Source: a virus
Lineage: Duplodnaviria > Heunggongvirae > Uroviricota > Caudoviricetes
IMG/VR virus record: IMGVR_UViG_3300037962_000518
Span: 71,960 to 135,959 of that record
Length of the DNA stretch: 64,000 nucleotides
Direction: 5' to 3' (one strand)
Shown piece after piece: positions 1 through 64,000 of the stretch. Below the pieces are notes generated by a model. That model made no database searches. It was not told the DNA's origin and saw only the letters and a program-made list of their open reading frames with translations. The position numbers were made by a program, and so were the translations under genes. Positions within the stretch are counted from its first letter, which is position 1. Each line of letters starts with the position of its first letter.

Positions 1-49
1 TTTAAATAATTTACTCATATTTACTAGTCTCCTAATATTAATTTAATTA

Positions 50-58
50 TGTTATAAT
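50..58 (+). promoter_or_regulatory. extended -10 promoter candidate
   Basis: TGtTATAAT ~25 nt upstream of RBS AGGAG and the 82 ORF. Confidence 0.4.
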
Positions 59-81
59 ACCTTGTTGATAAAATAACAGGA

Positions 82-618
82 GTGAAAATGGCTTTCACAA
101 ACGAACAAGTAGTCACGGAAGTTAAATACTTCTTAGGGAATCCCCCTGAAACCGTGATTGATGATACCACTCTAACAAGTATTGTTGAAAGAGTGATGAC
201 TCGTTATAACTTGGATTATAATGAAGATTCTGACTTTTGTAAAGCGACTTACTACTCTTTACTTGAAACATTAAGGTGGTTAATCAGAAAAGGTAATATG
301 GAAAGTGGAAGTAGCGATGGTGTTGCTGCTGTTAAAGAAAAAGTAGGTAATACTGAGATATCCACTACTTACAAAGATTCCCCCTCTGAGGATACTGGTT
401 GGGAGAATTTGCTACAGGATTATCTTTCACATCCAGAATATATTTGCGAAGAGTTGAAAGATTTAGCTCTTTCTGGTCAACCTAGTGTTTACTTTGGTGG
501 TGTGTCTGTTTCTGAAAGAGATCGTGTTAATAATAACCCAGATAGTTTTAATGGTTGGGATGTTAAAGCTCCTTATCGTAAAAATTCTATTTGTAGAAAA
601 TATAGCACTAAGAGGTGA
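82..618 (+). CDS. head-tail adaptor / head completion protein
   Basis: GVAAVKEKVGNTEISTTY motif typical of myovirus adaptors; virion-gene context; start may be ATG at 88. Confidence 0.6.
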   Translation: MKMAFTNEQVVTEVKYFLGNPPETVIDDTTLTSIVERVMTRYNLDYNEDSDFCKATYYSLLETLRWLIRKGNMESGSSDGVAAVKEKVGNTEISTTYKDSPSEDTGWENLLQDYLSHPEYICEELKDLALSGQPSVYFGGVSVSERDRVNNNPDSFNGWDVKAPYRKNSICRKYSTKR

Positions 619-621
619 TAT

Positions 622-903
622 ATGTCAACTTTAAATACTATCACTGTCGGTGAAGATTGGATTAATGTTCATGCTAATACTTACTTGGTTGGTCTAGGTT
701 TAGAGGATGGTGATCAAATAAATATTCAAGTAGTATCTGTAGGGAGTGTTTATATTCATCAAGGAGATTCTTCACCTACACAAAACAATAATTACAAACC
801 CTTTATATCAGAGAATGAAATATATACTTCTGTAGATGGTGAAAACCTGTGGTTAAAAGGTAACAAAGAAAATATAAACATATTAGTGAGTTATGCGCCA
901 TGA
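622..903 (+). CDS. hypothetical (probable virion) protein
   Basis: 93 aa ORF coupled to neighbours. Confidence 0.55.
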   Translation: MSTLNTITVGEDWINVHANTYLVGLGLEDGDQINIQVVSVGSVYIHQGDSSPTQNNNYKPFISENEIYTSVDGENLWLKGNKENINILVSYAP

Positions 904-1523
904 AAATATTAAACCTGTTTATTAATATATTAAGAGGACTACGTGCTTGGACGGTGCAATTCTATACAGAAGCTAATGTTAAAAATGGACTACAGTTTGC
1001 AGCATCGTCTTACTTTACTGGATTAACTGCTGGCGAACATTTAGATACGATAATTATCACTGGAGATAAACCAGTTATCATTAAAGCACAATATACTGGG
1101 ATAAGAGATGGTGGTGATGTGATGTTAAATTGGTATGAAAATCCAACTTACAGCTCTCTAGGGGATGATTTGGCACAAGGAGTTTATAATCAAACTGAAA
1201 TCTCTCCTGAGTTAACCACTATCCAATTATACGGTGTTACTCCTGCAGATCCAACTACAGGGAATTATGCTCCAGATGATACAAGTAAACCTGTTATCAC
1301 TGACACAGGTACTAAGATTCAACCTACTCTAGTTACGTTAGGTATCACAGGACAAGGAAGTAGTGATTCCTCTAGGAACACTTTAATAGGGCTTGATCAC
1401 ATATTAGCACCTAACACTACATACCTTCTTAGAAGAACAAGTGTATCTGCTTGTAGCGGATTATTTGGTTACACTACTTGGTATGAAGGTGAACCTGATC
1501 TACCAAGAAAAGAATTCAATTAA
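900..1523 (+). CDS. hypothetical (probable virion) protein
   Basis: 207 aa, ATGA overlap with upstream gene, T/G-rich beta-type composition. Confidence 0.6.
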   Translation: MKILNLFINILRGLRAWTVQFYTEANVKNGLQFAASSYFTGLTAGEHLDTIIITGDKPVIIKAQYTGIRDGGDVMLNWYENPTYSSLGDDLAQGVYNQTEISPELTTIQLYGVTPADPTTGNYAPDDTSKPVITDTGTKIQPTLVTLGITGQGSSDSSRNTLIGLDHILAPNTTYLLRRTSVSACSGLFGYTTWYEGEPDLPRKEFN

Positions 1524-1524
1524 T

Positions 1525-1551
1525 AAATAGCCCTCAAAAGAGGGCTTATTT
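1525..1551. terminator. bidirectional intrinsic terminator
   Basis: AAATA-GCCCTC-AAAA-GAGGGC-TTATTT between convergent genes. Confidence 0.75.
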
Positions 1552-1641
1552 CTTCATACAAACGATTCTGAGAGTATTTAACTTCCAAGAGGATGAATCA
1601 CCTTATTAATTATTTAATCTTCTTAGGGTTCGTTACAGAAG

Positions 1642-2628
1642 CTATTTGTAATAGTTTACTAAACGTTTCATCATATTATCAATATTACTATCCTCTGGTA
1701 AGTCAGATAAATCTAACAACATCATCACTTCTTCAAAAAGTTCGTCAATTGTATCGATAACCTCTTTCTCTGACTCTACCTCACCAAGTTTAACTTTCTT
1801 GATATAGTCGGAATTTACTAATGGAAACGTGATATTCTTTGTTTCAATAAGTTCTTTTAATTGTAGTAAGACGCGTAGAGCATGACTTAGACTCTTACTA
1901 TCCATACCTTTCTTATCGCCATCTTTGGAACGTTTACCATATCTATCCAACTCTTTTTTCAAAGCTTCTTTTAATAATTTACATTCCCAAGACAGGATAT
2001 ATTTCTTACCACACACTTCCAGATATTGTTGTTCATGATCTGTAACCTGAGTTACAAACTTAACATACTTAAAACTATTACGTTTAATAATTTCTGGTAA
2101 AGTTGTATCCGACAGCTTGACATTATCTTCTACATAATTTACTTCTTCTAATAGAGTGCTCATTTCTTGATAACGTTGAATCTTATTAGAATACGTATGT
2201 GTGTGTTTTTTGATATACCCAATTAATCCCTTCATGTTTTTAGAAAGTAAATCTTTCCTGTGGGATCTAATATCTTCCCAAATACTCGTCCAGTTCATAA
2301 TCATTTCATCAGGAGTCCACAACATATCAATACAATTGGTGTCACAAGATTTACAACTCTTTAAGAAACTAGGTAGAGATTTAATCTCGATTTCAATATT
2401 AAGATTAACATCTTTAATGTTCTTAGTCTTGATGCTCTCACCTAATAATAAATCTTCGAAAGATGGTAAGTACACAGCTTTGACATCTACATCACTACCT
2501 TCTCGCTCTAATCCATACAACATTGATCCGTGTAAAGATACAACAACAAGTCTATCCTTGTAAGGTTGTAATTTATCTGCAACCCAATCTATTTGGTCGT
2601 TATTTAAAAATTTTGTCCAAGTTCTCAT
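1642..2628 (-). CDS. Pol-beta superfamily nucleotidyltransferase (RlaP/NrdC.11-like)
   Basis: HGSMLYG...SDVDVKAVY (GS..DxD) and K...HALRVLLQ C-terminal helix; start ATG 2628 overlaps upstream stop. Confidence 0.8.
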   Translation of the reverse strand: MRTWTKFLNNDQIDWVADKLQPYKDRLVVVSLHGSMLYGLEREGSDVDVKAVYLPSFEDLLLGESIKTKNIKDVNLNIEIEIKSLPSFLKSCKSCDTNCIDMLWTPDEMIMNWTSIWEDIRSHRKDLLSKNMKGLIGYIKKHTHTYSNKIQRYQEMSTLLEEVNYVEDNVKLSDTTLPEIIKRNSFKYVKFVTQVTDHEQQYLEVCGKKYILSWECKLLKEALKKELDRYGKRSKDGDKKGMDSKSLSHALRVLLQLKELIETKNITFPLVNSDYIKKVKLGEVESEKEVIDTIDELFEEVMMLLDLSDLPEDSNIDNMMKRLVNYYK

Positions 2629-3251
2629 TTCATCTTCTCCTTCCAAAGTTTCTGCACTTTTCTAATTTCATTGATTCTTGCAGCACGTATTTCTAATCCA
2701 ATAACCTTACCACATTTACCATTTTCAATAAGTTTACTTGAAATTTCCTTAGTGTCAAGACTAATTACAGCATCTAGACAATCTTCTAAGTATTCTCTTT
2801 GGTGGTAAGGTTTATTCAAGAAATATTCTCTGGTGAATTTATGATTTTCATGTTCAGGTAAACCTCGTCCTTTACTATCTGCTTCACAGGCTTTTAGAAT
2901 TTTTATAAAACGCTCAGGATTTCGGTAGGCGCCTGTTTCTTCAAAAAGCTTTTGTATTGACTTAGGCCTCATCCAAGAGTTAGAACTCCTACCCATACAA
3001 CCGTGTATTTTAGTATGGTATTCGCAGACTAATAAAGCTAAATCTCTATACCTATTAGGAACTTTCCATTTATTACAAAAAGACAGGATATAAGGTAAAC
3101 CTTCTTTCTCATGATTATATGCATTCTGGTAGTTATCCCAACAGTATTTTTTACCAAAATCGTGACATAATACTGAAAAATTGATCTCGGCATCACCCCA
3201 TTCTTTTGCAGCATATTCTATAGCAAGCATTGTATGTTTAAATACTGACAT
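2625..3251 (-). CDS. cca: CCA-adding enzyme C-terminal half (HD phosphohydrolase + tail)
   Basis: KHTMLA..CHDFGK..KVPNRYRDLALLVCEYH..ACEADSKGR is collinear with the C-terminal half of E. coli Cca; own RBS GAGGA. Confidence 0.85.
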   Translation of the reverse strand: MSVFKHTMLAIEYAAKEWGDAEINFSVLCHDFGKKYCWDNYQNAYNHEKEGLPYILSFCNKWKVPNRYRDLALLVCEYHTKIHGCMGRSSNSWMRPKSIQKLFEETGAYRNPERFIKILKACEADSKGRGLPEHENHKFTREYFLNKPYHQREYLEDCLDAVISLDTKEISSKLIENGKCGKVIGLEIRAARINEIRKVQKLWKEKMK

Positions 3252-3872
3252 AGACCCTTCCTCTTATATTTTCCAATATTTTTCTATAAAGCCTAGAATC
3301 TAATTGGTCTAGACCTTTCCTCATCTCAGATAAAAGATTAACTTTGTGTTCATACCATTTATGATGCGCCTCTAAAGCTGTGTCATAGTAACCTAGATGA
3401 ATATTATTGCCGTTCCCATTATTAACTCTTGACCTATACCTAGTACAAGTTTTCATTTCTACTTTTGTTGTACCGCACAACATACCGTATGGCTTGTTAA
3501 GCAGGTCTTTCACAAAATTATTTACTTTACTAGTAACAAAACAGCAGGTGGCTGGTGAATAAAGAGTGCCGTCTCCTAAAATATCCTTATCTAGTTGCAG
3601 GACTTCTTCGTCTACATACCACCTCTGCTCAGTCATCCATTTCCTGAAGTTAGAAAATAGTAACCACTCTTTGCAAACAGAGGTTCTTAAATACTGGGGT
3701 TGCTTTTCCAAACATTTTTATTGTAACATCTATATAACATCTTACTCCACTTTGAATAGTAAGGACAAACCCACAGGACATTATTCTTTCCAGTAACCTT
3801 ACACTTATATCTCTTATCTATAGGATAATCTGCGTCATTAATACCTATACCACATACCTTCCTTTCACTCAT
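3238..3872 (-). pseudogene. free-standing HNH-type homing endonuclease, frameshifted
   Basis: ORFs 3687-3872 and 3238-3711 join into CPYYSKW..RCY..SVCKEWLLFSNF..LDKDIL..YSPATC; frame break at the 5-nt A run (plus T3715-3719). Confidence 0.8.
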
Positions 3873-4567
3873 AGATCCTCCACTTCTGGATGGTGTTCTT
3901 GCTTCTGTGGAACGCCGTACATCATACCCACTTCCTTAAATATGTTAAATTTAAATAAAAACTCGAAGAATCTTTCAGGATGATTCTCTTTCAAAGCTTT
4001 TTCCATTTCTAACCAAACTCTTTCTGGTGTAAGGTATTCCAACTCTCCTGAAATATATACTCTTTTACAGGCTTCTAGTAAAGATGGTGTTACTTGGAAA
4101 TCCTTATATCTTGCCAGAAATCTTGCTACTCTTAAGATTCTGAGCGGGTCTTCACTAAATGAGTTGGTAGTTTCACGCAGGTATTTGTTTGTTAAATCCA
4201 ATACTCCGCCAAAAGGATCAACTAAACCTCCAACCACTTCAAACTTACCATTGTCATCGACAACAACTTCTTGTGCCATTGCATTGATTGTTAAATCTCT
4301 ACGAGATAAATCTTCCTCAAGAGTTACACCTTCCCATTCACACTCAAACCCGTAGTAGCCTCTCCCAATTTTACGTTCTTTTCTAGCAAGAGCATACTCA
4401 TCACCAGACACAGAATGGATAAACACAGGGAAATCCTTACCAACCATTTTGAAACCTTTATCTAACATATCTTGTGGTGAACAACCAACTACCACAAAAT
4501 CATTATCCTTTGGTTCTAGTCCTAATAGCTTGTCACGTATACTTCCACCTACCAGATATGTTTTCAT
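3869..4567 (-). CDS. cca: CCA-adding enzyme N-terminal half (nucleotidyltransferase)
   Basis: YLVGGSIRD..KDNDFVV, EDLSRRDLTINAMA, EDPLRILRVARF, PERVWLE; ends GVPQKQEHHPE. Confidence 0.9.
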   Translation of the reverse strand: MKTYLVGGSIRDKLLGLEPKDNDFVVVGCSPQDMLDKGFKMVGKDFPVFIHSVSGDEYALARKERKIGRGYYGFECEWEGVTLEEDLSRRDLTINAMAQEVVVDDNGKFEVVGGLVDPFGGVLDLTNKYLRETTNSFSEDPLRILRVARFLARYKDFQVTPSLLEACKRVYISGELEYLTPERVWLEMEKALKENHPERFFEFLFKFNIFKEVGMMYGVPQKQEHHPEVEDL

Positions 4568-5061
4568 AAAAACAACACTCCCAACCCAATAAATAACAAC
4601 ACCCACATTACACCAAGAAATCTACACTCTAAATCCATCAATTTCAAAGCCACCTGTCTATTTGACCAAGCATCTTCTTTCAACATTTCCTTTTCAAAAT
4701 AATGTCTCCATTTCTCAGATTCCATTTCTGAAAGTTTCTTACCATATTTAGAATGTAACTCTTGAGAAACACTCTCCTCTTTCTCTCTGAGAAGAATAGA
4801 AACATAATCTTCTAAAGCTGGATCAAATACGATAAAAGTTTCTTCAACACACGGTTCAACGTCAAAGTATTCAGAAGCAGTCGCTTTACAGAAACGTCTT
4901 ACAGGAGAAACTTTTGTCGTAGTAATATAGTTATCTTCAAAAAGTAAGTTTTCATTTCTATCAACAAATTTTGAAAGGTTCATTGTTTGAAATTCCATTC
5001 TGTCTACACAAGGAATAATCTCATCTTCAACAACTGTTTTAAATACTTTAACTGGTTTCAT
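4564..5061 (-). CDS. hypothetical protein, C-terminal TM helix
   Basis: 165 aa ORF with RBS; hydrophobic C-terminus. Confidence 0.6.
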   Translation of the reverse strand: MKPVKVFKTVVEDEIIPCVDRMEFQTMNLSKFVDRNENLLFEDNYITTTKVSPVRRFCKATASEYFDVEPCVEETFIVFDPALEDYVSILLREKEESVSQELHSKYGKKLSEMESEKWRHYFEKEMLKEDAWSNRQVALKLMDLECRFLGVMWVLLFIGLGVLFL

Positions 5062-5069
5062 ATTCTCTC

Positions 5070-5306
5070 CTAATCTTTAATTGTCTGTTGATAATACGTA
5101 ACTTTTTCAATAGGATCGTACCACCAAATCATTTCACTGTTTTCAGGGAATCTTGGTCTAAACTGATCTTCCATGATAACAGGAGTATTCTCTTTCATAT
5201 AATATTTTAACAAGTTATCAATCCCTAATGTACTAATACCTGTTTTCTTATCAGATAGCCACTCAATGAAATCTACATCTCTTATTGAAAATTTTATGCT
5301 AGTCAT
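5070..5306 (-). CDS. hypothetical protein
   Basis: ORF in coupled operon. Confidence 0.55.
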   Translation of the reverse strand: MTSIKFSIRDVDFIEWLSDKKTGISTLGIDNLLKYYMKENTPVIMEDQFRPRFPENSEMIWWYDPIEKVTYYQQTIKD

Positions 5307-5865
5307 CCAAACTTCCCTCCTTGGTACGGATCAGATAAAGTTCATCACAATCGGTCTCTACATCAACCCACCAAGCATCCAGTTCTATGAAATCATAACC
5401 TTCATAGCATAAAGTTTCCAAATCCGTTACAAGAACACTATCGAAATATTCATCCTCTAGAATACCATTTCCACCTACAACTTTAACCTCATCACCAACC
5501 TTAATACCTAAACTCTTCCAATTTTCCAGTGTAATACGTTCCAGAGAAGCATTCTCAGACGTTTTCTCCTCTCCAGAGGGTGATTGTACTACTTCTGTAT
5601 TATCTTTCGTTACAGGATTTTCTAGACGCTTTAATTCTGCATCAATATCTTTCTGAATAGATTCCTGTGCTTTGTAAAGAGCTTCTAACTTAGACGTTGT
5701 TTTTTCGTAATAAGCTTCCTTATCAATAAGGAAAGCTGTATCTTTACCTTTAAGAACACTACTTTCGTGATCTGGTAATAGTCGGTACGATAAATCATTT
5801 CCTTCCAATAAATGTTTAATCAAATCTAATTGTTCATCAATAGATAATTCTTTAAATTGTTTCAT
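5299..5865 (-). CDS. hypothetical protein
   Basis: 188 aa ORF with RBS. Confidence 0.6.
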   Translation of the reverse strand: MKQFKELSIDEQLDLIKHLLEGNDLSYRLLPDHESSVLKGKDTAFLIDKEAYYEKTTSKLEALYKAQESIQKDIDAELKRLENPVTKDNTEVVQSPSGEEKTSENASLERITLENWKSLGIKVGDEVKVVGGNGILEDEYFDSVLVTDLETLCYEGYDFIELDAWWVDVETDCDELYLIRTKEGSLDD

Positions 5866-6172
5866 TTGTTTTCTCCCATTTAATCATTTTAACTTCAACA
5901 GGTTTACATTTCACCCATCCGTTATTATTTCTTAAAGTCTCAAAATACCCGTCCCAACTATTATCTGTTTCAAACTCTTGAATCCAAAATCCTACTAAAT
6001 CTTCGTCTACAACTTCAAAAGAATAAGTGGTTGTGTTGAAATATGTAGATCCTTTTTCAACTTCAACAATATAACGTGTTTGTGCTTTACCTTTTCTAAA
6101 ATTAACAAATACTTCATCAACATATCTACAACAGTCGAGCATTTGTTCTAATTGATTATCATTGAATTTCAT
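5852..6172 (-). CDS. hypothetical protein
   Basis: 106 aa ORF overlapping neighbours. Confidence 0.6.
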   Translation of the reverse strand: MKFNDNQLEQMLDCCRYVDEVFVNFRKGKAQTRYIVEVEKGSTYFNTTTYSFEVVDEDLVGFWIQEFETDNSWDGYFETLRNNNGWVKCKPVEVKMIKWEKTNETI

Positions 6173-6357
6173 TACTCAATGTCCTCTCTATAATCGACAG
6201 TTGTTAAGTCTTCTGGATTCCAATAAATGAAGACACAGCCGTTTCTACATTTAACCTTACCAGACTCCTCAAAAGAATCCACACAATATAGTCTTCCGTA
6301 AGGATCGATCACCACAGAATACTCTGTTAAATAGTCTCCGTTCTTAGATTTAATCAT
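6172..6357 (-). CDS. hypothetical protein
   Basis: RBS GGAG before ATG 6357. Confidence 0.5.
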   Translation of the reverse strand: MIKSKNGDYLTEYSVVIDPYGRLYCVDSFEESGKVKCRNGCVFIYWNPEDLTTVDYREDIE

Positions 6358-6799
6358 ATTTCTTCTCCCAGTATTCAATTAATTTTGCTAATTGCTTTGT
6401 ATATTTACTAACTCTCTTGCTATTCTTATCCATAACAGAATGATTCAGATTGCTCATAGTATCACATATCTTAACAAAGTGTGCTAATCTATTTTCACAA
6501 CATCTTTTTAAATATTCTGACCTAGTCTCTTTATCTTGTTTACTGATAGAAACAATAGCTTCATGAATGTGTTCTGGTACATTAGGAATATTATTGTAGT
6601 ATTCAGGCTGATCCTCTAAACAATCATGTAGATAAGCTACATCTAACGCATCTCTCCAAACATAACCATCCCATTTGTAATCATGCGTTAATTTGCAAAC
6701 TATATCAGCTACATCCTCTAAGTGTAGGATGTAATCATCTTCTCCATACTTTTGGCCTTCGTGAGCTTCATCAGCGTGCCACCATGCGTTAAATTCCAT
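6350..6799 (-). CDS. RelA/SpoT-type HD hydrolase (small alarmone hydrolase-like)
   Basis: AHEGQKYG..YILHLEDVA..YLHDCLED..VKICDTMSNL. Confidence 0.8.
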   Translation of the reverse strand: MEFNAWWHADEAHEGQKYGEDDYILHLEDVADIVCKLTHDYKWDGYVWRDALDVAYLHDCLEDQPEYYNNIPNVPEHIHEAIVSISKQDKETRSEYLKRCCENRLAHFVKICDTMSNLNHSVMDKNSKRVSKYTKQLAKLIEYWEKKYD

Positions 6800-6801
6800 C
6801 T

Positions 6802-6972
6802 TTACATCTCCTCATATAATTCTATAAACTGTTTATAAGTCATGACACCTTTGCTGCCAAATTCATTAATATAAGAAACAACACCTACAACTTTATTACC
6901 TTCGTCATCAACACTGTCTTCATTCATTTGTATAATCTCCACTTTTGGTAAAGTTTTTCTTTTATATTGCAT
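6802..6972 (-). CDS. hypothetical protein
   Basis: GAGGAG RBS before ATG 6972. Confidence 0.5.
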   Translation of the reverse strand: MQYKRKTLPKVEIIQMNEDSVDDEGNKVVGVVSYINEFGSKGVMTYKQFIELYEEM

Positions 6973-6987
6973 AATACTTCTCCTCAT

Positions 6988-7036
6988 AAAATAAAAGCTC
7001 AGAACAAATGATATGTCCTGAGCTTCTTGTTGTCAA
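6988..7036 (-). promoter_or_regulatory. sigma70 promoter embedded in terminator hairpin
   Basis: TTGACA-17-TATCAT; -10 is the loop of a 12-bp stem AAGCUCAGGACA/UGUUCUGAGCUU followed by UUAUUUU. Confidence 0.75.
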
Positions 7037-7052
7037 TAATTATTTTAACTTT

Positions 7053-8531
7053 TTAATCTGTGTTGTAACGTCCATGAAACTCTCCATCACTTCCTACACT
7101 ACACTCTCCTCCGAAACACAGGTTAAAGTCATCAGATAACAATAATACTTCGTAAGCTGTAATATCTTCACCACCCTCTAAGATATACCCTGAAAACTTA
7201 CTATTTGCATAATAGGGTTCTTTTCCTGAAATTCTTACATACTTCTTAAGGTGCTGCTCTCTTAAACGTTTAATCGTAGCAATCTCTCCTTGTATATAAC
7301 CACTGTTTTCACTAAAAGCATATCCTTTAGGACTTGTACTGCTTGATTCCATACTCTTGACTTTAGGATGATAATCTACTTCCTCACCATCAATTAATCG
7401 CTGCATATCTTCAGACCTACAAACTACTTCTAGTAGATTACATTTATCAACTTTAACCTTACCTTCTGAATAGTCTTTAATACCACATTCATCAAAAGAT
7501 ACTTTGTAAATTACCTTTCCTCTATAATTCCAAGAATACATATTTTCAAATCCTGATTTTGTGTAACACGTAGTATACCCATAAGATTTATATTCGTTAC
7601 CAATATTCTCCCCTTCTGGTGCAATAACATAGTAGGTATCGGAAAGAATACCTTGGTTAGAAACATCTACTTTAGAAAGAACACCATCTTCAATTAAACT
7701 TCTTAAACTGTCTTCACAGTCAACAGCATTAATATCAACGAAGTATTCTTCCCCATTGAGTGTCACAACTTCTAAAGGTTCATTATTAACAATGAAATCA
7801 ATACAATCCACAGGGTATAAGTATTCAGGAGCAGTGACATTTTCATCAGATGGAGATAGTAGAATGTCAATGCCTTTCTGAATAGAAAATTCTTCATCTT
7901 TACAAGCTTTAAAATCTGCTAATGTAAAACCGTATGAGTTTCCGATAGCCTCTTTAAAGCTTTCCCACGAATCAATATTAAGTTGTGATATAGCTAATCC
8001 AAGTTTGAGGATTTCATTACGTGAAGGTTTATAACCACGAGACTTATATTTATCCAAACGTAACATTGTTAAGATAGGGAACTTTGTTTTAACATTTACA
8101 CTCAAATAACGTTGTGAATTGTGCATCCAAAAGTTTTCATCATAAATCAAATCTTCTTCCAGACAACGATAAGCAGCCATGTTGATAGTGAAATCATAAT
8201 GTTCAAAGATATCCGAAGCTTTCTCGTAAAAGTCATAGTAAATGAATTGAATCTTAACACCACTCTTCATTACGTAAGTAATACTCTTGTCAGAAATAAA
8301 TCCAACGTGAGGATCATCTTCTTTCATATAACGGATAGCTTCAACACAACTTTTCTTATTTGCAAAATATACATCATAATCTTCAATCTGATCTGCAGTG
8401 CCATTTGCAATACATGTCAATGCACCTCCAGCAATATAGCATTGGTGTTTATTGTTTTTCATGTAATCTAAAAAATGTTTTACATCTATATTTGATGTAA
8501 GTTTATTGATTAAATATTCGTCTTGGTTCAT
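7053..8531 (-). CDS. class-II-NTase-like (polyA polymerase/CCA head fold) protein with unknown C-terminal domain
   Basis: YIAGGALT..IEDYDVYF, YDFTINMAAY, MLRLDKYKSRGY. Confidence 0.65.
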   Translation of the reverse strand: MNQDEYLINKLTSNIDVKHFLDYMKNNKHQCYIAGGALTCIANGTADQIEDYDVYFANKKSCVEAIRYMKEDDPHVGFISDKSITYVMKSGVKIQFIYYDFYEKASDIFEHYDFTINMAAYRCLEEDLIYDENFWMHNSQRYLSVNVKTKFPILTMLRLDKYKSRGYKPSRNEILKLGLAISQLNIDSWESFKEAIGNSYGFTLADFKACKDEEFSIQKGIDILLSPSDENVTAPEYLYPVDCIDFIVNNEPLEVVTLNGEEYFVDINAVDCEDSLRSLIEDGVLSKVDVSNQGILSDTYYVIAPEGENIGNEYKSYGYTTCYTKSGFENMYSWNYRGKVIYKVSFDECGIKDYSEGKVKVDKCNLLEVVCRSEDMQRLIDGEEVDYHPKVKSMESSSTSPKGYAFSENSGYIQGEIATIKRLREQHLKKYVRISGKEPYYANSKFSGYILEGGEDITAYEVLLLSDDFNLCFGGECSVGSDGEFHGRYNTD

Positions 8532-8696
8532 TCATTTCTCCTCTAATAATTTATTTGCAATCTCATCTGCTTCTTTCAAACTAATTTTCTCCGCTTGCTC
8601 CTTTGTGTATCCAATTCTCATAAGGAAATTATTCTTGGACAACTCTAGCATATCATTTTGTGAGTGTAAAGATAAATTTTGATAGTTTGGGTTCAT
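8532..8696 (-). CDS. hypothetical protein (54 aa, not in ORF track)
   Basis: MNPNYQNL...NKLLEEK; overlaps stop/start of neighbours. Confidence 0.5.
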   Translation of the reverse strand: MNPNYQNLSLHSQNDMLELSKNNFLMRIGYTKEQAEKISLKEADEIANKLLEEK

Positions 8697-9154
8697 TATT
8701 TACCTAATCGTCTATACTTTGGTGCTTTTGGCATGACAGGTGGAGGTGGAATGTTATCTAGGATTGCCGATACACTATCCTCAACACTAATATAATTGTA
8801 ATCACACCAATCTTTAAGGATAGTATCCTCTGGGAAATGACGAATACAACTGCTGTCTAGTCTATTTGTTGGTAAAATAAATTCTGGGTTGAAAGGTTGT
8901 CCACTTGTAGATGCAATCTTAAAAGCATCCGCACGATTATAGAAAACACCACATTCATCGATAAAACCTTGACCATTGTCACCAAGTTCTTTCTTAGGTT
9001 TAAGTGTACAACCTAAAGCTTTTAACGTGTGATACACACTTTGCATATTACGTCCCATATGACAACAATCTACCAATGTAACCTCATTAAGGTATTTACC
9101 ATCTTTATAAACTTCATATACATTTGCTGCAGCACTAATCATTTTCTTATGCAT
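8696..9154 (-). CDS. hypothetical protein
   Basis: 152 aa, QGFIDECGVFYNRADAFKIA motif. Confidence 0.6.
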   Translation of the reverse strand: MHKKMISAAANVYEVYKDGKYLNEVTLVDCCHMGRNMQSVYHTLKALGCTLKPKKELGDNGQGFIDECGVFYNRADAFKIASTSGQPFNPEFILPTNRLDSSCIRHFPEDTILKDWCDYNYISVEDSVSAILDNIPPPPVMPKAPKYRRLGK

Positions 9155-9365
9155 TAATTTTCTCTCCTAATTCTTTACATTGAACATCATCTAAATCTTG
9201 CTCCCATGATTCCACCACATCATCATAACCTTTACCAAACTCTACTAAGTATTTAAAGCTACAACCTAAGTTTGTTTCGTACATTGTACGTTTGATAATA
9301 ACTCCTTTTGTAATTAAATTGAACACTTGTACTTTTACTTCTTGATTAAGGTTATATTTAAACAT
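9147..9365 (-). CDS. hypothetical protein (SH3-like, tentative)
   Basis: MFKYNLNQEVKV..GVII; GAGGAG RBS. Confidence 0.55.
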   Translation of the reverse strand: MFKYNLNQEVKVQVFNLITKGVIIKRTMYETNLGCSFKYLVEFGKGYDDVVESWEQDLDDVQCKELGEKINA

Positions 9366-9391
9366 AGTTATTCTCCTCAATAAATTTTAGA

Positions 9392-9450
9392 TAAAATAAA
9401 ACCCTCGCTTCAATATGGGCAATCTTAGCAAGGGCTTGGTTGTGTGTCAA
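9392..9450 (-). promoter_or_regulatory. sigma70 promoter embedded in terminator hairpin
   Basis: TTGACA-17-TAAGAT; stem AAGCCCUUGCU/AGCGAGGGUUU then UAUUUU. Confidence 0.7.
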
Positions 9451-9468
9451 GGGTTATTTCAAAAAGAT

Positions 9469-10761
9469 TTAATATTCTTTTTCTATCTTACAGTTATCTG
9501 AGAAACCGAGAACATACTCATAGGCTCTAAACATAGTATCTTTAAGGACATTTTCATATTCTTCTGCAACTGAGAAATCATCATGTACTTGCATTACAAC
9601 TTGTTTATGATTCTGCATCATACTATCTAATATATAGTCATTTATAGCAGCCCCGATATTTTGAACCATTAAACCTTTAGCTGTAAAGAATAAATCTTCA
9701 ATAATGTAATGAACCTCTTTAACTTTTTCAATGAGAAGTTTTACAGGTATTGTCTTGGTTGGTATAAGACCTTTACTGTAAAGATCGCTAACATCCATGT
9801 TATCAGCTATAGCCTTATTGATAGCTAACTTTGCTGAGTTTTCACTATCTACGTTAAGGCAGATTATAAACGTAAGTTTGGATAGTTTTCTAGCTATCAC
9901 CTCATCGTACCCCAACTCAATTATACTTTCCGTATGATAAGGATCATTCATATCCATTATTTCTTGATTCATACTATAAGCGATAGACGGTTCAAAACCT
10001 TTGTAGTCGTAACATACAACAGGAGATCCTTCAATCTCTAAATTCTGCCTCTCTCTTTTACTTACGTATTGGTAATTGCAATTGTGATGACTCCTCCCGC
10101 CATTATCAAAATCTCCATTAAATATTTTATAGATTTGAATATCTAATCTTTTGCCTTTCAAAGTTATATTCTTATCCATAGAGAATTGATTCCATCTTTC
10201 TACAAAGTCAAGGATAGGTTCAATCTTATCTGTCATTTTAAAAACCTCATTAAGTTTACTTTTACTTTTTCTAAGGATCATAACGTCCTCTATTCTATCA
10301 AACTTCTCTCTAACTTTAACATGTTTTATGTATAATGATTTTAGTTTATAGTTAATCTTGAAATAGCTAGTAGAGTATTCTGTTGGTTGCCAAACACCAT
10401 TAACGAACCCATAATCTTGAATCTCTCCGCCAACTGTAAGATCTCCATAATCAGAAATGTTTAAGAAATTGTATAAAGATCTTGTATAAGTATAGCTTAC
10501 TTTACGTTTCATATCTTTACCATTAACAATCCTAGTCTTAGAATAGGAGCTTTCTCTTAAAGTAAGGATCATTGTGTCCCTATGGTTCAACATACAACTG
10601 TTTAAATTTAAGATCATACAACTAACAGCCTTTTTAGCAAGGGTTCTTTTATGATCTGTTATCTTATTAAAATTTAATGATAGCCATTGTAAGTATTCCT
10701 CTAAAAGTTTATCTCTTAGCTTGTATAAATACTTAGGTATCTTATGATCTATTATGTACAT
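9469..10761 (-). CDS. miniature family-A polymerase-like protein (paralog 1)
   Basis: GGRS..NYQ, motif A-like YDYKGFEP, motif B-like RKLSK, motif C-like VHDDF; no exonuclease domain seen. Confidence 0.6.
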   Translation of the reverse strand: MYIIDHKIPKYLYKLRDKLLEEYLQWLSLNFNKITDHKRTLAKKAVSCMILNLNSCMLNHRDTMILTLRESSYSKTRIVNGKDMKRKVSYTYTRSLYNFLNISDYGDLTVGGEIQDYGFVNGVWQPTEYSTSYFKINYKLKSLYIKHVKVREKFDRIEDVMILRKSKSKLNEVFKMTDKIEPILDFVERWNQFSMDKNITLKGKRLDIQIYKIFNGDFDNGGRSHHNCNYQYVSKRERQNLEIEGSPVVCYDYKGFEPSIAYSMNQEIMDMNDPYHTESIIELGYDEVIARKLSKLTFIICLNVDSENSAKLAINKAIADNMDVSDLYSKGLIPTKTIPVKLLIEKVKEVHYIIEDLFFTAKGLMVQNIGAAINDYILDSMMQNHKQVVMQVHDDFSVAEEYENVLKDTMFRAYEYVLGFSDNCKIEKEY

Positions 10762-10901
10762 TATTAATAATATTATCCTTCTAAAAGTGTCGCTGTCTTA
10801 TCGGCTCATAATGGCCTCAGTAGCGTAGTAGACCCTACTAGGGAAGAAAAGTTGATGTTTTTTAGGTATTTTTGATGATTTTATTTAGGTATTACAGTAA
10901 G

Positions 10902-11105
10902 TTACGATTTTTTAGCAACTTTTAAATTAGTACTCTCTAACCAATCATCAACAGCTTCCTTAAATACCTTCTCAATATTCCATAAACTATCACATTCATA
11001 AGATACTAAATCGGTAGTTCCTGTCACCTTCCCATGATAAACCTTATCTTCCTCAGACCATTCACATGTTCCTTGCCAACCTTTATAATTTAAAAATTTA
11101 CTCAT
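10902..11105 (-). CDS. hicB: HicB-family antitoxin-like protein, orphan, lacks DNA-binding domain
   Basis: YKGWQGTCEWSEEDKVYHGKV..DLVSYE..FKEAVDDWL. Confidence 0.7.
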   Translation of the reverse strand: MSKFLNYKGWQGTCEWSEEDKVYHGKVTGTTDLVSYECDSLWNIEKVFKEAVDDWLESTNLKVAKKS

Positions 11106-11404
11106 AATTCACCTCGCGCTTTCTTTAATAAGTTTATTTTACAGATTAATCTATCCTGAAGCCTACTAGCCTCTCCGTGAGTTTCAGAAGATATAAGCTG
11201 ACTTTCAAGAATAGATATGTCTTTTTCGATTTCATAGTACATATCTGGTGAAGTAGCAATGAGGAATGCGTTTGCCTCTGCTTCTTTATAGTTTATTTCC
11301 TTACAACCTGCTCCAGATACAATAGCATCACAACCTAAATCTTCATGACTTACAAACGCTCCATTAGCAACCCACTTACCTTTTGTAAACTTTGTTTTAC
11401 TCAT
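11102..11404 (-). CDS. conserved phage protein (FTxGxW..EANAxLIA.P family)
   Basis: FTKGKW...EAEANAFLIATSPDM. Confidence 0.6.
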   Translation of the reverse strand: MSKTKFTKGKWVANGAFVSHEDLGCDAIVSGAGCKEINYKEAEANAFLIATSPDMYYEIEKDISILESQLISSETHGEASRLQDRLICKINLLKKARGEL

Positions 11405-11621
11405 TTTCTAACTCCTCATTCATTTGCTTAATTTCAATCTTATCAAACTCTGTCATCTCAACTCTAACAGGTTTGTTATTCAAACGTATATTCAATAATG
11501 CTTCCTGTAGAGGAGCAATATCCTTTTCCATACGTTCTTTGTAATCCTGTGTTATAGCATAAACACGTTTCTCAATAGAGTCAATCAATTTTTGAACATT
11601 ATCTTCATAAACATAAATCAT
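11397..11621 (-). CDS. hypothetical protein
   Basis: GGAGG RBS before ATG 11621. Confidence 0.55.
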   Translation of the reverse strand: MIYVYEDNVQKLIDSIEKRVYAITQDYKERMEKDIAPLQEALLNIRLNNKPVRVEMTEFDKIEIKQMNEELENE

Positions 11622-11947
11622 AACAATTCCTCCAACTTTGCTAAACATTCATCTAAATCCTCGTCAAACCCACCCGAATCTAATTCTAAGAGGCTTTCTA
11701 ACATTTCTTGGTCAATCATACGTTGTTCCATAGAATAGTCTACCACACTCTCCACAGGCTCTTCTCCTTCACATAAAGCCTCTCTTTCTTTCTTAATTTC
11801 ATCAAAACGCTTTCTAAACACATCACGTTCAATATCACCATTCAAGTACTTCTGTCTCATATCATGGTATTCAATGATTGATTTGTTTAATTCATATTGA
11901 ACAACATCTCGATAGATCGGTGAATAATTTGGTTTATTCTTACTCAT
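11618..11947 (-). CDS. hypothetical acidic protein
   Basis: first gene after minus promoter; GGAG RBS. Confidence 0.6.
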   Translation of the reverse strand: MSKNKPNYSPIYRDVVQYELNKSIIEYHDMRQKYLNGDIERDVFRKRFDEIKKEREALCEGEEPVESVVDYSMEQRMIDQEMLESLLELDSGGFDEDLDECLAKLEELL

Positions 11948-11976
11948 AAAAGTCTCCAAATTCTAAGGTTTCATTA

Positions 11977-12005
11977 ATATTAATCATCCCACTAATAAAT
12001 GTCAA
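11977..12005 (-). promoter_or_regulatory. sigma70 promoter driving the island
   Basis: TTGACA-17-TAATAT. Confidence 0.65.
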
Positions 12006-12033
12006 TAGTTAATTTATAAATATTCGATCTGGT

Positions 12034-12062
12034 TTGACATCGTTTGTGTAATAGATTATAAT
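12034..12062 (+). promoter_or_regulatory. consensus sigma70 promoter
   Basis: TTGACA-17-TATAAT, back-to-back with minus promoter. Confidence 0.8.
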
Positions 12063-12101
12063 TAACACTAGAAAGAATATTAAAAATAAAGAGGTTATCT
12101 T

Positions 12102-12590
12102 ATGGCATTAACACCTCTATTGAAAGATTATGATGCAAGAAACATAAGAATAACTTGGAATGGTATTCCTATTCAAGCATATAAAGATGTATTCTTAGAA
12201 GTGGTCTTTGATACAGACATGTTCAATATTAAGAAAGGTATGGATGGAAATGTATGCTACACAGCGCTCACTCCTTCTATGGTGACTCTTAAATTCAATA
12301 CACATATCTATTCTCCAAGTAATGCTTTCTTATGGGATGTTGTTAAGCGTCAAATGGAAAGTGGTGAGCCTCAGATTGCGTCTTTAACAATAACTGATGA
12401 TATTGATGGAGAAATCCTTACTGGTGTGAATTCAGTGTTAACAACCCCAAGCAACTTTACTATGGGTAAGACACATGAAGATTCATCTAATACATGGATA
12501 TTCAAAGCCACTGAACCAAAACTACCTAATTTTAAAGAACTAACAACCCCTGATAAGTTTGGTACATTACTAGACGGGATTTTGTTCTAA
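12102..12590 (+). CDS. tail tube-like protein (paralog of 16767-17195)
   Basis: ITWNGIPI..KKGMDG..GKTHED..TWIF aligns with the tube protein. Confidence 0.7.
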   Translation: MALTPLLKDYDARNIRITWNGIPIQAYKDVFLEVVFDTDMFNIKKGMDGNVCYTALTPSMVTLKFNTHIYSPSNAFLWDVVKRQMESGEPQIASLTITDDIDGEILTGVNSVLTTPSNFTMGKTHEDSSNTWIFKATEPKLPNFKELTTPDKFGTLLDGILF

Positions 12591-12600
12591 TGAGGATCAT

Positions 12601-12768
12601 ATGACAACAATAGTAAAGAAAAAGAAAAATGGTGTTTTGATTGAAGAGATCAAACTACCTGCTAAGCAGGAGAAACCAAATGCGCCTAAACGTAAAAGTA
12701 AAGAAGACAAGAAGCTACAACCAGAAGATAGCAAAACTAAAGAAACAACTGAAAGCGCTTCACAATAG
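12601..12768 (+). CDS. small Lys-rich hypothetical protein (overlapping)
   Basis: GAGGA RBS; 55 aa; overlaps next gene by 89 nt. Confidence 0.35.
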   Translation: MTTIVKKKKNGVLIEEIKLPAKQEKPNAPKRKSKEDKKLQPEDSKTKETTESASQ

Positions 12769-13159
12769 TAGTGTTTTTATAGGGTACTACAATGACCAAG
12801 GAGAGCATGAAGATTCAGGACTCACTTATGTAGAGTTAATGACTATTCATGAATTCGGTGCTCCAGATGTGAATATTCCAGCTCGTCCAGTTTTAAACCT
12901 TACAGAGAATGGTGGATTCTTTAGTGAACAAGATAAGATTGCTATCGGAAATGCTTTCAAAGGTGTGTTTGTAAAGAACATTCCTATATCTCAACCACTC
13001 AATGATATTGGTCAGTACTATGAAGATAAAGGAAAAGCTATATTCGGTCAATCTCCACCACTATTGAATACAGTTGAAGGTAATCCTCCTTTGATTGATA
13101 CTGGAGATTTACAATCTAAGTTTTCATACAGAACATCCTTAACATATAAATCACAATAG
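12680..13159 (+). CDS. tail completion / neck protein
   Basis: VFIGYY..LMTIHEFGA..NIPARP..PLIDTGDL; AGGAG RBS. Confidence 0.75.
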   Translation: MRLNVKVKKTRSYNQKIAKLKKQLKALHNSSVFIGYYNDQGEHEDSGLTYVELMTIHEFGAPDVNIPARPVLNLTENGGFFSEQDKIAIGNAFKGVFVKNIPISQPLNDIGQYYEDKGKAIFGQSPPLLNTVEGNPPLIDTGDLQSKFSYRTSLTYKSQ

Positions 13160-13168
13160 GAGTAATAT

Positions 13169-13567
13169 ATGTCAGCATTTAATACTCTTATGAAAGAGGA
13201 TATTATTGTAAAAAGACCTACTGCTGGAGAAGGACACATTGACTCAGAAGGTAATTGGGTTACATCCGTAACAATAACAGATGTTCCAATGAAAGGTAAT
13301 ATCCAACCATACACCTCTACAGATATTTCGGATGGTAAAGATACAATTCCTTTTAGAGATGGGTTTGATTCATCAGCAGCAAGGAATGTTTTCACAGACC
13401 AACTTGTTTATGGAGTTAGTAGGCAAGACCAAAGAGAACCTGATGAAATTGAATTTGAAGGGTACACTTGGTTATGTTGGAGAGTATATAGTAATTTGAA
13501 TAATCCTTTAGTTAGGCTCAGACATTGTGAAAGTGTTTGGGTGAGAAGGGATGCTTTATCATCATGA
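13169..13567 (+). CDS. head closure protein
   Basis: GNIQP..DEIEFEG..W pattern; position. Confidence 0.65.
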   Translation: MSAFNTLMKEDIIVKRPTAGEGHIDSEGNWVTSVTITDVPMKGNIQPYTSTDISDGKDTIPFRDGFDSSAARNVFTDQLVYGVSRQDQREPDEIEFEGYTWLCWRVYSNLNNPLVRLRHCESVWVRRDALSS

Positions 13568-14193
13568 GTATTTCTCCTAAATTTGTTCAAGGTAAGTTGG
13601 TTACTAAAGTTCAGGAATTGGTTAAGGGTAAGATTTGGGAATATCCCAATGGTATACCAGCAGTATTTAAAAGTAATGCTTTTTATGGTAAAACACCTCC
13701 TTCTCCAGAAATGCCTTACATTGCAATTGACTTCTTTCAAACATTAAACCCTTTCCAAGACGTTAAGTTTGAAGGGTGGCTATCTGAAACAGAGTATGCA
13801 GTATTAGAAACCAAGATAATGCAATTTACTATTACAGTGTATGGATCTGGTGAAGATGATACATTGCAAATAGCTTCAGAATTATCCACTAAATTAAAAG
13901 CTTCATATAATAGAGCCTATTTCATGCAATTTGAAACAGGTCTTTATTCTATCACTAATCCAGTTCCATCTTCAACACGATTATCAGATCAGTATAGAGA
14001 TGTAGCTAGTTTTACAATAGGGCTATCTTATGTAGATAGGGTTATTGATGAAGTTGGAGGCGGTAGTATCACCTCTGTAAATATTGATACTGATTTACAC
14101 AAAGATCCAGAAGGTAAAGGAGGCTTATATCATGGTTTTGACGATAATGATCCTCTAGATATCCAGACGGGTGATATGCCTGAAATTAATTAA
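13564..14193 (+). CDS. tail terminator / neck protein
   Basis: PEMPYIAIDF..FTITVYG; immediately precedes sheath. Confidence 0.65.
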   Translation: MSISPKFVQGKLVTKVQELVKGKIWEYPNGIPAVFKSNAFYGKTPPSPEMPYIAIDFFQTLNPFQDVKFEGWLSETEYAVLETKIMQFTITVYGSGEDDTLQIASELSTKLKASYNRAYFMQFETGLYSITNPVPSSTRLSDQYRDVASFTIGLSYVDRVIDEVGGGSITSVNIDTDLHKDPEGKGGLYHGFDDNDPLDIQTGDMPEIN

Positions 14194-14213
14194 AAACAAC
14201 GGAGTTAAAATAA

Positions 14214-16767
14214 ATGGCAACATATAGTCCATTGGCTACCGCTATTATTTCATTAGCTACAGCTTCTTTTGAACGTCAGGGTTTTGGAATTCCACTTTTC
14301 ATTACTCCTCATCGTTTTACTGAAGACCGTGTGCTAATCGTAACAGCAGATAGCTACCAAACAGACCTTCCTGTAGGAAGCGATGCATACGCTGCAGCAG
14401 CAACTTCATTTGCCCAACCTAACGGTTTATCACAACTATACATTGGTCGTGTAGAAGCAGATGCAGAGATTACTGTTCCTGTAGCACCAACTGAAAATGA
14501 AACCTATTCTTTCACTATTGAAGTGAATGACGGTGATAGTTTAGAAGTAACCCACACTGCTGGTGCAACACCTACACAAGAGTCTGTACTAGGTGCATTG
14601 GAAACTGCAATTAATGGTGATACTGATGTAGCAGCTCATGTAACAGCAACACTATCTGGTACAGGTGCTTCTGCTAAACTTACTATTACAACAGTTTCAA
14701 CAGGCGACTTCTTCTTACTAAGCGACTTAGTTAAACTTGAAGATACTTACGTAGCTACAGAAACAGCAACAGAAGCTTTCACAGCAATTTCTGCAGAGAA
14801 TAACAACTTCTATGGTGTTGGTACTTCTGATAAGACTGAAGCTTGGCTATTGGAGCTTGCGGCTGTAGTAAATGCAGTTGAAAAACAATTCTGGACAACA
14901 GTATCGGATACAGGTGCGTTATCGGCATTAGCTGATCCAGCTACAGATACACTTGGTAAACTTCAAGCAGGTAATTATTTACGTGTTGTATCAGGTTATC
15001 ACCAAGATGCAGAAACAACTTTCCCAGAAATGGGTGCATTAGCATTTAACCTTCCATTCCCTGCTGGCAGTATTGTCTGGGGTAATGCAAAGACTAGTGG
15101 TATTGGTGCTTCACGAGATGCTGATGGTAAGAAACTTGGTGTTACGGAAAAGCAAGCTCTACTAGACCGTAATGCATTCTTCTGGGATGAGCAAGGCGGA
15201 GCTCAATTCTTAAATTCAGATGTTAAGACATCTAGCGGTGAACGTCCTGAAAATGTTCGCGGTAAAGATAATATGGTTGTAGATATTCAAGCTGCTGTAA
15301 GTGAGCTTCTTCTTAACCAAGTAGGTAGAAAATTACCGTTAAAGTTAGCGGCCTAGTATAGAAATATATTAGTGAAAATCTCGTGAATTGCTGGAAAGCC
15401 CTTAGAGCTTTAAGAACTACAACGTGACTTTGAAATAAAGGTGAGCGTGAATGTTTGAAAATCTTGAAGATTGGGTAATCAGCAGCCAAGCCCCTAATAG
15501 GGGAAGGTTCAACGACTATTCCGATAGGAAGTAGGAATCAAGTGATTCCGAAGTGCGAGAGGTGGTAGTTATTTAATAACCCACTAAGATATAGTCTGGT
15601 CTTATATGAAAGTATAAGCTGTCCTTATTAAGTTTCATAATTTAAGGGTTTAAGGTGTGCCTACTCACACCACCCTATTTTACCTAGTAGGAGGTAAATA
15701 TGAAACATAAAAGATTTAATGAAGCATTACCTTACACTTACTTACTTGTACGTAAGTCTGATAACTTAAAATATCACGGTGTACGATATGCAAATACCAA
15801 GTTGGGTTTAAGCCCTGAAGAAGATTTCGGAAAGAAGTACTTCACCTCTGGTAAATTAAGAAAAGAGTTTAAGAAGCATCCGGAAAGATTTGAATACACT
15901 GTTAAGTGGACTTTTGATACAGTAGATGAAGCACTTTCACATGAGTATCAGGTGAATAAAAGAATCTTTCTGAAAGACGACTGGGCTAACATGTGCTACG
16001 GTAAGAATTTTGGAGAACACCCAGACATAGGCTCTCTTATCAGCGCATCCAGAACTAAAGATGTAGTGGAACAAGGTGTTAAAGCTCTTAAAGATTTTCT
16101 TTACAATACAGAGGAAGGTACTCAGATAAGGTACGAGATTTCTGAAAGAAAGAAAGCTTTCTGGAAAGATAAAACACATTCAGAAAAACTAGAAATCTTA
16201 AAAGCTGCACACGAAACTCTAACTCAAGAACATTTTGACAAATTACATGAATGGAGAAGAGAGGTAGTAGATGATAAAGGTACTACCCGAAACCATTTAA
16301 TATGTCGAAAGAGTGCGGAAACTAGAGCTAAGAATGGAACTAACTCTATCATAGGTAAGAAAAGAAATGAAATTTTCAATGAAAAGTTGAAAGCTATGAC
16401 AGATGAAGAGTTTGCCGAATGGTGTGAAGGGAGAACTCCCAGAGCTATTAATGGTGCAACTACAAGAAGAAACAAATAACTTGGTAAGGACAGGAGAAGA
16501 TTAACGAACTTCTCTAACACAAACGATAATAATTTAGGAATTGCACAAATTGAAAGTGTTGTAGACAGTGTTTTACAAACATACGTTCAACGCAATTTCA
16601 TTGAAAATAGTTATGTTATTACATCACCAGATGCACGTTTAATTGCGGGTGGTATTAAAGCTACTCAGAAACTAGATAACATGACATTCGTTGCACAATT
16701 AACTGGTGCAATCACGATGGTTGATGCTATCCGTGGTATTCTTCAACTTGACGAGGTATTACAATAA
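14214..16767 (+). CDS. tail sheath protein, spliced (exons 14214-15339 + 16526-16767; 455 aa)
   Basis: splicing restores KLPY-NNLGIAQIESVV (sheath C-terminal motif); GFGIPLF N-terminus. Confidence 0.9.
15340..16525 (+). ncRNA. group I intron (IA-like) in tail sheath
   Basis: P AAUUGCUGGAAA, Q AAUCAGCAGCC, R GUUCAACGACUA, S AAGAUAUAGUCU; P1 CCGU/GCGG with U-G; terminal G 16525. Confidence 0.93.
15700..16479 (+). mobile_element. intron-encoded Seg-like GIY-YIG homing endonuclease
   Basis: YTYLL..KYHGVR..YFTSG..EAL..E; looped out by stem CUGUCCUUA(15619-27)/UAAGGACAG(16485-93). Confidence 0.75.
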
Positions 16768-17195
16768 TGGCTAGTACTGTATTGACAGATTACGTATCAC
16801 AAGACGTAGATTTAGTTTGGGATGGTATTCCAATCGTAGCTAAAGCAGATACATTTGTAACAGTGTCTTTTGAAGAAGACCACATCACGGCTTCACAAGG
16901 TCCAGATGGTTTTGTATCACATTCACTTTTACCCGCTACAATGGGAACTATTGAAGTAACTCTTCAACAGGAATCAGAAACACACGCTCTTTTAACTGCT
17001 GTATTGGCTGCACAAAAAGAAGGTCGTCAGATCAAGCGTGGTACTTTCCTAATCCTGAATCCAAATGGTAATAGTTTGTACACAGGTATTAATACGTGTA
17101 TCCGAACTGCACCAACAGTGACGTATGGTAAGACACACGAAGATGGTTTACGTACATGGACATTCCATGCCGCAGACCTTAAATTAGCAGGTTAA
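16767..17195 (+). CDS. tail tube protein
   Basis: follows sheath with TAATG overlap; GPDG..GTIEVTLQQES. Confidence 0.85.
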   Translation: MASTVLTDYVSQDVDLVWDGIPIVAKADTFVTVSFEEDHITASQGPDGFVSHSLLPATMGTIEVTLQQESETHALLTAVLAAQKEGRQIKRGTFLILNPNGNSLYTGINTCIRTAPTVTYGKTHEDGLRTWTFHAADLKLAG

Positions 17196-17209
17196 TAAAG
17201 CCTGAATAT

Positions 17210-17234
17210 AAAGGAGGCTACGGCCTCCTTTTTT
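17210..17234 (+). terminator. intrinsic terminator
   Basis: AAAGGAGGC-TACG-GCCTCCTTT-TTT. Confidence 0.85.
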
Positions 17235-17266
17235 GTTTGAGAATTTTAAAAGAGAGATAAATAATT

Positions 17267-17815
17267 ATGAGTTTTGATTTAAAAGAATTAGCAGCACAAC
17301 ACGGTATTAAAACTACAGATGAAATTGCAGCACTAAACGAGAAGTCTTACAAACACATTGAAGTAGAAGGTAACCTGTACAGAGTTAAGATGCTTGGAGG
17401 TAGAAAAGGTGTTAGTATCGCTCTCAGATTGAAGTCTATTGCACTTCCTCTTATTGGACAAGGGTTTGATGGGGTTAAGGCTGAAAATAACTTTGTAGAG
17501 CTTCCTAGAACGTTTACGCAAATGGCTATGATCCTTAATGAACAAATGGATAGTGTTGGTGTGGAGTCTTTAATCTTCGATAGTATTCTTTTTGATGTAA
17601 GTATTAAAGAAGGTGATAGTTGGAAAGCAATTGATTGGGATGAACATTTAATGGGAAATTATGGTTGTCTTATTCCATTATTAACTTTCGCATTAAAGGA
17701 GAACTTTTCAAGTTTTTTTACAGGGAGTGGTATGATGAAAGGCATCCTATCGAAAGTGCAGAATCTATGGGACTCAAATCAGGAATACACACAAGACGAC
17801 ACAGAGACAGAGTAA
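17267..17815 (+). CDS. tail assembly chaperone (G)
   Basis: between tube and tape measure; IDWDEHL..NF..FF. Confidence 0.75.
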   Translation: MSFDLKELAAQHGIKTTDEIAALNEKSYKHIEVEGNLYRVKMLGGRKGVSIALRLKSIALPLIGQGFDGVKAENNFVELPRTFTQMAMILNEQMDSVGVESLIFDSILFDVSIKEGDSWKAIDWDEHLMGNYGCLIPLLTFALKENFSSFFTGSGMMKGILSKVQNLWDSNQEYTQDDTETE

Positions 17816-18015
17816 ATTTCTTCTGCAATAATAGTCTCCTTGGAATAGAGTATCAATATGTAATGGATATTGTAGCTTCTGAGGAGAATAAGATGTCTCT
17901 CGATGAAATATTAGAGTTACCATTCTATGAAATAGAGAATATAAAAATGGTACACGATATCATTAGCAGAGGAAAATTAGCCTCACAACTAGATAATAAA
18001 CCAAAAGAGAGCTAA
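17713..18015 (+). CDS. tail assembly chaperone T segment (-1 frame) or short ORF from ATG 17893
   Basis: T7 slippery run 17713-19; MSLDEILELP motif; GAGGAG RBS before 17893. Confidence 0.55.
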   Translation, partial: FFYREWYDERHPIESAESMGLKSGIHTRRHRDRVNFFCNNSLLGIEYQYVMDIVASEENKMSLDEILELPFYEIENIKMVHDIISRGKLASQLDNKPKES

Positions 18016-18016
18016 T

Positions 18017-21000
18017 ATGGGAAAATTTAATGATCTCTTAATTGAAATAGGGATTGATACCAAGCCAGCAATGGATAAGATTAATAAGTTGGATAAGGCA
18101 TTTGATGACTTAGGTAAATCTTTCCAAGCAGTAACTAGGAAAAAGCCTCCCAAAGATCAATTCAACCTTGGTGCAGAACGCGCTAAGATGCAAAGATTTA
18201 TAAGAGAATTAAAATCTCTTGGTGCAGAAACTGAAACATATCAGAAGCAATTAAAAGGATTAAAAAATGCTTCTCAATTTAAGAGTATGCAACAAGATTT
18301 AGCTAAGTATAAAAAGGATTTTCTAGCTTTTAAAGACGCTGAGAGTAAAGATAATCTCAAAACTGTCAAGGATAGACAAAAGGCTGAAACAAGGGCGAAC
18401 TCTGAGATTGAAAGAGCAAGGATAAAGCAAGCTCAAGATACAAATAAGAAGTTGACAGAAGAACATTCTAAAAAGTCTCCTGAACTTCAATCTATGAAGG
18501 AATTTTACCAACAACAAGAGCGTGAAGCAAGGAAAGGATCTCCTAAAGAAAAGAAACGTTCTCAAGCAGATATTAATAGGGAAAACTCCTTATTAAAACA
18601 GAAGAAGCTTTTAAAAGAGATTAAAGCTTTAAAATTAAAACCTGATTATGATAAGCTTGATACGATTGCTAAACAGAATACAGCTTTAGAAAGACAGATC
18701 AAGAAGTATAAAGCCATTGAAGAGTATTCTGAAAAAGCTGCTAGAAATATTTATAGATCAGAACAGTTTAGGAGCATGTCTCCCTCTGATCAAAGACAAG
18801 TTTCTAGACGTGTATCTCAAGCTCAATCAGACTTTAAAGTTACAGGTGATAAGGACGTATTCAGAACACTTAATAGGGATGTGAAATCTTTCCAACGTAG
18901 CTTGATAGGATTACAAACTGTACAAAATGGATTGTCCGATAGTACAAGGAATATGGTAAGAGCTTATGCTAGTTTATTTGCTCTTATAGAGGGTACTACT
19001 GCCATTAAGAATGTTGGTATGGACTTTCAAGGTATGGAAGCATCAATGTTAGCCTCTGCAGGTACTAGTGAGAAAGCAAGGAAGGATTTATCTTACATAA
19101 ATGATTTAGCTGATGAAATGGGTCTGAACCTTAAGAATACAACAGATGCTTATGTAAAATTGCAGTTTGCAACAAAAGGGAAGATTGATGATAAGCAAGT
19201 TAAGAATCTTTTCACAGGCTTAGCAGAATTTGGTACAGCTTTAAAAGTTGCACCAGAAAGTATGAAACTTGCACAACGTGCTTTTATGAGAAGGCACTTT
19301 CACTAGTAATAGTGTTATAAAACTGGGTTAATTGCGGGAAACCCCTTAGAGCTTTACAGTACTAACTATTGATGGTAACATGCAATAGGGCTAACAGTAA
19401 TGTGTTAGATATAGTAAAAATTTGTAAAGATTGGGCAATCCGCATCCACATTGGTGAGCTACTTTATTCTTAGAACCACTAATAGGATCAACGACTATCC
19501 GAAAGGAGTAAGCCGTAAGTTTATGACGGTTGAAAATCCAGCCCCTACTTAACTAGGGTGAAGATATAGTCTCTACTTCTATGGAAACATAGAGATGCAG
19601 GTAATGCTGCTGACAAGGATTTACGTACCTTGTTGAAGAAACAGATTTCACAAATGGCAAGCAAAAATCAAATAATGGCTGAGGAACTCAAGTCGCAACT
19701 TGCAGAACATCTCCCCGGCGCTATTCAAATATTCTCTAAGGCATTGAATGTAAACGAGAAAGAGTTGTTCAAGATGATGGAACAGGGACAACTAATAGCT
19801 TCTGAGGTGTTACCAAAAGTAGGTGACGAGTTTAGAAAAGCAGCAAGAGATGGCGGAGCTTATAAAAAGGCACTTGAAGGGTTACGTGTTACAGAAGGTC
19901 AATTCTCTACAGAGGTGCAAAGATCAGCAGATACAATATTTAAAAGTGGTTTCGAAAAAGGTCTGTCACAATTATATAAAGAACTATCTACTCAACTAAA
20001 AGGAACAACTTCATCACAAAAAGATCTCGGTAATATTTACAACAAATTCTTCAAACTTATAACTTTGGGGATAAAAGTTGTAACACCATTACTAGAGTCA
20101 CTGGTACAAATTGTATCTTTTTCAGTAGATGGGTTCTATGAGACAGCAAAAGGAATTGGTACAGCAACTGATAATCTTAAAACAATGTCACCAGCGTTAT
20201 ATGATGCTGCTAAGGCTGTCGGAGTTTTAGCTTTTGCTTTTAATACCTTATTAGGTAAAGTATTGGTTGTTTTTGGTGCATTACAGGAGATTGTTTCACT
20301 CTTCAATGATGACCTAGTAGGTAAGCTTGAGCAGCAAATGGGTAAACAAATAAACCTTAAAACCATGCGTCAAGAAGTAGTAGTTGAAACGAAAGAAGGA
20401 ATTTTCTCAGGAGAGGATTACGCATTTAATGTTAATCTAAAAGTTGATAAAGATTTGAAATCCTTCGAGGACATCAACAAATTTTTAGAAGATAACAATC
20501 TTACAGCAACAGGTTTTGCAGAAAGCATGGGAATGAAAGTTGCAGACCTAAAAACTTCTGTTGAAAATGGTTTATCTGACTCTATTAAAACAGCTCTCAA
20601 GACATACACCCTTGATGAAAACATGAAGGAACAAGCTGAAAAACTAGGTGGGAGCTTCGAAGAACTTATTACTAGTGTTGAAGATGGTGCTCTATCTTTA
20701 AAAGAGTTCTCATCTGTTGTCAGAGGCATTTCTAAAGGTATAGCGGACTCGGATGGTGTTATTGCTGCTGTAAGTGGTCTATCTTTAGAATTAATACTAG
20801 CTGTAGCGGCACTAGTTTCATTCAAGAAAGGTCTTGGAAGCATTGCAGAGAAAATCTTTGGTATCAAATCCCCTGATAAAGCTGTTAAAAATACATCTAA
20901 GTCAGGAGGTTATATGAAAGAGCTTTTAGCTTTCTTAACTAACCCAACAACCATAGCATCGGGAGCACTAGCAGCCCCAGTGCTGTATTCCGCTGCTAAG

Positions 21001-21279
21001 ATGTCCGAAGATCCTACCGCATCTTTAGAGTCTATAAAAGAGAGTGGTTTATATTCTGGAAGATTTAATCAAGCTAACAGATTTATGGAAGCTCAACAAC
21101 GTCAACAACTACAAAACTCTGTGAATCAAACAATCAACCTTAGTGGTTTTGAGATACCTATTACAATCACTAACCCTTCTGACTTAGATGAAGCTAGAAG
21201 AGCAGGGCAAGCTGCTAGTGAAGCATTCTCATCGACACTAGAAGACAGATTAAGTAGTTTACTTAAAGGAGGTAGATAA
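18017..21279 (+). CDS. tape measure protein, spliced (exons 18017-19282 + 19645-21279; 966 aa)
   Basis: splicing restores QRA-ISQMASKNQIMAEELKSQLAE tape-measure motif. Confidence 0.9.
19283..19644 (+). ncRNA. ORF-less group I intron in tape measure gene
   Basis: P AAUUGCGGGAAA, Q AAUCCGCAUCC, R GAUCAACGACUA, S AAGAUAUAGUCU; P1 GUGCU/GGCAC; P10 UUUCA/UGAGA. Confidence 0.93.
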
Positions 21280-21821
21280 TGGGTTGGTTTTATATAACAG
21301 TAGAGGATACTGCGGAAATATACGAGCTTTCTGTTACGGATAATATTAAGGTAAGTGGCGATACCAAAATAAGTTCAAATAAAACAGAAGTTAGAACCGT
21401 TGTTTCTGATAACGCAGTTGCCTATAATCAAGTAATAAGTTATAATGGTATCATATCTTCTATAAGATCAATCGGGGCAAAATCAGGAAGTTTATCAACA
21501 GCAGAGGATTACCTTGAGGGGTTGGAATCTGTCAGAAAAGGTAAACTTTTTATAACTTGTAATTTAGATGACAGGTTAGACCCGATAAACAATTGTCTTA
21601 TAGAAAAGTTATCGTTTAGCAAATCTGAATCTGAAGGAAGGTCTTCTTGGAGAGTTGAATTAACTTGCAAACAGATAAGAACTACTGAGGCGGCAGAGGA
21701 AACAAGAATCCCTGCCCCAGTAAGTAAGGATACTACTTCAGAAACAGAAGATGGTGGTAATGCTCCTACACAGTATAGAGCACCTAAAGCAACAACAATC
21801 CCAGTAACATTAACAGGATAA
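21279..21821 (+). CDS. baseplate hub / tail tube initiator
   Basis: position after TMP; VSDNAV..ISYNGII. Confidence 0.6.
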   Translation: MGWFYITVEDTAEIYELSVTDNIKVSGDTKISSNKTEVRTVVSDNAVAYNQVISYNGIISSIRSIGAKSGSLSTAEDYLEGLESVRKGKLFITCNLDDRLDPINNCLIEKLSFSKSESEGRSSWRVELTCKQIRTTEAAEETRIPAPVSKDTTSETEDGGNAPTQYRAPKATTIPVTLTG

Positions 21822-21831
21822 GGAGTAATTT

Positions 21832-22173
21832 ATGGCTCTTGGAATAGGATTGTTAGACGCTGCATCTTCCAAGCAAACAGTCACTTTAAAAAAGAAAACC
21901 TATACACTAAAGTTCATATATAACTCAAGATTTGATTATTGGACAATATCTATCTTCGATTCAAAAGGGGATAGTATATTACTAGGTGAAAAGGCTATGC
22001 CGAATAAGGAACTATTGACAAGGTATTCTCTTGATGATGTATTAGGAGGTTACCTTTCAATAGAGTCTTTCTTAGAGAGTAGAGTTAGTAGAAATAACTT
22101 TGGTTTAAATAAAACACATACACTAGTGTTCTCAACTACAGAGGAGGTGGAAGAAGCGAATGGCACAGTTTGA
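21832..22173 (+). CDS. baseplate plug-like protein
   Basis: YTLKFIYNSRFDYWTISI pattern. Confidence 0.65.
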   Translation: MALGIGLLDAASSKQTVTLKKKTYTLKFIYNSRFDYWTISIFDSKGDSILLGEKAMPNKELLTRYSLDDVLGGYLSIESFLESRVSRNNFGLNKTHTLVFSTTEEVEEANGTV

Positions 22174-23137
22174 TAGAAAGTATGAACTGATCATTTCATC
22201 ACCTCCAGTTATAGATAGCACTGCTAAAAATATAACCCCTCAAGATACGTCTAAAATAGTCACTAAGGAAGGTGACTTTAGGACGGTAGATGAACTTGAT
22301 GCAAAGATTTTTACTGAATTACAGTTAACATGTACAGTAGGAAGTCTTAATAAGAAAGGGTCTTCTCAAACATCTAATATAGAAGTTAAGGGTATGTCAG
22401 ATGATAATTTGAGGTTTATCAGGAAAAATGGTGTCGTAATATTAAAGGGAGCTTACAAAGATACTCCCTCATTACCTATCCTCTTAGCGGGGCAAATTGT
22501 CAAGAAAGAGGTTGATACTTCTGGTGATACTAGCTCTATAAAGATTTCAATTTCTGACGGATATATCCCCACTTCCAGTGTAAAGGTGAGTAGAGATTAC
22601 CCCGACAAGGTTTCATATTTAGCTATACTTCAAGATTTAGCAAACATTTATGCTGAGAATGGTATACCTTTAGGGAGAGACTTAGGTTCTTTAGAAACTC
22701 TGCAAGGTGTAGGGGTTGACCTTCCAGCAGACCAAATAAAATTAGAAAATGGTTATAATCTTGTTGGATATTTAGATACTTGCTTAGGCAAGGTTTGTAA
22801 AGAATGTGGGTTCACTTATTACTTATCTAGTTCAAAATTATATATTGAACCTGAAAACTACACACAAACAGTAAGTAACTTTACATTTACAAATGATCAG
22901 ATACTTTCACTAAAAGAGTCAACAGTATCAACAAATAACAACGCTAAAGATAACCAAGAACAAAATACTGGTTACATTTTAAAAACTTATCTTGATGGAA
23001 GAATAGAAGTAGGAAGCTTTATAACTCTTACTGTTGAAGGTGAATCTAAAGGATCTTTCAAAGTAGTTAAGGTTACTCACAATTTAAACTATGAAGGTGA
23101 AGAGTGGTTTACCACAATGGAGTTACAAAATGTCTGA
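22160..23137 (+). CDS. baseplate hub protein (gp27-like)
   Basis: RKYELII..GQIVKK..LDGRIEVGS..FKVVKVTH..W. Confidence 0.7.
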   Translation: MAQFDRKYELIISSPPVIDSTAKNITPQDTSKIVTKEGDFRTVDELDAKIFTELQLTCTVGSLNKKGSSQTSNIEVKGMSDDNLRFIRKNGVVILKGAYKDTPSLPILLAGQIVKKEVDTSGDTSSIKISISDGYIPTSSVKVSRDYPDKVSYLAILQDLANIYAENGIPLGRDLGSLETLQGVGVDLPADQIKLENGYNLVGYLDTCLGKVCKECGFTYYLSSSKLYIEPENYTQTVSNFTFTNDQILSLKESTVSTNNNAKDNQEQNTGYILKTYLDGRIEVGSFITLTVEGESKGSFKVVKVTHNLNYEGEEWFTTMELQNV

Positions 23138-23981
23138 TGCAAATATTGTACTAGAATTAATAGATGAACGTATCTCAGATAACAACACACAAATGTTCAC
23201 CAGCTTTCCAGCAAGAGTTATAACCTATAGTAATCAATTCTGTACAGTTAAACCCTGTGTTAGATTTAGGTATAGAGATGGAGACACAGTTGAGGTTGGC
23301 AACATTACAAATGTCCCAGTAAAGTTTCCTAGTGGTGGAGGTGTTATATCCTCTTATCCTATTAAAGAGGGTGACACTGTTTGGATAGATTGCTCGATGG
23401 TGGCATTGGATGAATGGTTAACAAAATATCAGGAAGTTCTTACACCTTCTACAAGACGTTCTCACGCACTTAAAGATGCTACCGCTACACCATGTCTATA
23501 TAGTAAGGATAAGTTGCTTGGAGTGAGCGATACTAACTATGAGACAGTTTTTCACAAGGTAGATGAGAATGGTAAGTCTCAAGAAATCATCTCCAAAATG
23601 ACAATGACCCCAGAAGGGGATATCTGGTTAGAAGGTGTTCAGAAGAAAACATCTGTAAAGTTAAATACGGATAAAAGTATTGTTATTGAAACAGAAGACG
23701 CTGGGACATCATTAACCTTTGATTCAGAAGGTAATACAGTTTTAGAAGATGGTAATGGTAACAAGGTTACTACATCAAGTGGCAGAGTGGAAGTTGAAAG
23801 TACAGGGAAGATTGTCCTGACAAACGGTAGTGAAGAAGTTGTTTCTTTATTACAAGAGTTAGCTGCTCTCCTTGGTAACACAGGTAAAACAACTACTATT
23901 GTAGGAGGAAGCCCAGTACCACTTACAAACGCTGCTGAATTCACAGCAATAGCAAGTAGAATAAATTCATTAAAAGGTTAG
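23130..23981 (+). CDS. baseplate spike / puncturing protein
   Basis: FPARVI..VPVKFPSGGG..PIKEGD..RRSHALKDA. Confidence 0.75.
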   Translation: MSDANIVLELIDERISDNNTQMFTSFPARVITYSNQFCTVKPCVRFRYRDGDTVEVGNITNVPVKFPSGGGVISSYPIKEGDTVWIDCSMVALDEWLTKYQEVLTPSTRRSHALKDATATPCLYSKDKLLGVSDTNYETVFHKVDENGKSQEIISKMTMTPEGDIWLEGVQKKTSVKLNTDKSIVIETEDAGTSLTFDSEGNTVLEDGNGNKVTTSSGRVEVESTGKIVLTNGSEEVVSLLQELAALLGNTGKTTTIVGGSPVPLTNAAEFTAIASRINSLKG

Positions 23982-23985
23982 AATA

Positions 23986-24348
23986 ATGTCATATGATTAT
24001 TTACTTAAAGACGGAGATATAGTTGTAACTCCAGAAGGTGACCTAACCTTAGCAACAACCAAACTTGAACTAGCAAGGCAAAGTGTACTTATAAATCTAA
24101 CAACTATCCTTACGGAGTGGTTTCTTGACCAAACAGAGGGTATTGATTGGATTGGTATTCTCTCTAGAAGAAATAATAAAACAGAGGTAGATCTTGCCAT
24201 TAAAGGCGCTATAAAGAAATCTACTTATGTCACTAGAATAACTTACTATGAGACAGATTTCAATAAAACAACAAATAAATATTCAGTAAGTTTCAAAGCT
24301 TTGATAGAAACAGGAGAAGTCCTGACAGTAAATAATTTGGAGATTTAA
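23986..24348 (+). CDS. baseplate wedge (gp25-like) protein
   Basis: L.T..TEWFLD..EGIDW motif. Confidence 0.7.
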   Translation: MSYDYLLKDGDIVVTPEGDLTLATTKLELARQSVLINLTTILTEWFLDQTEGIDWIGILSRRNNKTEVDLAIKGAIKKSTYVTRITYYETDFNKTTNKYSVSFKALIETGEVLTVNNLEI

Positions 24349-24349
24349 T

Positions 24350-25807
24350 ATGGCAGGTTTAACCTCAACAGGTTATGAAGCTAAGAGGTTTAGAGATTTA
24401 GTAGAGGATGTTCAGCAAAGCCTACAAGACAATAACAGTAATATTATCATTACAGACACTTCTAATAAAGTAGTTAACAATATTGTAAATCCTATTCTTT
24501 TAGCTATTGCAGAAGCTTACGAGCTTGGTGAAGAACTGTGGAACTCTTTTGATTTAGATAATGCAGAAGGTGTTGCACTAGATAGACTAGCAGGGTTCTT
24601 CAACACTAAAAGAAAGACAGATGAGTATTCAACAGGGTATGTAGAGTTTTTCCAAAATGGAGATGGGAATGTAACAACATCTACACTAATACAAAACACA
24701 TCTGGACAAAACATATATTCCCTAGAGACAAGAGCATTAAATAAAAACCTAATTAGGTCATTCACTATTGATTACAGTGGAAGCACAGTTGTTGTTGGTG
24801 AGAGGTATTATATCACCATTGGCAATGACAGTTTCTCGTATGAAGCTACTGCATCAGATAGTTTAACAACTGTATACTCTGTATTGAAATCTCAGATTGA
24901 TGCTACAGGAGATTACACAACTGAAGCAGGAACAGGTTTCCTAAGTGTTAAAGTAAACACTATTGAAAATCAAGTGTTTTCTACAAATACAGATACAGTT
25001 GTTAGTAGATTCTCAACTCTAGTTCTATTTAGAGCTGAAGTTGTTGGAGATGTTGTAATAAACAGCGGTACAGCAACTAACTTATTAAGCAGTGTAAGTG
25101 GTAATATCTCTGTCACCAACCCAACAAATTTTGACAGAGGTTCATTACAAGAGAGTGATGAGTCTTTAAGGTCAAGATTGAAAGGATTATCTTCTGTAAT
25201 TGGTAAAGCAACTCCAGACGCATTACTGAAAAACATCTCAGAAGTTACAGGAGTAGATAGTGTATCACTAAGTATCAATAACACGATACTACCATTTAGT
25301 AATGGACAACCTCCTAAGTCTTATGAAGCTGTTGTAGTTGGTGGTAAAGATATCGATATAGCACAATCAATCTTAGATACTGGTGGAGCAGGTATTAGAA
25401 CATTTGGGAATATACAACTAGGAGTTGAAGGTTCTCAGGGTGGTGTATATCCTATCTCATTTACAAGACCTGAAAATGTCTATATTTTCTTGAAAGTAGA
25501 ATTTGAAAGGTATGAAGAGTTTAATAAGTTCCCTGTTAATGGCGATGAGCTGATAAGAAATGCCTTAGTAGAATACTCAAAATCCTTAAAACCAAACCAA
25601 GACTTAATACCTTCTAGTCTAAATAGTGTTATTTATAATGCCGTTGTTGGTATTGGAGAAGTTAGGGTTACTGCTAGCTATTCTAAATCTCAAACAGATA
25701 TATCCCCTGTAGGTGAATATACTCAGGACAGAGTAGAAGTGGGAAGCCGAGAATTAGCACTAATAACATCTAACAGAACTATCGTCACAGAAACTAATAT
25801 AAATTAA
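24350..25807 (+). CDS. baseplate J-like wedge protein
   Basis: AEGVALDRLA..ESDESLRSR..NGQPPKSYEAVVVGG. Confidence 0.85.
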   Translation: MAGLTSTGYEAKRFRDLVEDVQQSLQDNNSNIIITDTSNKVVNNIVNPILLAIAEAYELGEELWNSFDLDNAEGVALDRLAGFFNTKRKTDEYSTGYVEFFQNGDGNVTTSTLIQNTSGQNIYSLETRALNKNLIRSFTIDYSGSTVVVGERYYITIGNDSFSYEATASDSLTTVYSVLKSQIDATGDYTTEAGTGFLSVKVNTIENQVFSTNTDTVVSRFSTLVLFRAEVVGDVVINSGTATNLLSSVSGNISVTNPTNFDRGSLQESDESLRSRLKGLSSVIGKATPDALLKNISEVTGVDSVSLSINNTILPFSNGQPPKSYEAVVVGGKDIDIAQSILDTGGAGIRTFGNIQLGVEGSQGGVYPISFTRPENVYIFLKVEFERYEEFNKFPVNGDELIRNALVEYSKSLKPNQDLIPSSLNSVIYNAVVGIGEVRVTASYSKSQTDISPVGEYTQDRVEVGSRELALITSNRTIVTETNIN

Positions 25808-25817
25808 AGGAGGTGTT

Positions 25818-26600
25818 GTGGATATTTCAAAAGACCAAACATCTCAAATAGAAAAGATCCTCTACAGATTCAAAGATTCTAAAAATATTACAGATTTGAT
25901 GGTATCTCTTTTACAAGAGGTATCTATTTTAGAGGATACCTTTTCAAGTTTATATAATAACAGAAACATTGGTGATGCAGTAGGTGTACAGCTAGATCAA
26001 ATAGGTAAGATTGTCGGAGAAGCTAGGATAGGGAGAGATGATGATTCCTATAGGGTGGCAATATCTGTAAGAACTATTATCAATAAAAGTAGTGGCACTA
26101 TCTCTGATATAGAAGAAATTCTAACGGAAGTTGAAAGTCCTTATTTTATTCAGATATTTATGCACGAACCTGCAAGTATATACATCTATATAAAAACCCC
26201 CGAAATACCAGCCACAGAGTTGAAGGATCTTATACAAGAGGCACTTCCTGCAGGTGTTAGTTTAGGGTACATAGGTTATTGTGCGGATGAGGAGTTATTA
26301 GAAACAAATGAAGATTTACCAGAATATTATGAACTTGGCTTCTTAGAGTTAGGTGGCGGTGAACTTGATATTATAGATCCTTCTTTACAACCGATATTAA
26401 ATGCCTTTACCCCGTATGATAAAGTGTATACAGATGATTTCTTAGATTTGAGTGATGATAGTATTCTAATACTCTCTAATGAAACACCGCTAATATTGAG
26501 TGTAGAAACGGATGCTGACTATATAGAAGAATCTTATTTAGCAGAAGACCCTTTGTACGAAGAAGGTGCATTACATTCAAGACCAATAGAAAATTTATAA
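25818..26600 (+). CDS. baseplate wedge protein
   Basis: AVGVQLDQIGKIVG..R..DDDSYR; LPAGV. Confidence 0.75.
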   Translation: MDISKDQTSQIEKILYRFKDSKNITDLMVSLLQEVSILEDTFSSLYNNRNIGDAVGVQLDQIGKIVGEARIGRDDDSYRVAISVRTIINKSSGTISDIEEILTEVESPYFIQIFMHEPASIYIYIKTPEIPATELKDLIQEALPAGVSLGYIGYCADEELLETNEDLPEYYELGFLELGGGELDIIDPSLQPILNAFTPYDKVYTDDFLDLSDDSILILSNETPLILSVETDADYIEESYLAEDPLYEEGALHSRPIENL

Positions 26601-26613
26601 GTTAAGGTATAAC

Positions 26614-28170
26614 ATGGCAACAAGACCAACGGATAAACCTAAGTGGGCTTCTGTATTAGAAAATGATATTATAACAGGTGCTCCAAATAAAGAAAAACCT
26701 TCCTCAGAATATGAGGTATCAGGTAATAAAAGAAAACAACCGATATTAAGATCTCACTTTAACTGGATTCTTGATAATATTTCAAAGTGGATAGATTACT
26801 TAGATACAGTTAACAATACTATTGTAGTAGATACAGTGGTGTATGTGTCTGTAACAGGATCAGATATTGTAGGTGACGGTACTATACTTAACCCCTATGC
26901 TACACCACATAAAGCTTTAGAATCGTTACAAGGGCAACCTATAGCAGATGACGTTACAGTCACTATACAATGCTTAGGAGGTGAATACACTTTCCTAACA
27001 CCACTTGTTATAGAACACCCTTACAGTGAAAAGATAGTCATAAATGGGGATGCTCTTACAGGGGTTAAACCACAAGGTGCAGTAGTTTCCGATTGGAGTA
27101 GTGATAAGACTTCTCCTGTAGTGCCGTCAAGAGGTACTAATCAATTTTATAATACTGCAGGTTCTCTATCAGTTTTAGCAGATACCGCTATAAGACAAGC
27201 AGCTATAACATCCGACCTAACCAATAATAAAGCTTTAGTTAATACAAGATATTCAACAGTATTCAATTTTAACGGATGTGACGGTATTGTAGGTTCTATA
27301 GGTAACCTAGATAATATAGCTTTGGTAGGTGATTGGGATGGGAGTTTTTCTTCTGATCCTAAAGATTTACGGGGTATTTATAACAGCGGTAACAATCCTA
27401 TCAGCCTAGGTAGTAATGTAACTCTAATTGGCTGGGATGGTGATGCTGTAGTCCTTTCTAATTCTAGCTCATTAAAAGCAGAGACGAGTTTAAATGTGGT
27501 TAATAATCACGGGAACGGTGCTGTTATTAGAAACAATAGTTCTCTTGAAGCAAAAAGTATAAACATTATCGGTAATGGTGCTAAAGGAGTTTATACAAGC
27601 AATAATGGAAGTTTTAGTGCTGAATCTAGTTTATCTACAGGCAATATTCTTGACGGACTATCTGTATTCAATAACAGTAGTTGCTTAGTGGACACGGTGA
27701 TTATCTGTGGTAATGGTGATGACGGACTTAACTTGACACTCAATAGTTCATCAGAAATTATTGGAAGCAGTTTTACAGGTAATGGTAAGAATGGTAAGTC
27801 TTTATCTGACGGCTCTACTTGCAATGATTCTGGTTCTATTTCTAGAGATAATTCATTATCAGGGGTCATATCTTCGAATGCTGCTGGTTCTATAAATGAT
27901 ACAAATACTTTGTACGAGAATAATGAGCAAGGTATTACTCTAGAAGATGGAAGCACAGGGGTAACGACAAATACCACAATTATTAATAATACAAGTGATG
28001 TTGTTACTGCAAGAAACTCTTATCTGAAGATGGTGTCTCCTAATATGTTATCTGGTGGGACGGTTACTGCTACTAAACGTTCTTATATAAACACTGATTC
28101 TGTCTCAGGGGTAGTTTACACACCTACTTACGGTTCAGAAGGTACAGATGGCTCTTTGATAGATAATTAA
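26614..28170 (+). CDS. tail fibre/spike with right-handed beta-helix
   Basis: KPKWA..HFNWIL N-terminal anchor; periodic GN.xG repeats. Confidence 0.75.
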   Translation: MATRPTDKPKWASVLENDIITGAPNKEKPSSEYEVSGNKRKQPILRSHFNWILDNISKWIDYLDTVNNTIVVDTVVYVSVTGSDIVGDGTILNPYATPHKALESLQGQPIADDVTVTIQCLGGEYTFLTPLVIEHPYSEKIVINGDALTGVKPQGAVVSDWSSDKTSPVVPSRGTNQFYNTAGSLSVLADTAIRQAAITSDLTNNKALVNTRYSTVFNFNGCDGIVGSIGNLDNIALVGDWDGSFSSDPKDLRGIYNSGNNPISLGSNVTLIGWDGDAVVLSNSSSLKAETSLNVVNNHGNGAVIRNNSSLEAKSINIIGNGAKGVYTSNNGSFSAESSLSTGNILDGLSVFNNSSCLVDTVIICGNGDDGLNLTLNSSSEIIGSSFTGNGKNGKSLSDGSTCNDSGSISRDNSLSGVISSNAAGSINDTNTLYENNEQGITLEDGSTGVTTNTTIINNTSDVVTARNSYLKMVSPNMLSGGTVTATKRSYINTDSVSGVVYTPTYGSEGTDGSLIDN

Positions 28171-28178
28171 GGCGAACA

Positions 28179-28652
28179 ATGAGTAAATTAAATGAACTTC
28201 CAGAGGAGTTATCTCCTTTGGATGAGGATATTTTCCTAGTTAGGGATATATCTTTAAGTATAGATAAGAAGGTTACAAAAGAGAATCTTCTAAAGCAAGT
28301 TACCGATGAATTAGATAATGTTGGTGTAACAATAGCAGAAATACAAGACGACTTAACAGATTTATCTAAGGTCAATTCTGTAGCTTTAAATGGTGAACTA
28401 AATATTACACAGTTAAATATTCTAGAAGATACATCAGCATATACACTTCCTTCTCTGGAAAATGTCCCTGATGATATGGCTGTGTACATCTTAGTACCAG
28501 AAAATGCAAAGAATGAGAGTCAATCCATCTCATCTGTTAATGGAGATACTATTATTTCATCTACTACTACAGATACTTCGTTATTGTTTGATGAAGGTGT
28601 ATGGGGATCAATAGTAGTGTATAAACACAGTAGTACGGAATGGAGGATTTAA
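28179..28652 (+). CDS. tail-fibre-associated protein
   Basis: MSKLNELPE..DEDIFLVRD..KKVTKENL adaptor-like N-terminus. Confidence 0.55.
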   Translation: MSKLNELPEELSPLDEDIFLVRDISLSIDKKVTKENLLKQVTDELDNVGVTIAEIQDDLTDLSKVNSVALNGELNITQLNILEDTSAYTLPSLENVPDDMAVYILVPENAKNESQSISSVNGDTIISSTTTDTSLLFDEGVWGSIVVYKHSSTEWRI

Positions 28653-28653
28653 T

Positions 28654-29535
28654 ATGACAATTCGGATTAGCGATATAAAGAGTGGTGGAGGTTTTGTACC
28701 AGTAGGTTCTCCAGCACAGTTTGATGATAGGGAAAGACTTATCAATGATGGTGGTGTTCTTTATCTTAAAACAGGTGAAGTGGAAACTAACTTTGCAAAC
28801 TATCCAAATTTCCCTATAAAATATTATAATACAGGTAACCTATTTACCCCGAACGTTTCTGAAACAGTACAGACTATTACTTTAGGTGGTGGATTTTTAT
28901 GGGCTGCACTTTCCGATAATACTTTATTGAATTTCAACTATGATGGCACACCTGCAGGAGCAAATTATGCTTTAAACATTAGTGGTACGCCTACATGTAT
29001 GAGTTATATCGGTGGATATATGTATGTCCAACACTCTGTAACCAATCGACCTATTAGAAAGTACGACCTCTCTGATGGTTCAGAAGTTGCTAGTTTTGAT
29101 TTAGGTGGTGCAGATGACCTCACAGATATGACTACTGATGGAACATACTTGTACATGAAGAAATCAGGGGAAAACTTTGATTTTTATAAATATACTACAA
29201 CTGGTACTCTATTAGATACTATAACTTCTGAATTGGATTTTACACAATTTGAATGGGATTCTAGTGTAAATGGTTTCCTACTTTTTGATACAAACTCTGC
29301 ATTTAAATATATAGATACAACAGGGCAAATTATCTATAAAGAAGACTATGCTCCTTGGAAACCTGTACCAACTTCCATTATAGATTTCACAAAAACTCCT
29401 GACGAGAGTATTGTATTTGTTGCAACGGGAAATGATGTCCATATTTACCAAAGAGGTGTTTTTGGGGGATATCAGCCACAATCTAATAGTACGAACACTA
29501 TCGGCGGCGCAACAGTGTATTGGAGAATACGATAA
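28654..29535 (+). CDS. putative receptor-binding protein (beta-propeller-like)
   Basis: repeated DGTYLY-type blades; C-terminal VYWRIR. Confidence 0.55.
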   Translation: MTIRISDIKSGGGFVPVGSPAQFDDRERLINDGGVLYLKTGEVETNFANYPNFPIKYYNTGNLFTPNVSETVQTITLGGGFLWAALSDNTLLNFNYDGTPAGANYALNISGTPTCMSYIGGYMYVQHSVTNRPIRKYDLSDGSEVASFDLGGADDLTDMTTDGTYLYMKKSGENFDFYKYTTTGTLLDTITSELDFTQFEWDSSVNGFLLFDTNSAFKYIDTTGQIIYKEDYAPWKPVPTSIIDFTKTPDESIVFVATGNDVHIYQRGVFGGYQPQSNSTNTIGGATVYWRIR

Positions 29536-29861
29536 TGTTTGAATTTATTATTCAGAATGACAATCTTAGGGTAAGACCACAAGACCCTTTTGGTGATGGT
29601 AATGAACTTATTATCTACTTGGATAAATTTGATGGTGAGAAGTGGAATGCGATATGCTTCCCAAATATATATTCAACAGAAGTAACAACTTATGAAAACA
29701 CTATTTCTAAGCTTAATGAATGTTATCAAGAGATTAATATTAAGTTGGAAGAAATGTATGGGAAAGGAAGTTCCGTACCAGAGGCAGGATTTGATCTGGT
29801 ACGGTATTTAATTGATAACCAGACAGTTGTTATGGATAACAAGATTGAAATCAAAGAGTGA
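29535..29861 (+). CDS. hypothetical protein (possible fibre chaperone)
   Basis: TAATG overlap; last gene of tail operon. Confidence 0.55.
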   Translation: MFEFIIQNDNLRVRPQDPFGDGNELIIYLDKFDGEKWNAICFPNIYSTEVTTYENTISKLNECYQEINIKLEEMYGKGSSVPEAGFDLVRYLIDNQTVVMDNKIEIKE

Positions 29862-29870
29862 TATCTTTAG

Positions 29871-29895
29871 AAGCGGCTTTTATAGTCGCTTTTTA
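29871..29895 (+). terminator. intrinsic terminator of tail operon
   Basis: AAGCGGCT-TTTAT-AGTCGCTT-TTTA. Confidence 0.7.
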
Positions 29896-30003
29896 TTGTC
29901 TGTAATAAAGTGTGAGAGGTTTTACAGTAGAAGTAGTATGTTATTTAGGGTTATTGGTTTTATAGGTTTAGAATTGATTACAGAGGGGATATGTTTCGTA
30001 GGT

Positions 30004-30028
30004 AAAATAAAAGCACCCGAAGGTGCTT
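30004..30028 (-). terminator. intrinsic terminator (cUUCGg loop)
   Basis: minus AAGCACC-TTCG-GGTGCTT-TTATTTT. Confidence 0.8.
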
Positions 30029-30117
30029 ATACTAGTAATTGATTAAAACGGAATCAAAGTTCAATATGTTCGTTACACATACCCGCAGCATTACCTGCAA
30101 AAGCCATAAACTTTCAT

Positions 30118-30696
30118 CTATGGGAATCGCGCGATAAGGGCATCTCTTATCCTAAAGTCATCTTGTTGTTTAGCCAACTTGTGAGCATAAGACTTCTTCA
30201 CCCTGTAATACTCTTTGTAGGCTTCACAAGGAGAAGAGAAACTACCCAAGTAACCTCTAGAATCCTTATTAAAAGGATTCTTACATTGAGCTATGTACTT
30301 ACCTCTTAATTCAGTAACGCCTAAAGGTAAATCCCCTCTATCATTACCCCTGTCAGTAAGGAAGTTATTTAAGTTTTGGGTTATAAAACAACAATTCTCA
30401 GGAGAGTATAACTTTCCATTACCTAATATATCCTTATCCAATACCTTCCCTTCCCAATCTTGGTTTTCCATCCATTGTTTGAAGTTAGAAAATGTTAACC
30501 ATTCTTCGCAGACATAACAACCTTTGTAAGTAGGTTGTTTAGCTTGGTATACAGAAGAATAACACCTTCTAAGCATACTGTACCACCTGTCATAGAATGG
30601 ACAAATCCAAACTCTTTTCTTTTTACCGTCAACAAGTTCATTTATGGTTTTCTGATATTTCAAATCAGAAACTCCTACACTAAATATTGTTTTCAT
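30118..30696 (-). mobile_element. free-standing HNH-type homing endonuclease
   Basis: CPFYDRWYSMLRRCY..VCEEWLTFSNF..LDKDIL..YSPENC..LPLGV. Confidence 0.8.
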
Positions 30697-30734
30697 AGTT
30701 ATAAGAGAGCCTGTGAAAGCTCTCTACTCCGTAA

Positions 30735-31871
30735 TTAAAAAGGAATGTCATCGCTAAATTCAATCACAGGTTCAATATTATCCGCTTTTTCCGATGACTT
30801 GTCTTCAACAACAGGTTTTTCAGACTCTTGCGAAGGTGCATCAGTAGTAGATTGGGAAGCACTACCACTATCCGCAGCAATTTTATCCAACTGAGCTTTA
30901 AGTTTGGTATCCTTCCACTCACATCCTAACCAGAAATCAGGATTCTTTTGAGCATTAGGTTGGAAACTTTTCATAGAAGGTAATACGGCTTTAAGCTCCT
31001 TCTTGTAGTTTACCCATTGTACTAAGTCCAAATCCTCATAATCATCTTGGTTAATCATCAACGTTTTAAATGGTGTTTCAATATCAGGAATTTGACTCTC
31101 GCGAGAAATAACCTGATCACCAACTTCAACATCAATAATCTCGCTATGACCTTTAATCTCGAAGTTGATATAACCATTACGATTAGTACAAACAACTTCA
31201 AACATAGCCGCGCCTTTACCAAAAACATCAAAGTCATAACCAGAAGATTCAAACTCTTCAGCAATACCTAATGATTTAGATAGTTTGTAGATAGGACTAT
31301 TCGGGGATAGCTTACCAGTTTTATAATTAGGGTCAAATTTAAACTTACGTGCAAAACCTTCTACATTACGTTTATTATCTTTGAAATAACCATTGATGCA
31401 GATACGTAAAGGTTGTTCACCAAGACTATGTAAGTTTTCATTAGGATGTTTTGAATAATCCATTTTCAACTTAGGGAAGTCTACATAGATAGCAACTTCT
31501 TGTGTAGGACGTTCTGGCTTATATTGCAAGCGTTTGCCATCCACAGTTTTGAAGTAGTTATCAGGGTATTTAGCCACATGAGCTTTCTCTTCATCAGAGT
31601 AACCATCTGGAGTACTACCTTCACCAGCCTCACCTTTCCAATCATAAAAAGCATCTTGTTGTGGTTGTAATCCACAGTCAACAATTACACGAGGAATACC
31701 AACTACCTTTTTAACTTTCTTAGTTGCATTCTCTACTACAGTACCATCTTTCTTAGTGACAGGTTGTTCTTTTGAATCTAGAAGCGCCCATTCTAAAGCA
31801 TTCCACTCTTCCCATTGTTCAGGTGTTGCAGAAGAAGATGTACCAGTACCTTGTTGTGTTTCAAATTTCAT
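30735..31871 (-). CDS. putative single-stranded DNA-binding protein
   Basis: acidic linker ending DDIPF (SSB C-tail motif); replication arm. Confidence 0.55.
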   Translation of the reverse strand: MKFETQQGTGTSSSATPEQWEEWNALEWALLDSKEQPVTKKDGTVVENATKKVKKVVGIPRVIVDCGLQPQQDAFYDWKGEAGEGSTPDGYSDEEKAHVAKYPDNYFKTVDGKRLQYKPERPTQEVAIYVDFPKLKMDYSKHPNENLHSLGEQPLRICINGYFKDNKRNVEGFARKFKFDPNYKTGKLSPNSPIYKLSKSLGIAEEFESSGYDFDVFGKGAAMFEVVCTNRNGYINFEIKGHSEIIDVEVGDQVISRESQIPDIETPFKTLMINQDDYEDLDLVQWVNYKKELKAVLPSMKSFQPNAQKNPDFWLGCEWKDTKLKAQLDKIAADSGSASQSTTDAPSQESEKPVVEDKSSEKADNIEPVIEFSDDIPF

Positions 31872-32080
31872 ATATTATATTACCTCTTAACGTCCGTTCG
31901 GACATAAATATTTAATTAACGGGAAGTTTCCCATGAGTATTCTAACCTTGACATTGCAAGATGTATTGGTTCTCCTCCAATATCATATCTCTATGATGAA
32001 AGGTACTTTTAACAACAAACACATTTCAAACAATGATCCTTCTCAATCGTAGCGGACTTGATGAAATATGTTTCCTGAGA
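31872..32080 (-). ncRNA. structured 5' leader / candidate ncRNA
   Basis: six consecutive hairpins with G-U pairs only on the minus strand. Confidence 0.5.
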
Positions 32081-32084
32081 ATTT

Positions 32085-32112
32085 ATTGTAACATACTGAC
32101 AAACGGTGTCAA
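32085..32112 (-). promoter_or_regulatory. sigma70 promoter
   Basis: TTGACA-16-TACAAT with TGn extension. Confidence 0.6.
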
Positions 32113-32115
32113 TAC

Positions 32116-32406
32116 CTAACTACATTTTAAATCTTTAAACACTTCTGAATAAAACCAGCCATTGTCAGTAACATATTTTACAGTAGCATTATTGTCAGAA
32201 GTTACATTTAAAATTGGTACAGTTTTACCTTTTAACAAGGTTTTATCGAAAGTGGCAACACATTCTTTATCGGGATCGTAGCTTTTTGATAGTAAGAACT
32301 GTTCTGAATACGACACATCTTCTGGAAGTTCATCCACTATATAAGAACTAGTTCCAATAATAGTACCTAATAAGATAGATGCTATGATAATAGTTTTATC
32401 TTTCAT
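32116..32406 (-). CDS. hypothetical membrane-anchored protein
   Basis: N-terminal hydrophobic helix. Confidence 0.55.
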   Translation of the reverse strand: MKDKTIIIASILLGTIIGTSSYIVDELPEDVSYSEQFLLSKSYDPDKECVATFDKTLLKGKTVPILNVTSDNNATVKYVTDNGWFYSEVFKDLKCS

Positions 32407-32408
32407 AA

Positions 32409-32831
32409 TTATTTCTCCACTTTCTGTTTAAGTTCTGCAATTTGTTTCTCAAGTTCTGATAACTTTTCTAAATCACCTGATTTATGGTTCATTTTCAAAC
32501 CTTTGCAAATATCAATCACCCAGCGTGGAATAAACACTAGCGCAAGGATAATACCAATTGCCAGAATTATAGGTAATGCGATACCTTCTTTGATTAGTGC
32601 TGTAAATATTGCAGATACCATAAGACCACAAAACCCTTCCCCTATTACAAATTGAAACGCCCAATCACTACCATCTCCATCCCAATTATACCCCCATTTA
32701 AATTTCTGTATGTAATCAGCAAGAACAGTACCATGCCGTAACCAGAATCCAAGAAGTAAGCTGCCTAAAACAACAACGATGTTCAAAGCCCACAATAAAA
32801 TCGGCACTGCAGCAATAATATCAATATTCAT
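32409..32831 (-). CDS. hypothetical multi-pass membrane protein
   Basis: three hydrophobic helices + coiled-coil tail. Confidence 0.6.
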   Translation of the reverse strand: MNIDIIAAVPILLWALNIVVVLGSLLLGFWLRHGTVLADYIQKFKWGYNWDGDGSDWAFQFVIGEGFCGLMVSAIFTALIKEGIALPIILAIGIILALVFIPRWVIDICKGLKMNHKSGDLEKLSELEKQIAELKQKVEK

Positions 32832-32842
32832 AACCTTCTCCT

Positions 32843-33028
32843 CTATTTAAATAAATTTTCAAAATAACGATACAAACGTTTACCATATTTCTCAAGAGTA
32901 ATCTTAACAACAAGATATACTGCTGTCAACACTCCTATTAAAATAATTCCCAGCCATGTAAAGTATACGATTGTTATGCACAAACACACTATGCAAATAA
33001 ATTTCAATAACATTTTATTCATAATCAT
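32843..33028 (-). CDS. small membrane protein
   Basis: hydrophobic ORF. Confidence 0.45.
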   Translation of the reverse strand: MIMNKMLLKFICIVCLCITIVYFTWLGIILIGVLTAVYLVVKITLEKYGKRLYRYFENLFK

Positions 33029-33276
33029 TCCGCCACCAATGGAACTTGTTTTACTTCAACAAGGATAGCTTCAAGATTATCATCTTCATGAAATAGTTCC
33101 TCAATCGTCTTGTAACGTGTCACACCGAAATATTCTAGCCCAAGCAATCCTTTATTGCAAAAGTTATCAACAGCTCCTTGACGGCTCTTAGAAGCTGTCT
33201 GAAGATACACATCTGCTAAACGTTTATCGTGGATAACCCAATACTTAGGTGAAAATATAGGATCTTTTTGCATCAC
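33025..33276 (-). CDS. hypothetical protein
   Basis: coupled ORF. Confidence 0.55.
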   Translation of the reverse strand: MMQKDPIFSPKYWVIHDKRLADVYLQTASKSRQGAVDNFCNKGLLGLEYFGVTRYKTIEELFHEDDNLEAILVEVKQVPLVAE

Positions 33277-33473
33277 ATATCCTCCAAATTATACACCAAC
33301 CCACGTTTTTCAGCATGACGATATGTATCTACCAAACGTTGCTCCATTTCTTCAATAACACTGTTATCGATGTGAATGTTGTCCTGTTGCTTGTAGAGTG
33401 AAATATCTTCACAAAGCGTATCTAATTCTAATTTCAAGTCTTCTAAAGTTTGTTCTTGCTGCCATTGTTTCAT
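33273..33473 (-). CDS. hypothetical protein
   Basis: coupled ORF. Confidence 0.55.
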   Translation of the reverse strand: MKQWQQEQTLEDLKLELDTLCEDISLYKQQDNIHIDNSVIEEMEQRLVDTYRHAEKRGLVYNLEDM

Positions 33474-34240
33474 TTCACAACTCCTTTAAATATTTTAACA
33501 ATTTGACTATGGTTCATTTTACTATTAACTTCAAACATGTCAAGACTTTCTTGAATATTTTTAGTTGTTGTAACAATATTACTTCTATCAACAGGAAGAT
33601 TCTTATCTCTCACCCACAAAGAACGCTCTGAAAGCTTCTCTGGTAACACTTCGTTTGTAAGCTCACACGTTTTACGAAGAATACTTCTTTTAAACTGAGA
33701 GAAGCTTAGAGGCATCTCCTTGCCACATTGATCAACAATCGTTCTGCCAAACTTAGAGTACATTTCTGCAACTTCCACTTCTTGTAAACGTAACATCTTT
33801 TCTTTAAAGAGTTTAGCTTTTTCAAGATTCTCTTTTTGCAAAGAGGTTTTGATATCAAGATAAGGGATTTGTTTCTCAGCAAGTGCATCCTTATTTGAAA
33901 TAAGCTTTTCAATCCGATGGATTAAACGTAAATCCTTTTCAGGTAATCCTTTCTGAGAAACACCTTTATCAATGTAACGATCCTTTAAAAGATTAGCCCG
34001 TCTTGAAACAAGAAGTACATTTGAAAGAGAGTATGTTCCAAGGTCATCAATTCTCTCAATACTAGGGTAATCTTCACTATCTCGGTCAGTTAGATTAAAA
34101 GGTGATCCACTGTAAGCGCATGTTTCTGTATTACGCAAAGCGTAAAGGTGTGTGAATTCCTCTAAAGATAGTTCCCATTTAATGAAACGTTTTTCTGCAG
34201 AAGCTTTCTTTTGTTCATAGAGTTCTTTGATATAGTTCAT
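33470..34240 (-). CDS. Srd-like protein with two degenerate HNH-like repeats
   Basis: WELSLEEF..CAYSG..SIERID..Y...NV..V...N; second degenerate copy LSFSQF..CELT. Confidence 0.5.
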   Translation of the reverse strand: MNYIKELYEQKKASAEKRFIKWELSLEEFTHLYALRNTETCAYSGSPFNLTDRDSEDYPSIERIDDLGTYSLSNVLLVSRRANLLKDRYIDKGVSQKGLPEKDLRLIHRIEKLISNKDALAEKQIPYLDIKTSLQKENLEKAKLFKEKMLRLQEVEVAEMYSKFGRTIVDQCGKEMPLSFSQFKRSILRKTCELTNEVLPEKLSERSLWVRDKNLPVDRSNIVTTTKNIQESLDMFEVNSKMNHSQIVKIFKGVVK

Positions 34241-34276
34241 AACATTCTCCTCATTTATATTGTTTGTGTAGGAGTG

Positions 34277-34305
34277 ATATTAGAGGATGTGGGAAACTTT
34301 GTCAA
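34277..34305 (-). promoter_or_regulatory. sigma70 promoter
   Basis: TTGACA-17-TAATAT. Confidence 0.7.
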
Positions 34306-34318
34306 GGGATTATTTTTG

Positions 34319-34346
34319 AAAAAGGAAAGCCACTGAATAGGGGCTT
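34319..34346 (-). terminator. intrinsic terminator
   Basis: AAGCC-10-GGCTT-TCCTTTTT. Confidence 0.5.
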
Positions 34347-34361
34347 GTATTAATAAAGTTC

Positions 34362-34643
34362 TTAAGGAATAGGTTTATTTGCACAACCTTTATTACCTTC
34401 TGCAACGTATCCTTTTGAAAAGTCGGGTTGTTGCATGACAGGGGTGTAATCTAAGACTTCGATCCGATTTGCATCAAACCAGCTTCCGCTTAGAATTTCA
34501 CCGTCTTTTAGTGGGGGTGTTATTACAAATTGTACGCATCCGTACAGGTCAAAGCTTAAACTAGTTAATACTCCTTGATAACCTGTTACCTTATCTTTTG
34601 CTTTACACCCTAATAGTGCCGCATGTTTATTCATAGTATTCAT
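34362..34643 (-). CDS. conserved hypothetical protein
   Basis: LG.KAKDKVTGYQG..YGCVQ..WFD. Confidence 0.6.
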   Translation of the reverse strand: MNTMNKHAALLGCKAKDKVTGYQGVLTSLSFDLYGCVQFVITPPLKDGEILSGSWFDANRIEVLDYTPVMQQPDFSKGYVAEGNKGCANKPIP

Positions 34644-34654
34644 TTGTATTCTCC

Positions 34655-36208
34655 TTATAAGCTTTCTTTAACACGTTGACGGATCTCAGAAAGAGATGTT
34701 TCGTATAAAAGCTTACCATCTTTGAAAACAGTTTTTAACTCACCTTGTGATTCTTGTTCTGGTGTTTGTTGATCATACAATACATAATCTTCACCTTCTT
34801 TTTCTACACGTAGTAAACCTTTTGCAGACTTTTTAGAGTTAGCAGCAGTTTTAGGATTTTTCTGCATACTAACACCTTCTCCATTTACAATAGAATGTGT
34901 ACCTTTCAAAGCTTGAGAAAAGCTGTCTCTACTACTTCTATCTAAGAAACCCCAACTACCTACACCAAGAAGTAAATTACTAACGCACCAACCTTGTTTC
35001 TCCATAGTACTGTAAACCTTTTCTTGTAGGTTTATATCCAGAGCTTCTCCATAGATAACACCAACCTTAGGATTCAACACTTTATAACCTTTTTCATTTA
35101 CAGTACCCCCAAAAATATCCCATAAGGTTTGAAGAGTACCTTTTAACTCAAGATCATTATCCGAATCAGGATCTCCACAAATAACTTCTAGAGGTGTTTT
35201 TGGACTAGAGTCTGGTCTGAATACAAACTTACACATACCATTACTATCCTCTTCACGGGATAAAATTACATCCTTCAGATTACTTGCAATTTCAGAAATC
35301 ACACCGTAATAATCTTCACTGTCTGCCACGTAAGAAACTATACCTGAAGGGTAAAGGTTTTGACAAATATCTCTAATAGATGCCTCTTCTGCTGATAAAG
35401 GTGTATTATTGAATCCTAAAGTCTCTCTAAAATATGCGATACGTTGTGTTGCAGTTGCGTGTTCAAATGCGTTAACTGAAATACCTACTAACTCTTTATC
35501 CGAATCAGCTTTGTAGTAATCTTCAAGACCATCAATCGCAGCTAATGTATCTGTACCTACACTAAACAATAGATGTGCCATGCCACTATCAATAGCATCG
35601 TAGTGTCCTCTATGACCTCTTGCAGCGAAACAGTGGTTCGATATTTCACACCAGAAAGGATCTGCCCCAGTAACTTTTGCCCATCGTTCAGAGGTCTTAC
35701 GGTACTCTTTAGATAAACTAGCTGAATTACACATATGCCAAACTGAACTAGATAGGTATGTTTCGCAATAATTGGTTAACCAGTAAAACTCTGGTAAAGT
35801 ATTTTTAATAGTGATAGTAGGAATGCCCATATTAACCGAACATCCTTCAGGTAGAGTTTTAATACTTAGCGGAAGATAACCCAGATCGTGTAAACGACTC
35901 ATAGCCTCAATTTGTTTATCCCCATAATCTTTACCTACATAATTCTTAAGACGTCTACTATATTTACCAATAACATCTTCTTTCTCTTTAGAGAAAAAGG
36001 TTTCATCCCAAAGATCTTTCATTTGGATAATAGCTTTTTGGGCACCAAAGAAAATCATCTTACCGTCAAAATGTTCTTTAAGAACACGAGCTAGACGATT
36101 AGAACGTGGTGTCATATTAGAATAGACTAATTCTGTACCTTCTACATACTGACTAATGTGGTCAAGTTTATATCCATCTACTACGTGCGCCTGTGATACT
36201 AATTTCAT
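34655..36208 (-). CDS. nadV: nicotinamide phosphoribosyltransferase-like (Nampt/Namat)
   Basis: DGYKLDH, NYCETYLS..W, FAARG, NAFEHAT, FRPDSS, IYGE, NLLLGVGS, KKSAKGLL. Confidence 0.9.
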   Translation of the reverse strand: MKLVSQAHVVDGYKLDHISQYVEGTELVYSNMTPRSNRLARVLKEHFDGKMIFFGAQKAIIQMKDLWDETFFSKEKEDVIGKYSRRLKNYVGKDYGDKQIEAMSRLHDLGYLPLSIKTLPEGCSVNMGIPTITIKNTLPEFYWLTNYCETYLSSSVWHMCNSASLSKEYRKTSERWAKVTGADPFWCEISNHCFAARGHRGHYDAIDSGMAHLLFSVGTDTLAAIDGLEDYYKADSDKELVGISVNAFEHATATQRIAYFRETLGFNNTPLSAEEASIRDICQNLYPSGIVSYVADSEDYYGVISEIASNLKDVILSREEDSNGMCKFVFRPDSSPKTPLEVICGDPDSDNDLELKGTLQTLWDIFGGTVNEKGYKVLNPKVGVIYGEALDINLQEKVYSTMEKQGWCVSNLLLGVGSWGFLDRSSRDSFSQALKGTHSIVNGEGVSMQKNPKTAANSKKSAKGLLRVEKEGEDYVLYDQQTPEQESQGELKTVFKDGKLLYETSLSEIRQRVKESL

Positions 36209-36210
36209 AA

Positions 36211-36774
36211 TTATTTTTCCTCTCTTGAAAAAGTATGACCTCTATGGGTCTTCTGTCTACCTACAAAACACGCATAAACGTTTCTGTAGTCAAACCCTAA
36301 ATCTTCTAACTCTTTATGCCCATAAGTTTCAGCGACCAAGATACCATCCTTATAAACTTTAGTAACAAATCTAGAATTCCTAGCAGCTTTACCGAAGGGA
36401 TTGTCTATAAGCCCTGTTTCAACGGCATGATCTATGTTTTCTTGCTGAGTAACCCATTCTAAGTTCTCTAAATTATTATTGAGCCTATTACCATCTATAT
36501 GATTAACTTCTGGTTTACCATCTGGATTAGGTATAAAAGCAATAGCAACGAGTCTATGTACACTTTTACTATATTTCTTAGTTCTAACACATAACCTAAC
36601 TCGATAGCAATTCGTCTTATGATGTTCTTGTGCTAATATCTTCCCCTTAAGGTGCATATAGTTTCCATTAGAACATAGTATAGTCCTGTCTTTGCTTCTT
36701 ACCCTACCTAAGTTAGATACTTGATAGTGATCTTCAAAAATCCCGTACATATCTTTCCAAATTTCGTCTGCCAT
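36211..36774 (-). mobile_element. NUMOD4-HNH homing endonuclease
   Basis: EIWKD..YQVSNLGRVRS; VHRLVAIAFIPNP..VNHIDGNRLNNNLENLEWVT..EN. Confidence 0.9.
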
Positions 36775-37627
36775 TTTTCTCCTCTCTTAAATTAAACTTC
36801 ATAATATCTTCTTTGTTAATATAATTACCTACCACATGGTAGCAGTAGATGTTATCAATACTTCCTTTACAAACGTCTAAACCTTTTGCAAAGATAGCAT
36901 GTGTGACATATAAGTCAACTCTTTTTGCCCCGGCCTCTTTCAATTGTGAAGCTAACCCCACGAAAGAACCTGCTCCGTCTGATAGGTCATCTGGGATAAG
37001 AACATTCTTACCAGAAAAATCTACATCAGGTAGTTCACTCTTAATAATACGTCCTGTTGAAATATCTCGCTCCTTCTCACAATTGTATACTGGGACATTC
37101 AAATATTCTGCAATCTTAGCTGCTTTCTTACGACTACCTTTATCCACACTAAGTACACAATCCCAATCTTTCTTGGTGTCGAAGTGTAAGCTATGCTTGA
37201 AGCATTCTAATTGGCTTTTCTCAATAAGTTTATCCTTGAAAATAAGCTTAGGGTAATAATCATTGTGTAAGTCACATGTATAAATCTTATCATAACCACA
37301 CAGATGATGTTCTACGTAGTCGCAGAAGTCTTCTAGTGCAATAGGGTTACCTTGTTCAAACTTTCTGTCACAGCGCGAATGAGGCATATAATCCAAGCTT
37401 AAATACATAGGTACATCGATGTCAAAATAATCCTTTCCATACTGATAAATACAATCTGTGATCAATGATAACTCTTCACGAATAATACTCACTGGAGTAG
37501 AAGGATCAACAACCACCCAAATATATTTAGCATCACGAGGGAGGTCAACTTTAAACGTAAACGCCCCATCACTGAAAGTCACCTTGTTAACAGGGATATC
37601 TTTATTATTACATGACATTTTAATCAT
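36734..37627 (-). CDS. prs: ribose-phosphate pyrophosphokinase-like (Prs/Adps)
   Basis: FSDG, YMPHSRCDR, DLHN, VLIPDDLSDGAGSF, LYVTHAIF. Confidence 0.85.
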   Translation of the reverse strand: MIKMSCNNKDIPVNKVTFSDGAFTFKVDLPRDAKYIWVVVDPSTPVSIIREELSLITDCIYQYGKDYFDIDVPMYLSLDYMPHSRCDRKFEQGNPIALEDFCDYVEHHLCGYDKIYTCDLHNDYYPKLIFKDKLIEKSQLECFKHSLHFDTKKDWDCVLSVDKGSRKKAAKIAEYLNVPVYNCEKERDISTGRIIKSELPDVDFSGKNVLIPDDLSDGAGSFVGLASQLKEAGAKRVDLYVTHAIFAKGLDVCKGSIDNIYCYHVVGNYINKEDIMKFNLREEKNGRRNLERYVRDF

Positions 37628-37637
37628 TGTTTTGCTC

Positions 37638-38096
37638 CTATAATTTGTAAGCAATAATTTCATGGTGACCTAAGAACGCTCGGAGAATTTCACAAACAGT
37701 TTCCCAATCACCTCCAGCACGATCACATCCCATAAGGTACGGAATTGCAATCTTCAAGTTACCAGTGTCAAAATTATCCTGTAACTCAAAATCATAATCC
37801 ACTAGTGCAAACAAACAATGAATGAGCCAATCATATTTTAAATAGCGTTTTCGGTCATATCCGTAATATTGTTGTGCAGTGAGATTTACACAATTCAGGT
37901 TATCACTAAAAGAAATGTTAGGTACATTCTTAGGTTTTTCCATGTAGTTAGTGTATGCACTAGGGATACGTTCCTTAACCTCCTTAGCTACACCACTTCC
38001 CATAACTTTTTGCGCATTCGAAATGTGTAACATAAAATGACATTCACCTTTAAGGACAGCGTCAACAACGTTACCCTCTACAATCTTAATACTCAT
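37638..38096 (-). CDS. macrodomain ADP-ribose-processing protein
   Basis: EGNVV..HISN..VMGSGVAK..AQ..YG..MGCDRAGGDW. Confidence 0.85.
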   Translation of the reverse strand: MSIKIVEGNVVDAVLKGECHFMLHISNAQKVMGSGVAKEVKERIPSAYTNYMEKPKNVPNISFSDNLNCVNLTAQQYYGYDRKRYLKYDWLIHCLFALVDYDFELQDNFDTGNLKIAIPYLMGCDRAGGDWETVCEILRAFLGHHEIIAYKL

Positions 38097-38308
38097 AAAT
38101 ATTTCTCCTCATCATATAACTTCTCAACAACAGCTTCCTTGATATAATCAATAATTGCTTGATCGAACTGGAAACTCCCGTAAAACTTACCATCTACCAC
38201 ACTACAAAAACAATCATGATAGATACTATTATTAAATTTAATAGCTCCAACAGTGGAAGCTAATTCGCATAATTGTTCAATTGTTTGTTCTTTTGTTAAG
38301 TTGGTCAT
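38093..38308 (-). CDS. hypothetical protein
   Basis: coupled ORF. Confidence 0.55.
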   Translation of the reverse strand: MTNLTKEQTIEQLCELASTVGAIKFNNSIYHDCFCSVVDGKFYGSFQFDQAIIDYIKEAVVEKLYDEEKYL

Positions 38309-38775
38309 AATGTCTCCAAATAATTAGTCTTCAAAACTTTAACATACTCTTCTACAATTTCAATGGAAATAATCGTATGGAATCCATAACCATCATTAAC
38401 ATACATTGGAAGGAACTCTGTAAGGATATCATAATCTTCTTGGAGGATTAAACCTTCTTCATAAACTTCCTCTGTTGTTAGAACTTCCTCCCCAAAATAC
38501 CCATCCGTGTAAACAAGACCTTTTAAGAGGCACTCCTCAAAACATAAAGTATGTCCAATACGATTATGACCGAATTTTAATATTTTACCTGTGAAAACTT
38601 TCTCACCATCTAAGTAATGGTAGTTGTCCTCAAGGTAGTTATCTAAAAGTTTAATCTTTTCCAAGAACAACTCCACTTGATGTTGATTATCCTTTGTTAA
38701 AAGCGTTTTACATACTTCATAATCGCCGTCATTAGTATCAACAGTGACTTTTAAATAGGTTTTAATTTCTGACAT
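38305..38775 (-). CDS. hypothetical protein
   Basis: DTNDGDY..GFHTI motif; GAGGAG RBS. Confidence 0.6.
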   Translation of the reverse strand: MSEIKTYLKVTVDTNDGDYEVCKTLLTKDNQHQVELFLEKIKLLDNYLEDNYHYLDGEKVFTGKILKFGHNRIGHTLCFEECLLKGLVYTDGYFGEEVLTTEEVYEEGLILQEDYDILTEFLPMYVNDGYGFHTIISIEIVEEYVKVLKTNYLETL

Positions 38776-38786
38776 AATATTTCTCC

Positions 38787-38942
38787 TCATTTCAATTTTT
38801 CAACAATCTTACCCAAGGTTTTAACATCTGTCAACAACTTATTCATACGATAGTACATAACCTGTTTTACATAGGCATCCTCACTACCTACATGGGTGAA
38901 TTTTCTTCTAGCTAAGATAGCTTCTAGTATGGTATCATTCAT
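38787..38942 (-). CDS. hypothetical protein (51 aa, not in ORF track)
   Basis: MNDTILEAILARRK... Confidence 0.45.
   Translation of the reverse strand: MNDTILEAILARRKFTHVGSEDAYVKQVMYYRMNKLLTDVKTLGKIVEKLK
38806..38834 (-). promoter_or_regulatory. sigma70 promoter of the NAD operon
   Basis: TTGACA-17-TAAGAT. Confidence 0.65.
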
Positions 38943-38946
38943 AGTG

Positions 38947-39360
38947 TCACTTTCCATCTAACCAAGTTAAATTATCAAAACTATTCCTTGATTTGGTGAT
39001 TACCTTTTGTAATCTAGGTTTACCTTTACCAAAACCCTTCTTAACTTTTGTAGGGATATACTTATAACGAGAACCATACATATTCACGAAGGTGTGTAGT
39101 CGCCCTATACTTCGCATACTAGTACCTCCAGCTCTAGCACTAGAGTAGGTAATCATATTCTGCCTAGAAGTTCCATGTAGAAAAGGAAAAGCTATTTCTT
39201 TTAGATTAGTACGATCCTTTCCAGTTATAGAGTTGTCTTGTAAGAGTGAGATTACCTCAGCACAATCTGCATCACCTTCGCAAATATATTGAACCTCATC
39301 TTGATAGTGTTCCATACCTAATACACGGTGAGATACTAATTTAAGTTCTTCATCAGTCAT
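38947..39360 (-). CDS. hypothetical protein
   Basis: 137 aa with RBS. Confidence 0.55.
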   Translation of the reverse strand: MTDEELKLVSHRVLGMEHYQDEVQYICEGDADCAEVISLLQDNSITGKDRTNLKEIAFPFLHGTSRQNMITYSSARAGGTSMRSIGRLHTFVNMYGSRYKYIPTKVKKGFGKGKPRLQKVITKSRNSFDNLTWLDGK

Positions 39361-39374
39361 AATTATTCTCCTAG

Positions 39375-39584
39375 TTATTTCTCTAATACCACTTCTTTAC
39401 CATTAACATAACATTTATCAGATCCATATTCACCTCCAAGAGATTTGCATTGAGCTGAACGTTCTAAGTAAGGTGTTACCTCTTTCGAAATGTTTACCAC
39501 AAGACTACGTAAACTTATTACAAAAATAGTCATAATGGTGAGAACAAGAACGGCTGTTGCGATGAGTTTAATTTTATCTTTCAT
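39375..39584 (-). CDS. small membrane-anchored protein
   Basis: N-terminal TM; C..GG....C. Confidence 0.55.
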   Translation of the reverse strand: MKDKIKLIATAVLVLTIMTIFVISLRSLVVNISKEVTPYLERSAQCKSLGGEYGSDKCYVNGKEVVLEK

Positions 39585-39686
39585 AGTGTTTCTCCTGTTT
39601 AAAAGTTAAATTTATAATCTACACCAAGTTGGTTAGTGATGTAATTTTTAACCATATCAAGGTTGATGTCAAGAGGAATTTTAATT

Positions 39687-40112
39687 TTATTTATAAACTT
39701 CCTCTGGTGGATAGCGTAAGCAATCTTTTGTCCATTTACTACCTGTTGTACGTCCATTATCCCATCCACCATTAGTACGATTATATCTACCCCCTTGACG
39801 ACCATTAGATAATTGTACCACAACTGTTTCATAACCTTTACGTTCCTCATGTACACCTACAACTTCAGCTTCCTGTCCTCCAATAGTGAAGTAAGTTTTA
39901 CCTAGTTTATAACGTTCGTTGGTATCAAGAGTAACAACTTTTCCGCCAACAATTTTAGACACCAAAATAGCGGACAGTTCACATGAGAATTGTTGTGCCA
40001 TAGAACGATCAAATTGACTATATTTATGATCGCTTAAGAAATTACCATATAATTCAGCGTCAGGTTTGGTAAGATGTGTTTGGTCATCGAATTTAATAAT
40101 ATATTTAGTCAT
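39687..40112 (-). CDS. hypothetical protein
   Basis: 141 aa with AGGAG RBS. Confidence 0.6.
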   Translation of the reverse strand: MTKYIIKFDDQTHLTKPDAELYGNFLSDHKYSQFDRSMAQQFSCELSAILVSKIVGGKVVTLDTNERYKLGKTYFTIGGQEAEVVGVHEERKGYETVVVQLSNGRQGGRYNRTNGGWDNGRTTGSKWTKDCLRYPPEEVYK

Positions 40113-40159
40113 AAGTTTCTCCTGTTAAATTTAAAGTATGTTTGTTTTCAACAAGAGTG

Positions 40160-40187
40160 ATATTAGCAGAAGGAGATAACTTGTCAA
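40160..40187 (-). promoter_or_regulatory. sigma70 promoter
   Basis: TTGACA-16-TAATAT with TGn; TAATATCACTC shared with the 34277 promoter. Confidence 0.6.
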
Positions 40188-40247
40188 GAGGGGGATAGGG
40201 AATATAATTGATTATTTTTGGGAGAAGGTATTTTGGGAGAAGGGAGT

Positions 40248-40291
40248 AAGTCTACAAAAGTGACTCTTATTTGTGTCATATTTGTAGACTT
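40248..40291 (-). terminator. long imperfect hairpin after HEG
   Basis: AAGTCTACAAA..TGAC..GTCA..TTTGTAGACTT. Confidence 0.45.
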
Positions 40292-40297
40292 GCGGGG

Positions 40298-41518
40298 TTA
40301 GGTGGTGTGGGGTTGTAGGTTGAATGTTGATATGATTTCTAATAGTTTACCTAAGCTATCTTCGGTATACACTATAGTTTCGGTAAATCCCTCAGGTAAT
40401 AAGGATGCAGGACAACTGGGGTGTTCGGAGAAATATTTCTTGATAGACTTCTCACATTCCGAAATTTCATTCCCGTCCTCAGAATGAAATTCATACAATA
40501 TTTTAAAATCAGGGTCTTCTTTGGAACCTCTCTTATGCCTTATACATCTAGACCTAGTATCTATATTGGTAATTCCATATTTAATATAGGAGCAGTTTTT
40601 GAATTCCCATAAGACTACATATAATGTACCAGATTCAGTGTTTTTGAATCCACCTGTGAAACAGGTACTACATCTCTGACCGTTTAAGATCTTGTTTATA
40701 GAGGTTTTATTGATATGATTACACTTACCGCTTACCCAAGCTATAGGGGTTTTACTTCCATTATACTTACCCTCTACACCAATGTAAGTATCACCTCTTT
40801 CTGTCAGTAATTTCTCAACTCTGTACAGCATTTCTTCCTTCCCCCATTTATAGCCTTTTGAGCAACGACAGGGTAAGCTACCATTTAACAGAGAAGATCC
40901 TGACGTAACGAATGCACTTTTGCTACCACAATTAGAGACATATTCATCATCTTTACATAAAGGACACTCGAATAGCCATCTTCCCCTTCCTTTTCCTACA
41001 GACAACCTTTTAAAGGTGCATCCCTTAATGAAATTTCCAGAATCAACAAACCTTTCGACCATAAGCGCTTCATCATGTGTTCTACCAATACTTCTTAATT
41101 TAACGCTTTCTGCTGGGTCACCTTTACCACGGTTAACCAAGTTGTTGGCAGATTTCTCCCAGATATTTCCTGATGAAGGGTTCTTCAAAACCAGTAGAGT
41201 ATCTTTTCCTGTCCAAGTATTCCCAACAAACCCTAAAAACTGGTAACCTAGTTTATCGCAAGACCTGTTTATCCTAACAATCCACTGTTATTCGCTCCAT
41301 CTAGTATTCCCTGAACAACCGCACGGGAATTGCCCTTTACTAAGACGTCCTTTAGTAGAGATGATACTACCATAAGGCCAAAGTTCCTCATCTTGGGAGC
41401 AAACATTACATGTTAAAATGTAGCTTTTTATATAATTCACCTTGTGACTTATTTCCTTAACCTCTAACACACCTTTTCCAGTACATAACCTACTACCTAT
41501 AAAATTATCGGCTACCAT
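40298..41518 (-). pseudogene. CapR-repeat + T5orf172/GIY-YIG homing endonuclease with internal stop
   Basis: 41288-41518 and 40298-41188 are in one frame separated by TAA 41288-90; two CxxC..D.E..G..PC.CS repeats; LYVV..IKYGIT. Confidence 0.75.
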
Positions 41519-41681
41519 AATCCAACTCCCACATCTTATATAAAGCCTTTGCTTTCGCAAATAGCATCCATTGGTCAATATTTTTCTTATGCAAGTGTTT
41601 GTTCATATTCCTAGTCACCGTTTGAATTTTCACTTCACCAGATTTGAGCTTTTCAAAAACCTCTTCTGAAGTCTTATACAT
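41505..41681 (-). CDS. hypothetical protein (58 aa, not in ORF track)
   Basis: GAGG RBS; MYKTSEEVFEKL... Confidence 0.5.
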   Translation of the reverse strand: MYKTSEEVFEKLKSGEVKIQTVTRNMNKHLHKKNIDQWMLFAKAKALYKMWELDYGSR

Positions 41682-41702
41682 ATCTATTTACCTCATAGTT
41701 AT

Positions 41703-41737
41703 ATTATAACATAGTGAAAGGGCTTTTATCAAGCCCT
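41703..41737 (-). promoter_or_regulatory. terminator hairpin overlapping promoter
   Basis: AGGGCTT-GATAA-AAGCCCT; TTGATA-18-TATAAT. Confidence 0.55.
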
Positions 41738-41744
41738 AATAATA

Positions 41745-44559
41745 TTAATGTGTCTGTAAGTAATTACCTTTATTACCTAAATCTGACACCTTGTAACCAC
41801 CATCTAAATTAAAGGCGAACAAAACACCTCCTTCAATATTAGGGAATTTATCTGGATTATCCTTATACCACTCGTAACATTTATTGCTTGCATACTCATA
41901 TGCTTCACACATCAATTTACCAGCAGCTTCTGCATCTTCGTCAGAAGCTTCTACGAGAAACTCATCCAAAAACTTATCAGGGCGTAAACCTGCTACTATT
42001 TCTAGTAGAATCGGATCATATCATAACCTACGTAAATACGTTTAGGTTTCCCGCTTTTCGAATACACTTGTACCCTACGAACAACTACGTTCTGACCTCT
42101 GCACACCTACTAATAGTAAATGCTCAGGATTACCTTCTACTAACTAAGTAACACCTGTTATCCCAACAGTAATTATAAGTCTAGCTAAGGTTTCCCTGAA
42201 TTAACGGGATTCTTCGAGTCACTTTTCAGCAACAAGCCACAATGTTTTTATGGTAGTCTAATACTTTAAAGGCATCTAAACCTCTTTTAACCACTTCCTT
42301 ATTAAAATAATTTACAGCAACTTTTTGACAAGCAGCTTCAGCCCCTTGAGCTAAAAAATTACAAATTTTATGGGTTGAGTCACACCAAGCCCAGTAACCA
42401 AAAGGTAGGGGTAAGTAAAAACCTTTCCCCCTTTTAAAAGAGTCTTTATATTTTTCACCCCAATCTATTATTCCCTGTAAACCCATTCTGGATAAGAACA
42501 TGTTCTTTTTCGCATTACCTTCGGATTCAGGTATACCTAACATACCTGCTAATTTTTTACCAGAACATCCGAAACATACTCCGAAAGAGGCACCCTTACT
42601 CTTTTTCCTACGTAAACTTATACTATGTATAAGCTCAGGGTCTTGTGTCTTTACAGCTCTCTCAAATTCCTCAGTACTAACCATACCAAAATTCCTAGCA
42701 GAGTGGCAATGGGCACTCATACCAACGTAGAATTCATTACCATCTTCATCCTTGTCTAATTCTAAACCTGATGCAACAGCTTCATAATATTCAGCATTCC
42801 TTGCATAGAATGAGAGTATTGCGAGCTGAGCACTAGCCATGTCCGCACCTACTAGCCTTCGGCCTTCTGGAGCTATCAGGATCTTACGTATTTCCTCCCC
42901 GTACATACTCCCCTCACCTGCGGCATTCACCCAGACCCTGTGTGACCCACGACCACTACTAGTTGAAAAATTGTTTATACCACAAGGTAGTCTACCATCT
43001 TCCCTTATGTAAGCCATCAAGCCCTTATCTTCATCAGTAGGGTTAGATATGAAACGTCTCCTATGCACCGTAGTATTATACTCACCAACACGTTTAGCGT
43101 TTTCATCTGTAAGTTGATCATAATCCTTTTCAGAGACTTTAGGGCTACTTACTAATAAATCTCCTTTCTTAACTTTGTAATGTAACTGATTTTCTTTTGA
43201 AGCTTTAGGAGGGTAACTTATAACAGTATCTTCCTCTGCTTTTAAGAAGCCTCCTTCTGAATCCTTTTTAAAATTCCATTCAGAAACTTCTTTAAGACCT
43301 TTCTTTATTAAGTAACCTTTAACAACTTCATGCTGTGTCAGTTTACTTGCAACAAATTTAATCTTAGTATGAGCGCCTACAATAATATCAGTGTCTTCTG
43401 GTTCAACTTCAAAATAATCACAAGTATTTTTATTTAGTAGTTTTGTTTCTTCAATGTCCTTGGTTACTTCCCACTCTTTAACAAAAGCTGCTAAGTCTTT
43501 CTGCTTCGCATTATCCCCTTCTGGATGTTGACTTTTAATCCATTTAATTAAGTCATTCTTCTTAACGAACTTAGGGCTAAATCCGTGAGAAATATTAAAT
43601 GCAGAATACTGATTTACTTTCTTCGTAGTATGAAAATTCATGGTAGGTTTATAGTAAGGTTTAACAGGAACTTCTACCATTTCTCCATCACGTTTAACCA
43701 TTTCAATTTGGTCTTTCATACCAGAAGTATCATATCCAAACAACGCAGCCATCTCAACACGACTAATCTTTCCTCCGGACACTTTTATTGTAGGAGGTAA
43801 TATAGGTTCTATAAAATCTTGTATTTCTTTAGCTTTACTGTCCCACTCAGTAATACACTTAATCATATGATCCTTATCTGCTAGCACACCTACCTGCTCT
43901 TGCTCATGACAATTTTTAGTATACTCAACCTCCATTTTGTAAGCCTCAGTCATATCAATACCTAACCTATCTTTCAACATGTCTCTTTCTTTTTTGAGAT
44001 AATTATGTGCAAACTTTTGGGTCTTAGTGTCGATAATACAACGATGTAGCATAAAAGCATTCATAACACTGAAATCTTCTATATCAGGTTTCTTATTACC
44101 TTCCATTAAAGAGTAGTTAAGTAAACCGTGTGGAGATTTAGATCCTTTTCGTTGAGGTCTGTCAAACCATTGTATTTTACTTTGTATAAAAGTGTCTATC
44201 CAAACATCATCATCTATCTTACATTTAGGCCATATTTTCTCAACCAAAGGTTTATCATATGTGAAGCAGTTGTGTACAGATAATTTACTTCCGTTCTTAC
44301 CAGCTAAATACCAAAACCTGACACCATCAAGTAGAGTACCTGTTCTAGGTGGTATAGTGTAAGTTTTCCCTTGATCAAACACTTCTTTATTATCATATTC
44401 TGGGTAATCGTGGAAGATAAAAACTTCATCAGTCTCATCATCTCTGCTAACCAAACACCACACATCTTTATCTGATTTAACAACATCAAGATATCCTCTT
44501 GCCTCTATGTCTGCGTGTAATATACGATTTGTGTACTTACTTTTATCAATATTAAACAT
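41745..44559 (-). CDS. family A DNA polymerase, spliced (exons 44559-42250 + 41966-41745; 843 aa)
   Basis: 3'-5' exo ADIEARG; SGRGSH; motif A DMASAQL; motif B RKKSKGASFG; motif C YH-DE restored by splicing. Confidence 0.92.
41967..42249 (-). ncRNA. ORF-less group I intron in DNA polymerase motif C
   Basis: P AAUUCAGGGAAA, Q AAUCCUGAGC, P7 GGUCA/UGAUC, P3 UCCCGU/GCGGGA, P9 CUACUA-GAAA-UAGUAG; P1 CCAU/GUGG; P10 GAUG/CAUU. Confidence 0.9.
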
Positions 44560-45304
44560 AATCTTTCACCTCATAAGAAATTAAAGCTTTGAAAAGATTT
44601 TCTGGAATACTACAATCTTTATAGTATTTTTCAGCTAAACATTTTATCCTATCTTCCTTCCAATTTTTGTATACCTTGAAAGCTTCTTCTGGTGTAGAAA
44701 AACCTCCTAGACATTGTTTGTCTGAAGTATAACTATAGTATTTCCCACTATATTCCACTACGCTTGTGGGTAAATTCCTTTTCTTAAGGGTTTTATTATA
44801 TTTTATTAAATTGTTTAAAGTTTTTGGGACAAATACACATGTTTCAGGTGAATACATTTTATTATTATACACTAAAAGGTCTTTGTCTAATTCGAAACCT
44901 TCTTTATAATTTTCTTCAAACCAAACTTTAAAATTATCTAGATAACACCAATCAGGTGTTACACTACAATCTTTATACGAAGGGTATTTTTTATGAAATG
45001 TTTCACTATAGCAACGTTCTAGCATACCGCTCCATAAGTTGTAAAGTTTGGTAGTAACACCATTAACCGTGGTTACATTATCCCCTACTACCCCTTTACC
45101 AAAAACTGTAGGTGCATATTTATCTCTGCATCTGCCATTTTTAATATGATCTGCTCTAAACCAAGATAGTGTCCCTGTATTAATAAATTTCACTAATACA
45201 TTCTTATAATCTTTATACTCTACTACTTCTACTTCACCGAATTGATTAGTAGGGAATCTTTTACCTACACAATCTTTCATTTTTTCTTTTAACCAATCTG
45301 GCAT
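44552..45304 (-). mobile_element. free-standing HNH-type homing endonuclease
   Basis: YNLWSGMLERCY..YKDCSV..W..NFK.WF..LDKD..YSPETC. Confidence 0.8.
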
Positions 45305-45350
45305 TATTTCTCCTATAAATTAATCATGGTTTACATAAATAAGATGCTAC

Positions 45351-47393
45351 TTAAAAAATAGTACCATCTTCTACTTCAATAGACCAATCTTCTACAGGTT
45401 GATCTTGTTTTCTATTAGGTTTTGAAGGTTTGTATTTAGATATATTATCAGCGACACCATCCCAACCTCTTCCTCCTTCTTCCCAATAAGCTCTATCAAA
45501 ACTACTTATAGATAGATCATAACCTTGAGGAAGTTTATCTGGATACATTTCAAAGAATTTATTCCTGTCATAAGATTTTCTTGTTTCTGGATCATATAAC
45601 CAAGGGACAGTATCTCCCGTCTTACCTTGTCGCATTTTAGCAACAGTAACATAAGTGGTATTCTTTTCAATCCAATCATCATCAGGTGCTTCTTTATTCC
45701 TATTTATAATAATATTACCTGCAGCCTTTTGCACAAAAATTGAACTTCCGTAGGCATCATACTCTGTAGCCTTAATAGGAACTCCATTAGTAGAAGATGC
45801 AAGTTTTCTTGTATGAAGAACATTGATAATAGTTACACCACTTTTAACAAAATTACTTTGCCAGTTTAGGTGTTTTGCTTGTTCTTCATTGTTAGTTACA
45901 CGAAGCAAATCAGTAAGAACATCTATCACTATTAATGTGACACCATATTTGTTACGTAAAGTTTCACACAACTTTTCCAAAGATGCTACAGTTCCTTTCC
46001 TGTCATCTACTACATAGAACCTACTTTCGCCGTACTCATCTATAAAAAGTTCTTGTGCCTTTTCGGATACTTCAGGAGAATCTAAATATTCTATTACATT
46101 ATCTGCTTCTTCCCAATACAAGTTTTTCTCTAAATGTAAAGATAGTATATCAACACCATATTCACCTTTTGTTGCTTCTAAAGAAATAACAGCACATTTT
46201 TCTGTAGGTAGAAATGCGAAGTGGTGTACCATAGCATTAACGTGTGTACTTTTCCCACAAGATGTAATACCGATCAGGTTGTACAAGCGATTTTTTATCA
46301 AACCTGAACCTTTAGTCATGGTTTGTAAACCTTCCATGTAATCAGGTAATGGTATTCTATCAAGTTTAAGGGCTTCTTTAATGTAAGGCATTAACCCACT
46401 GGAAGCAAAAATCCCACTATCCTCATAATCTTTTGCAGCAAAGAAATCAGATATAAATTGCTTAGAATAATCTTTACCTTCTGGATTATGAATATAACTA
46501 TTGGGATCTTTTCTAGACCATTTAATTATCTTCAATTTATCTTTAGGTAGTATAGCACAAATATCTTCCATAGCAGAAATACCTGCTTCATCATTATCTA
46601 AACCTATATAAATATTCTCAGCAGAACATATAAAATCATAATTATTTCTTATCTGATTAACTACACTTCCTTCTCCTGTAGTACCAGAGACAACAGGCAT
46701 ATAATCATATTCATCTGTTTCTATACCTTTCCTTTTAGACTTATTTCTTTGGTTTTCTACCCACATTTGGTATGCAGATACTTTATCGACCTCTCCACCT
46801 GTTAATAATATGTCTCGGAAATTCTTATCTTTAAACTTTACTTGTCCACTAAGATCAGATTTAATACCAGTTAAACCTTTATTATCATAACCAAAGTTTT
46901 TAGGGAAGTGTCTACTCTTATAACCTGTAAGCTTACCATCTCTAGTCTCAGGATACCACTCTGCTACAGGTTTTCCATTAACTACCTTTATGGCATGACC
47001 AAAAAACTTTCTGAATTCATCTTTGATGCCACGATAACCTAACCCTTCATAGCCATAAGATAAGATTTCTTTTACCTCATCTTTAGTTATTACTTGTTTT
47101 TTATCTTTCCTTTCAAAAACTTTCTTTTCAACTACAGAACCTTCTGAGGATAAACCTAACTCACTTGCCAAGCTACTCTTTGCAAGATTATCAACGTTGA
47201 AACTTTGATTACAACTAAAACAATATCCAGAATAACCTACACTGCCATCTTCTTTGTCATATTCATAAATAGCATGTCCATCACTACTATTACAATCTTC
47301 ATAATCTTCTCCATCAGGGCGCTTGATACCTAGTTTCTTCATCTCAGAAGCTACACAATACTCATGCTTTATGAAAAAACTTTCTTCAACCAT
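45351..47393 (-). CDS. T7 gp4-like primase-helicase
   Basis: Zn-finger YCFSC, TOPRIM GGEVD/LDNDEAG, Walker GITSCGKST, IVIDVL, KMRQGKTG. Confidence 0.92.
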   Translation of the reverse strand: MVEESFFIKHEYCVASEMKKLGIKRPDGEDYEDCNSSDGHAIYEYDKEDGSVGYSGYCFSCNQSFNVDNLAKSSLASELGLSSEGSVVEKKVFERKDKKQVITKDEVKEILSYGYEGLGYRGIKDEFRKFFGHAIKVVNGKPVAEWYPETRDGKLTGYKSRHFPKNFGYDNKGLTGIKSDLSGQVKFKDKNFRDILLTGGEVDKVSAYQMWVENQRNKSKRKGIETDEYDYMPVVSGTTGEGSVVNQIRNNYDFICSAENIYIGLDNDEAGISAMEDICAILPKDKLKIIKWSRKDPNSYIHNPEGKDYSKQFISDFFAAKDYEDSGIFASSGLMPYIKEALKLDRIPLPDYMEGLQTMTKGSGLIKNRLYNLIGITSCGKSTHVNAMVHHFAFLPTEKCAVISLEATKGEYGVDILSLHLEKNLYWEEADNVIEYLDSPEVSEKAQELFIDEYGESRFYVVDDRKGTVASLEKLCETLRNKYGVTLIVIDVLTDLLRVTNNEEQAKHLNWQSNFVKSGVTIINVLHTRKLASSTNGVPIKATEYDAYGSSIFVQKAAGNIIINRNKEAPDDDWIEKNTTYVTVAKMRQGKTGDTVPWLYDPETRKSYDRNKFFEMYPDKLPQGYDLSISSFDRAYWEEGGRGWDGVADNISKYKPSKPNRKQDQPVEDWSIEVEDGTIF

Positions 47394-47403
47394 TAATACT
47401 CTC

Positions 47404-47694
47404 CTATAACATATTTAAATCTTTTAAATATTCCTCTGCTTCATGTAATAACTCTTTTTGTCTAAGAAAACGTTCTCTTATATTATCATATCTAATATGA
47501 GTATAATTATTTTCTAATTCATCTAAAGTTAATCTAACTATATTGCCGAAATCTGTAAGAATTACATACTGATGTTCTCCTAAAATATGAGAATATTCTT
47601 CAGAATTTTTCTTTATCTCTACTATAATACCATATCCAGTAAGATTTGTATGTGAATAGACACAACTACCAACTTTAACATCACTCAAAACCAC
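47404..47694 (-). CDS. hypothetical protein
   Basis: ORF in early cluster. Confidence 0.55.
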   Translation of the reverse strand: MVLSDVKVGSCVYSHTNLTGYGIIVEIKKNSEEYSHILGEHQYVILTDFGNIVRLTLDELENNYTHIRYDNIRERFLRQKELLHEAEEYLKDLNML

Positions 47695-47706
47695 CTCCCA
47701 CTAAAA

Positions 47707-48009
47707 TCATTCCACCTCCTCCAAAACAATATCCAATCTTTCGCACAAAGTCATTAACTCTTGCAAAGTTAATCCCTCATATAAATAATAGGCATCTCCA
47801 TCTAGACGATCAACACTCACTCCATACTCTTTAGCTTTGTGTGCAACTATCACATCAACGTATAAATTCCACAAACTTGTTGCACTACCATTTTGTTCCC
47901 AACCAACTGCATTATAACATTCAAACTCTAACCCACTGCAACAAGCACAATCCTCACTTCCATCGAACCATGAATCATCTGTGTATTTGTAAACTGTTTT
48001 ACTCATCAA
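47707..48009 (-). CDS. hypothetical protein (CACC motif)
   Basis: DCACCSG..CYN. Confidence 0.55.
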   Translation of the reverse strand: MMSKTVYKYTDDSWFDGSEDCACCSGLEFECYNAVGWEQNGSATSLWNLYVDVIVAHKAKEYGVSVDRLDGDAYYLYEGLTLQELMTLCERLDIVLEEVE

Positions 48010-48200
48010 AACACCCTCATATCAAAACTATAATTAATACGGTGACACAACTCTTTCGCAGATTGCCTATCTATACCCAGTTCATTAGCAAATTGTTGAT
48101 GTAGATCGACTCCCTCTGCGATAAGAAGACTTGCTCTCGGCTGTTTGTATATCTTCACAAAAGCTAATATATGTTCGTCGTTGATAAGATTATTTTCCAT
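48006..48200 (-). CDS. hypothetical protein
   Basis: GGAG RBS; DRQSAKELC. Confidence 0.5.
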   Translation of the reverse strand: MENNLINDEHILAFVKIYKQPRASLLIAEGVDLHQQFANELGIDRQSAKELCHRINYSFDMRVF

Positions 48201-48567
48201 AATAAAATCTCCAAGCATCTTCAAAATATTCTTCTAAAGCTTGCCCACCTTCATAATAAAATTTATATTCGCATACCTTAATAAGGTTGTTAATGTGTGT
48301 TATAGTAGATTCACCAACCACTCTACGTTCTCCGCTATACAAATAATCATTCAAAGCCTTTTGCAATCCTATATCACTGATATAACTATTTAGTTCGAAG
48401 AGTATATCATAGATTATCACACTTTCCTTAGCAGGAATACAACTTTTAAGGTATTCCTGCACTGACATAAAACCTACATCCAAACTGTTTACATCATCTT
48501 CAGAAGTACGACAAGATAATCCTTCCATGAATAAAGCTTTGATTTTAGATTTATCTAATTCCATCAC
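48190..48567 (-). CDS. hypothetical protein
   Basis: coupled ORF. Confidence 0.55.
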   Translation of the reverse strand: MMELDKSKIKALFMEGLSCRTSEDDVNSLDVGFMSVQEYLKSCIPAKESVIIYDILFELNSYISDIGLQKALNDYLYSGERRVVGESTITHINNLIKVCEYKFYYEGGQALEEYFEDAWRFYYGK

Positions 48568-48788
48568 AACACCTCCCGAATCATGCTCAACTTCTCACCA
48601 CTGGTCATATCCCAATCACCAAGAACTTCTTCAATAGTCTCTATCTTTTGAAACAAATCTTCTCTTGCCATAGCGTAAACAATTGCACCACCTTTTTCAT
48701 TCCTATCACTAGCAAAGTTTTCCATAAGTTGTTTCACTAAAGGATCATCCTTGTTTTCATATTCTAAGGTTACTGTTAATTTACTCAT
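48564..48788 (-). CDS. hypothetical protein
   Basis: coupled ORF. Confidence 0.55.
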   Translation of the reverse strand: MSKLTVTLEYENKDDPLVKQLMENFASDRNEKGGAIVYAMAREDLFQKIETIEEVLGDWDMTSGEKLSMIREVL

Positions 48789-49095
48789 TCTCCCACTCCT
48801 TCAACTCATATTCTAAATCTTCAACCCTACTCTCAAGGTGATCAATCTGCCTGTCAGCACAAGCTCTGATATCCTCATTAATAGTACGGCATCCCTCAAA
48901 CACATCCTCTAACGCTTCATACATCGCATCAGATGCATCCTTGATATAAGTCTTAACACTAACAGGTAAATCATACTCATCTAAGAAAGGATTATTCTCT
49001 AATACAATACCAGTAATCTGTTCATGAATAATATCCTTAGCTTCATCAATTAATTTATCTAATGATGGACAAGTGTATCCGTGGTCTAATGGCAT
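48781..49095 (-). CDS. hypothetical protein
   Basis: GGAGG RBS; YTCPSLD..CRTINEDIR. Confidence 0.55.
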   Translation of the reverse strand: MPLDHGYTCPSLDKLIDEAKDIIHEQITGIVLENNPFLDEYDLPVSVKTYIKDASDAMYEALEDVFEGCRTINEDIRACADRQIDHLESRVEDLEYELKEWENE

Positions 49096-49097
49096 GA

Positions 49098-49349
49098 TCA
49101 ATCCTCCCAAACCTCTTTACTACTCAATTCAATAAGTTTATCAATAGCACTTCCCATATCCATATCAACTAACTCTTGATATTCACTAATCCTTTTCTCC
49201 AAGTCAGTGACATAATCACTTGCAATAGTCCAATAATCACCATTGTAATTAGAATCATAATCGAATGCACGATCATACTTTTCTTCAAATGTTTCCTCAT
49301 AAGGAGCAGGAATACCATAACATAAATCTTTATAAGTGTAATGTGCCAT
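49098..49349 (-). CDS. hypothetical protein
   Basis: GGAGG RBS. Confidence 0.55.
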   Translation of the reverse strand: MAHYTYKDLCYGIPAPYEETFEEKYDRAFDYDSNYNGDYWTIASDYVTDLEKRISEYQELVDMDMGSAIDKLIELSSKEVWED

Positions 49350-49352
49350 TAA

Positions 49353-49511
49353 TCACCTCCAGATAAAATACACCAACACAACAAACACTCCCCACCAAAG
49401 AATCTCTGATAAGAATCCTACCTTTCCATAATAATGTTTATCCTCAAGAAAACAAATAATCAAGAGGTAGATTGTCACCAACACTTTGAATGAGAAGATT
49501 ATTGCTTCCAT
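49353..49511 (-). CDS. small two-TM membrane protein (not in ORF track)
   Basis: 52 aa, two hydrophobic stretches. Confidence 0.45.
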   Translation of the reverse strand: MEAIIFSFKVLVTIYLLIICFLEDKHYYGKVGFLSEILWWGVFVVLVYFIWR

Positions 49512-49514
49512 AAA

Positions 49515-49715
49515 TTAACCTTTTACTTCCAAAGCACTCACTTTCTCACAAATATCCTTTGCATCTGAAACAGCTTGTTGCAACTCAATAATCTCTAGTT
49601 GCAAAGCACGAATCTTATCAGGATATGTATCTGTGATGAAACGTTGCTTTTGCAAAATTACAGTTTTCTCATCAAGAGTGATTTTACCAGAGTTGATAAT
49701 TTTCTCAATGTTCAT
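49515..49715 (-). CDS. hypothetical coiled-coil protein
   Basis: coupled ORF. Confidence 0.5.
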   Translation of the reverse strand: MNIEKIINSGKITLDEKTVILQKQRFITDTYPDKIRALQLEIIELQQAVSDAKDICEKVSALEVKG

Positions 49716-50302
49716 AGTTTTTCCTTTAAAGCAGATAACTCTTTTTGAAGCTCATCCATCTTAGCTTGACATTCTTCATATTGCAATTGTGCTTCAGATT
49801 TCACTGGCTCTTCAGATTTTTCTTTACGTTCCCATACGAGAGGTAAATCTTTCCTAAGGTGGATATTTTTGTACTGAACTCGATAAACTTTGACAATATC
49901 CCATTCATCAGAATTGTCACGACCAAAAAGTAAATCCTCTTCAAAATCATCTAATCCTTCCCAACCTAAATCTCCTAATTCTAAGAGTACATTATCTTCT
50001 AGGACAACATACCGACTACCATTTCTACACTCCACCACATGTTTACCAGCTACTAAATCATCTTTTGTAAATGTATCTTTATTCGTCATACCAATTTTCT
50101 CCTTGAATTGTTGTTTTGTTAAATATACACCATGACCTAAATATTCTGACACATAAAAATCGTTATCGTAGAAGTGGTAACTTAAACACCTCTTAACATA
50201 CCACCCATTGACTGTATCAACATTATAATTCTCCTCAATAAAATCCAACATCTCTTGATCAAAATCATCAGTATAAAAATTCTCGCTAAACTTCTTCATC
50301 AC
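49712..50302 (-). CDS. hypothetical protein (FTK.DL..G..VV domain)
   Basis: paralogous domain with 60682-61281. Confidence 0.6.
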   Translation of the reverse strand: MMKKFSENFYTDDFDQEMLDFIEENYNVDTVNGWYVKRCLSYHFYDNDFYVSEYLGHGVYLTKQQFKEKIGMTNKDTFTKDDLVAGKHVVECRNGSRYVVLEDNVLLELGDLGWEGLDDFEEDLLFGRDNSDEWDIVKVYRVQYKNIHLRKDLPLVWERKEKSEEPVKSEAQLQYEECQAKMDELQKELSALKEKL

Positions 50303-50514
50303 ACAATCTCCTCTTTTACAAATTTAATCTTGCTAGAAGGAACACCCTCTACACCTTCGCTAATGTACACAATAGCTTTCGCCTTGTCAACTCCTTTCGC
50401 TGAAACTTCTTTCACTTTCTCCACCACTCCATCTTCAGAGGTAATTGTGTATGTCAGGCGAAACTTTGGTAATGTGTACATCTTTTCTGAATTGTAATAC
50501 TCATTCATGCTCAT
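50299..50514 (-). CDS. hypothetical protein
   Basis: coupled ORF. Confidence 0.55.
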   Translation of the reverse strand: MSMNEYYNSEKMYTLPKFRLTYTITSEDGVVEKVKEVSAKGVDKAKAIVYISEGVEGVPSSKIKFVKEEIV

Positions 50515-50827
50515 TAGCTTTTTCCTTTTGTTTGTTGTATCTTAGGTCATTCATTAACTCATCGAATGTAAGTTCTGATAAGTTGTCTCCGTCTGGGTTA
50601 ACCTTCTTTAAAAACTCTTCAGATAAGTGAATGTTTCTGTCCTTAAACTCTTCTAGTATACTTTTAAATGGGGTTTCCCAAACAAATTTACATGTTACGC
50701 TTTTCCCGTCAAAATCTAAAAGGTTCTTGTAACCTCCCTTACACAAAGTGAATCTTTCACCTAGTAAATCAACCCTTGTTGGGTGGTTAACAATCTCAAC
50801 CAAATCACCTTTCTTAAAATTACTCAT
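50501..50827 (-). CDS. hypothetical protein
   Basis: FKKGDLVEIV; GGAGGAG RBS. Confidence 0.6.
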   Translation of the reverse strand: MSNFKKGDLVEIVNHPTRVDLLGERFTLCKGGYKNLLDFDGKSVTCKFVWETPFKSILEEFKDRNIHLSEEFLKKVNPDGDNLSELTFDELMNDLRYNKQKEKANEHE

Positions 50828-50858
50828 ATCTCCTCCTCATAATTAATCTCTACCAACA

Positions 50859-50887
50859 ATCCTACACACTAACAATAACAATGTCAA
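50859..50887 (-). promoter_or_regulatory. sigma70 promoter (divergent pair, left)
   Basis: TTGACA-17-TAGGAT. Confidence 0.7.
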
Positions 50888-50922
50888 ACATAAATTTAAT
50901 TTAAAATATTTAATATTATTGC

Positions 50923-50956
50923 TTGACAAGGAAATCATTACTCTTATAATGAGTAG
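50923..50956 (+). promoter_or_regulatory. sigma70 promoter (divergent pair, right)
   Basis: TTGACA-16-TATAAT; -10 in loop of TACTC/GAGTA. Confidence 0.7.
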
Positions 50957-51018
50957 CATCTTAATCAAAACGTGTTCACTTTCAGGATACGTTCAGAATA
51001 AATGAACAGGAGATAACT

Positions 51019-51225
51019 ATGATTGAATTTTTAAAAGGTTTAGAATTGGTATGGTTGGTTTGGGTAGGTGTGACTTTTGCTTTGACAGGTTTTAGTTGTA
51101 AGAATTACATCACCTACTTTAAAAGTCTAATTGTAAATAAGAGTCTTAACCAAGCCATTTTGGGAAGAGTAATTGATTGGTGTTGGTTAGCAAGTGTATT
51201 TATTTTAACAGTTAAATTTATTTGA
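51019..51225 (+). CDS. small membrane protein
   Basis: two hydrophobic helices; AGGAG RBS. Confidence 0.55.
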   Translation: MIEFLKGLELVWLVWVGVTFALTGFSCKNYITYFKSLIVNKSLNQAILGRVIDWCWLASVFILTVKFI

Positions 51226-51236
51226 GGTAGGTGATT

Positions 51237-51443
51237 ATGAAACAACGTCTAACAAAGAAAGCTGACTTCCACAGCAACCCTGACATTAAAAAGTATGAAA
51301 TCTTACACCAAACGGAACTTCGTGTACAAAGGTTGGAACGTATTATTGAAGATTTATTGTTCTGGAAGAAAGACACTGTTTATTACAATCAAGCTAAAGA
51401 AGAGTATATTAATGATTATTGCGAGGTGACCAAGCATGACTAA
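51237..51443 (+). CDS. hypothetical protein
   Basis: ORF with RBS. Confidence 0.55.
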   Translation: MKQRLTKKADFHSNPDIKKYEILHQTELRVQRLERIIEDLLFWKKDTVYYNQAKEEYINDYCEVTKHD

Positions 51444-51717
51444 ACATATCCCATATTTCGATATCAAAAACTTTTGGGTGAAGAATTATTCGAAAGGGAC
51501 ATACCGTTTGGGGCAGATGTTTCTAAGCTTAACATTAAAAAAAAAAAAACTTGGACAACAAGCAGAATCATTTTACCCTAAATATTATCAGCTTTGGAAT
51601 GAAGATGATCCTGTTTTGGCAGAAGATATGATTTATGAAATTATCGATATGTACGATTGGGATTTACTAAATATACCTGTTGTTAGTCCAGAACTTTTAT
51701 CGGAGAGATATGTATGA
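51436..51717 (+). CDS. hypothetical protein
   Basis: RLGQMF..LW motif; contains A13 run. Confidence 0.55.
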   Translation: MTKHIPYFDIKNFWVKNYSKGTYRLGQMFLSLTLKKKKLGQQAESFYPKYYQLWNEDDPVLAEDMIYEIIDMYDWDLLNIPVVSPELLSERYV

Positions 51718-51899
51718 TTTTTAATAGAGTAACAGAAGATGATGCTAAATATTTGATACTATTTCACGACCTAAGAAAACATTCTGTGAAAGATAACTGG
51801 TATAATGCCCTTGGTGAATTAGTTATTGTGAAAGATGAGAATATATGGTATAAACACGACGAGAGGCTTTCACCTTTAGAAATGGAGAGATATGTATGA
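51714..51899 (+). CDS. hypothetical protein
   Basis: coupled ORF. Confidence 0.5.
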   Translation: MIFNRVTEDDAKYLILFHDLRKHSVKDNWYNALGELVIVKDENIWYKHDERLSPLEMERYV

Positions 51900-52114
51900 G
51901 GTATGTAAAAAGTTTCTTAACTGAATTAAGGAATGATACAGATGAAAACTTAAACACATTAAAAAGTGGAGTTGATGTTATAACTATGAAGGGGCATAAA
52001 GAAGGCAATATTATTTACAAACAGCCCGATAAGGTAGAGCTAACATTATCAATTCAAATGTCAATGGAAAGATATGAATTATTAATGACAATTTTACATG
52101 GAGAAGATTTATGA
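51896..52114 (+). CDS. hypothetical protein
   Basis: coupled ORF. Confidence 0.5.
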   Translation: MRYVKSFLTELRNDTDENLNTLKSGVDVITMKGHKEGNIIYKQPDKVELTLSIQMSMERYELLMTILHGEDL

Positions 52115-52539
52115 ACAAAAAATATTACACAACCAGTTTTAAACAAGAACTTGCATTACGTGAAAAACCAATTCACACAGTACAACTACAGATAGATAGT
52201 CTTAAAGTGTTTATGAGTGCTTTAGGTTATGTAATCGCAAACGTTGAACATTTTAAAATAGCTGGCCTAAGCGGATTTGAATACATAGGTAATCATGACA
52301 TCCATTTCCCACAATTCATCAGTTTCCAAGATGCGCAACGTTTGCATAATGGTGTTATGTATCGACAAGTTGGTAATGACTTTATTGATGTACTAGATTT
52401 TAAATTTAAGCTTCACATCCCTTATCATGTGTGGAGTAAAGCTTTAAGAAGTAAACTTGTTGAACAGGTTAAATTACAGAAGTTGAAGAAAGCTCCTTAC
52501 GTTAAAGTTCAATCTCATTATGTAAAGTTGGTGGATTGA
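52111..52539 (+). CDS. hypothetical protein
   Basis: coupled ORF. Confidence 0.55.
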   Translation: MNKKYYTTSFKQELALREKPIHTVQLQIDSLKVFMSALGYVIANVEHFKIAGLSGFEYIGNHDIHFPQFISFQDAQRLHNGVMYRQVGNDFIDVLDFKFKLHIPYHVWSKALRSKLVEQVKLQKLKKAPYVKVQSHYVKLVD

Positions 52540-52541
52540 TT

Positions 52542-53087
52542 ATGATTAAATATGAAGCTAAAAGGCTCTCTAACGAACGTAAATCTTTCTGGAAAGTGTT
52601 TGTATTGGTTAATATTATTTTAGCTTGTCTGTGCTTCTCAGAAGCTGTATTTGGAAAGGAATACATACATTCTTGTGAGTACTCTGATAGGCAGACAGAA
52701 TTAACTAGTTTAGCATGTAACGTCTACTTTGAGGCGAGAGGAGAGTCACGAGCAGGGAAAATTGCAGTTGCATTAGTGACACTCAATAGGGTACAATCAA
52801 ATAGATTTCCTGATGATATTACAAATGTTGTGTATCAAAAGTATCAATTCTCATGGCACAGTGATGGATTATCTGATAAAGTGAAAGATTTAAAAGCTTG
52901 GAATAATGCGATTCATATTGCAAGTTATGTTCTTGGTATTGATGATAAAGAGTACCCTTACGTTGACATCACTGATGGAAGTTTATTTTATCATTCTGTA
53001 AAAGTGAATCCCCTTTGGGCTAACGAAGGTAATATTATTGTAAGGATTGATAATCACTTATTTTATAAAGAGGATTTGAAGAAGTGA
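52542..53087 (+). CDS. SleB-like cell wall hydrolase (Hydrolase_2) with N-terminal TM/signal
   Basis: LACNVYFEARGE..AVALVTLNRV..FP..VVYQKYQFSW. Confidence 0.88.
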   Translation: MIKYEAKRLSNERKSFWKVFVLVNIILACLCFSEAVFGKEYIHSCEYSDRQTELTSLACNVYFEARGESRAGKIAVALVTLNRVQSNRFPDDITNVVYQKYQFSWHSDGLSDKVKDLKAWNNAIHIASYVLGIDDKEYPYVDITDGSLFYHSVKVNPLWANEGNIIVRIDNHLFYKEDLKK

Positions 53088-53107
53088 AAAATATTTGAAA
53101 AGAGGGA

Positions 53108-53136
53108 TTGACTATTATGAAAAGGTTGTATACCAT
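53108..53136 (+). promoter_or_regulatory. sigma70 promoter
   Basis: TTGACT-17-TACCAT. Confidence 0.55.
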
Positions 53137-53182
53137 TTAAACATCTTGAAACAGTGTTCAAATTTTAATTAGGAGAAATATT

Positions 53183-53539
53183 ATGGAATTATGCGACTTG
53201 CAATCTTTAGGTGATAAATACCCTTTCCACAAATTTACCATTGTAATTGACTTTAAAGAGTTTGTTCCAGAGGAGATTATCAGTTGGAGAGGGAGTTATG
53301 ACACACCTGCTATCCTTTATAGTAAAGAGGGTGAATGTACTGGAGAAGATTTCAGTAGAATTATTAGCAACGGCATTTATAGACCTATCAGTGGTTATAA
53401 AGGTGGTGAGTATACATTTTTCCCAGATCATGTACCTTACTTAACACCTTGTGATTCAGCTAATAATTACTACCAGATCACAGCCTTCTGTGTGTCAGAG
53501 GACGAGGTGACTTTATTAACAGAAGAAGTTACATACTGA
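53183..53539 (+). CDS. conserved hypothetical protein
   Basis: SWRGSY..GYKGGEY. Confidence 0.6.
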   Translation: MELCDLQSLGDKYPFHKFTIVIDFKEFVPEEIISWRGSYDTPAILYSKEGECTGEDFSRIISNGIYRPISGYKGGEYTFFPDHVPYLTPCDSANNYYQITAFCVSEDEVTLLTEEVTY

Positions 53540-53550
53540 GGAGAATAACT

Positions 53551-53763
53551 ATGAAACACTTTGAAACAGGTATTATTATTGGGGCTGTCGTTGCGCTTTT
53601 AGGTGCGGTATTAGGTAGGGAGTTGACTGATATGACACACCCTGTAACATATGAACAATCTGTAGAAGCTGTTAGTAAATGTAGTAACGGTGAATGGGAA
53701 AAGATTGGAGATGACTACATCTACTGTAAAGATGGTGGTAAATATGAATTGGAGAATAACTAA
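53551..53763 (+). CDS. small membrane-anchored protein
   Basis: N-terminal TM; C..G......CKDG. Confidence 0.55.
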   Translation: MKHFETGIIIGAVVALLGAVLGRELTDMTHPVTYEQSVEAVSKCSNGEWEKIGDDYIYCKDGGKYELENN

Positions 53764-53945
53764 TGATTTATGCAAAAGATAACAATGGTGAACTACGTCA
53801 ATTTACAATGGATGACCCTCTTGCAGATGTAGAGCAGGTTAGTACAAAAGATAAAGTATTAGCGTGTAAGATGACTGCATATCAGGAAGCAGGGTTAATA
53901 TTGGAAGGTGCTGTATTAGCTGTTATTGAGGGAGGTAAGGAATAA
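53763..53945 (+). CDS. hypothetical protein
   Basis: TAATG overlaps both sides. Confidence 0.5.
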   Translation: MIYAKDNNGELRQFTMDDPLADVEQVSTKDKVLACKMTAYQEAGLILEGAVLAVIEGGKE

Positions 53946-54118
53946 TGTTAAAACGTTTATTAATTTTCGTAGTAATATTTTTAATGGGTATGTCGTGTGT
54001 ACACTTTGGTGGTGTTGAACCTTACACTAGTGATTTTGGTTTTGGAATGTTACTTTCATTTTTCTTAGCGGGTGTAGTAGCTGTCCTATTTACAGAGGAT
54101 ATTCAACATGAAAAATAA
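53945..54118 (+). CDS. small two-TM membrane protein (not in ORF track)
   Basis: 57 aa hydrophobic. Confidence 0.5.
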   Translation: MLKRLLIFVVIFLMGMSCVHFGGVEPYTSDFGFGMLLSFFLAGVVAVLFTEDIQHEK

Positions 54119-54266
54119 ATATGAATTATCAAATGTGGGTGGTTTTTGGGAAGTGTTTAATCTTTCTAACAAAACCACTGTTTACGTAAGTGAAGATAAG
54201 GCTAAGTGTGTAAAGGTGTTATCTGATTTACAAAAGGGTAAACTCACAGAAGCAGAATTGCGATAG
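54108..54266 (+). CDS. hypothetical protein (not in ORF track)
   Basis: 52 aa, GAGG RBS. Confidence 0.45.
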   Translation: MKNKYELSNVGGFWEVFNLSNKTTVYVSEDKAKCVKVLSDLQKGKLTEAELR

Positions 54267-54277
54267 GGGAGAATAGT

Positions 54278-54550
54278 ATGAACAAACAAGACTTTAAAAA
54301 AGCTCTACTTGAACGAAAGGAACGTTTGACAGAGGAAATGGATGAGTGGGTGGAAGAGACTCTTCTCCCTATTGCTTCTGAATCCATGTACAATGGAAAC
54401 AAAACTGTCACTGTTGAAGAAGGAAGTATTCCTCCAGAAGTTAGTTTGAAAGAAATGAGTGGTTATCTTAAGGAAAATGGATTTGATGTGACAGAGGTAG
54501 AGGCTGTTGATAAGAAGATGATTGATTTTCTAATTGTGGGATGGGGTTGA
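54278..54550 (+). CDS. hypothetical protein
   Basis: GGAG RBS. Confidence 0.55.
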   Translation: MNKQDFKKALLERKERLTEEMDEWVEETLLPIASESMYNGNKTVTVEEGSIPPEVSLKEMSGYLKENGFDVTEVEAVDKKMIDFLIVGWG

Positions 54551-54551
54551 T

Positions 54552-55682
54552 ATGAGTAAGGTTTATAAAACTAATATTACAAAAGGGTATTGTTTTCAAT
54601 GGTCAATCTCTAAGTCGTGCATGGAATTTATAAGTAACGCTTTAGATGAAGGTGGTTACGATATTACCACGGATAGTGAAAATGGTGTATTAGAAGTTAC
54701 AAACTTTAATGTTAAACTCGACCCTAAAGTATTAATGTTAGGGCTATCATCTAAAAGAGGTGACGACACTAAACGTGGTATGTTTGGTTGTGGAGTAGCA
54801 ATGGCTATTGCAGCATTATTAGATCAAGGTTGTAACGTAACTATCTATAATACCGATATTATTTGGGAATGTAGTTTTGATTACTGCCAAGAATGGGACT
54901 ATGAAGTTCTTACATTTAAGGAGTACCCTAATCCATCCCCTACCTCTAATCTTACTATAATGGTTAGTGGTATGGAATCTTCTGATGTAGAGGAAATTAC
55001 ACAGAGAACACTTGTATTACAAGACAGAGAGGTATTATTCTCTACTCCATATGGCGATGTGATTGAGAATGGAGATGACCAAGGTGAAGTATTTTGTGGT
55101 GACATGTATGTTTGTGAGAATAATGGCTTCAAATACTCATACAACTTTAAACCAAAAGTATTACCTTTGAATCAAGATCGTAATGCTGTAGATAATTGGG
55201 AACTAAAGAAGCTTACAGCTAGAATTTGGAAAGAGTGTCCAGATCAAGATCTACTTATGGAAGCTATTAAATCTAAAAAGGAAGATTGTTCTTTGGTAAT
55301 GGATAGTTTTTGGTCAGGTAAGTCTGGTAAACTATCTGTGTCAGAGCAATTCGGAGAAGAATTCTTAACAGAGAATCCTAATACTATTGTGACAAGTGAT
55401 TTCTCTGAGTACGAAAGTCATGTTAAATGTGGTAACAAGGTTAAGTATATTGATAATAGTAACCAAGTTAAATCGATCAAGGAAAGTGATGTTTATAAAG
55501 AAATGCTGTGTAACCTCACGATTATAGAGGAAGAGTCTAAGGAAACACGGCTACATACAATCAGAGAAGCTTTACAGAGTTATGTGGACGATCACTCAGG
55601 TAATGATGAAATATATGAAGGGAAGACTTTACAAGACTATTTGGACGAGTTAGAATCTATCATTGATAATGAAATTTATTAG
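54552..55682 (+). CDS. GHKL (HSP90/rIIA/MORC-like) ATPase domain protein
   Basis: EFISNALD, LGLSSKR, RGMFGCG. Confidence 0.75.
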   Translation: MSKVYKTNITKGYCFQWSISKSCMEFISNALDEGGYDITTDSENGVLEVTNFNVKLDPKVLMLGLSSKRGDDTKRGMFGCGVAMAIAALLDQGCNVTIYNTDIIWECSFDYCQEWDYEVLTFKEYPNPSPTSNLTIMVSGMESSDVEEITQRTLVLQDREVLFSTPYGDVIENGDDQGEVFCGDMYVCENNGFKYSYNFKPKVLPLNQDRNAVDNWELKKLTARIWKECPDQDLLMEAIKSKKEDCSLVMDSFWSGKSGKLSVSEQFGEEFLTENPNTIVTSDFSEYESHVKCGNKVKYIDNSNQVKSIKESDVYKEMLCNLTIIEEESKETRLHTIREALQSYVDDHSGNDEIYEGKTLQDYLDELESIIDNEIY

Positions 55683-55709
55683 AAGGAGTATAACTATTGG
55701 AGAAGTAAC

Positions 55710-56513
55710 ATGAAATATAGAGACTTATTCACAGATTATGATGAAGAAGAAATACTCAGGTTTGAAAATTACTTAACAAGTTTATCATCAGCAGAGATTG
55801 AAAATTTATATGATTACTTGATACAATTAAGTGTAGATGAGAATCTTAAGATAAATGATACTCTATTAGATGGCAGAATATCTGTTAAAGGAAGTAACCA
55901 AGTAGAGTTTTCTGGTACTGGCGAACATTCTTCACAAGAAAGTAGTGCTTATTTAGATATTTATCTTGACAACATACTTCTAGGAGAGTTAGTATTCTAT
56001 TTAGAACAACGATTCTCATCAGAAGGGTATATAACAAGTTTAGAATTTATTGAGGAGGAAAATGCTATGGCAAAATTGAGTGAGAGGGTGTATGGTGTAG
56101 AATACCCTTGCCCGTGGGAAAATGGCAGTAAGCCAATTATATCTCATGAACATATAAAACAAATGAACAAACCAATTACATTAAAACAGGAGAATATTAT
56201 GAATAATACAACTACTAACACCCTACGTGAAGTGACAATCACACTTGTTGATAACAATGTTAACCTTGAAGATGACCAACGTGTTGTTTTCCAGAAAAAA
56301 CGTGTACGTACAAGCTTCACAAATGAAGAAACTAAGATGAATACGATTGCATCTGGTGAAGTTATGGAAGCACTACAGAAGCATAATGAAGAAGTACGAT
56401 TAAAGACTACAAACGGTGATATTCTTGATCGAACAGGTCGTGATGTAAGTTTGAAAGCGATTAAACTTTTAAGTGATCCTGATTTGGAATGGCGTATTGT
56501 AGAAACAGCGTAA
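55710..56513 (+). CDS. hypothetical protein with nested in-frame starts
   Basis: internal RBS+ATG at 56067 and 56199. Confidence 0.55.
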   Translation: MKYRDLFTDYDEEEILRFENYLTSLSSAEIENLYDYLIQLSVDENLKINDTLLDGRISVKGSNQVEFSGTGEHSSQESSAYLDIYLDNILLGELVFYLEQRFSSEGYITSLEFIEEENAMAKLSERVYGVEYPCPWENGSKPIISHEHIKQMNKPITLKQENIMNNTTTNTLREVTITLVDNNVNLEDDQRVVFQKKRVRTSFTNEETKMNTIASGEVMEALQKHNEEVRLKTTNGDILDRTGRDVSLKAIKLLSDPDLEWRIVETA

Positions 56514-56532
56514 ACTTTTACTAAAATAAATA

Positions 56533-56581
56533 TTGACATCATAAGCTCATGTGGATTAATATCTGCGTGAGCTTTTTATTT
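56533..56581 (+). promoter_or_regulatory. sigma70 promoter embedded in terminator hairpin
   Basis: TTGACA..TAATAT; 13-bp stem AAGCUCAUGUGGA/UCUGCGUGAGCUU, loop UUAAUA, then UUUAUUU. Confidence 0.75.
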
Positions 56582-56596
56582 ATCAGGAGAATTATT

Positions 56597-57511
56597 ATGA
56601 AGAATAAGAAATTTATCTACACGGTAGGTGTTAGTTGTTCAGGGAAAACTTCTTGGGTAGAAGAATTCTTAAAAGAAAGTAACAATGGAGTGTCTTACGT
56701 CAACATTAATCGTGATAATATCAGAGGATTCTTATACACAGGTGGTTTAATTAATTGGAAAGATTATAAATTTACTAAGGATAAGGAAAAACGTGTTACA
56801 GAAGTACAACATTACCTTATTAAAGATGCTGTTGAGAAGGGTAAAAATATTATTCTTTCTGACACCAATTTAAACCCTAAGTATATTGAAAATTTCAAAA
56901 CTTGGGACTGTTTAAAAGGTTATGAATTTATTGAGAAGGTGTTTCATGTAGACCTATTAGAAGCTTTAGAACGTGATTCTAAACGAGAAAGCGGTGTTGG
57001 TTATAAGGTTATAACTTCTCAGTATAAAACTTACTCAGAACGTTTTCTAAGTAAAGATTGGCATGACCCAGAAAAACATTACGCACCAGATGCGGTAATT
57101 TTCGACATAGATGGAACTCTTGCTGAAATGCATAACAGAACACCTTTTGAATGGGAGAAGGTTGGTGATGATAAACCTCGTACAGAGATTATTATGATGG
57201 CAAAAGGTTTAGTATGTGCTGGATACACACCCATCTTTATGTCAGGTAGAGATTCTGTCTGCATGGATCAAACACAACAATGGATTGAACAATACTTCCC
57301 TGAATTAGAGGGACACTTTCATCTATACATGCGACCACAAGGTGACTGTAGAAAAGACACCATTATTAAGAAAGAATTGTTTGACAAGTATGTTGACCAT
57401 AATTATAATGTGAAATTAGTCTTGGATGACAGGAAAAGTATTGTACGTATGTGGTCATTTGAGAAAGGTTTAAATGTTGTGGATGTTGGTAATCCGCACG
57501 ATGAATTTTAA
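56597..57511 (+). CDS. pseT: polynucleotide 5'-kinase / 3'-phosphatase
   Basis: GVSCSGKT, NRDNIR, DTNLN; HAD FDIDGTLA, SGR, DDR. Confidence 0.92.
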   Translation: MKNKKFIYTVGVSCSGKTSWVEEFLKESNNGVSYVNINRDNIRGFLYTGGLINWKDYKFTKDKEKRVTEVQHYLIKDAVEKGKNIILSDTNLNPKYIENFKTWDCLKGYEFIEKVFHVDLLEALERDSKRESGVGYKVITSQYKTYSERFLSKDWHDPEKHYAPDAVIFDIDGTLAEMHNRTPFEWEKVGDDKPRTEIIMMAKGLVCAGYTPIFMSGRDSVCMDQTQQWIEQYFPELEGHFHLYMRPQGDCRKDTIIKKELFDKYVDHNYNVKLVLDDRKSIVRMWSFEKGLNVVDVGNPHDEF

Positions 57512-57526
57512 TAGAGGAGAAATACT

Positions 57527-58825
57527 ATGAGTAATTACAAAGCTATGATTGCAAAGATTGACCGAGTTGTACCAATCGAAGGTGCTGAAAGAATCCAAAC
57601 AGCATATGTGTTAGGTGAGCAGGTTGTTGTATCAAAAGAGTTACCAGTAGGTTATGTAGGAGTATTCTTCCCTGCTGATACACAACTATCCGAAGATTTT
57701 TGTAAGAACAATAACTTGTTTCGTAAATCTGAAATGAATAAAGATACTTCAAAAACAGGATTCTTTGATGCTAATCGTAAGGTACGTTGTCAACCATTTA
57801 TGAAAGTACGTAGTGAGGGTTATTTCTGCGGATTAGAATCCTTATCTTACCTTACAAATAATCTAGACAAGTTTAAGGTCGGAGATAGTTTTGACCAGCA
57901 CCAAGGTACTAAAATTTGTAATAAGTTTATCTCTGAGAAAACTCGTAAAGCAATGAATAACATCCAAAAGAAAAAGACTAAGGTTGTAGAAACACCCATG
58001 TTCCATAAACATGTTGATACGGATCAGTTTAAATACTCTATTGGTAAAATTAAGGAAGGGGATTTATTAAGTTTTCATGCCAAAGTTCACGGAACATCAG
58101 GAAGATACTCTTACAGTAAGGTGATTCGTAAACCTGTCAGTATGGTTGATAAAATTAAAAACTTATTCGGTTTGTATAATCCTGAAAAGTGGGAATACTT
58201 AGTTGGTACACGAAACGTTGTGTTATATGAAGACCAGTATGATAAAGAAGGTTTTCACGGATCAGAACAATACCGCTTCGATGTTCTGGAAACCTTGAAA
58301 CCTTATATGGAAAAGGGTATGACTATCTACGGTGAGATTGCTGGCTATGCAAATGGTAAACCTATTATGGGTGTACATTCAACAAAATCATTGAAGGATA
58401 AAAGTTTCAAGAAAAAGTATGGCGAGAATATGACCTATACATATGGTTGTAAAGACCATGAGTATCGTTTTCATATTTACCGTATCACGACAATTAATGA
58501 AGAAGGTGTTGAAGTAGATTACACTGATAAGCAAGTTAGTAAATGGTGTGAGGAGAGGGGTATTTTAGGTACACTAGAAGTCCATCCTTCCTATATTTAT
58601 GATGGTGATGTTGAGAAATTAACTAAGTTGGTAGAGGATTTGACAGAACGACCAGATACATTAACAGAGGACTATATTGATCCTTCTCATGTATCAGAAG
58701 GCATTATTGTTCGTGTAGATAATGAAAAACTTACGCCAACTTTCATGAAATCAAAGAGTTATGCGTTTAAAGTGATGGAGGGTATCTTTAAAGAAGATAA
58801 TGTTGATGAAGAAGATGCTTCTTAA
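57527..58825 (+). CDS. RNA ligase (Rnl2/DRB0094-like, N-terminal OB domain)
   Basis: IEGAERIQ, motif I AKVHGTS, IYGEIAG, SEGIIVR, KSKS..FK. Confidence 0.85.
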   Translation: MSNYKAMIAKIDRVVPIEGAERIQTAYVLGEQVVVSKELPVGYVGVFFPADTQLSEDFCKNNNLFRKSEMNKDTSKTGFFDANRKVRCQPFMKVRSEGYFCGLESLSYLTNNLDKFKVGDSFDQHQGTKICNKFISEKTRKAMNNIQKKKTKVVETPMFHKHVDTDQFKYSIGKIKEGDLLSFHAKVHGTSGRYSYSKVIRKPVSMVDKIKNLFGLYNPEKWEYLVGTRNVVLYEDQYDKEGFHGSEQYRFDVLETLKPYMEKGMTIYGEIAGYANGKPIMGVHSTKSLKDKSFKKKYGENMTYTYGCKDHEYRFHIYRITTINEEGVEVDYTDKQVSKWCEERGILGTLEVHPSYIYDGDVEKLTKLVEDLTERPDTLTEDYIDPSHVSEGIIVRVDNEKLTPTFMKSKSYAFKVMEGIFKEDNVDEEDAS

Positions 58826-58839
58826 TTTATAAATAATCC

Positions 58840-58885
58840 TTGACAAACATAAAACACCTTTTTAAAATAAAGGTGTTTTATTATA
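58840..58885 (+). promoter_or_regulatory. sigma70 promoter embedded in terminator hairpin
   Basis: TTGACA-17-TAAAAT; stem TAAAACACCTTT/AAAGGTGTTTTA, loop TTAAAAT. Confidence 0.75.
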
Positions 58886-58905
58886 TTCAACCTAGGAGAA
58901 CAACC

Positions 58906-59394
58906 ATGAACGAAGAATTAATTTTAGAAGCCGATAAAACTTATGTGTTCAAAGATGATGAATGTCGTGAGAAGTATATACAAAGTCATTTTCAAAATAA
59001 AAACTATATTAAGTACTATTACGACGAAGGGTTTAATATCCAAAGTACATATAAAAATGGTAGGGGTGGTATTATTAATTGTGTTAACATTATAGAACCA
59101 TCATTAGATGAACACCGCTTCTTCAAACTAAAAGAACCCTCTGCACAAACAGAAACCCCTTCAAATGAAGCCTCAGAAGCTCTCTCAGAAGAATTGCATG
59201 TTGCAGAGTACAATGAGATTAGTAGCAAGGTACATTCCATCTCAGAGCGTTACAAGCTTGATTATAGCTACTACCATTCCACTAAAGATTACCTTGTAGA
59301 TTATAAAGATCTTTGCTACAAAATAACGTCTGCAGAAGAATTGGAAAAGTTTGAGAAAATGATTATTATCTCTGAGGAATTGTTGCAATGTTGA
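58906..59394 (+). CDS. hypothetical protein
   Basis: AGGAG RBS before ATG 58906. Confidence 0.6.
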   Translation: MNEELILEADKTYVFKDDECREKYIQSHFQNKNYIKYYYDEGFNIQSTYKNGRGGIINCVNIIEPSLDEHRFFKLKEPSAQTETPSNEASEALSEELHVAEYNEISSKVHSISERYKLDYSYYHSTKDYLVDYKDLCYKITSAEELEKFEKMIIISEELLQC

Positions 59395-60089
59395 GTGAAT
59401 TACAGAAAGAAGTAGTTGAATCAGAGAGTGAAATCACTATTGTTGCTGCAGCAAGACGACAAGGTGGTACAACAGCTTTACTATTGAAATGCCTAACTCA
59501 TGGGCATAAACTTTTTATTGACGGATATAACACGGTTGATAAAGGGCTTGTGGGTAGTTTCATGAGAATTTTTGAGCAGTATTCCTCTTATGAAGATTTA
59601 AAAATTAAGAGGGATATGTTCTGTGAAAGTAAACTTACTTGGAATGGTGGTCATAGCTCTGCCACTTTTATAGAGGGTCGTGATGCAGAAAGTTCTCTAT
59701 TTATGAAACCAAATGTAGATATTGTTTGTGTGGATAATCCTGAAAAATTAAATCACTCTACTTTGAAGTTACTACATAGATTTAAAAAGGTGATGTTTGC
59801 AACAAACCCTTTCCATTGTGCATACCGTAACCCTGAATATGTTAATGGTGTGATTGAACGTGATATGGAAACAAACCTGCCGCTATATAAGGATTATTCT
59901 TGGGATAAAGATTATGTCAATTGGCAGAAGATTGATAAAGAATCGCGAGGAGAAGTTATAACTAAAGCTCATAAACACCAGTATCTACCAAACGTTAAAG
60001 TTATTCATAGTGAAAACAATTGTGAATATCAAGGTAATTTAAATTGGTATGATACGCAAATGTTGAAGGGTGAGTGGAATAATGACTGA
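59388..60089 (+). CDS. degenerate terminase-large-subunit-like ATPase domain protein
   Basis: LSELQ..IVAAARRQGGT..ATFI..IVCVDN..FATNP; lacks Walker K and DE. Confidence 0.5.
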   Translation: MLSELQKEVVESESEITIVAAARRQGGTTALLLKCLTHGHKLFIDGYNTVDKGLVGSFMRIFEQYSSYEDLKIKRDMFCESKLTWNGGHSSATFIEGRDAESSLFMKPNVDIVCVDNPEKLNHSTLKLLHRFKKVMFATNPFHCAYRNPEYVNGVIERDMETNLPLYKDYSWDKDYVNWQKIDKESRGEVITKAHKHQYLPNVKVIHSENNCEYQGNLNWYDTQMLKGEWNND

Positions 60090-60351
60090 AATATTGATAA
60101 TATCTTTATTGGGAGCTTTCGTCTTAATATTGGAAGGTATATCTTTACTATTCAGATTCATCTTTTGTCGGGAAAGGTTCATGTCATGGTGGAATAACAA
60201 ACCTGTAGAATGTGATGAGTATACAGCGTATTGTCCTACTTATAACAGACGAGGATTTATTAGAAAGATGACTCTTAATCCAAAATGGTTGAGGAGAAAG
60301 ATTAAAGAAGGTACATTAGGTTATCGTGATAAAAATAATAAACCTTATTGA
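60082..60351 (+). CDS. membrane-anchored hypothetical protein
   Basis: N-terminal TM. Confidence 0.5.
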   Translation: MTEILIISLLGAFVLILEGISLLFRFIFCRERFMSWWNNKPVECDEYTAYCPTYNRRGFIRKMTLNPKWLRRKIKEGTLGYRDKNNKPY

Positions 60352-60380
60352 CAATCTGATTACCTTGTATTAAGCTACAA
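60348..60380 (+). promoter_or_regulatory. sigma70 promoter
   Basis: TTGACA-17-TAAGCT; -10 in short hairpin TTGTA/TACAA. Confidence 0.65.
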
Positions 60381-60405
60381 TTATTGAAACAAACGAGGGA
60401 ATAAT

Positions 60406-60666
60406 ATGTATATTGTATCAACAGGTGAATATAGTGAAAGCTGGACAGATTATGTAATCAACACAGTAGATGAGGTTGCGGATTTGCTACTAGATAAGAA
60501 CTTCTTAGAAGAATACGATTATCTGTTTGACCAAGGTATTACAGGATACCGTTTTGGAGAACGTAAGAATAGACAGTACCCTATTGAGTTGGTTGTTCAA
60601 TATTGGGACGGTTATGATTATGAAGAGACAACATTATATTTATTTGAACTTAAAGTTATTAAATAA
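60406..60666 (+). CDS. hypothetical protein
   Basis: MYIVSTGEYS. Confidence 0.55.
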   Translation: MYIVSTGEYSESWTDYVINTVDEVADLLLDKNFLEEYDYLFDQGITGYRFGERKNRQYPIELVVQYWDGYDYEETTLYLFELKVIK

Positions 60667-60681
60667 TTGAGGAGAAAATTA

Positions 60682-61281
60682 ATGAAAAATTTTAACGTAT
60701 ATGATATGAAAGTTGGAGATAGTTTTGAGTGGTGTCAAGATCACTCACCTGAGATAGAATATACCACCACTAAAATTTCAGAAGATTTTTATGAAATAGA
60801 GTGGACACATTTTGGTGGGGGAAGTTATTCAACACAAATTAAAGATATTATTCGATATATAGAAAACCTATCTTTCAAACTACTAAAGGTAAATTTTAAC
60901 CCTTTCACAAAATCAAATTTAGTCTCTGGTGAACATGTTGTTGAAACTAAAGAAGGAAATCGTTATCTTGTGACTGGTGATTATTTGATTGGAGAAACAG
61001 GGTATTTATGTTTAAGTAGATATGAGGATGATCTTACCTACGTAAACGGTTGTTACCCAGAACTTAGTATTATGAAAGTGCTTATTGGAAGTAGTGGTGG
61101 AGGTATTCATGCAGGAAATGGTTTTAAAGAATACTTATATAACGAGAATCTTAAACTAATCTACGACCGTCAAGAAAACGAACACAGAGCCTCCCAGCAA
61201 GCAAAGCTACGTTCATTAGAAGAAAGTATCGCTGAACAGCAGAAAGAGGCTGAGAAGCTACGAGAGGAGCTAGGATTATGA
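60682..61281 (+). CDS. hypothetical protein (FTK.NL..G..VV domain)
   Basis: paralogous domain with 49712-50302. Confidence 0.6.
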   Translation: MKNFNVYDMKVGDSFEWCQDHSPEIEYTTTKISEDFYEIEWTHFGGGSYSTQIKDIIRYIENLSFKLLKVNFNPFTKSNLVSGEHVVETKEGNRYLVTGDYLIGETGYLCLSRYEDDLTYVNGCYPELSIMKVLIGSSGGGIHAGNGFKEYLYNENLKLIYDRQENEHRASQQAKLRSLEESIAEQQKEAEKLREELGL

Positions 61282-61454
61282 AAAGAGAAAACACTAAACG
61301 TGATATTGAAATTTGTAAAGATAAAATTAAAGCTATTTTAGAGGAATACAATTGTCGTCTAATGTCAGCAGACGAGTATAGTCATGTACTACTTTATGAT
61401 GAAGATTCTTATGAGACTGTAGGTAAACTTAACCCTGAAGGTGGAGGTTGGTAA
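61278..61454 (+). CDS. hypothetical protein (not in ORF track)
   Basis: 58 aa, GAGGAG RBS. Confidence 0.5.
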   Translation: MKRENTKRDIEICKDKIKAILEEYNCRLMSADEYSHVLLYDEDSYETVGKLNPEGGGW

Positions 61455-61585
61455 TTATGCGACAGTTAAATATACTTACTATGGAAGAATATGAGCCTGT
61501 ACACGTTGATTAGTTTAGTCTAATATATAAATTAACACTTTAGTATGAATTTCATTACTGTAAAGAACTAAGGAGCATTTTGATT

Positions 61586-61816
61586 ATGAAAGGGTATATT
61601 GTAGTGAGGCAATACGTTAAACAAGAGCATCAATGTCCAAAAATGTATATAACTGAACTTGTTATGGATAATAATGTTTTTGAAGAAGGTTTTGGTGTTT
61701 ACAGACACAAGGTGTTTACAAAAGAATCAGATGTACTAGAAGTTGTGGACGAATTTAATAAAACAAATCCATATAGAAAATGGAATTATATCGAAGTGGA
61801 GATTGATCATGATTAA
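61586..61816 (+). CDS. hypothetical protein
   Basis: AGGAG RBS. Confidence 0.5.
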   Translation: MKGYIVVRQYVKQEHQCPKMYITELVMDNNVFEEGFGVYRHKVFTKESDVLEVVDEFNKTNPYRKWNYIEVEIDHD

Positions 61817-62309
61817 ACGTTTACTAAATTTCATTTTCGGGGAAGATAATAGCTGTAATAAGAAAGATTACTATTTTAAAGGAAACACTGTCAATAGTAA
61901 CAACATTGTCGATGATAGTAATATTCCTGATAATGTATCAGAACCAGTGATTAGCTTTGTTAAGTGTTTTAAGGAGAATCCTAAGAGGTTTAAGGGGTAT
62001 TTTGGTATGAATACGGAGCAAGTGTATTCTCTGGAGGATAAAGTTACTGGTATCAAGTACACTTATTCACTAGAGTCGTATACCGAACTTAGACCTAGTA
62101 TAACGAGAATTTATTCCATAGTAGGTTCTTTAAATATTAATTACGAGGAGTTAGAACTTACTTTCGAAGAAAGTAGATTTCTAGTAAAATCATTAAGGGG
62201 TATAATGCAGAACAGAGTAGCGAAACGCAACAAGATACTAGAACAACGGAAACAACGCACACAAAAGAGGTTACGTGAGAAGTTGACTAAGTTTTATCAG
62301 GAAGGTTGA
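61809..62309 (+). CDS. hypothetical protein
   Basis: GGAG RBS; EPVISFVK..NPKRF. Confidence 0.55.
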   Translation: MIKRLLNFIFGEDNSCNKKDYYFKGNTVNSNNIVDDSNIPDNVSEPVISFVKCFKENPKRFKGYFGMNTEQVYSLEDKVTGIKYTYSLESYTELRPSITRIYSIVGSLNINYEELELTFEESRFLVKSLRGIMQNRVAKRNKILEQRKQRTQKRLREKLTKFYQEG

Positions 62310-62330
62310 TCATGGAGATCAAGAAAGGGA

Positions 62331-62358
62331 TTGATTTGGAGTGAGGGTGTGGTATAAT
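62331..62358 (+). promoter_or_regulatory. sigma70 promoter
   Basis: TTGATT-16-TATAAT with TGn. Confidence 0.55.
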
Positions 62359-62389
62359 GGTAGTATGATACAATAAAATAGGAAGTATT

Positions 62390-62563
62390 ATGGAATTAAG
62401 TGAAATAGATATCTTCAAGATTAATAAGATTCTTGATAAAGGTATTACAGATGATACATTAGCTAAGAGGATGTGGAAAGCTAAAAGGGATAATGATTGG
62501 CATGAGTATCTTCTACTATGCATTGTTAAAGCTAAGTTGAGTTATGATAAAAGGGAGTCTTAA
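62390..62563 (+). CDS. hypothetical protein (not in ORF track)
   Basis: 57 aa MELSEIDIF... Confidence 0.45.
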   Translation: MELSEIDIFKINKILDKGITDDTLAKRMWKAKRDNDWHEYLLLCIVKAKLSYDKRES

Positions 62564-62564
62564 T

Positions 62565-62759
62565 ATGAGGAGTATTAATGAACTGTTGTACACCGATAAA
62601 GATTATTTTACAAGAGAGGAATTAGCACTTGTCTATAACTATATAGATGAGGACGCTAGGTATACAATGAGTTCTTATGAATATTGTTGCTTACTGGGTT
62701 GGTGGGTATTGGGTGACAGAGATATTCCAATTAGCCCAAAAGAAGCAGGATTTGATTAA
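62565..62759 (+). CDS. hypothetical protein
   Basis: GGAG RBS. Confidence 0.5.
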   Translation: MRSINELLYTDKDYFTREELALVYNYIDEDARYTMSSYEYCCLLGWWVLGDRDIPISPKEAGFD

Positions 62760-62788
62760 CACAACATTTAATACTCGGGAGAACTTTC

Positions 62789-62950
62789 ATGAAACTGCAA
62801 TTACCTTCTTGGATGATTAAATCATTAGAGGAAATGTTTGGAACAAATAAATCTACTCAATATTACCTTAAGAAGATGATTAAGGAATGTATAAATTCAG
62901 AAGAAGGAAATAGGATTAGAGAAAGGATTATTAAGGAAGAAGGAGAATAA
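62789..62950 (+). CDS. small hypothetical protein (possibly RHH-like; not in ORF track)
   Basis: 53 aa MKLQLPSWM...; GGAG RBS. Confidence 0.4.
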   Translation: MKLQLPSWMIKSLEEMFGTNKSTQYYLKKMIKECINSEEGNRIRERIIKEEGE

Positions 62951-63068
62951 GAAGGTATTTAATAACAAACTTGTTACCTTATTTAAAGTAAGTAGTTAAT
63001 ATATAAGATAAATTTTTAATATAATAGGTAAAAGTACGCCTATTTGACTGTACCAGAAGAGGTGTTCA

Positions 63069-64000
63069 TTGATAGAACTAAAAGACTTAAATCCTTGGGA
63101 AAGATACCAAGCAATAAGGGGATGTGAGACATTCTTTTTAACTTATAGATCTCCTAATTGGCAGAAAAGAATTGTTGAGAAGTTAAAAGAAGAGTTTGGA
63201 GAAAAATATGAAATACCGATAAAAGTTATCCTAACGGCTGCAGCCAAGGCAAGAAGATATAATGACAAAGGGTGTATGTTCCCCTTAAATGCAAACGAAT
63301 ACTCTTCAACATCCGCTATAATGCAGAATACAGGTAAAAAGATTAGTTACAGAAATACAAGAAAGCTTTTAGATCTTATGGAATCTGCAGGGTACATAAC
63401 GATACTCAAAGGGTATTTCTGTTCAAAAGATAATAGTATGCCTTCTTATTTAGTTTTTCAAGATAAACTTTTAAAACTATTAGATAAAAATGTTTGTAAG
63501 AAATACGCTATTAATAGATTCGAAGGTTTGGTGGTGGTTGAGATTGTTGATGAAGAGTTATCCACTAAAAACAGGAAGGTTTTTAAAACTAACTCCAAAT
63601 TTAAAGGTGTTGCTGAAATAACAAAAGAAGTGAAACTGGTTAATAAAGTCATTTCCGAAGCAAAGATAACTTTTGAAGGGGAGGTTTGTACAGTGGTGTA
63701 CAAAAGACGTTTCCATAATGACACTAAGAGTGGTGGTAGGTGGTATGTAATAGGTAGCTTCCAAACAGAAGACTCCGAGAAAAGGTATACGATTGAAATA
63801 GATGACGAAGCTTGTACAGAAGTGGATTTCAAATTCATACATCCCAGTATCTTTGCAACTCTAGAAGGTATAACACTTTCAGAAGATTATGACCCTTACG
63901 ACATAAAGCACCTTTTAAATACTTCTCTTTCTAAGAAGGATGTTAGAACTTTTTGCAAAGTGGCTATGATGGCATTACTTTACTCTGAGAATAGAGGTAC
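63069..64000 (+). CDS. miniature family-A polymerase-like protein (paralog 2), 3'-truncated by window
   Basis: TTG start after GAGGTG; open to window end; GGRWY..SFQ..EVDFKFIHP..DPY..RTFCKVAMMALLYS. Confidence 0.7.
   Translation, partial: MIELKDLNPWERYQAIRGCETFFLTYRSPNWQKRIVEKLKEEFGEKYEIPIKVILTAAAKARRYNDKGCMFPLNANEYSSTSAIMQNTGKKISYRNTRKLLDLMESAGYITILKGYFCSKDNSMPSYLVFQDKLLKLLDKNVCKKYAINRFEGLVVVEIVDEELSTKNRKVFKTNSKFKGVAEITKEVKLVNKVISEAKITFEGEVCTVVYKRRFHNDTKSGGRWYVIGSFQTEDSEKRYTIEIDDEACTEVDFKFIHPSIFATLEGITLSEDYDPYDIKHLLNTSLSKKDVRTFCKVAMMALLYSENRG

Follow-up and report, generated by a model that had tools for sequence, protein, structure and literature searches.

A phage cca gene in two pieces: evidence for a non-splicing homing-endonuclease insertion ahead of the HD domain

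When the gene for a CCA-adding enzyme lies in two pieces, is the enzyme still made, and if so, as one chain or as two? We addressed this question in a marine phage in which cca consists of two separately translated genes on the minus strand with endonuclease-homologous sequence between them. These genes were read from the sequence and open reading frames (ORFs) of the window, which is the whole stretch of 64,000 nucleotides that we analysed.

Anatomy of the divided gene

The cca N-half (3869..4567, minus strand) encodes 232 aa comprising the head (nucleotidyltransferase) and neck domains and ends ...QEHHPEVEDL*, with its HHPE codons (3895-3884, minus strand) followed by VEDL and the stop. The cca C-half (2625..3251, minus strand), which was called as a gene, encodes 208 aa of the HD phosphohydrolase / body-tail region and starts MSVFKHTMLA. 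Both protein ends had been quoted in an earlier sequence-only reading of this DNA, and ORFs 4567..3869 and 3251..2625 reproduce them. At both outer ends the cca pieces share an ATGA with their neighbours: the N-half ATG with the stop of the ORF before it, and the C-half stop with the start codon of the gene that follows. Downstream of the C-half lies an RlaP-like nucleotidyltransferase gene (1642..2628, minus strand; phrog_388, PF10127), which accompanies cca in conserved gene order in most relatives and is part of one tightly coupled operon with the cca pieces. A megablast search found no DNA near-identical to the locus among phage records.

We compared each half with protein-family models. 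The N-half matched Pfam PolyA_pol (PF01743, 2e-16) and PolyA_pol_RNAbd (PF12627, 2e-7), the NCBIfam model PRK10885 at positions 1-227 of 409 (E 1.6e-89) and phrog_2244 at positions 3-225 of 392. The C-half matched PRK10885 at positions 229-405, in a model that runs to 409 (E 2e-31), and phrog_2244 at positions 227-389. Because the first match ends and the second begins at one profile position, the halves abut in the model of E. coli-type Cca, and the earlier proposal of a CCA-adding enzyme split in two is borne out. PRK10885 describes the E. coli-type multifunctional CCA addition/repair protein and has an equivalog cutoff of 451 bits; the N-half scored 300.5 bits and the C-half 109.2 bits, and each score, as well as their sum, falls below that cutoff. 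The domain order is that of E. coli Cca (PRK10885), a class II head and neck followed by an HD domain, and the catalytic motifs are kept in the phage version. However, E. coli Cca is one polypeptide, as expected of a PRK10885-type enzyme, whereas its phage counterpart is two, encoded by two ORFs in different frames.

The residues expected of such an enzyme are conserved in both pieces. In the N-half alignment (A2), G7, G8, R11 and D12 (GGxxRD) together with D21 and D23 (DxD) are invariant in the head domain, as are R89, R90 and D91 (RRD) and D140 and R143 (EDxxR) in the neck / RNA-binding region. The HD residues of the C-half (H6, H30-D31, H79, H83 and D125) are likewise invariant in an alignment of homologues. 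PF01966 is a precomputed match on close homologues of the C-half; the window's own C-half had no Pfam match at 0.01, and a PDB sequence search with the C-half profile returned no matching chain.

The insertion falls right after the invariant HHPE codons, and five residues then separate it from the HD domain's first metal-binding His. Intact alleles were found in eugene 12A10, Barba8S, 1.084.O and Slickus01 and at eight IMG/VR loci, and all of them read HHPE-x5-H without interruption. The sequence-only reading had placed the break at a normally continuous point just before the first HD His and had proposed a comparison with relatives carrying an intact cca; the uninterrupted HHPE-x5-HT of those relatives agrees with that placement. 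It had also placed a ribosome-binding site in each upstream gene's last codons, and both can be read from the sequence. GGAGG (3877..3881, minus strand), the putative site of the endonuclease gene, is within the last N-half codons, and the N-half stop and endonuclease start overlap as ATGA at 3872-3869. The corresponding site of the C-half, GAGGAAGGG (3255..3263, minus strand), is within the last endonuclease codons and 3 nt before the C-half ATG (3251-3249). A purine-rich Shine-Dalgarno sequence stands at this same place before the C-half ATG in all nine of the split loci described below.

The endonuclease gene in the gap and the evidence for its spread

The gap between the halves had been described as about 620 nt filled by one HNH gene. 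Endonuclease-homologous coding sequence does occupy the entire gap of 617 nt and overlaps both cca halves, leaving no non-coding room, and this gene has start and stop signals of its own and is not in frame with the host cca, but it consists of two frameshifted ORFs, and the label 'HNH' comes from PHROG family names alone. The 5' ORF (3687..3872, minus strand; 61 aa, shortened by the frameshift) matches phrog_953 positions 194-246 (1.2e-15) and aligns to the GIND...CPxYxxWxxMLxRCY block of homologues. The 3' ORF (3238..3711, minus strand; 157 aa from a TTG) matches phrog_953 positions 242-384 (1.6e-43) and overlaps the C-half start by 14 nt. Its sequence and the model of a homologue indicate a conserved VCxEW...LDKD...YSPxxC...N core and a C-terminal AP2-like DNA-binding domain. 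The two ORFs overlap in different frames and are consecutive parts of phrog_953, which occupy one frame in every homologue.

A one-base shift of frame relative to all homologues is located at an A5 run (3715..3719, minus strand). The frameshifted sequence is identical in four other independent assemblies (L031, L032, L034 and L035), one of which has a SNP elsewhere, and an assembly error at the run is ruled out because all four carry the same shift. Programmed frameshifting or transcriptional slippage that rejoins the two ORFs was also rejected: T-AAA-AAT departs from the canonical X-XXY-YYZ heptamer, a run of five A's is too short for slippage to be efficient, and the homologues are in one frame. 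We infer that the shift is a mutation; the window's endonuclease gene is broken, and it is probably defunct and no longer mobile on its own.

We then considered what kind of protein the gap encodes. Endonuclease homologues at the same cca site are single ORFs of 197-328 aa with a pairwise identity of only 29-50%, which could mean either that the element is old or that different family members have turned over at the site; five paralogues of the gene are present elsewhere in the same phage genome. Pfam HNH models matched neither the window ORFs at 0.01 nor six homologues at E ≤ 1. The invariant residues of the family are D-K-D ... N, with no invariant His, and the model of a homologue shows a predicted beta-beta-alpha element at the core position. 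When the core domain was compared with the PDB in a wide VIA search, the best match was the HNH enzyme PacI, at a Z of 4.4 and an rmsd of 5.4 over 85 aa, which is too weak for a fold assignment. Several routes pointed to a candidate AP2 domain. PF00847 matched the endonuclease of locus L014 at E 0.004, below the family cutoff, and a PDB profile match to WRI1 (7wq5, E 0.005) was obtained with the homologues and their alignment rather than with the window copy alone. In the homologue's model, Foldseek matched this part to 1gcc_A (probability 0.99, TMt 0.59) and VIA matched it to 2gcc_A (Z 5.6, rmsd 2.4 over 57 aa). A Foldseek search of the PDB with the full endonuclease model found nothing at E ≤ 0.001, the AP2 part alone being recognised. 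With these results from sequence and models, we assign the gap protein as a putative AP2-domain, phrog_953-type endonuclease-like protein.

The split is not confined to the window. We found nine split loci at one site, namely the window, the cultured Vibrio phage 11895-B1 (HQ634157.1 / NC_020843.1, VPHG_00144-00145) and seven metagenome contigs, all with the same HHPE|x5-HT site and a C-half start of MS[VC][FL]KHT. Phage 11895-B1 shares the insertion site, a C-half that starts MSV[LF]KHT and a homologous endonuclease; its cca halves are 56% and 61% identical to those of the window. It differs in that its endonuclease gene is intact (280 aa in one frame) and carries an extra N-terminal zinc-finger-like domain. 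In locus L013 the endonuclease gene is gone, yet the N and C ORFs are still separate, joined by a TAATG overlap, and the footprint left behind is the surviving 5' end of an 11895-B1-type cassette. In locus L012 the C-half and the endonuclease gene are present, but a search of the 4 kb upstream of them recovered no N-half, even at E 10. Both halves are kept side by side and translationally coupled in seven of the eight loci whose upstream region is visible. Scans of IMG/VR for further split alleles recovered intact alleles only.

Monophyly of the split alleles is rejected in the N tree and in the C tree alike (AU p 2.1e-6 for both). In addition, L014 matches the intact allele of eugene at 90-95% identity outside a tract around the insertion that covers about 60-80 codons on its 5' side and about 40 codons on its 3' side. 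Taken together, the polyphyly and these putative co-conversion tracts indicate homing of the cassette.

Two chains, separate enzymes, a relic or a spliced product

We measured selection in the all-split clade formed by the window, L017 and L018. The C-half gave a dN/dS of 0.08-0.125 and the N-half one of 0.23, at dS >1; dS is saturated, and with a separate recent invasion of each lineage a low dN/dS would partly predate the split. The ratios indicate that both cca halves remain under purifying selection.

Modelling of the two halves as a complex, which the sequence-only reading had recommended, gave a score of 0.86 compared with 0.50 for the best control, and supports binding. The mark used for such predictions is reached by 58 of 80 solved complexes and by 2 of 110 mismatched pairs. 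Runs agreed in at least 69% of contacts, with a partner pLDDT of at least 87. The predicted interface is formed by N residues 181-230 with C residues 1-65 and 128-139, comprises about 110 contacts at high confidence, and sets the HHPE motif against the first C-half residues. Part of this score may come from what the model has learned about class II CCA enzymes made as a single chain. We consider it reasonably probable that the halves come back together through the neck/HD interface of the native enzyme and form a functional two-chain enzyme for CCA addition and repair.

The halves could instead be separate enzymes that form no complex, with the N-half acting as a minimal nucleotidyltransferase and the C-half as a free HD 2',3'-cyclic phosphodiesterase/phosphatase that heals tRNA 3' ends. 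In that case the split would uncouple two activities that are combined in E. coli Cca. The break does fall at a domain boundary, and the C-half is the more constrained of the two in dN/dS; Yakunin and colleagues are reported to have mapped the E. coli HD-domain activities, in 2004, to H255/D256, apart from the transferase site. The absence of an N-half near the C-half of L012 fits this explanation as well, and it is an observation against joint function because a C-half may there be kept alone. Separate enzymes are nevertheless unlikely, given the size and high confidence of the predicted interface and the adjacency and translational coupling of the halves at all but one of the loci with visible upstream sequence. 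The break also comes directly after the invariant HHPE, which is modelled against the first C-half residues, and class II CCA enzymes require the body/tail region to hold tRNA.

The split could also have killed cca, so that the ORFs are recent, still-open remnants of a dispensable gene in decay. This phage has only one tRNA gene and may not need a Cca of its own, its endonuclease gene is already decaying, and L012 seems to have lost the N-half. However, both halves are full length wherever they are visible, their catalytic residues are all invariant, their translation signals are conserved, and dN/dS is 0.08-0.23 over dS >1 in the all-split clade. The halves also outlast the endonuclease gene, which is frameshifted in the window and deleted in L013. 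We therefore regard a dead gene as very improbable.

Finally, we considered whether splicing could restore a single chain. Rfam contained no intron match in 2400-4800 or in the 11895-B1 locus, even at E ≤ 10, where only chance-level snoRNA / sRNA matches appeared. As a positive control, the same library did detect group I introns (RF00028 core) at two other places in the window, scoring 90 and 88 bits. A self-splicing intron that houses the endonuclease ORF and yields a spliced mRNA for single-chain Cca is encouraged by those two true introns in the same phage and by RefSeq NC_020843.1, where the 11895-B1 homologue appears as a CDS joined from two pieces with an 'HNH endonuclease' CDS nested inside it, but it is extremely improbable: besides the Rfam result, the endonuclease coding sequence takes the whole gap and overlaps both halves with no space for a core of about 200 nt, an N-half stop and a C-half Shine-Dalgarno sequence and ATG are present in every split allele, L013 lacks the insert and still has two ORFs in different frames, and the GenBank original, HQ634157, lists two separate CDS. 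An intein or split intein is ruled out by the stops, the change of frame and the lack of room for intein halves. Trans-splicing is excluded because the N-half ends 4 aa past HHPE, the C-half begins at a native residue, and there are no intein halves. The statement in the sequence-only reading that group I core and intein motifs are missing from the locus thus held.

The halves occupy adjacent profile positions and lie in different frames, intact relatives read HHPE-x5-HT, there is no intron signal, and nine loci share the site. These observations support the reading that cca is divided into two polypeptides, ahead of the first HD-domain His, by the insertion of a free-standing homing-endonuclease gene that does not splice.

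Comparison with known genes in pieces and implications

The precedent named in the sequence-only reading, nrdA-a / mobE / nrdA-b of Aeromonas phage Aeh1, is described in the literature as it stated, under the term 'genes in pieces' (Friedrich et al. 2007; Crona et al. 2011, PMC3045599). In both cases a conserved enzyme gene is interrupted by a free-standing endonuclease gene, neither RNA nor protein is spliced, two polypeptides are made from their own signals, and intact alleles exist in related phages. The two cases differ in the interrupted gene (nrdA versus cca) and in the endonuclease (MobE versus a phrog_953/AP2-type protein), and the Aeh1 split enzyme was shown biochemically, whereas the split Cca is described here from sequence and a model. 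A natural series of intact, frameshifted and deleted endonuclease genes is a feature of the cca split and not of Aeh1. The pieces also end differently. Aeh1 NrdA has conserved, element-derived interaction tails that mediate assembly and are essential for it (Crona 2011, PMC3045599), whereas the N-half tail is short (4 aa in the window, 4-14 aa across the split loci) and variable, an observation that counts against assembly; the C-half has no added head. The 'ED' common to the N-half tails coincides with the Shine-Dalgarno sequence of the endonuclease gene.

Two other systems are related. In Pectobacterium phage CB7 the gene for NAMPT (nicotinamide phosphoribosyltransferase) is interrupted by an HNH element, and RT-PCR showed no splicing (PMC7344957); it is likewise a phage metabolic gene cut into two ORFs by an endonuclease element, with another gene, another phage group and another endonuclease. 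In the fractured genes of Dassa et al. (2009, PMC2677866), which carry split inteins and a free-standing endonuclease, two ORFs that make up an enzyme gene likewise flank an endonuclease gene, but the phage cca has no intein halves. The sequence-only reading had known of no described split Cca. Among the papers that we searched, none describes one, and none discusses the split cca of 11895-B1; the same split is nonetheless present in GenBank and RefSeq for that phage.

We propose that cca became a 'gene in pieces' when a phrog_953-type free-standing homing-endonuclease cassette, spread by homing, entered an E. coli-type phage cca without splicing, and we hold this explanation to be probable. 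The cassette would supply the N-half with a short tail and a stop codon, the tail holding the endonuclease's own Shine-Dalgarno sequence, and would supply the C-half with a Shine-Dalgarno sequence and an ATG. One operon mRNA would then yield two Cca polypeptides, a head and neck chain of 232 aa and an HD/body chain of 208 aa, with neither RNA nor protein splicing. The cassette would have moved among divergent phage cca alleles by homing, taking flanking cca sequence along by co-conversion. In the window phage, a one-base frameshift would later have broken the endonuclease gene while the cca halves stayed under purifying selection.

A more speculative extension, which we consider unlikely, is that the cassette evolved as a 'benign splitter'. 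Its ends would carry the signals (stop, Shine-Dalgarno sequences and ATG) that maintain expression of both pieces, so that it could invade many phage cca alleles at their invariant HHPE site; the two-gene form would outlive the endonuclease, as in the window and L013, the separation being neutral or useful. If so, separation of transferase and HD phosphohydrolase could be useful by letting each be dosed independently or by permitting the HD part alone, as in L012, and a selfish element would have driven a lasting change of subunit architecture in a tRNA-repair enzyme.

To our knowledge, few enzymes survive fragmentation by a homing endonuclease without splicing, and the split NrdA of Aeh1 is the sole one studied biochemically. 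The split cca is a well-supported new example of this known kind of gene fracture and adds cca to the enzymes that homing endonucleases have fragmented. The finding corrects a likely mis-annotation in RefSeq, where the joined CDS of 11895-B1 implies an intron, and the locus documents homing with co-conversion in marine phages. One cca site now offers a natural series in which the gene is intact or carries an endonuclease gene that is intact (11895-B1), frameshifted (the window) or deleted (L013). With this series it becomes directly testable whether a class II CCA enzyme still functions when divided into two chains where the neck meets the HD domain, and whether the repair activity of the HD domain depends on the transferase.

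A cca gene in two pieces

The window lies in an IMG/VR virus record of 142,363 bp that is complete by CheckV, and its minus strand carries four consecutive reading frames from 4567 to 2625. The first frame (4567..3869, 232 aa; N-half) encodes the head and neck domains of a class II tRNA nucleotidyltransferase, with Pfam matches to PolyA_pol (2e-16) and PolyA_pol_RNAbd (2e-7), and the last (3251..2625, 208 aa; C-half) encodes an HD domain. In the NCBIfam model of the E. coli multifunctional CCA addition/repair protein, which has 409 positions, the N-half covers 1-227 (1.6e-89); in phrog_2244 it covers 3-225. The C-half covers positions 229-405 (2e-31) and 227-389 of the same two profiles. Because these ranges adjoin at one profile position, we conclude that the two ORFs are the pieces of a divided cca gene. 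The N-half ends in HHPE-VEDL-stop and the C-half starts MSVFKHT; at this point, intact phage homologues read HHPE, five residues, and then H[T/C/Q]. Thus, the break falls directly after an invariant HHPE and five residues ahead of the first HD-motif histidine, which is where an initial, sequence-only reading had placed it. The transferase motifs GGxxRD, DxD, RRD and EDxxR and the HD-domain residues H6, H30-D31, H79, H83 and D125 do not vary among split and intact relatives.

Homology to phrog_953, a family named 'HNH endonuclease' in PHROG, extends over all 617 nt between the halves, which hold a 5' ORF (3872..3687, minus strand, 61 aa; phrog_953 positions 194-246) and, in a different frame, a 3' ORF (3711..3238, minus strand, 157 aa; positions 242-384). 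The N-half stop and endonuclease start share an ATGA (3872-3869), and the last 14 nt of the endonuclease ORF overlap the C-half. The proposed GGAGG ribosome-binding site of the endonuclease is present at 3881-3877, five bases upstream of its ATG, as is a separate site for the C-half, GAGGAAGGG at 3263-3255, three bases upstream of the C-half ATG. A purine-rich Shine-Dalgarno sequence occupies the latter position in 9/9 split loci. ATGA or short overlaps join an upstream ORF, the N-half, the endonuclease ORFs, the C-half and an RlaP-like nucleotidyltransferase, and this whole block is predicted to be translationally coupled.

Split and intact alleles in related phages

A tblastn search of phage records returned homologous cca in hundreds of phages. 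In cultured Vibrio phage 11895-B1, whose host is Vibrio sp. 11985, 847 nt separate the cca halves and a 280-aa, one-frame endonuclease homologue, VPHG_00145, lies between them; the insertion site is the same as the window's, and the C-half starts MSVLKHT. A search for C-half-length proteins identified seven more stand-alone C-halves on metagenome contigs (L012-L018), starting MS[VC][FL]KHT and 57-86% identical to the window's. Four contigs (L014, L015, L016 and L018) have the order N-half, endonuclease gene, C-half, and L017 has the endonuclease gene and C-half at a contig end. L012 has a 328-aa endonuclease gene and a C-half (3147-4738) with no N-half within 4 kb upstream; its DNA similarity to phage eugene 12A10 starts only ~30 nt into the C-half. 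In L013, the N-half is followed directly by the C-half (TAATG overlap) with no endonuclease gene. In the 11895-B1-type cassette (the inserted endonuclease gene and its ends), the 5' end matches both the L013 N-half tail, IEDYLEKL, and the DNA upstream of the L013 C-half ATG, and we therefore consider L013 a deletion derivative in which the endonuclease gene was lost and cca is still split. The comparison with intact relatives that had been envisaged was possible, as cca is intact at eight IMG/VR loci and in phages eugene 12A10, Barba8S, 1.084.O, Slickus01, D181, 496E54-1 and R16F.

We built N-part and C-part trees without the columns adjoining the break, and in both trees split alleles were scattered among intact ones. 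L012 and L014 grouped with the intact allele of eugene 12A10 (support 99/99), and forcing split alleles together lowered the log-likelihood by 115 units for the C part and by 108 for the N part (AU p ~2e-6 each). Split alleles are thus polyphyletic. The L014 allele is 90-95% identical to that of eugene along most of both halves, and identity drops to 30-55% over ~40 codons 3' and ~60-80 codons 5' of the insertion, where L014 resembles other split alleles instead. This pattern marks the low-identity stretches as co-conversion tracts, which homing classically leaves behind. The cassette therefore takes the N-half tail and stop, the endonuclease gene, the Shine-Dalgarno sequence, the ATG and the first C-half codons into new cca alleles.

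Fate of the two halves

The window locus groups with L017 and L018 in a supported clade of split alleles only, where dN/dS was 0.08-0.125 (C-half) and 0.23 (N-half), with dS >1. Both halves are full length wherever visible, and they outlast the endonuclease gene, which is frameshifted in the window phage and deleted in L013. Multimer modelling, suggested in the sequence-only reading, supported binding of the halves: the N+C complex scored 0.86 compared with 0.50 for the best control, passing a mark reached by 58/80 solved complexes and 2/110 mismatched pairs, although resemblance to known class II CCA enzymes may account for this pass, as the query is a split single-chain enzyme. Contact agreement between runs was at least 69% and partner pLDDT at least 87, and a sequence search of the PDB gave no chain matching the C-half. 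At the predicted interface, N-half residues 181-230 (HHPE among them) contact C-half residues 1-65 and 128-139. Taken together, the constraint on the halves, their persistence beyond the endonuclease and the complex score lead us to favor a two-chain enzyme, held by what is modelled as the native neck/HD interface.

It is possible that the two halves act independently. L012, with its lone C-half, hints at this, and that phage may keep the HD half alone. Decay of the split cca seems unlikely given the full-length halves and the dN/dS of 0.08-0.23.

Explanations by splicing or bypassing were rejected, the former in line with the claimed absence of a group I core or intein motifs. Rfam searches at gathering thresholds recovered two group I introns elsewhere in the window, our positive controls (RF00028; 15330-15618 (+) and 19273-19594 (+), 89.9 and 87.6 bits, full-length model matches). 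No intron was found in 2400-4800, even at E<=10, or at the homologous 11895-B1 cca locus, and the ATGA and 14-nt overlaps leave no non-coding room for a self-splicing intron. An intein is excluded because the halves are in different frames with intervening stops. Split-intein halves, as in 'fractured genes' (PMC2677866), are excluded because the N-half runs just four residues past HHPE and the C-half starts at a native residue. GenBank gives 11895-B1 cca as two CDS, and RefSeq (NC_020843.1 95078-97259) joins two pieces into one CDS and nests an 'HNH endonuclease' in it. The join implies an intron, for which Rfam gave no evidence, and is probably a mis-annotated gene in pieces. Two more CDS of the surrounding 11895-B1 sequence, a terminase large subunit and a hypothetical protein, are joined too.

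The endonuclease family and genome setting

The gap had been described as filled by one HNH gene. Endonuclease-homologous sequence does fill it and overlap both halves, but as two frameshifted ORFs rather than one gene. The 61-aa and 157-aa parts are in one frame in every homologue (six at this site in other phages and five paralogues at other places in the phage genome), and assuming the loss of one base from the A5 run at 3719-3715 gives an alignment without gaps across the ORF junction. Four further assemblies, each from different TARA or Logan runs, have the exact same sequence (one with a SNP elsewhere), and therefore the frameshift is real. Judging from its reading frames, the endonuclease gene of the window phage is most likely defunct.

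The HNH identity is putative. Pfam HNH models matched neither the window ORFs nor the six homologues, and the residues that never vary in the family are D-K-D and, further downstream, N; no histidine is invariant. From alignments A4/A5, the catalytic chemistry of the phrog_953 family (window 3238-3711) may differ from that of canonical HNH enzymes. When a homologue was modelled (pLDDT 81), its C-terminus was predicted to form an AP2-like DNA-binding domain, which matched ERF1 1gcc_A (Foldseek prob 0.99) and 2gcc_A (Z 5.6, rmsd 2.4 over 57 aa); there was also a hit to a WRI1 profile (E 0.005). The conserved core folded alone (pLDDT 83) contains a beta-beta-alpha element in the model; its best PDB match, the HNH enzyme PacI, is weak (Z 4.4, rmsd 5.4 over 85 aa). 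Based on these results, we label the insert product a putative homing endonuclease of the AP2-domain, phrog_953 type.

The five paralogues lie at 30157-30543 and 44624-44992 (minus strand) in the window and at 18889-19293, 42052-42474 and 136481-136873 of the whole phage record (G000:C1). Each is one uninterrupted frame (199-264 aa) with 31-42% identity to the copy inside cca; the phage thus holds an expanded set of this family. The window and L017 C-halves are 86% identical, whereas the adjoining endonucleases (window 3238-3872, L017:2-496) are only ~38% identical and have different C-termini (…RGRVYVSI and …KEDEVCQY), which suggests turnover of different family members at one cca site.

Upstream in the same minus-strand block are a small SpoT-like HD protein (6350-6799) and a protein of 492 aa that starts with a nucleotidyltransferase-like GG...DxD pattern (7053-8531). 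These two genes, cca and the gene of the RlaP-like enzyme resemble an RNA repair or alarmone island. Only one tRNA gene (Gly, anticodon TCC; G000:C1:61011-61085) is present in the complete phage genome, and therefore the probable targets of the phage Cca are host tRNAs rather than a tRNA set of the phage's own.

The proposed analogy with Aeh1 nrdA/mobE, for which the 'genes in pieces' mechanism was demonstrated, stands: the mechanism is the same, although Aeh1 NrdA has assembly tails and the cca tails of the window and its relatives are short, variable and unlike those (PMC3045599). The mechanism proposed for NAMPT of phage CB7, which is HNH-interrupted and unspliced, also matches (PMC7344957). 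Our literature search found no paper describing a split Cca, as the sequence-only reading had held, but the same arrangement was already deposited for 11895-B1. We conclude that the cca split is a well-supported further case of a known gene-in-pieces mechanism, offering a useful natural series of alleles and a cultured relative for experimental work.
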